A DNA stretch of 28,868 nucleotides from positions 1 through 28,868 of the IMG/VR virus record IMGVR_UViG_3300025368_000017; one strand, 5' to 3'. Shown here piece after piece: positions 1 to 28,868 of the stretch. The notes below the pieces were generated by a model. It worked only from the letters and a program-made list of their open reading frames with translations, ran no database searches and was not told the DNA's origin. The position numbers were made by a program, and so were the translations under genes. Every line of letters begins with the position of its first letter. Position 1 is the stretch's first letter. The stretch is from a virus. Taxonomy: Duplodnaviria > Caudoviricetes.

Positions 1-1
1 A

Positions 2-637
2 GCCGTTGTTGGCGATTTAATGTTGGAATTTAGCCAACAAGAAGCATTGTCAATGATCCAAAATAACGATCAAGCTGGTTCTGGCACTACATCAACTGGC
101 GCAACCAACGGTTTGCGTGGTTTAAATTACTATCCAAGTGGCTCAACAGCCGCATTTGGCACAAGCGGTTCTGGCGCAACCAACGGTTTGCATACAGTTA
201 AAACTGTTAGCACCGCTACTGGCGGCACAATCGTTTATAACGATATTGCATCCTTAGCATCTGCATTGCCAGCACAATACTGGAGTTTGCCAGGCACTTC
301 ATGGCATATGCACCCAAATACCATTTTGGCATTGCGTGAATTAACCAGTTCTACTGGCCAGCCATTATTTGTTGAAGTTGGCGATTCCGATGGCGGTGCT
401 GTGGCTCATGTATTTGGTTTCCCAGTCATTCCTAACCCATATATGCAAGTGGTTGGTAGTGGCAATTTCCCAATCTATTTGGCAAACTGGGATAAGTTTG
501 TAACTATCGTGGATCACGAAGAATTTAGCATCCAGCGTTTAGAGCAAACTCAGCCAGGTACAGTAACTCTGTATGCTGAAAAACGGGTATGTTCTACAAT
601 TCGTGATGTATTCGCTGGTGTCCGTTTAGAATCATAA
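2..637 (+). CDS. Major capsid protein, HK97 fold (5' partial)
   Basis: Frame is open from base 2. HK97-type C-terminal motifs (WHMHPNTILALREL..GQPLF, VFGFPVIPNPYM, IYLANW, VTLYAEKRV). Followed by head-tail connector genes. Confidence 0.92.
   Translation, partial: AVVGDLMLEFSQQEALSMIQNNDQAGSGTTSTGATNGLRGLNYYPSGSTAAFGTSGSGATNGLHTVKTVSTATGGTIVYNDIASLASALPAQYWSLPGTSWHMHPNTILALRELTSSTGQPLFVEVGDSDGGAVAHVFGFPVIPNPYMQVVGSGNFPIYLANWDKFVTIVDHEEFSIQRLEQTQPGTVTLYAEKRVCSTIRDVFAGVRLES
96..191 (+). repeat. Exact 21-nt direct repeat CTGGCGCAACCAACGGTTTGC (96-116 and 171-191) inside the capsid gene
   Basis: Read directly. Copies are 75 nt apart, in frame, and each encodes GATNGL. Confidence 0.9.
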
Positions 638-644
638 GGCCAAT

Positions 645-1313
645 ATGCCATTAGATAGTTATACAAACGGGCCGTATTTAGGTACAGCCCGTAACCCCTT
701 TAGCTATGAAAAGATAGAGCAAACAAGCCGTGATTTGCAAACGCAATGGCTTACTTTGGATCAGATCACCCAACAGCTAAACTTGTTTGGCGATACCAGT
801 CAAGATGATTACCTTACTGGGCTTGAATTAGCGACCCGTATGGCCATCGAGGATTATCTTGGTATGTCCATATTCCCTATTAGCTATAAAGTCTACTATG
901 GGGCTTGGAATGGCATGAGTGGCACACAAATTCAGTTGGATTTGCCTAATGTCAGCCAAGCCAATCAAGGCAATGCTGGAACAGTCATTAATTCGGTTGG
1001 TTATTATAATGGCAATACGCCAGCAACCTTTACTTTGCTTGACCCATCGGCTTATTTTTATGATCCAACGGGCAACCAAGTTATTGTAAATAGCCTACCA
1101 AGCGAAATTAGCACTTTTATTGCTAACCCAATTGTGGTTACTTATACAACTGGTGCTAGCCCATATGCTCAATACCCCGTCATTAAACAAGCTGGTTTGA
1201 TGATGCTAACCCATCTTTATAATAATCGTAGCGATACCTTTAATGGGGTTATGAACAAAATCCCTTATGGCGTAGAGCAATTACTCAGACCCTATAAACC
1301 GCTGGTGTTGTAA
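645..1313 (+). CDS. Head-tail connector (HK97 gp6-like, long form)
   Basis: LTLDQITQQLNL..DDYLTGLELATRMAIEDYLG at the N-terminus and IKQAGLMMLTHLYNNR..IPYGVEQLLRPYK at the C-terminus match gp6/gp15 connectors. Lies after the capsid gene. Confidence 0.88.
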   Translation: MPLDSYTNGPYLGTARNPFSYEKIEQTSRDLQTQWLTLDQITQQLNLFGDTSQDDYLTGLELATRMAIEDYLGMSIFPISYKVYYGAWNGMSGTQIQLDLPNVSQANQGNAGTVINSVGYYNGNTPATFTLLDPSAYFYDPTGNQVIVNSLPSEISTFIANPIVVTYTTGASPYAQYPVIKQAGLMMLTHLYNNRSDTFNGVMNKIPYGVEQLLRPYKPLVL

Positions 1314-1657
1314 TGGCTATTGTCCGCTATGAAAATGTGGATGTGAATAATGTTGCTATATCCACAGATAGCATTGGACAAACCACAACCGCAATTACCC
1401 TATGGTTTAAAACCCGTGCCAGAGTAATGGATGTTCATAATAATTTGAGCATTACCAAAGAAGATCGTGTTTATGCTGATTTGGTTAAATTTGTATTAAA
1501 TTACACCCCAAACACCTTGCAAATGTCGGAAAACCAAGTTGGTTATGCGTTTAATTGGCGTGGGCATGATTTTAGAATAATGGATGTCAATGAAAGTAAC
1601 GATAAAATGAATATTACTTTCACTTGCTATCGTAACGATCCAAACACACAAGTATGA
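1313..1657 (+). CDS. Head closure / head-tail adaptor (SPP1 gp16-like)
   Basis: 114 aa, beta-rich, DSIGQ..LWFKTRARV..WRGHDFRIMDV pattern. TAATG coupling to the connector gene. Confidence 0.75.
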   Translation: MAIVRYENVDVNNVAISTDSIGQTTTAITLWFKTRARVMDVHNNLSITKEDRVYADLVKFVLNYTPNTLQMSENQVGYAFNWRGHDFRIMDVNESNDKMNITFTCYRNDPNTQV

Positions 1658-2067
1658 GCCAGCAGAATCCGCTTAATTATGCAAAAGCCATCCAATATCA
1701 ACTGGCCGCTATTGCTACTCCTGTGCCTGTTTATGCCAATTTCAACCGTAATTTTGCTAGCCAGCCTAAGTTTATTACTTGGCAATTAAGGAATGTTCAC
1801 CAGCCTGTTTATACTGGCCAGAATCAGAATAACAAGGGTATTGACAAGCCTATATTTCAAATTAATGTCTTTGCCCAAAATATGAATGATGCTTTCAATA
1901 TAAGCAATTCCATATTACAATCATTGCATGGTTACAACGGCCTTTTTGGTGGCAGTAGTGGATTTCAAATATCAAAAGCCGATGTAGATTGGTTGTATAA
2001 TACATACGATAATACGATAAACTTGCATCATATTATTATGGATTGCACTTTATACATTCCAACATAA
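1654..2067 (+). CDS. Tail terminator / completion protein (DUF3168, SPP1 gp17-like)
   Basis: PKFITWQ..FQINVFA..DAFNISNSILQSLHG pattern. Directly precedes the tail tube gene. ATGA overlap. Confidence 0.75.
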   Translation: MSQQNPLNYAKAIQYQLAAIATPVPVYANFNRNFASQPKFITWQLRNVHQPVYTGQNQNNKGIDKPIFQINVFAQNMNDAFNISNSILQSLHGYNGLFGGSSGFQISKADVDWLYNTYDNTINLHHIIMDCTLYIPT

Positions 2068-2104
2068 TATAAATTGATTAACTTTTATTTAAGGAATTTT
2101 TAAA

Positions 2105-2626
2105 ATGGCACTTCCAAATCAAGTATTACCTGGGTTTTCGGCATCGTTATGGTGTCAGACTGGCGCAACTCCAACACCTTTAACAACTACCCAATTATCT
2201 ACTTGGACTGGTGAAGTTGCTTCTATTGTTGGTACTGTTGCTAACGGTACTGGCTCTACTGGCGAACAATTAAATGTTGAAGCTATCCCTAAGTTTGGTC
2301 AAGATGACGCATCCGCAAACTTCTATGTTGCTGGTAGCCGTCAATCTGATGTAATCCCAACACAAAGCAAACCAACTTCATTAACAATCGTTGCCGCATG
2401 GAATCCTTCTGATGCTGGCTTATTGTTAATCCGTGGTGATGCTTATAGCGGAATTATTGATCGTACTTTCGTTATTGCCGCTGTTGATGGTGCTAATACT
2501 GTTGCATACGCCTTTAATGGCCGTGTATCAGAGTTCACCATTGATACTGCACCTAACGCAGAAGCTAAATGCACATTTACTATCCATCCCCGTGGCAACC
2601 AATACGGCTGGTCAAACAATACTTAA
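2105..2626 (+). CDS. Major tail (tube) protein
   Basis: 173 aa, strong RBS (AAGGA). C-terminal YAFNGRVSEFTIDTAPNAEAKCTFTIHPRG is typical of siphovirus tube proteins. Confidence 0.82.
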   Translation: MALPNQVLPGFSASLWCQTGATPTPLTTTQLSTWTGEVASIVGTVANGTGSTGEQLNVEAIPKFGQDDASANFYVAGSRQSDVIPTQSKPTSLTIVAAWNPSDAGLLLIRGDAYSGIIDRTFVIAAVDGANTVAYAFNGRVSEFTIDTAPNAEAKCTFTIHPRGNQYGWSNNT

Positions 2627-2630
2627 TAAA

Positions 2631-2867
2631 ATGCCTACAATAAAAGATAACGCAGACTTAGCAAATTATTTTAGTTACCTGGTAAACCAAGCCGATTCTG
2701 GAGTTAAGGATTGGTTTGGTTTTCAACAACAAAAAGTAATGGGAATCAATCTGGCTTATGAGATTGCGGCCCGCCATGCAGACACAATGTCCCCAGATGA
2801 AATTACTGGGTTCGTTAAAAACTTAAACAATTCTATATTTAATAATCTTATCAAACCTTCAAAATGA
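2631..2867 (+). CDS. Hypothetical protein (78 aa, MPTIKDNADL...)
   Basis: ATG at 2631 just after the tube stop, with ATGA overlap to the next gene. The track start at 2433 overlaps the tube gene and is unlikely. Confidence 0.7.
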   Translation: MPTIKDNADLANYFSYLVNQADSGVKDWFGFQQQKVMGINLAYEIAARHADTMSPDEITGFVKNLNNSIFNNLIKPSK

Positions 2868-3403
2868 CTCAAAGTCGTAACCTTAAATTTGATTTTCAAG
2901 GATTTGAAGAATTTAATGATTTGGTTGAAAAAATACAAAGCGAATTTGGCGAAAAAGATTCTGCAAAAATTTTAGTTAGTGCCGTAAGACATTCATTGCG
3001 GCCAACTTTATCTACAGCTAAATCTTTATTAGAGCCTGGACACGGTTTAGATACTGGCGCATTAAGAGCATCCCTTCAAATTGAAGCCAGAAAGCCTAAT
3101 TCTAAAGACCGCAATTCTAAATACTATAGCCCTGGCGAAATCGTTATTGGGCGTGTAAGCACAGCACCAGGCAATAGGTTAAAGAAAAAATCATTTTTTA
3201 ATTTGCATAATACCAAATCTAATATTAAACAAATTGGTATTGAAAGTGATGGCCGTGCTATGTTTACAGAATTTGGTACTGCTAAAGAATCTGCAAAACC
3301 ATATTTAAGACCAGCTTTAGAACATACAGCAACAGCAATATTAGACAGTTTAAGTATTGAATTGGGGTCAGCCCTAGAAAAATATAAATCAAAACATCCA
3401 TAA
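2864..3403 (+). CDS. HK97 gp10-like neck/tail component
   Basis: DTGALRASL and FTEFGTAKESAKPYLRPALE match the HK97 gp10 family motifs (TG.L..SI; EFGT..M.A.PFLRPA). Confidence 0.85.
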   Translation: MTQSRNLKFDFQGFEEFNDLVEKIQSEFGEKDSAKILVSAVRHSLRPTLSTAKSLLEPGHGLDTGALRASLQIEARKPNSKDRNSKYYSPGEIVIGRVSTAPGNRLKKKSFFNLHNTKSNIKQIGIESDGRAMFTEFGTAKESAKPYLRPALEHTATAILDSLSIELGSALEKYKSKHP

Positions 3404-3412
3404 GGAAAGTAA

Positions 3413-3901
3413 ATGAATCAGTTTGCAAATGCTTTAGGCAAAAAGTTTGTAGAAAACCAAGAATTAGTACGCACCCGTTCATTTGAAATGGGCGGCCACA
3501 CATTTAAAGTTCGTGTTCCAACAACATTGGAATATGAAGCAATGCACGAAAGAATCAAAGTTATTGATGAATCAATGGTTGATGCGGAATATGCACAAAT
3601 AGCCAAAGTGTTTATTGACAGAAAAGCCGACTTTGAAAAAGAATCTAATATTGAATTTGCCGAAAATGATGTGATTATTGAAGGCCGTTCATTAAAAGAA
3701 ACTGCCAAAAATAAAGTATTAACGCAAATGCGTATTACCGAATTCTTTAAATTGCTTGTGCCAGAAGATAAAGAATTTGATATGAATACTATTACATATC
3801 CAATGATTGAGGAATTATTCCCTTTTGCTATTCAAATTGAATTAATTGATGAAATTAATAAAGTAATTTCTGCCAATTACAAAGACACTAAGGGAAAGTA
3901 A
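3413..3901 (+). CDS. Tail assembly chaperone (lambda gpG-like)
   Basis: Acidic 162-aa ORF two genes before the tape measure, ending in G GGA AAG TAA. Confidence 0.8.
   Translation: MNQFANALGKKFVENQELVRTRSFEMGGHTFKVRVPTTLEYEAMHERIKVIDESMVDAEYAQIAKVFIDRKADFEKESNIEFAENDVIIEGRSLKETAKNKVLTQMRITEFFKLLVPEDKEFDMNTITYPMIEELFPFAIQIELIDEINKVISANYKDTKGK
3892..3898 (+). other. Programmed -1 ribosomal frameshift site GGGAAAG
   Basis: Same heptamer as lambda G/T, correctly phased (G GGA AAG). The -1 frame is open from 3892 to the stop at 4248. Confidence 0.88.
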
Positions 3902-4248
3902 TTGGATCAGTTCGTAGGCAAGTTAAAGCCTATTTGATTGCAAACGGGGCTGATCCAGAAAACATCGATGAGGAAACATTTACCGACATCTGCGTGATGT
4001 ATCACGATGGGTTAATTGGTAATCGGGGAATCTTAGAAGTATTAGGATGTTTAACTGCGGGGCATTTTAATTCAATGCTTGCCAAAGGCAAGACCGCATA
4101 CAAATTACAAGATATAATACCAAAAGCATACGACTATATTTACCCACCATTATCAGAGGAAGCAAAAAGGGATCATATAAATGAGCAGTTATTATCATTT
4201 ATGCTTATGTCCCCGAATGTGCCAAAACAGTTTTTAAAAGGAAAATAA
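3898..4248 (+). CDS. Tail assembly chaperone C-terminal extension (gpT-like; made as the G-T fusion)
   Basis: In the -1 frame relative to gpG (VIGSVRRQVKAYLIANGADP...). The track start at 3934 is a TTG with no obvious RBS. Abuts the tape measure ATG. Confidence 0.8.
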   Translation, partial: VIGSVRRQVKAYLIANGADPENIDEETFTDICVMYHDGLIGNRGILEVLGCLTAGHFNSMLAKGKTAYKLQDIIPKAYDYIYPPLSEEAKRDHINEQLLSFMLMSPNVPKQFLKGK

Positions 4249-6165
4249 ATGGCAAATATAGCAAGCCTGGGGGTCAAATTAGGATTAGATACTGCGACCT
4301 TTCAACAGGGCATTGCTGATGCTAAAAAGTATGTTGGCGAACTAAAAGATGCCCTTGTCGAAGTTGCTGGGGTTGCCGCTTTTGCCGAATTAACTAGAAA
4401 AGCATTGGAATATTCTGATTCCATTGTTAAAACCGCCAAAGCCAACGATGTGGCCGTGGCATCCGTATTATCCCTTTCCGATGCGTTAATGAAGAACGGT
4501 GGTAATGCCGAAGAAACCAGCCGTATTTATTCTGGCTTTACTCAAAAAATTGAATCAGCCATTTTAGGTAATGGCAAAGCCCAAGAATCATTTTCAAAAT
4601 TAGGGATTACCCTTAATGATTTAGCGCATTTATCCGAACAAGAATTATTTGATAAAACCATTCAAGGTTTATCACAAATGAAAGATTCTGCTGAACGCAA
4701 TGGTATTGCCTTTCAGACTTTGGGGCGTGGAATTAGGGGCGTAGATTTAAAAGGTTTGGCCGCAGATATGATGGCCAACCGTGAAGAAATGGACAAATAT
4801 GCCCAAGCGGTTACTCAAGCGCATGATTTAAGCATAAAAATGCAAGAAGCATCACACAAGCTGATGCTGGAATTTACCACCGCAGTATTGCCAGCTTTAA
4901 ATGCTCTATACGATTCATTAACTAAAGACAGTAGTGCATTAAACATTTTCTTTGGAATTCTTAAAGATTTTGCTACTGTTGGCGCAGTTTTATTTAAATA
5001 TACATCAACAGTTGTTCTTGGTTTTTTTACAGAATTAGAAGGTATTGCGGCCGCATCTGGCGATTTGATGAAAGGCAACCTTACTAAAGCTCTGGAAGAT
5101 ATTAAAGAATATGATGATAAAGTTAAAGCAATGGCCGAAAGTGATGAGTTATTTGCTCAAAGACTTTTAAACCCGCCCAAAGAAACAGCCAAACCACAAG
5201 TTCAAGAAGATGCAAATCGTCAGGTTATTGCCGCTAATCAAAAGCAAATTAGTGCGGCACAAGGGCTTACTCAGCAATATAAAGAACAAGCTGATTTAAC
5301 TTTAACTAAGTTAAAACAAGCCCAGCAAGAAGCTGAATTAACGACTAATCAAAAAGAATTAGAAAAGAACATTAATCAGGTGTTAAATGAACGCCAAAAG
5401 ATGCTGGATGATATTGATAAGAAAATATCAGCGGCTAGAAATACTATTGGCGGCCCAGCCCTCATTGAGCAATTGCAAAAGCAAAAAGCGGCTATTGAAG
5501 ATGCTTCACATTTTTATGTTGATGAAACCATTAAGGCTACATTAGCCACTCAAGAGCATCAGCGCAGTTTTAGTTATGGTTGGGAAAAAGCATATGCCCA
5601 GTATGTGCAAAACTCTGAAAATGCGGCACAACAAGCAGAACAAATGTTTGCATCAATTACCAATTCCATGACTAACGCCCTGGATCAATTTGTTCAAACT
5701 GGCAAATTAAACTTTGGCGATCTGGCAAAAAGCATTATTAACGATATGCTTAAAATTGAACTTCATGCACAAGAAATGAAGCTATTTGGCATGATTGGTG
5801 GCGCAATTAGTGGTGGCGGTGCATATGGCCCAACACCAGATGGCGGTAATATTGCTTCTGGCGGTATTGGTAGTTTGTTTGGTTTTGCGGATGGCGGTCA
5901 GCCACCCGTAGGCGTTCCATCCATTGTTGGCGAGAATGGCCCAGAATTGTTTGTCCCACAAACTGCTGGTACAGTTATTCCAAATAATAAACTTGCAGAT
6001 GCAATGGGTGGCAGTCAGCAACCAGCTACAGTTTATAATGGCCCATATATTGCCAGCATGTCTGCAATTGATACGCAATCTGCTACACAATTTTTGGCTA
6101 AGAATCAAAATGCTGTTTGGGGCGCATACCAAAACGCACAACGGGGCTTGCCACAAACAAGGTAA
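4249..6165 (+). CDS. Tail tape measure protein (lambda-like C-terminus)
   Basis: N-terminal MANIASLGVKLGLDTATFQQGI, helical Ala/Gln-rich body, GW..A..Y and FVQTGKLNFGDLAKSIINDM, then FADGG..IVGENGPELFVP. Confidence 0.93.
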   Translation: MANIASLGVKLGLDTATFQQGIADAKKYVGELKDALVEVAGVAAFAELTRKALEYSDSIVKTAKANDVAVASVLSLSDALMKNGGNAEETSRIYSGFTQKIESAILGNGKAQESFSKLGITLNDLAHLSEQELFDKTIQGLSQMKDSAERNGIAFQTLGRGIRGVDLKGLAADMMANREEMDKYAQAVTQAHDLSIKMQEASHKLMLEFTTAVLPALNALYDSLTKDSSALNIFFGILKDFATVGAVLFKYTSTVVLGFFTELEGIAAASGDLMKGNLTKALEDIKEYDDKVKAMAESDELFAQRLLNPPKETAKPQVQEDANRQVIAANQKQISAAQGLTQQYKEQADLTLTKLKQAQQEAELTTNQKELEKNINQVLNERQKMLDDIDKKISAARNTIGGPALIEQLQKQKAAIEDASHFYVDETIKATLATQEHQRSFSYGWEKAYAQYVQNSENAAQQAEQMFASITNSMTNALDQFVQTGKLNFGDLAKSIINDMLKIELHAQEMKLFGMIGGAISGGGAYGPTPDGGNIASGGIGSLFGFADGGQPPVGVPSIVGENGPELFVPQTAGTVIPNNKLADAMGGSQQPATVYNGPYIASMSAIDTQSATQFLAKNQNAVWGAYQNAQRGLPQTR

Positions 6166-6168
6166 TTT

Positions 6169-6855
6169 ATGGCCAATTTAACAACCATTCTTTCTATTGC
6201 AGAACAAGTAACGATCAACGATCAACGATTTGTTGGTCAAACCATTAGCCGTAATCAAAGAATTACGACTAGCGAAATTATTACAGTTGTACCATTTCAG
6301 TTTGAGTTTAAGCCAAACGATTATTTGCTATATAGCCAAAATCGTCAATTGCTGGCCAATCTGCGCCAATATGATAAATCATTGACACAGTATCTTAATT
6401 TTGGTTCTACTGGATGGGTTAATTACATTAACTATCAAGGGCAATTAACGCCAACACAAATTGCTGGTTGCACATTTAGCACATCGTCTGCGGCCCAAAA
6501 TTTAATTCTTACTGGCGTTCCAACGGCCAATCCAACCTATTATGTAGTTCGTGCTGGCGATTTTATTCAGGCTGGTCAATATGCTTATATAGCAACTGCT
6601 GATGTGGCTTGTGGATCATCTGGAACGGTTACTATTCCAGTTCATAGAAATTTGATTAATGGGCCATTGCCTTCAGGGGTTACTGCGGTTATGGGTCAAT
6701 ATGGTACAACGCAATCTATGGGTGGCAATACTTATACTGGCGTTACATTTCCCATTATTTTGCAAAACTATCCAACTTATACTTTAATTCCAATGACTAA
6801 CGATTCATTTATCAAATGGTCGGGACAATTTAAAGCGTTTGAAGCGGTGTTATGA
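6169..6855 (+). CDS. Distal tail / minor tail protein
   Basis: First gene after the tape measure. Beta-rich with an inserted VRAGDFIQ..YIATADV barrel-like segment. Ends in FKAFEAVL. Confidence 0.65.
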   Translation: MANLTTILSIAEQVTINDQRFVGQTISRNQRITTSEIITVVPFQFEFKPNDYLLYSQNRQLLANLRQYDKSLTQYLNFGSTGWVNYINYQGQLTPTQIAGCTFSTSSAAQNLILTGVPTANPTYYVVRAGDFIQAGQYAYIATADVACGSSGTVTIPVHRNLINGPLPSGVTAVMGQYGTTQSMGGNTYTGVTFPIILQNYPTYTLIPMTNDSFIKWSGQFKAFEAVL

Positions 6856-7445
6856 CAACTCCAATAGTACCAATACAAAATACAAACAATATTCGATATG
6901 CGGACTTTGTTCGGGTTGTTACGCCTACGCAAACCTTTAGATTCGCCACAACCCCATCGTCTTTGACTATTCCCGCAGTTGATAGCCAGCCTTTTGATGG
7001 ACTTGGACAATTAGTGGGAATTGGCAAGGTTCAACGAGATATTAAATCTACGGCCAATCAAACCACAATTACATTAATTGGTATTGACACGGCTTTGTTA
7101 GGTGCAGTTCTTGGACAGGGATTTAAAGGCGCACAAATAACAATGTGGAAAGGGTTTTTTGACAATGGCGGAAATCTTATTACTACTGGTGGGACTGGTG
7201 GTTTGTATCAGTATTTTTATGGATTTATAAACACTTTCCAGATTGGCGAACAATGGATGGAAGAAATAAGAATGTATGTAGGCACAATTACAGTTAGTGC
7301 CGCAAACATCCAAATGATTTTACAAAATAGAATTGCTGGCAGATTTACTAATGATGCAAGCTGGGAATACTTTACTCCTGGCGATACATCAATGAATCGG
7401 GTGGCTACAATATCGACAATATACTATGCTTTTGGAAAGCAATGA
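6852..7445 (+). CDS. Tail tip / hub protein (gpL/DUF2163-like position)
   Basis: FDGLGQLVGIG..ITLIGID..ITMWKGFFD..FYGFI..PGDTSM pattern seen in siphovirus minor tail proteins. Supported by synteny. Confidence 0.6.
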   Translation: MTTPIVPIQNTNNIRYADFVRVVTPTQTFRFATTPSSLTIPAVDSQPFDGLGQLVGIGKVQRDIKSTANQTTITLIGIDTALLGAVLGQGFKGAQITMWKGFFDNGGNLITTGGTGGLYQYFYGFINTFQIGEQWMEEIRMYVGTITVSAANIQMILQNRIAGRFTNDASWEYFTPGDTSMNRVATISTIYYAFGKQ

Positions 7446-7864
7446 TTAGATACGCAAATAAATTTGACTTTGAAACAATTTGGGAATTATTACAAGATTA
7501 TGCAAAAAAGAACCCAAACGATTCTTATGTGGATCAATCTACATGGTCAAAAGAATTTGTATTTAAGCAATTAAGTGTTATTTTGGCTGGTGCTGGTTTT
7601 ATATTAATTGATGACAATAAAAAAGGAATGTTGGTAGCGGTTAAAGTACCAAGCACATGGATTCCAAATGTATTTGTTTTACAAGAAATTGTTTGGTACG
7701 GTTTGACAAAAAGAGTTACGGTTGAATTGTTAAATAAATTTCTTGAAATTGGTAGTGATATGAAAGATTGCGGTGAAGTAAAAGATGTTGGTTTTACTTG
7801 CAACAAAGAGATCGAATTTAATAGATTCGGGTTAAAAAAAGCTGGACATAACTGGGTGATCTAA
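7442..7864 (+). CDS. GNAT-fold acetyltransferase-like protein in the tail-tip module
   Basis: MIRYANKFDFETIWELLQDY start, GMLVA strand, LQEIVWY and FNRFGLKK end resemble GNAT motifs. The acetyl-CoA RxxGxG loop is degenerate. Confidence 0.45.
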   Translation: MIRYANKFDFETIWELLQDYAKKNPNDSYVDQSTWSKEFVFKQLSVILAGAGFILIDDNKKGMLVAVKVPSTWIPNVFVLQEIVWYGLTKRVTVELLNKFLEIGSDMKDCGEVKDVGFTCNKEIEFNRFGLKKAGHNWVI

Positions 7865-10800
7865 ATGGGCGGTGGTGGCGGTGGTTTAATGGGTGGTATT
7901 ATCGGTGCGGCTCTAGCGGTTGTAGGGTTCGTTACTGGCCAGCCCGAATTAATTACTATGGGCATCACAATGATGGCTTCTTCCGTCATTTCTGCCCTTA
8001 CAGCACCAAAACAACCTGGCGAAAGCCCACAGCAAACCCAGTTAAATACTGGAACTAATTTACAAATTCAGCCAGGCACAAATAATAAATTGCCTGTAGT
8101 TTATGGTAATTGTTTTGTTGGTGGTACTGTTACTGATTTATCTATTACATCAGATAATCAAAATTTATATTATGTATTGTCATTGTGCGAAGTAACTGGT
8201 GGTGGCACAGATACTATTCAATATGGCAATATTTATTATGGTGGAAAACTTTGTTTATTTAGCGGATTAACTTACACGGATACTGGCGTTCATGTTGCAA
8301 CTATTTCTGGAAATAGCGTTACTTATACTGGCACACTATCTACATCAATTACTTCTGGATTATTAATTTCATTTGTTAATTCTGGAACGCCAATTTATTA
8401 CACAGTAAGCGGTATTAATACTGTTACAAAAACAATTATTTTTAATAAAGCAATTGATCCATCAGTAACGGTTGGCAATGAAATTTATAGTGTTGATCCT
8501 GGTCAAAGTTCAAGCACGGCTGTTACAGGATTGGTTGATCCCGCAACTGGTTTAGTAGACACAAAAGTAAATGGCTACATAAATATTTATTTATATAGCA
8601 ACGGATCAAATAGTTCAGTAAATAGTGGCCAATCGGCTATTAGCGTAATGCAAGCAAGCGGATTAAGTTATACATGGAATAACAGTAAATTAATGTCTAA
8701 TACGGCTTTTGCCATATTGCATTTAACTTATAACGCAAATGCTGGCGTTACAAATATTCAACAAACACAATTTGAAATTATTAATTCAAGATCCGCACCT
8801 GGCGATGTTATTTTTGATTATTTAACTAATACAGTTTATGGTGGTGCTGTACCAGTATCACAAATAGATACTGCCAGTCTTACGGCATTAAATACTTATT
8901 CTGCACAAACAATTACATTTAATAATTATCTTGGTGTGCCAGAAACACAACCTAGATTTACATTTAATGGTGCAATTGATACTACTAAAAATGTATTAAC
9001 CAATTTGCAAGATATGACCAATTGTTGTGATTGCTTGCTTACATTTAATCAAATATATGGTTTATGGTCGGTAATTACTCAAACGCCAACTTATACGGTG
9101 GCAATGGATATTAACGATTCTAATATGGTTTCTGCAATTGCCATTAGCACAATGGACATAAGCAATACCTATAACATTGCACAATGCCAATTTCCAGATA
9201 TTTCATTAAATAGTTCATTTAACACCAGCACAATTAATTTGGCTTTGGTTGATCCAGCTTTATTATATCCAAACGAACCAGCCAATAGTCAAACAATACA
9301 ATTGCCGTTGGTTAATAACGATGTGCAAGCACAATTATTGGCAACCAGATTTCTTAAAGCGGCCAGATTAGATTTGCAAGTTCAAGTAACTGTAAATTAT
9401 ATTGGCCTTGAATTAGAAGCTGGGGATGTTGTAACCATTACCAATGCTAATTATGGTTGGGTTGCAAAATTAATGCGGGTAATGAAGGTAGAACAAAACT
9501 TTTTATCAGACGGCACAATTTCTGTAAATTTACTTTTACAGGCTTATGATCCAGCAGTATTTAATGATGCAAGTATTACTCAATATACGCCAGGATCAAA
9601 TACTGGACTATCGGCACCAAATAGTTTTGGAACAATACCAGCCCCCGTTATTGTTGGTAATTTAACTTCTTTGCCAGTTCCCACGATTGGAATTCAAGTT
9701 ACTTCTAGTTCGGCTGGTATAGCTCAATATGCAGAGGTTTGGTATTCAGCCTATTCAAATCCAACACAAAGTCAAATGATTTTAGGGGGAACAACTGCGG
9801 TTCAATCTGGCGGAACGCCATATGGCAATAGCGTAGTAATGCCAACCGTATTTTTAACAGGAATTCCCGCTGGCAATTGGTATTTTTTTAGTCGAATGGT
9901 TAATAGTGTTGCTAAATCATTGTTTAGTTCAGCATCCAGCGTATTAGATTGGCGGCCAGCAACATTCCAATATTCACAGCGTTACTTATCTATTGCTTAT
10001 GCCACAAGTGCAACTGGCACAGGATTTACTTCAAATCCCAGAGGTGCTACTTATTATGGTATTTTAAATACTGCAACTCCAACATTTGACACAAACCCAT
10101 CTGATTACACATGGTATCAAGCAAATCCCGCATTTGGGTCATCTGGAACATTAAATTATTTGCTTTTTTGCAACCGTGGAAATAATTTAATTAGTTTTGG
10201 TGTTGGTAATGCGGCATTAAGTGGTGGCACGGCCTTATTTGTTCCAACAGATGTTAGCAATTATGATCCAACTATTTGGCAAGGACTGGAAGATGGTTAT
10301 AACATTATTGATCTTAATGCTAGAAGTGGGCAATTAATTCAAACTGGCACAACCACGGTTGGAACGGGTGAAATTGCCATTACCAATAACCCACAGGGTC
10401 AAGTTATTGCATCTTTGGCTCAATTATTAGATTTTGGTGGCCCACCAACCAAAACATCATCTGTAGCCACTTTGACAATTGACATTTATGGGCGTGTGGT
10501 CGGCTTTAGCCCGCCTGACAGCTTTTATTACACAATGACAGCTTTTGATGCTTCGGCTGGTCAAACTGTATTTAATGTTACTAGGGGAACGGAATATTTG
10601 TCTGGAAATTGTTGGGTATTAATTAATGGATGTTTATTAAATCCATCTGAATATACCGATACTAGCGGATCAACTGGAACTGTAACTTTAGCTACAGGCG
10701 CAGTTATAAACGATATTGTTACTATTATTTCTTTTGCTTCTGTAGGCGGCTCTGGTACTTATAATAGTTTTAGTCGTAATTCGGCTACATTAAGCAATAC

Positions 10801-11203
10801 TGGATCATACACCGCATCAGGGTTTACACTAATTAGTGGAAATGAATTGTTGTTTTTAAACGGCACGATAATTAATGCTCAAGATTATAATATATCTGGC
10901 CAAACTATTAGTTTTGTAAATTCTGTTTCTGGCAATTTACAAATTATTCAATGGACAAATAACAATTTGGGCGTTCCGAATGGGACACCAGCCAATGTGG
11001 ATGTTTATACAACTGTTGGTCAATCACTTTATCCATTTACATTTAATCCATTAGCATTTAATCTATATAATAATGGGGTATTATTGCTAGAAACAGTAGA
11101 TTACACGGTGTCTGGTGGAACATCTTATACTTTGGCGCAAACACCTACAAGCAATTTAAATATTTTGGTACAACAGACATTCAATAGAACAGGGGCAGTA
11201 TGA
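7865..11203 (+). CDS. Tail tip attachment / central fibre protein (gpJ-like)
   Basis: 1112 aa. Hydrophobic N-terminus, LPVVYG motif, RFTFNGAIDT, LELEAGDVVTIT..MRVMKVE, an FN3-like segment and three C-terminal beta repeats (xxNGxxx..DY/EY). Confidence 0.85.
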   Translation: MGGGGGGLMGGIIGAALAVVGFVTGQPELITMGITMMASSVISALTAPKQPGESPQQTQLNTGTNLQIQPGTNNKLPVVYGNCFVGGTVTDLSITSDNQNLYYVLSLCEVTGGGTDTIQYGNIYYGGKLCLFSGLTYTDTGVHVATISGNSVTYTGTLSTSITSGLLISFVNSGTPIYYTVSGINTVTKTIIFNKAIDPSVTVGNEIYSVDPGQSSSTAVTGLVDPATGLVDTKVNGYINIYLYSNGSNSSVNSGQSAISVMQASGLSYTWNNSKLMSNTAFAILHLTYNANAGVTNIQQTQFEIINSRSAPGDVIFDYLTNTVYGGAVPVSQIDTASLTALNTYSAQTITFNNYLGVPETQPRFTFNGAIDTTKNVLTNLQDMTNCCDCLLTFNQIYGLWSVITQTPTYTVAMDINDSNMVSAIAISTMDISNTYNIAQCQFPDISLNSSFNTSTINLALVDPALLYPNEPANSQTIQLPLVNNDVQAQLLATRFLKAARLDLQVQVTVNYIGLELEAGDVVTITNANYGWVAKLMRVMKVEQNFLSDGTISVNLLLQAYDPAVFNDASITQYTPGSNTGLSAPNSFGTIPAPVIVGNLTSLPVPTIGIQVTSSSAGIAQYAEVWYSAYSNPTQSQMILGGTTAVQSGGTPYGNSVVMPTVFLTGIPAGNWYFFSRMVNSVAKSLFSSASSVLDWRPATFQYSQRYLSIAYATSATGTGFTSNPRGATYYGILNTATPTFDTNPSDYTWYQANPAFGSSGTLNYLLFCNRGNNLISFGVGNAALSGGTALFVPTDVSNYDPTIWQGLEDGYNIIDLNARSGQLIQTGTTTVGTGEIAITNNPQGQVIASLAQLLDFGGPPTKTSSVATLTIDIYGRVVGFSPPDSFYYTMTAFDASAGQTVFNVTRGTEYLSGNCWVLINGCLLNPSEYTDTSGSTGTVTLATGAVINDIVTIISFASVGGSGTYNSFSRNSATLSNTGSYTASGFTLISGNELLFLNGTIINAQDYNISGQTISFVNSVSGNLQIIQWTNNNLGVPNGTPANVDVYTTVGQSLYPFTFNPLAFNLYNNGVLLLETVDYTVSGGTSYTLAQTPTSNLNILVQQTFNRTGAV

Positions 11204-12204
11204 CACAGGCACTAAATTTAGCCAATTTTGCTAACAATTTAAATACTTCTGGTCAAACCAGTAATTCTGGTTTACAAAATTCTACAATTGGAATAACTGC
11301 TGGTACTGGGATTGCTGTTACAAATACATCTCCAGCATTAGGCGGAACAACTCAAATTAGCAATACTGGAGTTACATCAATTAATGGATCTTCTGGCGCA
11401 GTAACAATTCCAATACCTTATGGAATTAATTATGTTCTTATTGCTGGCGGTGGCGGTGGTGGTGCTAATTGGGGCGGTGGTGGCGGTGCTGGCGGATATG
11501 CGGCTGGAAATATTTTTCAATATACGGGAAATTATTTAGCAATTACTATTGGTGCTGGTGGTGCTGGCGCAAGCAATGGAACAACAAATTCTGGTATAGA
11601 TGGCGGTGCAAGCTCAATAAATACTTTAATTGTTTCTGGTGGCGGTGGCGGTGGTGCTAATAGCGGAACTATTAATGGTGATAGTGGCGGTTCTGGTGGT
11701 GGTGGTGCTGGCGGCAATTCTTATGGTTCTGGCGGATCTGGTATTTACGGACAAGGAAATGCTGGTGGTTCATCGACTGGAACTGGTAACATTGGTGCTG
11801 GTGGTGGTGGTGGTGCTGGCGGTGCTGGTGTAACGGCTAGTTCTAGTGCTGGCGGAAATGGTGGAAATGGATTATCTAGCTCAATTACTGGAACATCTGT
11901 AACACGGGCTGGTGGTGGTGGTGGCGGAACAAACGGAACTGGCGGTTCTGGCGGTTCAGGCGGTGGCGGAAATGGCAATGGAACGCCTAGTGCAAATGGT
12001 TCTTCTGCAACAGCACATACTGGCTCTGGTGGCGGTGGTGGTGCTACCGCCTATGGTGGTGGTGGGAATGGCGCATCTGGAACAGTTATATTATCAATGC
12101 CAACTTCTAATTTTTCTGGAACATATACTGGTAGCCCAACAATTTCAACAAGTGGGTCTAATACAATTTTAATTTTTAATTCATCAGGAAGTTATACAAC
12201 ATGA
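11200..12204 (+). CDS. Glycine-rich tail fibre / adhesin-like protein
   Basis: GVTSINGSSGAVTI fibre motif followed by a ~260-aa domain with many GGGG runs. Confidence 0.75.
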   Translation: MTQALNLANFANNLNTSGQTSNSGLQNSTIGITAGTGIAVTNTSPALGGTTQISNTGVTSINGSSGAVTIPIPYGINYVLIAGGGGGGANWGGGGGAGGYAAGNIFQYTGNYLAITIGAGGAGASNGTTNSGIDGGASSINTLIVSGGGGGGANSGTINGDSGGSGGGGAGGNSYGSGGSGIYGQGNAGGSSTGTGNIGAGGGGGAGGAGVTASSSAGGNGGNGLSSSITGTSVTRAGGGGGGTNGTGGSGGSGGGGNGNGTPSANGSSATAHTGSGGGGGATAYGGGGNGASGTVILSMPTSNFSGTYTGSPTISTSGSNTILIFNSSGSYTT

Positions 12205-12602
12205 GTCATTACGCTAAAGTTCTTAATGGTAAAGTCGTACAGGTTATTGTCGCTGAAAAAGATTTTTTTAATACTTTTATAGACACATCTCCTGGTGAGT
12301 GGATTCAAACTTCTTACAACACAAGAGGTGGCGTTCATTATGCACCTGATTCAAATACTCCAGATGACGGTATTGCATTAAGGGCAAATTATGCTGGTAT
12401 AGGGTATACATATGATGCTAAAAATGATGTTTTTTATGCACCACGCCCATTAGATATGAATAATATTGTTTGCGAAAGTTGGACTATTTCATCCCCAAGT
12501 TGGTTGTGGACACCACCAACCCCATATCCCACAGATGGAAAACATTATGTTTGGAATGAAACAACTAAAGTTTGGGTAGAACAATTAATTAACAATAATT
12601 AA
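12201..12602 (+). CDS. Hypothetical fibre-associated protein
   Basis: WIQTSYNT..RANYAGIGYTYD..FYAPRP..WLWTPPTPYP..YVWNE. ATGA-coupled to the Gly-rich gene. Confidence 0.7.
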   Translation: MSHYAKVLNGKVVQVIVAEKDFFNTFIDTSPGEWIQTSYNTRGGVHYAPDSNTPDDGIALRANYAGIGYTYDAKNDVFYAPRPLDMNNIVCESWTISSPSWLWTPPTPYPTDGKHYVWNETTKVWVEQLINNN

Positions 12603-12680
12603 AGTAAAATAACAAAAAACAAAACATGATTTGGGGCTAAGTGGAGTGCCACTTGCCATTAACCGAGAATTGGAATAATC

Positions 12681-13169
12681 ATGGCAATTTTTAACAAAAA
12701 CACTTTAACGCAAGTATCAGGGTTTGACAATCCAATTATTGCTGGTGAACTTGTATGGGATCAAGCAACTTATTGGAATTTAGTTATTACTGGGTCAGAT
12801 AATGTAACTCCAGTAAACTTAACTGGGGCAACCATTAACGCCCAAATTATTCGTAGGGAAGTGTCAAATATTCAAGACACCCGTTATGGCCTATCTTTTG
12901 ACATTGCCGATTACAGCCCAACACCAACTCCAGTTTCTTTGACGGTTAGCAATCGTGTAGATACTGCTGGCACATTTACATTGACTATTGATTCTTCTGC
13001 ATGGGGGTTAATGTCTAGCGATCCAGAATTAGAAATTAACGCTACAAATTGCGTAGGCTACTCTGGGCGCATAAAAATCAGTTTTCCCGCAAGTGGATCA
13101 ACACCCGCTAATGATTACATTATTTTTCTATTATTCCTGGTGCGTTCTGATGGCATCATTGTGGAGTAA
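12681..13169 (+). CDS. Fibre-anchoring / baseplate upper (BppU-like) protein
   Basis: TPVNLTGATINAQIIR..GTFTLTI pattern resembles BppU N-terminal domains. Precedes the long fibre. Confidence 0.5.
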   Translation: MAIFNKNTLTQVSGFDNPIIAGELVWDQATYWNLVITGSDNVTPVNLTGATINAQIIRREVSNIQDTRYGLSFDIADYSPTPTPVSLTVSNRVDTAGTFTLTIDSSAWGLMSSDPELEINATNCVGYSGRIKISFPASGSTPANDYIIFLLFLVRSDGIIVE

Positions 13170-13171
13170 TC

Positions 13172-16100
13172 ATGGCAAATATCAAGGTAGTGGCTGGCAA
13201 TAGCGCAACTAATGTAACTGCGGTTGAGAACACAGTAAATATTTCTGTTGTTAAAGAAAACACAGTTAATTTACAAGTAACCCCAACTCCTAATCAAATT
13301 ATCAGTATTGATAAAGGCCAGTTTGGGCCATCAGGTTTTTCTGGTTATTCTGGTTATAGTGGTTTTAGTGGCGCATCAGGTTTTGGCTATTCGGGTCAAT
13401 CGGGATATTCAGGATATTCTGGTTACAGCGGTTCTGGGATTAGTGGATATTCAGGCGCAACTGGCCCTCAAGGTTTGTCTGGCTTTAGCGGTATCAGCGG
13501 ATATTCAGGCGAAGTTGGCCAAAGCGGAATATCAGGCTATAGTGGTTTTTCTGGAACAAGCGGTTACTCAGGGAGTGGCACAAGTGGATATTCTGGGTTT
13601 AGTGGTACATCTGGATTTTCTGGATTTAGTGGATATTCGGGTTCTGGCGTTTCTGGCTATAGTGGGTTTAGCGGTATTAGCGGCTATAGCGGTGCTAGTG
13701 GTTTATCTGGTTTCTCTGGTTTTAGCGGAATAAGCGGTTATAGCGGATCAGGTGTAAGTGGCTATTCTGGTTTTAGTGGTTATAGTGGCCAGCAAGGCAC
13801 ATCCATTAATATCAAAGGTACTGTTGCTACGCCAGCCGATTTGCCAGCCGTAGGCAATTTACCAAACGATGCTTATATTGTTTCTTCAAATGGCGATCTT
13901 TATGTTTGGAATGGAACTGTTTGGAACAATGTAGGCCCTATTGTTGGCCCAACAGGACAAAGCGGTATTTCTGGCTTTAGTGGCTATTCAGGCATTTCTG
14001 GTTATAGCGGATATTCTGGCATTTCTGGATATTCTGGTTACTCAGGTATTTCTGGTTATAGCGGAAGCGGTGTAAGCGGTTATAGCGGGTTTTCTGGATA
14101 TTCTGGTAGTGGTGTATCGGGCTGGTCAGGATTTAGCGGTATAAGCGGTTTTAGTGGCTTTTCGGGCTATTCTGGAAGCGGTGTTTCTGGTTACTCAGGA
14201 TTTAGCGGAATATCAGGCTATTCTGGTGCAGTAGGTTTATCTGGCACATCAGGTTATTCTGGTTTTAGTGGCGCAGTTGGTCAATCTGGAATTAGTGGTT
14301 TTTCGGGACTGTCTGGCTACTCAGGAATTAGCGGATTTAGTGGCTATTCAGGAATTGATGGTCAGTCTGGTTACAGCGGATTTTCAGGTATCAGCGGATA
14401 TTCTGGACAAGATGGCCAATCTGGAACAAGTGGATATAGTGGCTATAGTGGATCAGGTGTATCTGGCTACAGCGGTTTTAGTGGCATAAGTGGCTATAGT
14501 GGATTTTCTGGTATATCTGGTTATTCAGGTATAGATGGTCAATCAGGATATTCTGGAATTAGTGGAGCATCAGGATTTAGCGGAATTTCTGGTTATAGCG
14601 GATATTCTGGTTCTGGAGTTTCTGGTTATAGCGGTTACAGCGGAGCATCTGGTATTAGTGGATATAGTGGCTCTGGTATAAGTGGATACAGCGGTTTTTC
14701 TGGCATTAGCGGTTATAGCGGAGCAGTAGGTCAATCCGGCACAAGCGGTTATTCAGGATTTAGCGGTATCAGCGGAACTAATGGTGCTTCTGGATTCTCA
14801 GGCATCAGCGGATATAGCGGATATTCTGGAAGCGGTGTATCAGGCTATAGTGGTTATTCTGGATCAGGGGTATCTGGTTATAGTGGGTATTCTGGCGCAC
14901 AAGGCACAAGCGGTTATAGTGGTTATTCAGGATACTCTGGTTCTGTTGGTGCTGGCGGTGTTCGTGGCTATTGGGGTTCATTTTGGGACACAACTAATCA
15001 AACTGCCGCAAACACTACATCTTCATATATTTTTAACATTAATCAAACTGATGCAAATAGCACAGGAATAAGTATTGTTTCTGGCAATAGAATTACTTTT
15101 GCTAATGCTGGTGTTTATACAATTCAATATTCTGTTCAATTTCAAAATACTTCTACTGGTTCTGGCAATGATAATTCTGACATTTGGTTTAAATTAAATG
15201 GAACAGATATTGCAGATAGCAATAGCATTTTTAATATTCCTAGATCACAAGGCGGCACAAATGGATATTTAATTGCTGTTACACCTTATACATTAAAAGT
15301 AAATGCTGGCGATTATGTTCAACTTGCTTGGGCAGTATCTACGACCGGTATTTCAGCAGTAACAACAGCGGCACAAACAAACCCAACTGTTCCAGAAACT
15401 CCTTCTGTAATTGTTTCTGCTACTCAAGTTTTCTATACTCAATCTGGCTATAGCGGAGCATCAGGCTATTCTGGATTTAGTGGTATTTCTGGATTTTCTG
15501 GTATTTCAGGCTATAGTGGCTCAGGAATTTCTGGTTATTCGGGTTACAGCGGTTCTGGCGTAAGTGGCTATAGTGGTTACTCTGGTGCTGTTGGTGCAAG
15601 TGGCCTTTCTGGTTATTCTGGATATAGTGGTGCAGTAGGCGCATCAGGCTTATCTGGATATAGCGGATTTTCTGGTATTTCGGGATTTAGCGGATCGGGT
15701 ATATCGGGTTATAGCGGTTATAGCGGTTCGGGAATAAGTGGCTATAGCGGTTATTCAGGTGCAGTTGGCCAATCAGGTTACAGCGGTTATTCTGGAATTT
15801 CTGGAACAAACGGCACGAATGGCGCATCAGGTATTAGTGGCTATAGTGGCTATTCTGGATCAGGAATTAGTGGATATAGCGGATTCTCGGGTATTTCTGG
15901 GTATTCTGGCTATAGCGGTTCTGGCATAAGCGGTTATAGCGGTTATTCTGGTGCTACTGGTGCAACTGGTGCAACTGGAACAAGCGGATATAGTGGTTAT
16001 AGCGGTGCTACAGGATCACAAGGCACATCAGGCTATAGTGGTTATAGCGGGGCAACTGGGCCAACAATATATCCTAGTGCTGGAATAGCAAATTCAACAG

Positions 16101-17071
16101 GATCTTCTTGGGGAACTTCTTATTCTTCATCTAATCCTTTACCAACATCAGTTGGCGGAACTGGGCAGACAACTTATTCAAATGGTCAAATTTTAATTGG
16201 CAACGGCTCTGGATTAACAAAAAATACTTTAACTGCTGGTGCTGGAATTAATATTTCAAACGGTTCTGGAACTATTACAATTTCATCCAGTTTATATGTA
16301 ATGACATATCTTGCTTCTGCTGGCGGTGGCGGTGGTGGATCAAACTGGGGTGGTGGTGGTGGTGCTGGCGGGTTTATTTCAAGTTCTCTTGCCGTATCTA
16401 CTGGACAACAAATATTATTTACTATTGGATCTGGCGGGGGCGGTTCTTCTGGAACTGGTAGTGGTAGCAATGGTTCAAATAGTGTTTTTAATGGCGTCAC
16501 TTTGCTGGGCGGTGGTGGTGGTGGTGCAAATAGTGGTGTTACGACTGGATCTTCTGGCGGTTCTGGTGGCGGTGCTGGTGGCGGTAATTCTTATGCTTAT
16601 GGTGGATCAGGAACAACTGGTCAAGGATTTGCTGGTGGCAACTCATTAGGAAGCGGAAATATTGGTGGTGGTGGCGGTGGCGGATCATCTGCAATTGGAT
16701 TTAATTCTGGTAATTCTACAGGCGGAAATGGCGGAACGGGTACAACAAGTTCAATTACTGGTTCATCAGTAGTATATGCTGGCGGTGGTGGTGGTGGCGG
16801 TTCTAGTGGAACAAGTAGCGGTTCAGGCGGTGGCGGAAATGGAAGCGGTAGTAGTGGTGGTTCTGGCTCTGCTGGAACAGCCAATACTGGTGGTGGCGGT
16901 GGTGGCGGTGGAACAAACAACGGGTCTGGTGCGGCTGGCGGATCTGGATTTGTTATTATTTCCGTTCCCACTTCAAGTTATTCTGGAACATATACTGGAA
17001 CTGCAACAGTAAGCACATCAGGATCTAATACAATTTTGAAATTTACAACATCAGGAAGTTATACAGCGTAA
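13172..17071 (+). CDS. Collagen-like Gly-X-Ser repeat fibre with an internal C1q/BclA-like domain and a C-terminal Gly-rich domain
   Basis: Three G-X-S blocks (about 13316-13798, 13934-14968 and 15443-16063). Jelly-roll-like segment RITFANAGVYTIQYSVQF..IWFKLNG..VNAGDYVQL. C-terminus is paralogous to 11200..12204. Confidence 0.85.
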   Translation: MANIKVVAGNSATNVTAVENTVNISVVKENTVNLQVTPTPNQIISIDKGQFGPSGFSGYSGYSGFSGASGFGYSGQSGYSGYSGYSGSGISGYSGATGPQGLSGFSGISGYSGEVGQSGISGYSGFSGTSGYSGSGTSGYSGFSGTSGFSGFSGYSGSGVSGYSGFSGISGYSGASGLSGFSGFSGISGYSGSGVSGYSGFSGYSGQQGTSINIKGTVATPADLPAVGNLPNDAYIVSSNGDLYVWNGTVWNNVGPIVGPTGQSGISGFSGYSGISGYSGYSGISGYSGYSGISGYSGSGVSGYSGFSGYSGSGVSGWSGFSGISGFSGFSGYSGSGVSGYSGFSGISGYSGAVGLSGTSGYSGFSGAVGQSGISGFSGLSGYSGISGFSGYSGIDGQSGYSGFSGISGYSGQDGQSGTSGYSGYSGSGVSGYSGFSGISGYSGFSGISGYSGIDGQSGYSGISGASGFSGISGYSGYSGSGVSGYSGYSGASGISGYSGSGISGYSGFSGISGYSGAVGQSGTSGYSGFSGISGTNGASGFSGISGYSGYSGSGVSGYSGYSGSGVSGYSGYSGAQGTSGYSGYSGYSGSVGAGGVRGYWGSFWDTTNQTAANTTSSYIFNINQTDANSTGISIVSGNRITFANAGVYTIQYSVQFQNTSTGSGNDNSDIWFKLNGTDIADSNSIFNIPRSQGGTNGYLIAVTPYTLKVNAGDYVQLAWAVSTTGISAVTTAAQTNPTVPETPSVIVSATQVFYTQSGYSGASGYSGFSGISGFSGISGYSGSGISGYSGYSGSGVSGYSGYSGAVGASGLSGYSGYSGAVGASGLSGYSGFSGISGFSGSGISGYSGYSGSGISGYSGYSGAVGQSGYSGYSGISGTNGTNGASGISGYSGYSGSGISGYSGFSGISGYSGYSGSGISGYSGYSGATGATGATGTSGYSGYSGATGSQGTSGYSGYSGATGPTIYPSAGIANSTGSSWGTSYSSSNPLPTSVGGTGQTTYSNGQILIGNGSGLTKNTLTAGAGINISNGSGTITISSSLYVMTYLASAGGGGGGSNWGGGGGAGGFISSSLAVSTGQQILFTIGSGGGGSSGTGSGSNGSNSVFNGVTLLGGGGGGANSGVTTGSSGGSGGGAGGGNSYAYGGSGTTGQGFAGGNSLGSGNIGGGGGGGSSAIGFNSGNSTGGNGGTGTTSSITGSSVVYAGGGGGGGSSGTSSGSGGGGNGSGSSGGSGSAGTANTGGGGGGGGTNNGSGAAGGSGFVIISVPTSSYSGTYTGTATVSTSGSNTILKFTTSGSYTA
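13316..16063 (+). repeat. Degenerate 9-nt coding repeat (Gly-[Y/F/I/V]-Ser)n in three blocks
   Basis: Tripeptide periodicity read directly, with heavily varied synonymous codons. Confidence 0.95.
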
Positions 17072-17089
17072 TTTAATAACATAAGCAAT

Positions 17090-18649
17090 ATGAAAAAACA
17101 AGATGAAGTAAATGAGTTGATGAACAACTATGAACGGGCTGTATTCTTAAAAGGTGATGAAGTTTACCCAAGAGAATCAACCCGTTATTTTTGGGCTAGG
17201 GACAATCTTCTAGGAAACAAAATATTAGAAATTGGTTGTTCTAATGGCTATGGCAGACAGTTTTTGCCAAAAGACATTGAATATACAGGGTTAGATTACG
17301 ACCCTAAAATTATTGAAAACGCCAAAGCACAAGGATGGGATGGTATTAACAAATTTGTTAATGCCGACATCAACACTTATCCACTAGAACAATACGACAC
17401 CATTATTGCTTTTGAGGTTATAGAGCATTTAGACAATGGCCTAGAAATTGCCGAAAAACTCAAAAAGCATTGCAAACGGCTATTAATTACTTGCCCGTGG
17501 AATGAACCAAAAGGGTTTTGGGGCGAACATCACAAAATTCACGGTATAAACGAAAGCCATTTTAAAGGTTTTGATATTTCCTACATAGGCGAACACGGAA
17601 ATATATCCAGATACCCTAAAGCAATTAACGAATTCAATCGATTTAATTTAATGATAGCTAAATACGATTCTGTCCCACAGAAAAAAGGCGTTTTATGTTC
17701 TGTGGCTACACGGGGCAGATACTTTACTACCCTTCCATTAGTGTTAAACGCCATTATTAATCAAACGGTATTGCCAGATAAGCTGGTGATATTTGATGAT
17801 AACGATGAACCGTTAGATATGCGAAAAGAAATGATTTATCAATATTTCTTTCAAATGTTAGACATTAAGGGCGTGGAATGGGAGTGGTTGTTTGCAGAAA
17901 AGAAGGGCCAGCACCATATACATCAAGCGGCTAATACGATGAGCTATGAATGGGTTTGGCGGGTTGATGATGATGCCATCCCAGAACCCCATGTATTAGA
18001 AGAATTATCATCACACATTGCAAATAATGTTGGCGCAATTGGTGGCGAAATTCTTACTCCACCTTTACAAATTGATTGTTCCCAATCAACTGGTAGGGTA
18101 GAAAATATAGATAAAGAACCCAATATACAATGGGATCGTATACAAGCCGTGCAACAAGTTCAACATTTGCATTGTTCATTTTTATACCGTGCTGGTGTTT
18201 ATGATTATAACTTAGGGTTATCCCGTGTAGCCCATCGGGAAGAAACACTATTTACATACGGTTTGTATCTTAACGGCTACAAAATTTTAGTTGTGCCATA
18301 TGCAACAACTTGGCATTTAAAGAATCCGCAAGGCGGCATCCGTAGCGAAACTAAAGAGGAAATGTACCAACATGATGAAACTATTTTCAGAAATATTATT
18401 GGGCTGGGTGATTGCACCCCTGTGGTTCTTAATTGCGGTGCTGGCGATCACATTGTATGTAAGCGTGTTATATCTCAGATACGCAATCCTATGGTGTTTA
18501 GTTGTTATCCTGAAATAGTGCCAGGCAGACCGATTGCGGAAGCCCAAGCCATGTTTGGCGATATAGACCAATGGAATATATACAAAAAAATGGCGCAATG
18601 GAATTGGACTGGCAGTTTAGAAGATGCGTATAGGAAGCTGTATTTATGA
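17090..18649 (+). CDS. Fusion: class I SAM methyltransferase + family 2 glycosyltransferase + probable GT9 N-terminal lobe
   Basis: KILEIGCSNGYG, TGLDYD and YDTIIAFEVIEHL (MTase). NAIINQTVLPDKLVIFDD and WVWRVDDDAIPEP with DxD (GT-A). VLNCGAGDHIV resembles the GT9 G(I/L)GD motif. Confidence 0.85.
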   Translation: MKKQDEVNELMNNYERAVFLKGDEVYPRESTRYFWARDNLLGNKILEIGCSNGYGRQFLPKDIEYTGLDYDPKIIENAKAQGWDGINKFVNADINTYPLEQYDTIIAFEVIEHLDNGLEIAEKLKKHCKRLLITCPWNEPKGFWGEHHKIHGINESHFKGFDISYIGEHGNISRYPKAINEFNRFNLMIAKYDSVPQKKGVLCSVATRGRYFTTLPLVLNAIINQTVLPDKLVIFDDNDEPLDMRKEMIYQYFFQMLDIKGVEWEWLFAEKKGQHHIHQAANTMSYEWVWRVDDDAIPEPHVLEELSSHIANNVGAIGGEILTPPLQIDCSQSTGRVENIDKEPNIQWDRIQAVQQVQHLHCSFLYRAGVYDYNLGLSRVAHREETLFTYGLYLNGYKILVVPYATTWHLKNPQGGIRSETKEEMYQHDETIFRNIIGLGDCTPVVLNCGAGDHIVCKRVISQIRNPMVFSCYPEIVPGRPIAEAQAMFGDIDQWNIYKKMAQWNWTGSLEDAYRKLYL

Positions 18650-19077
18650 TTTTAATAGCCCCGTTTGCCAAACCATTGGTTAATGGCAAAAACAATCCCA
18701 AAAACTACCCTTACTGGAAAGAATTAATTGCTCAGATAGATGAACGCATTATTCAAGTTGGCGTTGAGGGCGAAGAACAACTTGTGCCAGAGTTTGTTAA
18801 AAACTTGCCAATCGCCAGACTAAAAGAATTAATAGCCGAATGTCGTACATGGATTGGTTGCGATAGTTTTTTTCAGCATCTTGCATGGGACTGTGGCAAG
18901 CCTGGCGTTGTATTATGGTCGGTATCTGATCCGTTAATATATGGCCATCCAGAAAACATTAATTTGCTGAAAGATCGTAGTTATTTGGCCCCAAATCAAT
19001 TCTTATGGTGGGATTTCACCGAACATAATCCAGATGCTTTTGTAAAGCCCGAAGAAGTGTTAAAATTCATTCTGTAA
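18646..19077 (+). CDS. Glycosyltransferase family 9 (heptosyltransferase-like) C-terminal lobe
   Basis: ILIAPFA..KNYPYWKELI..IIQVG..WIGCDSFFQHLAWDCGKPGVVLW matches the GT9 DSGxxHLAxA..P.V.LF signature. At 143 aa it is only about half of a GT-B fold. Confidence 0.82.
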   Translation: MILIAPFAKPLVNGKNNPKNYPYWKELIAQIDERIIQVGVEGEEQLVPEFVKNLPIARLKELIAECRTWIGCDSFFQHLAWDCGKPGVVLWSVSDPLIYGHPENINLLKDRSYLAPNQFLWWDFTEHNPDAFVKPEEVLKFIL

Positions 19078-19125
19078 TATATCGGACAATATAATATTTT
19101 CATTAACCTTTACTTTGATTTTATT

Positions 19126-19299
19126 ATGCCCGATCAGATGACACCAGACCAAGAAAAAGAAATAATGAAGGAAGCAATTGAGGAATGGTTAGATAAACAA
19201 TTTGCTAAGTTCGGAAAATGGTCATTAGCCACATTACTTGCTGGCGCAATCGTTTGGCTGTTTTACGGTTTTCTTAGTATTCAAGGGTTTCATAAATGA
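19126..19299 (+). CDS. Small single-TM protein (holin/antiholin-like), 57 aa, not in ORF track
   Basis: MPDQMTPDQEKEIMKEAIEEWLDKQFAKFGKWSLATLLAGAIVWLFYGFLSIQGFHK. ATGA overlap with the next gene. Confidence 0.65.
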   Translation: MPDQMTPDQEKEIMKEAIEEWLDKQFAKFGKWSLATLLAGAIVWLFYGFLSIQGFHK

Positions 19300-19520
19300 A
19301 CGCAATATATGAAAAGATTAAAGCCACAATTCGGGGTGCAGTTAAATCCAAAACGATGTGGTTTAGCGGCCTTATTACCGCTTTGGGCGCAGTTTCCGAC
19401 AATTCCCAGTATTTGCGTGGATTGCTTGACGATATTAGTTTTAATACGGTTATGATTGGCATTGGTGTAATTACGGCTTTATTGCGTATTGTTACCACCA
19501 AACCATTAGACGAAAAATAA
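19296..19520 (+). CDS. Putative holin
   Basis: 74 aa with two hydrophobic segments, KSKTMWF..LRIVTTKPL. Lies in the lysis cassette. Confidence 0.65.
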   Translation: MNAIYEKIKATIRGAVKSKTMWFSGLITALGAVSDNSQYLRGLLDDISFNTVMIGIGVITALLRIVTTKPLDEK

Positions 19521-19942
19521 TGTTCCCTTTACCTATAGGTTTTTATGTCAAAGCTGGTTTGGTTGCTTTGGTACTTTTTGGCTCTGGTTTTATCGGTTAT
19601 CGTATTGGTCATAACGGCTTGGTGGAATATCAAGCCGCAGAACTTAAACAAAAAGCCGATTGGGAACAAAAAGTAGCAAATCAACAAGCCGAACAAACAC
19701 AGAAAGCCCAAAATGAAAAAGATGCCCTTGAAACTCATTATCAGTTACTTCTTAGTCAGTACCGTTCTATTGGCTTGCACAGCCGCACCACAAGTGGCAG
19801 TACCGCCACCCTTGCCGTATCAAACGAAGAATTCAGATTATCTGAGCCAAATGTCGAATTTCTTATCAACTTTGCCAAGCAATGTTCAGCAACAGAAATA
19901 GAACGAAACGATGTCATCGAGAAATATAACGATTTAAGATGA
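19520..19942 (+). CDS. Rz: i-spanin (Rz-like)
   Basis: N-terminal TM segment, Gln/Lys/Ala coiled coil, C-terminal Cys. Contains an embedded lipoprotein ORF. Confidence 0.8.
   Translation: MFPLPIGFYVKAGLVALVLFGSGFIGYRIGHNGLVEYQAAELKQKADWEQKVANQQAEQTQKAQNEKDALETHYQLLLSQYRSIGLHSRTTSGSTATLAVSNEEFRLSEPNVEFLINFAKQCSATEIERNDVIEKYNDLR
19713..19901 (+). CDS. Rz1: o-spanin lipoprotein (Rz1-like), fully embedded in the +1 frame of Rz
   Basis: MKK + hydrophobic stretch + lipobox LLAC + Pro-rich PQVAVPPPLP. Confidence 0.8.
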   Translation: MKKMPLKLIISYFLVSTVLLACTAAPQVAVPPPLPYQTKNSDYLSQMSNFLSTLPSNVQQQK

Positions 19943-20463
19943 CTGGCAACTTTAAGAATTGTCTGGCTTTATTGTTAAAGTCAGAAGGCGGGTTTACTTC
20001 CAGCCTGGGTGATGGTGAAAAGTGGACAAATATGGGTGTTACTAACACCACATGGTCAGAATGGACTGGACACGAAGCAACTGAAAAGGAAATGCGAAAT
20101 CTAACCATTGACCAGATTAGCCCACTATATGAACAACGATACTGGCGATCAACTTATTGCGAGGTACTCCCCAGAGGATTGGACTTTTTGGTATTCTCAA
20201 TGGGGGTCAATGCTGGCCCAGGCAGAGCAATTAAATTGCTTGAACAATCCGTTGGTGCAGTCGCAACTGGAATTCTTGGCCCACGAATTACTAATCAGAT
20301 TGCCCATTCAGATGTTGGACAGCTTATCGGGCAATACTCAAAACAAAGAAGTGAATACTATATTAGCCTACATCGGCCACAGTTTATCGATGGCTGGCTC
20401 AAAAGAGTAGAAAACGAAAAAGCCGAAGCCCTCAAAATGGCTGGGTTAAATCCACAAAATTAA
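19939..20463 (+). CDS. Endolysin, glycoside hydrolase family 108 with C-terminal peptidoglycan-binding domain
   Basis: LLKSEGGF..TNMGVT..YEQRYW..LPRGLDFLVFSMGVNAGPGRAIKLL..FIDGWLKRV. Confidence 0.9.
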   Translation: MTGNFKNCLALLLKSEGGFTSSLGDGEKWTNMGVTNTTWSEWTGHEATEKEMRNLTIDQISPLYEQRYWRSTYCEVLPRGLDFLVFSMGVNAGPGRAIKLLEQSVGAVATGILGPRITNQIAHSDVGQLIGQYSKQRSEYYISLHRPQFIDGWLKRVENEKAEALKMAGLNPQN

Positions 20464-20878
20464 AATGTCCAATATCGACATCGTAGAACCACTCATCTTC
20501 TTTGACCGCCCTATTTTTGACTTCTATCAATGGGCTAGTTTCCACAATCTCTGTTTTCACCCAATACGCATTGACTAACGGGGTTGTGCAAACAAATAAC
20601 AAAGTCGGCAATTTATTAGCAAATAGTTTCTTTTTGCGGTGAGCTACATGAATTGTAGGATATGGGCAGTATGGCGCACCAACTCCCCAATCCCGCTGTT
20701 CAACTTCCACATATGCAACTGGGCGGCCATTTTTATATAACACCAAATCTACGCCATATTTATCAGGATTATCTATGGCTTCTAATCCCCAAAAAACCTT
20801 AATCCATTTGGTAACCGCTTCCCGTGCTGGCGGGTCGCATTTATCAAACATTTCCTTGTTAAATGGTTTATACGCCAA
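20432..20878 (-). CDS. PD-(D/E)XK-like nuclease-fold protein
   Basis: YGVDLVLYKNGRPVAYVEVEQR motif. Start is probably TTG 20878 (the track extends to 20914). Confidence 0.55.
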   Translation of the reverse strand: MAYKPFNKEMFDKCDPPAREAVTKWIKVFWGLEAIDNPDKYGVDLVLYKNGRPVAYVEVEQRDWGVGAPYCPYPTIHVAHRKKKLFANKLPTLLFVCTTPLVNAYWVKTEIVETSPLIEVKNRAVKEDEWFYDVDIGHFNFVDLTQPF

Positions 20879-21071
20879 GATACACCCAAAATCCGTAGCC
20901 GAATACACCAACAAACAATAAAGCCACTAAAAAGCCAATTAAACCGCCATGATCGGGTTCTTTGGGATAAGTAATAGCAGAACAGTAATAAGCATCTTTG
21001 ATAGCTTCTGATAGCGTATTGGGGCTTTTAAGATACCGCTGATAATTGTTTACAAAATGTGCGTAACTCAT
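20868..21071 (-). CDS. Hypothetical protein with C-terminal TM helix
   Basis: ATGA-coupled small ORF with hydrophobic LIGFLVALLFVGVFGYGFWVYLGV. Confidence 0.7.
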   Translation of the reverse strand: MSYAHFVNNYQRYLKSPNTLSEAIKDAYYCSAITYPKEPDHGGLIGFLVALLFVGVFGYGFWVYLGV

Positions 21072-21313
21072 TTTTCTTGTGCCTTTCTTAGTATTGCTCT
21101 AGCAAAATTAATAGGGTCTAAATCAGGGTTATGCCAAGCAGTAGCGCCAACTAAAGATTGATTTGCAATTTCTAATATTTCATCATTTGTTAGTGTTTTT
21201 GCTGGATGGGTATAAAGTGGAATACCTTTACCAGCATGAACTTCAATCCATTCACCATCAAAATCTTGTTTTACCCATATAAATGGTTCATTGTTCACTT
21301 GTTTTTGCTCCAT
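21068..21313 (-). CDS. Hypothetical phage protein
   Basis: IPLYTHPAKTLTNDEI..FARAILRKA motif typical of small early proteins of proteobacterial phages. Confidence 0.75.
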   Translation of the reverse strand: MEQKQVNNEPFIWVKQDFDGEWIEVHAGKGIPLYTHPAKTLTNDEILEIANQSLVGATAWHNPDLDPINFARAILRKAQEK

Positions 21314-21477
21314 CCGTTACATTTGGCCAAAAATTCAATGGCACGATCAAACTGTTCTTGCATATACTCAAGGTCATCCGCTTGTTTGCGTAACATCGTG
21401 GCGGCTTGTTGAATAATATCGCCAGGACAGTAATCAATTATTTGATCTAATTGTTGTGCTAACTCTTGTGGTGTCAT
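21295..21477 (-). CDS. Hypothetical protein
   Basis: Coupled small ORF with RBS AAGGA. Confidence 0.7.
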   Translation of the reverse strand: MTPQELAQQLDQIIDYCPGDIIQQAATMLRKQADDLEYMQEQFDRAIEFLAKCNGWSKNK

Positions 21478-21659
21478 ATGTTTTCCTTATAAGTTATCGT
21501 TGATTCAATTTCTTGATTTTCTACATCAATATTAACTGTCCAACTTCCATCTTTTTCTGGAATGGGCGTGTTAAATATCCTATCCCAGTTTTTATCAAAT
21601 TCTTCTTGATTCAATATTGGGCGTGGCGCATCACCCTTGCCGCCATCCCTAGTTGTCAT
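21474..21659 (-). CDS. Hypothetical protein (GGKGDAPRP motif)
   Basis: ATGA overlaps at both ends. Confidence 0.7.
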   Translation of the reverse strand: MTTRDGGKGDAPRPILNQEEFDKNWDRIFNTPIPEKDGSWTVNIDVENQEIESTITYKENI

Positions 21660-21769
21660 TTGTTTATTTTCTTAACAAACGCACCTAATTCAAGAATTGC
21701 CCAAATGCCCCACCACCACCAAGCGGCATCACCGTAATACAAGAAAAATGCTGTTAATAATCCAATCAT
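21656..21769 (-). CDS. 37-aa Trp-rich membrane peptide, not in ORF track
   Basis: MIGLLTAFFLYYGDAAWWWWGIWAILELGAFVKKINK. RBS GGGGG and ATGA overlaps at both ends. Confidence 0.65.
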   Translation of the reverse strand: MIGLLTAFFLYYGDAAWWWWGIWAILELGAFVKKINK

Positions 21770-21918
21770 CTTGACCCCCAAATTTGAATTTCCAATTGTT
21801 CAACTTGTTGCATTAACCATTTATTCTTAGACTGCAAAAACTCAATTTTTTCTTTTAACTGCTTAATCAAATCATCTTTTTCAGCTTCAATGCGATCTTC
21901 TGTGGTAAATGTTGTCAT
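21766..21918 (-). CDS. 50-aa coiled-coil protein, not in ORF track
   Basis: MTTFTTEDRIEAEKDDLIKQLKEKIEFLQSKNKWLMQQVEQLEIQIWGSR. RBS AAGGA and ATGA overlaps. Confidence 0.7.
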   Translation of the reverse strand: MTTFTTEDRIEAEKDDLIKQLKEKIEFLQSKNKWLMQQVEQLEIQIWGSR

Positions 21919-22130
21919 TTTGAATCCTTAAATTTCAAAATTGGTTTGGTTAATGCTTCTGTAATGTATTGCACATACTGTTTCAACTCATCTATGGTTT
22001 CACCGCCAACTGAAGCTGGGCAATGCCCCATTGGTTTGCCCATTGCATCGTAATATACTTCCCTGGCTTCAATGTATGGTTGATCTGGATATTCTTCATC
22101 CACCATATGCACCAACCTAACATTCCACAT
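21915..22130 (-). CDS. Hypothetical protein
   Basis: MWNVRLV..EVYYD..GKP..GETIDEL..ALTKPIL. Part of the tightly coupled operon. Confidence 0.75.
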   Translation of the reverse strand: MWNVRLVHMVDEEYPDQPYIEAREVYYDAMGKPMGHCPASVGGETIDELKQYVQYITEALTKPILKFKDSK

Positions 22131-22356
22131 TGCTTGGCCCTTTCAATGAATTTCCCAACGCTATATCGTCTTTATTAAAAATTTCGTTATACAACACATA
22201 TGTTGGGTTTCTAGGCGCATCGGGATTAAATTTGCCCCGCACAATAAACCCTAAAAACACACGACAAGCCATCAATTGTTCTTCACAACGAAACCGCAAA
22301 TGGCAATTGTCGCATGGGGAAGTTTCCCATTTCAATTCATCGTAATGTCTGGCCAT
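22117..22356 (-). CDS. Small Cys-rich (CxxC-x5-C-x6-C) putative metal-binding protein
   Basis: PCDNCHLRFRCEEQLMAC. Start revised to ATG 22356 (TAATG coupling). Confidence 0.65.
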   Translation of the reverse strand: MARHYDELKWETSPCDNCHLRFRCEEQLMACRVFLGFIVRGKFNPDAPRNPTYVLYNEIFNKDDIALGNSLKGPSNVEC

Positions 22357-22445
22357 TAAATATGACCCCAGCGTAGGTATAAAGTTAAAAATACCGTAGC
22401 CACGATCACTATTGCCATTAAACCGCCTTGAATAAACTCTTTCAT
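22356..22445 (-). CDS. 29-aa single-TM peptide, not in ORF track
   Basis: MKEFIQGGLMAIVIVATVFLTLYLRWGHI. RBS GGGGGA and TAATG coupling. Confidence 0.6.
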   Translation of the reverse strand: MKEFIQGGLMAIVIVATVFLTLYLRWGHI

Positions 22446-22456
22446 TTGATTCCCCC

Positions 22457-22479
22457 AAAAAAGATGCCCCCGTAGGGGC
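22457..22479 (-). terminator. Rho-independent terminator
   Basis: Minus strand reads GCCCC-TACG-GGGGC-ATC-TTTTTT, with a C(UACG)G tetraloop, just after the stop at 22486. Confidence 0.8.
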
Positions 22480-22485
22480 GGTTAG

Positions 22486-22644
22486 TTAAATTGATTGAAT
22501 TTTGTAATAGTTTGGATTTTTTCTGGCAAGAATAAAATATGCTTGCTTAATAGTTAATGGAACACTCCAAACTTTCCATTCGTTGATGTAGTCATCAAAT
22601 TTCATTACTACAAATTCTTTTTTGCCTTGTCCAATTTGTTTCAT
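22486..22644 (-). CDS. 52-aa moron-like hypothetical protein, not in ORF track
   Basis: MKQIGQGKKEFVVMKFDDYINEWKVWSVPLTIKQAYFILARKNPNYYKIQSI. Strong RBS AAGGAG, with its own promoter and terminator. Confidence 0.75.
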   Translation of the reverse strand: MKQIGQGKKEFVVMKFDDYINEWKVWSVPLTIKQAYFILARKNPNYYKIQSI

Positions 22645-22688
22645 TTTTACTACTCCTTTTTAATACCATCCCCCGATGGAATGATTCC

Positions 22689-22729
22689 ATTTTAGGCATA
22701 TTTTGAGAAGTATTATTGATCTAGGTCAA
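22689..22729 (-). promoter_or_regulatory. Putative class II FNR/CRP-family-dependent promoter
   Basis: TTGATCTAGGTCAA (22716-22729) is one mismatch from TTGAT-N4-ATCAA. -10 TAAAAT at 22694-22689 puts the box centre near -41. Confidence 0.55.
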
Positions 22730-22780
22730 GAAAATGAAAAATAATTGAATAAATTGTGTAATTTATGCAACATAAAAGGG

Positions 22781-22866
22781 TGGCCTACTCGTTTCTTTAC
22801 ACTTTCGGCCATATGAGGTGGTGGGACTATCCCGTGAAGGATCGGGGGAATCCAGACAGCCCCACC
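22781..22866 (-). ncRNA. Two-hairpin structured RNA element downstream of the exonuclease gene
   Basis: Stem GGTGGGGCTGTC/GATAGTCCCACC with inner GGATT-CCCCC-GATCC. Second stem TGGCC/GGCCA flanking GAA/AGUA. G-U pairs favour the minus strand. Confidence 0.55.
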
Positions 22867-22870
22867 GAAG

Positions 22871-23638
22871 TTAAAGTTTGTTGCGAATCTTAAAAAACTG
22901 CAACAAATGGGTAAAGCAATCCCATGCGGAACTTAATTCTGCCTGGGGTATTTCTATAAGTTTAACCTGATTTGTTAGCGCATTTACATATATGATGGCG
23001 CAATCTGCATCGGGTATACCAAGACCATTGCGATAACTGGCCAATTGCATGGCGTGTTCAAATGTATGCTTAATATCGGTTAAATCTTTTTCGGTTGTTT
23101 TAACATCACAAACCGCACCAGGAAAGCCTGTTATATCATCAGCAACCGCTGATAAATCCACTTTGCCACCAAAGCCCAATGGCGAACCAAAACTGCGTTC
23201 AGAATTAAATTTAATGTTGCCAAAACGGGCTTTCAGGGCTTTATCTACTTCATGGCAATATGCTGGCACTTCTGGAAGATAAACGCCTTCCATAAACGAT
23301 TCTATGATGCCGTGGATGTATGTTCCCCGTTCAGCGGCCTGTTTCCCAGTTTCTCTGGAATCTTGCATTACACGGGTAAGCCAATCTGATTCAGATTCGT
23401 TTTCTTGTTTAGGCAAGGTTAAAGCGGCAAGTAATACATTTTGCTGTTTCCAGATTTCCAATCCTGGTTTAGCAATTTGACTAATTACCGTTGTGGTGGA
23501 AACAAGTAGGCCCATTTCCCTGGCATCACGAACCGTAGTATTGCGTTCTTTGCCGTTTTTTCCAATTATGCGATAGGCTGGCGTTCCATCGATCTGATAC
23601 CAATGGCCAGATTCCGCATCATGCGTTTTTACTAGCAT
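22871..23638 (-). CDS. PD-(D/E)XK exonuclease (lambda exo / Cas4-like recombination nuclease)
   Basis: AAERGTYIHGIIE..SE..GFGGKVDL..CDVKT..MQLASY. Shares an operon with ERF and SSB. Confidence 0.85.
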   Translation of the reverse strand: MLVKTHDAESGHWYQIDGTPAYRIIGKNGKERNTTVRDAREMGLLVSTTTVISQIAKPGLEIWKQQNVLLAALTLPKQENESESDWLTRVMQDSRETGKQAAERGTYIHGIIESFMEGVYLPEVPAYCHEVDKALKARFGNIKFNSERSFGSPLGFGGKVDLSAVADDITGFPGAVCDVKTTEKDLTDIKHTFEHAMQLASYRNGLGIPDADCAIIYVNALTNQVKLIEIPQAELSSAWDCFTHLLQFFKIRNKL

Positions 23639-23656
23639 CTTTCCCCCGAATTAAAA

Positions 23657-23857
23657 TTAAGATTGCATTGAAAGTATTTCGTTACGCAAGATTGGATCGC
23701 TAACACGATCCGCACAAGCGGATATAGCCGTGTTAATGACGCTAATCAATCCTTCTCTTGTCATGGCAATGAGTTGTTTTTCCTCATCAACGCCATATTC
23801 ATAGTTAAACTTAACTTCAGTTTGCTGGTTAATTACATCATTAATTTGGCTAATCAT
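23657..23857 (-). CDS. Hypothetical protein
   Basis: 66-aa ORF with RBS AGGGGA between the SSB and exonuclease genes. Confidence 0.7.
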   Translation of the reverse strand: MISQINDVINQQTEVKFNYEYGVDEEKQLIAMTREGLISVINTAISACADRVSDPILRNEILSMQS

Positions 23858-23868
23858 TTTGTCCCCTT

Positions 23869-24126
23869 TCAGAACGGTAAATCGTCATCCACTATTGATG
23901 GTTTTGGTAGTTCATCACTACCAGCTTCTTTAAAGCCAATTGGTTGCTTTACTTCGCCAACTGATACCGAAATAAATTTACCCTTTTGGCCCTCTTTCAC
24001 CCAAGCTGAAAGCCAATGTTCATGGCCGTTCAACTTGATTGAACCCGTGTAATCTGGCGATGTGTCTTTAGTCTTTTTCAAATTCTTAAACAAATTGCCG
24101 TTATTTTCTTTTAATTCAAAAGCCAT
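23869..24126 (-). CDS. Short single-stranded DNA-binding-like protein
   Basis: [20 protein letters not shown]-like core and an acidic DDDLPF tail. Adjacent to ERF. Confidence 0.75.
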
Positions 24127-24136
24127 GTTTTATCCT

Positions 24137-24586
24137 TTATTCAATTTCGTTAATCGTAATGCGTTTGTTTGCAACTGGAACAGATGCGGCATTACCATCG
24201 TCATCTGATCCATCAGCGTATATAGCAAGCACCGCTGAAAGTGCATACCTTCTCATGTAAGTTAAACATGAACCCGCACCCTGGGGATCGGCTTTAGTTA
24301 AAGGCATTGACATAGATTGCTTGATCCATTCGCCAGAACTATGACTAAGAACCGTTGTCAATGTCATGTGCATGAGTTCATTATCCGCAAAGCATTGGCC
24401 AGGGAATTGCATAATTGCAAGTTCGTGTTCTGCCAATAAACTGCGGCAACTATCCAGCACAGAGCCAAGATCGGCATAGGTACTTTTAAAAAACGGATTT
24501 TTACTATCTTTTTTAGCATGAGTAAGTTTCCCCTGAACTTTTGATAACGCTAATGCCAGTTGGCCAATGTTTTCACTTTGATCCAT
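24137..24586 (-). CDS. erf: ERF-family single-strand annealing recombinase
   Basis: KDSKNPFFKSTYADL..LSHSSGEWI..PQGAGSCLTYMRRYAL..DDDGN. Start revised to ATG 24586 behind RBS GGGGGA. Confidence 0.92.
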   Translation of the reverse strand: MDQSENIGQLALALSKVQGKLTHAKKDSKNPFFKSTYADLGSVLDSCRSLLAEHELAIMQFPGQCFADNELMHMTLTTVLSHSSGEWIKQSMSMPLTKADPQGAGSCLTYMRRYALSAVLAIYADGSDDDGNAASVPVANKRITINEIE

Positions 24587-24761
24587 TATTTCCCCCGAAA
24601 ATAGTTGCAAAATCTTCAAAGATGTTGTGAAGCGCAGATTCCGCCTTATGCGATCTAGGTTTTCCGCAAGCGTGTCTGATGATCTCAATATCTTCACTCG
24701 TTAGACAATCAAACTCCATGTTTGTCAATGCTTCTTCCAGCTTTTGTTCAAATTCATCCAT
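24573..24761 (-). CDS. Hypothetical protein, first gene of the leftward operon (62 aa, MDEFEQKLEEAL...)
   Basis: ATG 24761 with RBS AGGGGG. The longer track ORF runs through the promoter region. Confidence 0.7.
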   Translation of the reverse strand: MDEFEQKLEEALTNMEFDCLTSEDIEIIRHACGKPRSHKAESALHNIFEDFATIFGGNNGSK

Positions 24762-24790
24762 ATGACCCCCTTTGTTTAATGGATAATAAT

Positions 24791-24840
24791 ATATTAAACT
24801 ATTTCTAATACTTGTGCAATTATTTTTTATGGTATATTTT
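24791..24840. promoter_or_regulatory. Overlapping divergent sigma70-type promoters
   Basis: Leftward TTGCAC (24819-24814)-17 nt-TAATAT. Rightward extended -10 TGgTATATT (24830-24838) with TTGTGC upstream. AT-rich and at the strand switch. Confidence 0.6.
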
Positions 24841-24842
24841 AG

Positions 24843-25076
24843 GCGTGGTAGGTTTTGACTGGCGGCTCTAACGACATCGTAGCGGTCAAAATACAAGCGT
24901 TACTAGAGGGAAGATGCTGAAATAGCGCAATAACGGTGGCGAAGCTAGTGCCGTTGCATCGAATGACTGGCGAGGGATGCGATTCCGCAATGGATAACAT
25001 TTAAAGGCAAATCTAGGTAGGCTAGGTTTGCTCAAACCGCTTGGAAGGTGTTTTAATCCTAGTAACTTACTACTGC
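24843..25076 (+). ncRNA. Candidate multi-stem structured ncRNA (~230 nt)
   Basis: Nested helices: 24845-51/25067-73, 24853-61/24883-91, 24899-906/25059-66, 24932-38/24949-55, 24956-60/24976-80 and 25007-16/25022-31. Begins right after the rightward promoter. No credible ORF. Confidence 0.65.
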
Positions 25077-25089
25077 TATAGGAATAAAT

Positions 25090-25272
25090 ATGACAAGAGA
25101 AGAAATGCTGGTTGATCTACTAAGCAAAGCCGAAGAAGAAATTAAACTTCTTAAAAAACAAACCGATTTTTTGCGTAAAGAAATTGCCGCTAATCGTCAA
25201 TTGACCAATATGCTTGCTGGCCAAGTATTTAAAACCAATAAAAATGAAAATACAAATAACTACCCTTTTTGA
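25090..25272 (+). CDS. Small coiled-coil hypothetical protein
   Basis: RBS AGGA. First ORF after the structured RNA. Confidence 0.7.
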   Translation: MTREEMLVDLLSKAEEEIKLLKKQTDFLRKEIAANRQLTNMLAGQVFKTNKNENTNNYPF

Positions 25273-25528
25273 AAACCCCGATGGGTCAGCCGACATCATG
25301 GTAGATTATGATGATGATGGGTTAAAAATGTTGATTCAATATGGAATCACCGCAATCGTGAAGGAAGCAATTGAATGTTCGAGGAATTCTGGGTCAGTTA
25401 TCCAAAAAAAGTCGGGAAAGCGGATGCAAGAAAAGCGTTTAGCAAGCTCACAGAAGAACAAAAAAGTGCCGCAATTAGCGCCATTGAAACGCACAAGCAA
25501 TTCTGGAAAATCAAGCAAACAGAAATAG
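25244..25528 (+). CDS. Hypothetical protein (MKIQITTLFENPDGSAD...)
   Basis: Plausible N-terminal ~45 aa. The 3' part overlaps the replication gene by 154 nt. Confidence 0.55.
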   Translation: MKIQITTLFENPDGSADIMVDYDDDGLKMLIQYGITAIVKEAIECSRNSGSVIQKKSGKRMQEKRLASSQKNKKVPQLAPLKRTSNSGKSSKQK

Positions 25529-25761
25529 ATTACATTCCCTATCCAGCAACTTGGTTGCGTGGTGAACGATGGGAAGATGAACTTGATTTACAACCTAAGC
25601 AAATAAAAAAGCCCGAATTACCCTGGTATTCGACAGATGAACTAACTTTGAAAAAAGGCGAAGAACTTGGACTTAGACCGCAAATCGGTGAAACCTTTGG
25701 GCAATTCAGACAACGAATATCGGGTGCAATGCACCGTCAGGCAACTAATAATTTGGCGTAG
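25375..25761 (+). CDS. Phage replication protein, C-terminal-domain-only
   Basis: FEEFWVSYPKKVGKADARKAF..YIPYPATWLRGERWEDE is the conserved C-terminal module of lambdoid replication initiators. RBS AAGGA. Confidence 0.72.
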   Translation: MFEEFWVSYPKKVGKADARKAFSKLTEEQKSAAISAIETHKQFWKIKQTEIDYIPYPATWLRGERWEDELDLQPKQIKKPELPWYSTDELTLKKGEELGLRPQIGETFGQFRQRISGAMHRQATNNLA

Positions 25762-25921
25762 GGCGTGGGGATTAAAAGTTTTTAGGCAATACATAGATAA
25801 AACCAAGTTTGATAGTCATGTTTGGGATTTATACTATGAGCAATTCAAACTGGGTAATCAAGGAAGGCCATCAGAATGGTTGAACAATACATCGTTGCCG
25901 CAACAGGAGTTGGCTATTTGA
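25667..25921 (+). CDS. Hypothetical protein (start uncertain: 25688 GTG or 25697 TTG)
   Basis: EYRVQCTVRQLIIWR..EQFKLGNQG..EWL. Fills the gap after the replication gene. Confidence 0.55.
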   Translation: MDLDRKSVKPLGNSDNEYRVQCTVRQLIIWRRAWGLKVFRQYIDKTKFDSHVWDLYYEQFKLGNQGRPSEWLNNTSLPQQELAI

Positions 25922-26022
25922 TTACTGGGTTGTTACAATTGCAAAAGGGGGCATATGCAAACGCAATTATTTGGATTGGATATGCAATAGGACAAACAGG
26001 TTTATTTTTAAACATTAAATGA
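25876..26022 (+). CDS. 48-aa two-TM membrane protein, not in ORF track
   Basis: MVEQYIVAATGVGYLITGLLQLQKGAYANAIIWIGYAIGQTGLFLNIK. ATGA overlap with the next gene. Confidence 0.65.
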   Translation: MVEQYIVAATGVGYLITGLLQLQKGAYANAIIWIGYAIGQTGLFLNIK

Positions 26023-26342
26023 ATATTACAGAAAAAGAAGCTGGGCAAGCATTAGAATACTTGTCCGATAGCGATGAAACTCATGCAGAGTTAGAATATA
26101 ACTACAAACTTTCAGAAGAACGGATTAAACAGGCGAAGGCCCATGCGTTTTTGCTGGCCGAAGGCACGGTTGCTGAACGCCAGGCTAAAGCAGAAATTGA
26201 TCCTAAAACAAAATTGGCCATTGAAGAATGGGCAGATGCTTTAAAAGAGTTTAAAAATTTGACCAACACACGGAACACTCAAATACGCATTACTGAAATG
26301 TTCCAAACATTAAGCGCAAACCGCAGAAAAGGAAATATATGA
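26019..26342 (+). CDS. Helical hypothetical protein (weakly UvsY-like)
   Basis: All-helical 107 aa, GTVAERQAKAE..FQTLSANRRK. Function is a guess. Confidence 0.65.
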   Translation: MNITEKEAGQALEYLSDSDETHAELEYNYKLSEERIKQAKAHAFLLAEGTVAERQAKAEIDPKTKLAIEEWADALKEFKNLTNTRNTQIRITEMFQTLSANRRKGNI

Positions 26343-26515
26343 TCGTAGATTACGCTGAACCAATGATTAAAATGGCCATCCTAACCCGTAAGTTGCACGA
26401 TGCCTTTTTGAAAAATCAACGATCTGATGCGGTTCTGTTATCTAGCGACATTGTAGATATTGCACAAGAATTAGAAGATTTGGCACTACATCTTGAAAAA
26501 CAAAGAACGCATTAA
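26339..26515 (+). CDS. 58-aa hypothetical protein, not in ORF track
   Basis: MIVDYAEPMIKMAILTRKLHDAFL... RBS AAGGA and ATGA overlap. Confidence 0.7.
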   Translation: MIVDYAEPMIKMAILTRKLHDAFLKNQRSDAVLLSSDIVDIAQELEDLALHLEKQRTH

Positions 26516-26777
26516 AAACGACAGAATTGCACGGCTTGGTTGTATCTTATGTTGGCATAGAGGTTTTGAAGATACACCAGCCGAATTGCATCATGTTCGT
26601 ACTGGTAATATTCCCCGAAAGTTAGCACCAGTTATTCCGTTATGCCCAGAACATCATCGTGGCAATACTGGAATTCATGCTGGTAAACAATCGTTTGTAA
26701 AGCGATTTGGTGTTGATGAACAAGATTTACTAAAAATGGTAAATCAGATATTACAACTCCAGGGGATCGAATCCTAA
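26493..26777 (+). CDS. Ref-like RecA-dependent HNH nuclease
   Basis: LGCILC..TPAELHHVR..VIPLCPEHHRG..GIH..FG..EQDLL follows the P1 Ref family pattern. Confidence 0.8.
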   Translation: MKNKERIKNDRIARLGCILCWHRGFEDTPAELHHVRTGNIPRKLAPVIPLCPEHHRGNTGIHAGKQSFVKRFGVDEQDLLKMVNQILQLQGIES

Positions 26778-27104
26778 TTCATGTGCAACCATTTTGCACC
26801 GTGTTCTAAATGCTTTTCCATGATGCGCCCATTTATCACCTTTAAGACGGTGAAAAGACATATGTACGGCTTCATGGGCGAGGGTAGTTAGGGTTGTATA
26901 CAGATGGCCACATCTGGCCGCTGAAACTGTAATGGTATGTGCATAATCTTCGCCAGTATCGTGCATATATGTGCCAAGCGCATCTTTGTCATAAGTTACT
27001 TGAAAATCAATTTCTTCTGGCAATGGCATTTTCCATTTTGTAAATGGATAGCAACAATATAGCGTTGCGTACAGATTGCGTAAAATTTCAGGACTAAGTT
27101 TCAC
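26751..27104 (-). CDS. SprT-like zinc metalloprotease
   Basis: TLAHEAVH (HExxH) plus downstream HGKAF. Confidence 0.78.
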   Translation of the reverse strand: MKLSPEILRNLYATLYCCYPFTKWKMPLPEEIDFQVTYDKDALGTYMHDTGEDYAHTITVSAARCGHLYTTLTTLAHEAVHMSFHRLKGDKWAHHGKAFRTRCKMVAHELGFDPLEL

Positions 27105-27838
27105 GATAGATGGGTCAGTTTTGCGTGTTTAACTAATGATTGCCGATCTTTACTCCAAGAGCCACAAGCCTTGCATGAATATCTTTGGTATGTTCCCGTT
27201 GTTGTGTAAGTCAAACCACGACTTAACAATGCTGGTTTACCACAAGTAGGGCAAGACATTCTATTGCTGGTTATTGCTTGGTTAATTGGTGATTTGATCC
27301 ACGGCAACAATCTGTAATATAACTTTTCAAGCAACATTACATCTTGCACATTATATTCTTCCATAATCTTCCATGCTTTAGGGTCATTATTCATACATTT
27401 AACCCACAAAATATGACCTTCATGCTCTTTTTTCTGGCCTAAACCTAATCTCTGAGCTACATAATCTAATTTATTACTTGGAAATCTAAACTGCGATCTA
27501 ACAGTTCGTAATAAATCAATTTGTTTATATGGTGATGGTGGTTTCATCTTATGCACAATAAATTCTTTGTTCAATGTAGGAATATCAAACTTAGTTCCGT
27601 TGTAATGCACGACTGCATCGGCTTGATCTAACATTTCGTGAATATTGAACAACATTTCTTTTGATGTATTGCGATATGTAGAATCAAAATACACATCTTT
27701 TTCGCCAAGCCATTTTGCTGAATAACATAGCGTATATGATGATTCTAGTAATTGCGATAACCCCACATTTTGTTGCCAAATACCCCAAACATGGGCTACA
27801 TTGGGGCTTGTTTCTATATCCAGAAGTAATATCCGCAT
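27101..27838 (-). CDS. RNase H-like DEDDy 3'-5' exonuclease with C-terminal zinc ribbon
   Basis: LLLDIETSP, HYNGTKFDIP, NKLDYVAQ, YNVQDV, and CPTCG..CKACG. Confidence 0.88.
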   Translation of the reverse strand: MRILLLDIETSPNVAHVWGIWQQNVGLSQLLESSYTLCYSAKWLGEKDVYFDSTYRNTSKEMLFNIHEMLDQADAVVHYNGTKFDIPTLNKEFIVHKMKPPSPYKQIDLLRTVRSQFRFPSNKLDYVAQRLGLGQKKEHEGHILWVKCMNNDPKAWKIMEEYNVQDVMLLEKLYYRLLPWIKSPINQAITSNRMSCPTCGKPALLSRGLTYTTTGTYQRYSCKACGSWSKDRQSLVKHAKLTHLS

Positions 27839-27893
27839 GGCAACCTTTTATGTTAAAGTTTGCATAATAATAACGCACATTTAAGACAAATCA

Positions 27894-28205
27894 ATGGGTT
27901 ACGCAAAACGCACAGACAAAAATCAACAAGAAATTGTTGATGCACTACGAAAGCATGGCGCAGTTGTTGTAGATTGTTCCAAAATTGGTCAGGGATTCCC
28001 AGATTTGGTTGTGGGCTATCAAAATAAACATACTATCCTGATGGAAGTAAAATCGACACCTAAGGCATTGCACACTAAGCCACAATTGGCTTTTTTGGCC
28101 AAATGGACTGGTGGCCCGTTAGTTCGGGTTGATAATGTGGAATCCGCATTGCGGGTATTAAGGATGATTGATGAGCCTGGCGAAGAAACCCAAGAAACCA
28201 TCTAA
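27894..28205 (+). CDS. VRR-NUC-like PD-(D/E)XK endonuclease / resolvase
   Basis: DKNQQEIVDALR..GFPDLVVG..LMEVK..TKPQLAF. Confidence 0.82.
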   Translation: MGYAKRTDKNQQEIVDALRKHGAVVVDCSKIGQGFPDLVVGYQNKHTILMEVKSTPKALHTKPQLAFLAKWTGGPLVRVDNVESALRVLRMIDEPGEETQETI

Positions 28206-28467
28206 AAGTTTAAAACACACTCATGTTCATGGGCCAGTTACTAAACACATCAAAAATGTTGAAAAAATGCCATTACAGCACCATGAAAAACTACATGGTG
28301 TTAAGCATATTGCTAATAAGCCGAAAGAGCCTATACATCATCATTTGCATTTGGCTGGCATTAAAAAAATTAAATCTGCTCATCCACATATGCCAAAGTC
28401 TTATTTTGCAACGCCACCGCCAAAACTTGCCAAAGCCCATTTACCAAGAAAACCAAAAAAGGTATAA
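28171..28467 (+). CDS. His/Lys/Pro-rich basic low-complexity protein
   Basis: ATG 28171 with RBS AAGGA. Fills the gap between neighbours. By hand count: 22 K, 15 H, 13 P and only 3 acidic residues. Confidence 0.6.
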   Translation: MSLAKKPKKPSKSLKHTHVHGPVTKHIKNVEKMPLQHHEKLHGVKHIANKPKEPIHHHLHLAGIKKIKSAHPHMPKSYFATPPPKLAKAHLPRKPKKV

Positions 28468-28490
28468 TAGATCATCAAAAAGGATAAGAC

Positions 28491-28739
28491 ATGGCAAATG
28501 CGGCAAACAAAGTAAGACAAACTTTTGTAGAAAAATCAGCTTCTCTAACACTACAAGACATTCGGTTAGCCAATCCCGATCTAAAGCCTAACGAAATTTC
28601 GATGGCATTGTGTTATTTGCGAAAAGCACGACATTTAAGCCGTGATTTGATCGATTCCACATCAAAAGGCAGAAAACAAGTATGGCTTTACACTTATTAC
28701 GACAAAAAACTGCCAAAGGATCAATATGCCAGTAGTTAA
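28491..28739 (+). CDS. Winged helix-turn-helix DNA-binding-like protein
   Basis: LTLQDIR..LKPNEISMALCYLRK..LSR..VWLYTY. RBS AAGGA. Confidence 0.6.
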   Translation: MANAANKVRQTFVEKSASLTLQDIRLANPDLKPNEISMALCYLRKARHLSRDLIDSTSKGRKQVWLYTYYDKKLPKDQYASS

Positions 28740-28868
28740 GAAATCAGATGGTTGGTATTGGGGATCAAAAGGCCCATTTGCGACCAAATCTAAAGCCATG
28801 CAAATTGCGGTTGCCGCCCACGCCAGCGGATTTAAAGAAGAAGGCAAGAAAAAAGGCGCAATGACATT
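28726..28868 (+). CDS. Hypothetical protein (3' partial), MPVVKKSDGWYWGSKGPFATK...
   Basis: RBS AAGGA. Open to the window end. Confidence 0.65.
   Translation, partial: MPVVKKSDGWYWGSKGPFATKSKAMQIAVAAHASGFKEEGKKKGAMT

Follow-up and report, generated by a model that had tools for sequence, protein, structure and literature searches.

Why do several early genes of a phage use GGGGG as ribosome-binding site (RBS), and is this related to a hairpin with a CCCCC loop that lies in the same operon? An earlier note on this DNA had proposed that the hairpin is an antisense RNA, similar to the C4 and CI RNAs of other phages, which silences the recombination genes of its own operon by pairing with their RBSs. 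We have analyzed this proposal in the whole stretch of DNA available (the window), a linear virus sequence of 28,868 nt with a completeness of 77% according to CheckV, and in related loci.

The phage and its early operon

The late genes (head, tail and lysis) are read rightward, up to position 20463. The early operon is read leftward and contains a 62-aa gene, erf, an SSB-like gene, a 66-aa gene and a PD-(D/E)XK-type exonuclease gene. The main features of this region are:

24852..24975, plus strand: Betaproteobacteria-1 RNA (Rfam, 95 bits, cut-off 49.4), in the divergent gap upstream of the early operon
24137..24586, minus strand: Erf single-strand annealing protein, 149 aa (Pfam ERF, E 2e-29)
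23869..24126, minus strand: SSB-like gene with an AAGGA RBS, member of the erf/exonuclease operon, not a predicted target
22871..23638, minus strand: PD-(D/E)XK-type exonuclease, 255 aa (PHROG 298, E 1.9e-13; Pfam PDDEXK_1 below the cut-off)
22356..22445, minus strand: 29-aa hydrophobic peptide gene, with homologues in loci of all the element types described below

A domain search of five records (the window and four complete relatives) found neither a tyrosine integrase nor an S24 repressor domain, and a single HTH_3 match was below the cut-off. This agrees with the earlier description of a phage with no visible repressor, and by this sign these phages appear to be lytic. No close cultured relative was found. 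Four genome matches were considered as possible hosts and dropped: They are short MAG contigs from unrelated taxa.

A structured RNA next to the exonuclease gene

The hairpin folds as the earlier note had claimed (−24.8 kcal/mol, z −3.1), with a 13-bp outer stem (P1), a 5-bp inner stem in P2, the CCCCC (C5) loop and a 6-nt bulge on the 3' side. In the window, it starts after a gap of 4 nt past the exonuclease stop codon. Folding is strand-asymmetric: For the region 22760–22880, z is −2.5 on the minus strand and +0.5 on the plus strand. The parts of the element and its surroundings are:

22820..22866, minus strand: structured RNA, in which P1 pairs 22854–22866 with 22820–22832, P2 is 22839–22853 and the 3' bulge UUCACG is 22833–22838 (from the fold, conservation and compensatory pairs)
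22844..22848, minus strand: CCCCC loop (from the fold and the complement search)
22817..22819, minus strand: ACC tail 3' of P1, which together with C at −1 and G at +1 would resemble the end of an RNase P substrate
22782..22810, minus strand: second hairpin, also followed by ACC, with a GAA/AGUA internal loop which we take to be loop-E-like (from the fold)

The two top pairs of P2 are weak, and their opening is predicted to expose 9 nt which match the boxes of both the exonuclease and erf. A coding role for the element was rejected, since no start is present at this place in the window and the indels between elements from different loci are not multiples of three. The motif of the second hairpin is present in 25 viral loci, most of them unrelated.

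Complements of the loop in the window

Four 9-nt complements of the loop are found on the minus strand, at the positions given in the earlier note:

23641..23649, minus strand: exonuclease RBS box, conserved and covarying predicted target, top-ranked site in the window
22448..22456, minus strand: box at the RBS of the 29-aa gene, second-ranked site in the window, predicted secondary target with no covariation across lineages
24590..24598, minus strand: erf RBS box, third-ranked site in the window, predicted as a secondary target for this lineage alone, with no covariation across lineages
22666..22684, minus strand: hairpin in the 5' leader of the moron gene (from the fold), which holds the fourth complement (22669–22677) and is not an RBS

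These are the only minus-strand matches of at least 9 nt, while the plus strand has none except the element itself. Dinucleotide shuffles (n=300) give a mean of 0.16 complements and a maximum of 2. The earlier note had also considered that a bias toward G-rich RBSs plus chance might account for the matches. When the flanks of a G5 run are random, 2.8% of draws give a match of 9 nt, whereas four of the seven G5 runs in the early operon have one (p ~2e-5; three of six, p ~4e-4, if the moron site is left out). Among 133 distinct G5 contexts from other lineages, a single one matches the window loop at 9 nt or more. G-rich RBS bias by itself does not explain the four complements.

Not all boxes are equivalent. 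Those of the exonuclease, erf and the 29-aa gene lie at RBSs, as had been proposed, and they are the best three predicted sites in the window. The moron box is paired in the leader hairpin, some 25 nt ahead of the start of the moron gene, and the Shine-Dalgarno sequence (SD) of that gene is AAGGAG. This leader is also found in L001, L004, L009 and L242, with a variant form in L189. The exonuclease RBS ranks second and third among non-self sites in genomes G003 and G001, respectively, and falls outside the top 14 in G002.

The use of GGGGG by leftward genes, also claimed before, has exceptions in the same operon: ssb, with AAGGA, and the 66-aa gene, with G4 only. The statement that late genes mostly use AAGGA was exaggerated: Within the 21 nt before the listed start, some of which may be wrong, AAGGA is present in 3 of 23 late ORFs and G5 in none. 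In terms of raw duplex energies, the loop gives −15 to −17 kcal/mol, compared with about −8.5 for what we take to be the 8-mer of the 16S tail. For the C5 loop, G5 sites are predicted to be better partners than AAGGA or AAGGAG.

Conservation of the element

Relatives of the exonuclease were collected in several searches, the scans having kept the best 80 of 532 and the best 80 of 572. From 180 loci, we have kept 126, after removing duplicates with identical proteins as well as loci with less than 22 nt upstream or less than 100 nt downstream. These loci, which derive from the best relatives listed, may be divided in several types. Type A (49 loci) has the C5 form and type B (9 loci) has an A-rich loop on the same scaffold. 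A short CUUCAC hairpin, in most cases next to a GAA/AGUA hairpin, is found in 26 loci (type C and C-like), and the remaining 42 have none of these structures.

MAFFT and RNAalifold did not register the indel-rich stem (only 5 pairs were obtained), and we have instead counted the pairs beginning at the ends of the stem. In the first 8 bp of P1, 205 of 216 cells are paired across 27 distinct elements of types A and B; with permuted 3' arms, the mean is 146 and the maximum 173, although the register was picked for each sequence, which favours pairing. Compensatory swaps take place among G-C, C-G, U-A, A-U and G-U. The P2 stem has at least eight different sequences, each of them around a C5 loop.

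The position and ends of the element are also conserved. It begins 4–9 nt past the exonuclease stop in 25 of the 27 distinct elements. A UUC motif starts 17–22 nt (mostly 18–20) ahead of the ACC tail, a spacing which is close to the geometry of the tRNA T-loop. There is a pyrimidine at −1 in 26 of 27 elements and ACC 3' of the stem in 24, with a complete ACCA in 2; G at +1 is found in all 27, but it is demanded by our parser. Bacterial RNase P favours U at −1 and a 3' RCCA, according to PMC4919922. The tails of the element are ACC and seldom a full RCCA, the final A being mostly absent.

Type B elements and part of the type A elements are predicted to fold as three-helix junctions; the best fold in the window consists of P1, P2 and the 6-nt bulge. 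The window and each of three complete genomes have one copy and no others. A covariance model built on 12 type A elements detects no extra copy in them and none in the loci which lack the scaffold; one weak match (E 0.26) was obtained in a locus with none of the structures (L268). Altogether, the element represents a real RNA family which is conserved and has no entry in Rfam. Loose pattern scans gave mostly chance matches, and the type A or B folds among them adjoined the same exonuclease. Two unconfirmed look-alikes, L048 and L545, also come from these scans.

A strong GC stem directly past a stop codon might be the intrinsic terminator of the erf-ssb-exo operon, and some relatives (L008, L011) do have a U-run after the ACC. 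This is very improbable: The window stem has no U-tract within 2 nt and is missing from a terminator scan, and the ACC spacer, the C5 loop and the bulge are conserved though not needed for termination. The exonuclease RBS box and the loop are also two 9-mers which form inverted repeats flanking the exonuclease gene, as would be expected from a mobile or invertible cassette at the DNA level. We find this hardly credible, as G-U pairs and strand-asymmetric folding indicate an RNA, no tyrosine recombinase was found, and the orientation of the gene relative to the element is the same in all 49 type A loci.

Loop type and G-rich ribosome-binding sites

The C5 loop and a G-rich exonuclease RBS are found together. 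In type A, this RBS has G5 in 40 of 49 loci and G4 in 8, which leaves a single exception, L194, where an inserted 157-aa gene has taken the G5 RBS. In the 77 loci with no C5 loop, there is no G5 and only three cases of G4. Other early genes follow the same tendency. Type A loci have 0.66 other G5-ATG sites per kb (133 in 201 kb), compared with 0.03 in type B, 0.065 in type C and 0.06 in loci with no element, so that G5 RBSs are about tenfold enriched across type A early operons, including genes of the divergent operon. When any ATG is counted in whole genomes, eight type A records have 3–11 such sites, most of which lie in the early region; the numbers are 0, 1 and 1 in three type B records, and 1 and 3 in two records with no element.

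Type A is approximately one clade in quick trees of 108 and 143 proteins. Gain or loss of the loop takes place twice on the exonuclease tree, with two independent pairs, both concordant; in these contrasts L501 and L503 were scored as having no G-run because their start was set too early, and both actually have G4. Two independent presence/absence contrasts are too few for significance. Avoidance of GGAGG, which is absent from the window, was considered as a cause of G5 use and rejected: It is real, but types A, B and C all show it, so it does not explain why G5 is used.

Flank covariation and the identity of the target

The loop flanks should vary together with the RBS flanks if both pair. 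For the exonuclease, cognate combinations have 7.60 contiguous paired nt and permuted ones 6.24 (p=0.0056) in six deep lineages, in a set of tests which covered five target classes and 6–8 lineages selected after the data were seen. If the second box of L011 is left out, the values are 7.04 and 6.01, with the same p=0.0056. When accessibility is included as opening energies, p is 0.010, 0.032 and 0.004 for six, seven and eight lineages. No covariation was detected with the RBS of the erf/SSB gene (p=0.38), with that of the small membrane-peptide gene (p=0.19) or with the pooled other G5 RBSs (p=0.26 and 0.38), and several C5 lineages have no G-run at the erf/SSB or membrane-peptide genes. Covariation of loop and RBS in relatives, suggested from the start, is thus found for one gene and not for the others, and coordinated silencing of the recombination genes is not supported as a conserved function. 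There is moderate comparative evidence that the element pairs with the exonuclease RBS, and since this RBS alone covaries with the flanks, the exonuclease gene is the conserved predicted target, the other boxes being optional.

Individual lineages illustrate this relationship. The long loop of L011 has two C-boxes, one fits its G4 exonuclease RBS (9 nt) and the other its SSB-like gene (8 nt). In L321, the flanks of the loop and those of the RBS are both altered. The sister of this lineage, L565, has neither C5 nor G5, and its bulge matches the SD of its own exonuclease over 7 nt. Other cases fit poorly: The cognate RNA is only the sixth of ten for L214 and L488, the addition of L488 weakened the test, and the match in the L189 lineage is limited to 5–6 nt. 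Type B elements have no predicted binding to their exonuclease RBS, and they retain the scaffold with an A-rich loop, which indicates that the scaffold would have some role independent of the C5 loop.

Such a role might be the only one. The element could be a tRNA-like signal for processing or stabilisation, the C5 loop and the G-rich RBSs having been inherited together in a single clade. This would agree with the retention of the stem and/or the CUUCAC motif in types B and C, with the near confinement of type A to one clade, with the tRNA-like spacing between UUC and ACC, and with the presence of tRNAs and other hairpins in the same slot behind the exonuclease. It would leave unexplained the covariation of the exonuclease RBS flanks, the abundance of matches in the window as compared with foreign contexts, the second box of L011, the match in L565 and the constancy of the C5 loop while the P2 stem sequence turns over. 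We consider it unlikely that processing is the whole explanation.

The loop might also act in cis, reaching back over about 790 nt to the exonuclease RBS on its own mRNA, where it would close a short translation window, so that a free small RNA would not be needed. Covariation is limited to the gene immediately upstream, the element has a fixed position beside its stop codon, and it is a single copy in the window and in each of the three complete genomes, all as expected from such a fold-back. On the other hand, the conserved ends (−1, +1 and ACC) suggest cleavage, and the enrichment of G5 RBSs reaches genes of the divergent operon, which are beyond cis range. This possibility appears unlikely. 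It is quite improbable that the element is a general decoy, an anti-Shine-Dalgarno RNA against many host or phage mRNAs which would reset translation during infection. CU-rich loops with no cognate exonuclease match do occupy the same slot in L605, L607, L613, L619, L636, L639 and L642–L644, but the C5 loop is a poor partner for AAGGA and AAGGAG sites, and covariation singles out one phage gene.

We have also considered a second contact through the CUUCAC motif. Its complement, GTGAAG, is enriched in no element type. A perfect 9-nt complement at the RBS of a replication gene (25357–25365, plus strand) is confined to the window and the near-identical L001 among 35 distinct contexts, so a second target was rejected. 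Pairing of the CUUCAC region with exonuclease codons 3–5 is found in one clade only (mean −10.3 versus −3.9 kcal/mol), which is not the lineage of the window, and it fails two controls (within-clade p=0.38; 15 of 72 fourfold columns are at least as well conserved as the codon).

A possible brake on exonuclease synthesis

The C-rich loop complements the exonuclease RBS both in the window and in relatives, which suggests a brake on exonuclease synthesis. We propose that an RNA freed by RNase P would pair through this loop with the exonuclease RBS and limit synthesis of the protein, a proposal to which we give an even chance of being correct. The early transcript would run through the exonuclease gene into the element, presumably co-transcribed with it. 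Host RNase P would cut at G22866, to judge from the ends, and a small RNA of about 50 nt would accumulate. Opening of the two weak top pairs would then allow a 9-bp duplex with the exonuclease SD, which would outcompete the 16S tail, with raw energies of −17 and −8.6 kcal/mol, respectively. As the RNA would be made only after the exonuclease cistron, repression would amount to a delayed negative feedback on the upstream nuclease. In the phage of the window, the erf and 29-aa RBSs may be secondary targets, while other early genes with G5 would be weaker, optional ones. Since C5 prefers G5 to AAGGA or AAGGAG, ssb, the moron gene and the late genes would be spared.

A broader idea, which is tentative and may well be wrong, is that the GGGGG SD would be a private address for early genes of lytic phages. 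It would be read by an interchangeable loop RNA, released by RNase P behind the exonuclease gene, which would serve as a shut-off timer with no need of a protein; sister lineages would swap in pyrimidine loops for other SD types. Our main proposal would offer a testable reason for the use of GGGGG instead of the usual SD in early genes of these phages. The element and its RBS would also make up a small pair of RNA and RBS that match each other and are known in natural variants. Should there be no repression, a conserved RNA family absent from Rfam has still been detected, with 49 type A and 9 type B elements in 126 loci.

Comparison with known RNAs

The C4 RNA of phages P1 and P7 and the CI RNA of P4 are immunity switches of temperate phages, and they sit upstream of their targets. 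C4 RNA has three stem-loops and is a substrate of RNase P, which cuts at the base of its P1 stem, with a GGW start; two loops are used, one of which occludes an RBS (PMC5320573 and PMC12197685). The related CI RNA of P4 is treated in PMC3632133. In the C4 seed rows (PMC2864571 supplement), the outer stem starts with GG and ends near CCACC.

The element resembles C4 and P4 CI as a putative small RNA within a phage early transcript. It shares with C4 the ends of the outer stem and one loop complementary to the RBS of a target (here a predicted, covarying match of 9 nt). Three-helix folds are predicted in type B and part of type A, and not as the best fold in the window. There are also clear differences. 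The element has about 47–70 nt and C4 about 77 nt, and it lies downstream of its target instead of upstream. Its predicted target is an exonuclease, while that of C4 is the antirepressor (icd-ant) operon of a temperate phage, and the phages with the element have no integrase or S24 repressor. The second (a'/b') pairing is weakly supported in one other clade and not in the lineage of the window.

An Rfam scan with C4 (RF01695) gave no match at E<=1 in the window or at E<=10 in 22740–22900, and none in five genomes or in 18 and 10 related loci. All 4227 Rfam families, c4-2 included, gave only chance-level eukaryotic matches over the element. The proposal of a C4-like antisense RNA may thus be kept as regards the ends and the RBS-complementary loop, and not as membership in the Rfam C4 families. 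If our proposal is correct, an unrelated RNA family would work in the fashion of C4 in apparently lytic, uncultured phages, as delayed feedback on an upstream nuclease.

RNAIII, RsaE and the cuckoo RNAs are anti-Shine-Dalgarno small RNAs with C-rich loops, they are chromosomal and act on host genes in trans. The likeness lies in the unpaired run of C in a loop, which seeds pairing with a G-rich SD. The element differs from them in being encoded by a phage, in its tRNA-like ends and in reading GGGGG rather than GGAGG, and the Rfam scan gave no match between these families and the element. SdhX, as described in PMC6393394, is a small RNA derived from the 3' end of an operon, it acts on that same operon, is produced by RNase E and is Hfq-dependent. 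Like SdhX, the element would be processed from an operon mRNA, on its 3' side; its ends suggest RNase P instead, and the part used for recognition would be a structured loop.

No published description of the element was found among the papers listed by the literature searches. The motif has no match in six supplementary files of PMC10690425, and in file 5 of PMC2864571 it matches only gapped rows of other motifs; it might be listed as a candidate in files 1, 2 or 4 of PMC10690425 or in the PMC5737381 supplement. The Betaproteobacteria-1 RNA (RF02932) accompanies the element in these phages, at a distance of about 2 kb and on the other strand, and is a separate element with a different fold.

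Other structured RNAs near the exonuclease gene

A second structured RNA of the window does not match any Rfam family:

22782-22810, minus strand: hairpin containing a GAA/AGUA internal loop, with an insert that varies

This hairpin is found in 25 loci, often with ACC directly 3' of it, and is common across unrelated phages.

In many loci of other phages, another conserved element, larger at about 95 nt, is found directly behind the structured RNA which follows the exonuclease stop, whether this is the CCCCC-loop element (type A), the same scaffold with an A-rich loop (type B) or the short CUUCAC hairpin (type C). It is not present in the window, and scanning the related loci gave no Rfam match to it. 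An example is locus L006:

L006, from about 4825: about 95 nt, including two mutually complementary loops

These two loops could form a pseudoknot. In L222 the element is followed by a tRNA.

In L605, L607, L613, L619, L636, L639, L642, L643 and L644, the position just after the exonuclease stop is occupied by other hairpins with CU-rich loops, resembling an anti-Shine-Dalgarno sequence; no match to the cognate exonuclease RBS was found for them.

Sequences upstream of the exonuclease and replication genes

A putative lysine/arginine-rich stretch lies upstream of the exonuclease start in several loci. It contains AGG GGA, which gives a run of four G, in L189, L219 and L226, which belong to C5 RNA (CCCCC-loop element) lineages; a similar putative stretch has CGT GGA in L280, L281 and L288, without C5 RNA. 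In L194 the exonuclease start is the insertion point of a 157-aa gene, to which the RBS with five G belongs.

The CUUCAC region of C5 RNA also has a complement at the replication gene, kept, beyond the window, only in the near-identical L001:

25357-25365, plus strand: perfect 9-nt complement, directly upstream of the replication-protein gene

Other features of the window

Downstream of C5 RNA there is a small cassette:

22486-22760, minus strand: moron cassette that has a promoter-like site and a terminator of its own

It is missing from the near-identical L002 and L003, and contains a different gene in L001.

CGCG, ACGT, CACTG/CAGTG and GCAGC/GCTGC are absent from the whole window, CCGG appears 4 times (136 expected), and many 6-nt palindromes are also avoided. 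This depletion indicates strong avoidance of what are likely restriction sites. GGAGG is not found on either strand.

The divergent early gap contains a known RNA:

24852-24975, plus strand: Rfam Betaproteobacteria-1 RNA

The same RNA is found in this gap in L006, L011, L189, L201, L218, L280 and L565. Its second loop does not have a run of five G in the window and L006; such a run is found in six of these seven relatives.

Follow-up and report, generated by a model that had tools for sequence, protein, structure and literature searches.

What fills the interval at positions 24843-25076, with a leftward ERF/SSB/exonuclease operon on one side and a rightward FWxxYP operon on the other, and what could it do for the phage? 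The interval belongs to a stretch of 28,868 nucleotides from a virus of the Caudoviricetes (IMG/VR record IMGVR_UViG_3300025368_000017), the whole of which we call the window. The preliminary description interpreted it as a large structured RNA of no recognised family in the position of the lambdoid cI/cro switch. Our analysis identifies the element as a member of a catalogued RNA family, for which a corrected length and a pseudoknot map are new. We suggest that this RNA, here termed class A, acts in cis and may open or prime the phage origin much as RNA II does in ColE1, a reading by analogy to which we give an even chance. Elsewhere in the window, positions 13172-17071 encode a protein of 1299 aa that contains long SGYSG/SGFSG repeats and is probably a tail fibre.

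Family membership and extent

Positions 24852-24975 match the Rfam family RF02932 (Betaproteobacteria-1) over model positions 1-120 of 120 with 95.1 bits, compared with a gathering cut-off of 49.4, and this strong match removes the novelty of the family. Rfam types RF02932 as Gene; sRNA, and the model output gives neither function nor context. The family presumably stems from a survey of 224 motifs (PMC5737381). Literature searches found no paper on it; the main text of the survey does not mention Betaproteobacteria-1, and the supplement, outside the coverage of our searches, may describe the context of the motif.

Homologues were collected by four pattern scans of viral contigs, which gave 291 profile hits, 269 of them with full flanks and reduced to 117 non-redundant sequences; a later metagenome scan raised the set to 168 non-redundant sequences, of which 123 have flanks of 260 nt. 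Conservation by column among the 117 homologues spans approximately 24852 to 25047. Structured RNA is thus present in the interval 24843-25076 first assigned to it, but the conserved element covers only this shorter part (Table 1). The element is about 72-75 nt longer than the Rfam entry and totals about 195 nt; in contrast to the Betaproteobacteria-1 model, the window element has an additional ~72 nt with the covarying hairpins P4 and P5 and a repeated word. Motifs of this 3' domain occur in 110 of 119 distinct members found by patterns of the 5' half, as opposed to 1 of 547 control windows, with a mild bias toward the 3' motifs since the 119 members had also passed the full-length profile.

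A pattern scan of genomes was too loose, with real loci making up 7 of 120. A model search of one order found the element in 2 of 151 genomes, one of them the search centre, and a search of plasmids returned no match to it. One 1.9-Mb genome (G001, locus L491) has two RF02932 matches on different contigs.

Table 1. Coordinates of the features discussed, in window positions unless a locus or accession is given
Feature	Position	Strand	Remarks
Leftward recombination operon	22871..24764	-	small ORF, ERF, SSB-like protein, small ORF, exonuclease
Predicted extended -10-like promoter element (TGn-TATATT)	24830..24838	+	read by eye
Full conserved element, class A	24852..25047 (3' end approximate)	+	Rfam 5' domain (124 nt) and uncatalogued 3' domain of ~72 nt
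P1 hairpin	24852..24892	+	24852-61 with 24883-92; pairs 24856/24888 and 24857/24887 covary
Pseudoknot 1	TAG 24880-82 with CTA 24903-05	+	100% of cells paired, 75/75 homologues
P2	24897..24928	+	24897-901 with 24924-28; loop holds the 5' strand of pseudoknot 2; covariation
Pseudoknot 2	24914-17 with 24956-59	+	GATGC/GCATC
UGNRA T-loop-like word	24918-22	+	in the P2 loop
Crossed helices	24933-36/24951-54 and 24944-49/24966-71, within 24933..24971	+	around invariant GGCGAAG 24938-44
P4 hairpin	24976..25001	+	beyond the Rfam model; pairs 24976/25001 and 24977/25000 covary; 95% of cells paired
Repeat copy X	24985-24994	+	in the P4 loop
P5 hairpin	25006..25032	+	GCAAATCTAG/CTAGGTTTGC; conserved GGCT in and beside the loop
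Repeat copy X'	25037..25045	+	after the last helix; weak in the window, strong in most homologues
A+T-rich tail with ribosome-binding site	25048..25089	+	3' strands of both outer helices at 25061-25076
60-aa ORF	25090..25272	+	no family
128-aa stand-alone FWxxYP protein	25375..25761	+	C-terminal part of phage replication initiators, N-terminal domain missing
Class B	L611:4462-4720, L591:2155-2410, L557:4370-4630, L636:740-1030; MW202674 ~5135-5405		same slot, also in primase-type phages
Class C (candidate)	L550:3355-3560, L570, L588, L614:4795-5000, L615		~200 nt, five sequences; conserved, same slot

Fold and repeated word of the class A RNA

Comparison with shuffled controls speaks for a structured RNA on the + strand, which folds with a free-energy z-score of -1.97 (6 of 200 shuffles equally good), compared with 0.69 for the - strand. 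The z-scores of 40 homologues are weak (mean -0.86), as is expected because of the pseudoknots. Covariation among homologues exceeds the tree-based null: 16 column pairs lie above the maximum of 40 simulations. A structure of nine helices with three pseudoknots pairs 82.7% of the cells in 75 sequences, compared with 67.1% in the shuffled control, and shows two-sided changes in 38 of its 46 pairs, although the slide control is biased toward this structure, which was drawn from the window and from Rfam, and the alignment of P1 is poor. For the 3' domain alone the values are 85.3% and 73.1%, with two-sided changes in 10 of 14 pairs.

The three helices of the Rfam model are kept, and pairs in P1, P2 and P3 exceed the tree-based null; paired cells amount to 92% in P2 and 99% in P3, and to 50% in P1, which MAFFT aligned poorly. 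The crossed helices are paired in 98-99% of cells with many two-sided changes, while part of the invariance around 24933..24971 is imposed by the search patterns. The word UGNRA, which we take to be the T-loop consensus, is conserved as U in 108, G in 113, any base, a purine in 117 and A in 108 of 117 sequences. The invariant GCGAAGC, presumably the sequence of a DNA mini-hairpin, was considered as such and rejected, because the final base changes along with P3.

All six stem pairs named in the preliminary description are present in the window. Compensatory changes support four of them, namely TTTTGACTG/CGGTCAAAA, AACGGTG/TGCCGTT, GATGC (24914-17)/GCATC (24956-59) and GCAAATCTAG/CTAGGTTTGC, but the two outer ones are specific to the window. 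Nor are the helices nested as described there, for GATGC/GCATC and AACGG/CCGT cross Rfam helices as pseudoknots, and the conserved GCATC has the upstream GATGC as its partner, not the downstream copy of the single-sequence fold. Both outer helices, GTGGTAG/TTACTAC and GTTACTAG/CTAGTAAC, draw on bases beyond the conserved part, and their pairing is not conserved: in 123 homologues the corresponding segments reach -5.14 and -5.75 kcal/mol, compared with -4.94 and -5.30 kcal/mol for shuffled partners, where a positive control gives -8.65 as opposed to -6.2 kcal/mol. In all 75 homologues the CTAG at 24903-05 pairs with TAG (24880-82) instead of forming an outer helix. Run X1 yielded four short contigs, which are uninformative about transcription; one contig of low depth from this run, possibly in error, deviates from the window at four positions in 25073-25079, three of which (25073, 25075, 25076) fall in the GTGGTAG/TTACTAC helix.

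The loop word X of P4 recurs right after P5 as X'; both are lineage-specific and change in step. The longest word common to the two copies averages 6.7 nt and reaches at least 6 nt in 71 of 94 sequences (117 less 5 unparsed, 5 mis-parsed and 13 without anchor), compared with 3.7 nt for shuffled partners and 4.2 nt for the nearest relative. In 33 metagenome members the mean is 6.8 nt, compared with 3.7 nt when shuffled, and the first base after GT agrees between both repeat units in 93 of 108. The copies in the window have CCGC and TGGA in common. An antisense target was rejected for X, no complementary copy above control being found within 500 nt, and phased iterons were rejected for the pair, whose spacing is unimodal over 43-85 nt and lacks helical phasing. 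Since this spacing varies by single bases, no credible reading frame runs through the element, in agreement with the earlier statement that it holds no credible ORF.

Among 75 homologues, the helices that aligned better contain 117 G-U cells and 17 A-C cells, which identifies the + strand as the folded one. The covariation bears out a structured non-coding RNA. We nevertheless have to consider that the fold might act as single-stranded DNA. It would then form on the displaced + strand, serve as an origin or load the primase, and offer X and X' as a pair of sites for protein binding. The context evidence would be the same as for an RNA at the origin, upstream terminators would be irrelevant, and RNA and ssDNA motifs are hard to distinguish computationally according to the accessible part of PMC5737381. 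The UGNRA word with its free third and purine-only fourth position, the three pseudoknots and the many G-U pairs suit RNA better, however, and the repeat spacing shows no helical phasing, so that we regard a DNA element as quite improbable. Cleavage or joining of the early transcript at X and X' by a ribozyme or processing element would likewise suit a compact core with several pseudoknots and invariant unpaired bases, and two like sites that flank P5. This we hold to be highly improbable, as there is no Rfam ribozyme among 5 matches at E up to 10 and three unrelated folds fill the same slot (see below).

Neighbouring genes, half initiators and an exchangeable slot

Across 88 loci, the replication genes within about 3 kb of the element include those for a helicase (32), an FWxxYP protein (21) or a primase (19); other common neighbours are ParB-like (24) and Ref-like (23) genes, and no neighbouring gene family is common to all 88. 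Primase genes lie upstream of the element in 18 of 19 cases, at a median of 106 nt from the anchor; the neighbouring primases are 271-312 aa long, and in most cases no more than about 50 nt separate the end of the gene from the RNA. In further loci a gene for a T7-like primase-helicase, a Prim-Pol or a RecE-like protein lies downstream. Strict coupling to primase was rejected, the element being absent from 43 primase-type records in a count that had no positive control.

There is one element per record, invariably in the orientation of the operon, and in many cases it directly precedes NinB, NinG, RusA or Ref genes or comes after cro. Among 49 related loci that have an element and at least 1.5 kb of upstream DNA, a cro-like gene is present upstream in 47, the window and L552 being the two exceptions, and Acidovorax phage AP1 (OM049504, element at about 11853-12060; recorded host from rice leaf) has the order Xre repressor, ParB-like gene, helicase, primase, element. 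This contradicts the view that the RNA replaces the cI/cro switch, as most of these phages retain cro and AP1 has a repressor in addition to the element.

Transcription in the window is predicted to start at about 24845, just 5' of the RNA, from the promoter-like element at 24830..24838. The consensus promoter scan needs a spacer of 16-18 nt, and this element is absent from its list; -10 words are not enriched in 123 homologues (20, compared with 32 in the control). The same homologues have a 3' terminator in only 5 cases and a terminator-like hairpin directly upstream in 46. Start codons follow at 17 to more than 250 nt from the element, and the downstream genes are varied. A riboswitch or translational leader was rejected for the variable start distance, the rarity of terminators and the inconsistent downstream gene.

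A long terminator-like hairpin at L611:4326-4470 has 21 similar counterparts and is absent from the window. Internal loops of this leader hairpin are complementary to upstream words, and both change in step between phages; we take the leader to resemble a C4/CI-type antisense immunity element or an attenuator. The leftward operon contains a second common non-coding sequence in several loci (L539:925-1194, L594:720-1019, L567:4087-4348, L615:1134-1315).

The put RNA of HK022 and the EAR of Bacillus are cis-acting antiterminator RNAs, and the element resembles them as a structured RNA in cis within an early operon. A processive antiterminator, whose nascent fold would bind RNA polymerase and read through terminators into nin-like and late genes, would fit a single copy per record on the operon strand near cro or the NinB, NinG, RusA and Ref genes, as well as the lack of a 3' terminator of its own. 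We consider it unlikely, since in the 46 cases the element stands just after and not before the terminator-like hairpin, the leftward operon of the window has no second copy, and neither the link to initiators without an N-terminal half nor the X/X' repeat is predicted. In contrast to put and EAR, the phage element is larger, present in single copy, often behind a terminator-like hairpin and without Rfam match to them. A search for Q-type antiterminators found them in 0 of 50 records, phage controls included among the zeros.

Where the element precedes a short FWxxYP gene, it does so by 0.2-2.7 kb. In PHROG 270, a replication initiation protein with 383 positions, the FWxxYP protein of the window aligns with positions 179-266. 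Each of the 72 distinct FWxxYP frames beside the element has at most 65 residues before the domain and lacks the N-terminal half, compared with more than 130 residues in full-length initiators; the query was built from neighbours of the element and favours short forms. The predicted fold (pLDDT 89) gave no Foldseek match at E 0.001 (best VIA Z 5.5) and no PDB or Pfam profile match, and kinship to DnaT or DnaD was dropped as unsupported by fold and profile searches. Origin-binding initiators were searched as two families, HTH_36 and DUF1376, which pass the cut-off in control phages but in none of the 41 records that carry the element; five HTH_36 matches below cut-off occur among the 41, and Pfam misses one control initiator (L521). 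Long initiators of the O type are found in PfAn1, L521 and L523; the full-length DUF1376-FWxxYP gene of PfAn1 (L839, 5492-6230) is unannotated in its record.

A split protein initiator is conceivable, because Rhizobium phage RHph_N3_2 combines a stand-alone FWxxYP gene with a separate HTH gene and lacks the element. In this phage (L837, 198-910 and 5983-6321) the HTH gene is followed by an A+T-rich gap with repeats and the FWxxYP gene lies 5 kb downstream, so that the initiator is apparently split into two genes. A further gap of 690 nt (8943-9636) has no annotation.

Relatives fetched by FWxxYP alignment often lack class A and have another non-coding element in its slot. At 54 stand-alone FWxxYP loci with at least 2.7 kb upstream, which are related and partly redundant, we find A in 20, B in 26, C in 5 and none in 3, but never two; one of the three empty loci later gave a weak B match. 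Class B is an uncatalogued element of about 260 nt with several helices, in which 16 of 25 predicted pairs covary (34 non-redundant members) and no covarying direct repeat is found; the GenBank phage MW202674, with a stand-alone FWxxYP gene, carries it. Rfam searches with classes B and C returned nothing credible. Searches of whole records detected B in none of 25 A-carriers, whereas 6 of 9 near-complete genomes of the primase type without A contain it; C was missing from all 19 A-carriers searched, with the positive control recovered. A single leader shares one junction with different elements: A follows it in 13 rows, B in 6 and C in 1, and of two further rows that are unclassified one is a B locus. 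None of the three classes occurs in eight loci with full-length initiators (three distinct proteins, four loci with enough flank), nor in the 12-kb loci of four GenBank phages with long initiators.

Exclusivity of one element per record follows from any allelic slot and names no function; B and C are new structured-RNA candidates regardless of which function holds. Further unclassified non-coding elements occupy the slot in L586 (from 1737) and, after the primase stop, in L536, L621 and L625; the latter three have two G-runs, and L621 weakly matches the 5' part of B.

The occupied slot also bears on a processed trans-acting scaffold or decoy, for which X and X' would be twin sites of a phage or host protein that differs between lineages, perhaps to counter host defence. 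A covarying repeat without complement would fit protein binding, Rfam types the family as sRNA, and some loci have no replication genes nearby. We judge this decidedly unlikely, as in 118 of 123 homologues there is no terminator that would set the 3' end, the loci as a whole share no neighbouring gene family, and a decoy that the phage could do without should not fill 51 of 54 slots.

A possible RNA at the replication origin

Among the functions listed in the preliminary description (regulator, antiterminator, ribozyme, replication primer), the primer fits best and a riboswitch-like regulator poorly. An origin is the simplest reading because the element lies in cis, once per record, is near-universal with half initiators and absent from the few phages with whole ones. 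Its RNA-type motifs and sense orientation suggest that it works as a transcript, and copies X and X' without complement are as expected if an RNA loop pairs with the template at the downstream copy.

From the observed fold, position, repeat, exchange of elements and missing N-terminal half, we infer the steps toward replication, with confidence evenly balanced for and against. Transcription from the rightward promoter would pass through the element, and once folded the RNA would present X in the loop of P4. This word may then base-pair with the template strand where its twin X' closely follows the last hairpin, and so seed a persistent RNA-DNA hybrid into the purine-skewed, A+T-rich tail, where G+C drops to 0.35 and the G skew is 0.32 in 123 homologues. 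The opened strand would be loaded by the stand-alone FWxxYP protein in this phage, or by helicase and primase in others, and the terminator-like leader, where present, might gate initiation.

This scheme has a counterpart in ColE1, where an upstream RNA loop pairs with the template near the origin. According to the accessible part of PMC5043065, RNA II opens and primes the ColE1 origin without a plasmid-encoded initiator. By analogy, the class A element would be a folded non-coding transcript of a replicon that may encode no initiator to bind its origin, and a persistent hybrid is proposed for it. In priming of the ColE1 type, RNase H cuts such a hybrid and Pol I extends it; for the phage element, the composition of the tail and the X/X' repeat bear on this step. 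By contrast, it has about 195 nt rather than 550 nt, is pseudoknotted, occurs in phages beside a helicase, a primase or a truncated initiator, and its hybrid is only proposed; ColE1 has an antisense RNA I that covers the primer's 5' end, whereas none is known for the phage element (promoter scan only). The plasmid motifs ARRPOF, GEBRO and PAGEV are described in the accessible part of PMC5737381 as structured motifs of a few hundred nt in replication regions, acting as RNA or ssDNA, with ARRPOF inside a region sufficient for rep-independent replication. They differ from the phage element in their plasmid setting, and it has no Rfam match to them.

Initiators of the lambdoid O type carry an internal origin. 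The element shares with them the slot between cro and nin-like genes and the same FWxxYP C-terminal domain, but the N-terminal domain and linker are gone here, and the RNA element and A+T-rich tail lie upstream instead. A further idea is that phages replaced the DNA-binding half of the initiator by interchangeable RNA origins, with at least three unrelated pseudoknotted RNAs, two of them uncatalogued, in one slot behind cro or primase, and that class A opens the DNA after its loop word, by matching its own second copy, has located the template. We offer this scenario, which would concern widespread betaproteobacterial and freshwater phages, tentatively and at somewhat below an even chance.

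Several observations count against an origin. Transcription would have to pass the terminator-like hairpins that lie upstream in 46 of 123 homologues, the window has a weak repeat and class B none, and all three classes are absent from four near-complete genomes (G015, G027, G047, G053). At some loci the nearest 3 kb hold no replication gene, and in L285 the element precedes a small terminase gene. Small HTH or winged-helix genes likewise lie near some elements, for example about 270 nt after the RNA in L538.

The orphan family RF02932 gains a corrected length, a pseudoknot map and a cultured host system in Acidovorax phage AP1. If the origin reading is true, phages would use modular RNA-opened origins like that of ColE1, which would explain the replication of many small aquatic phages that possess half an initiator.
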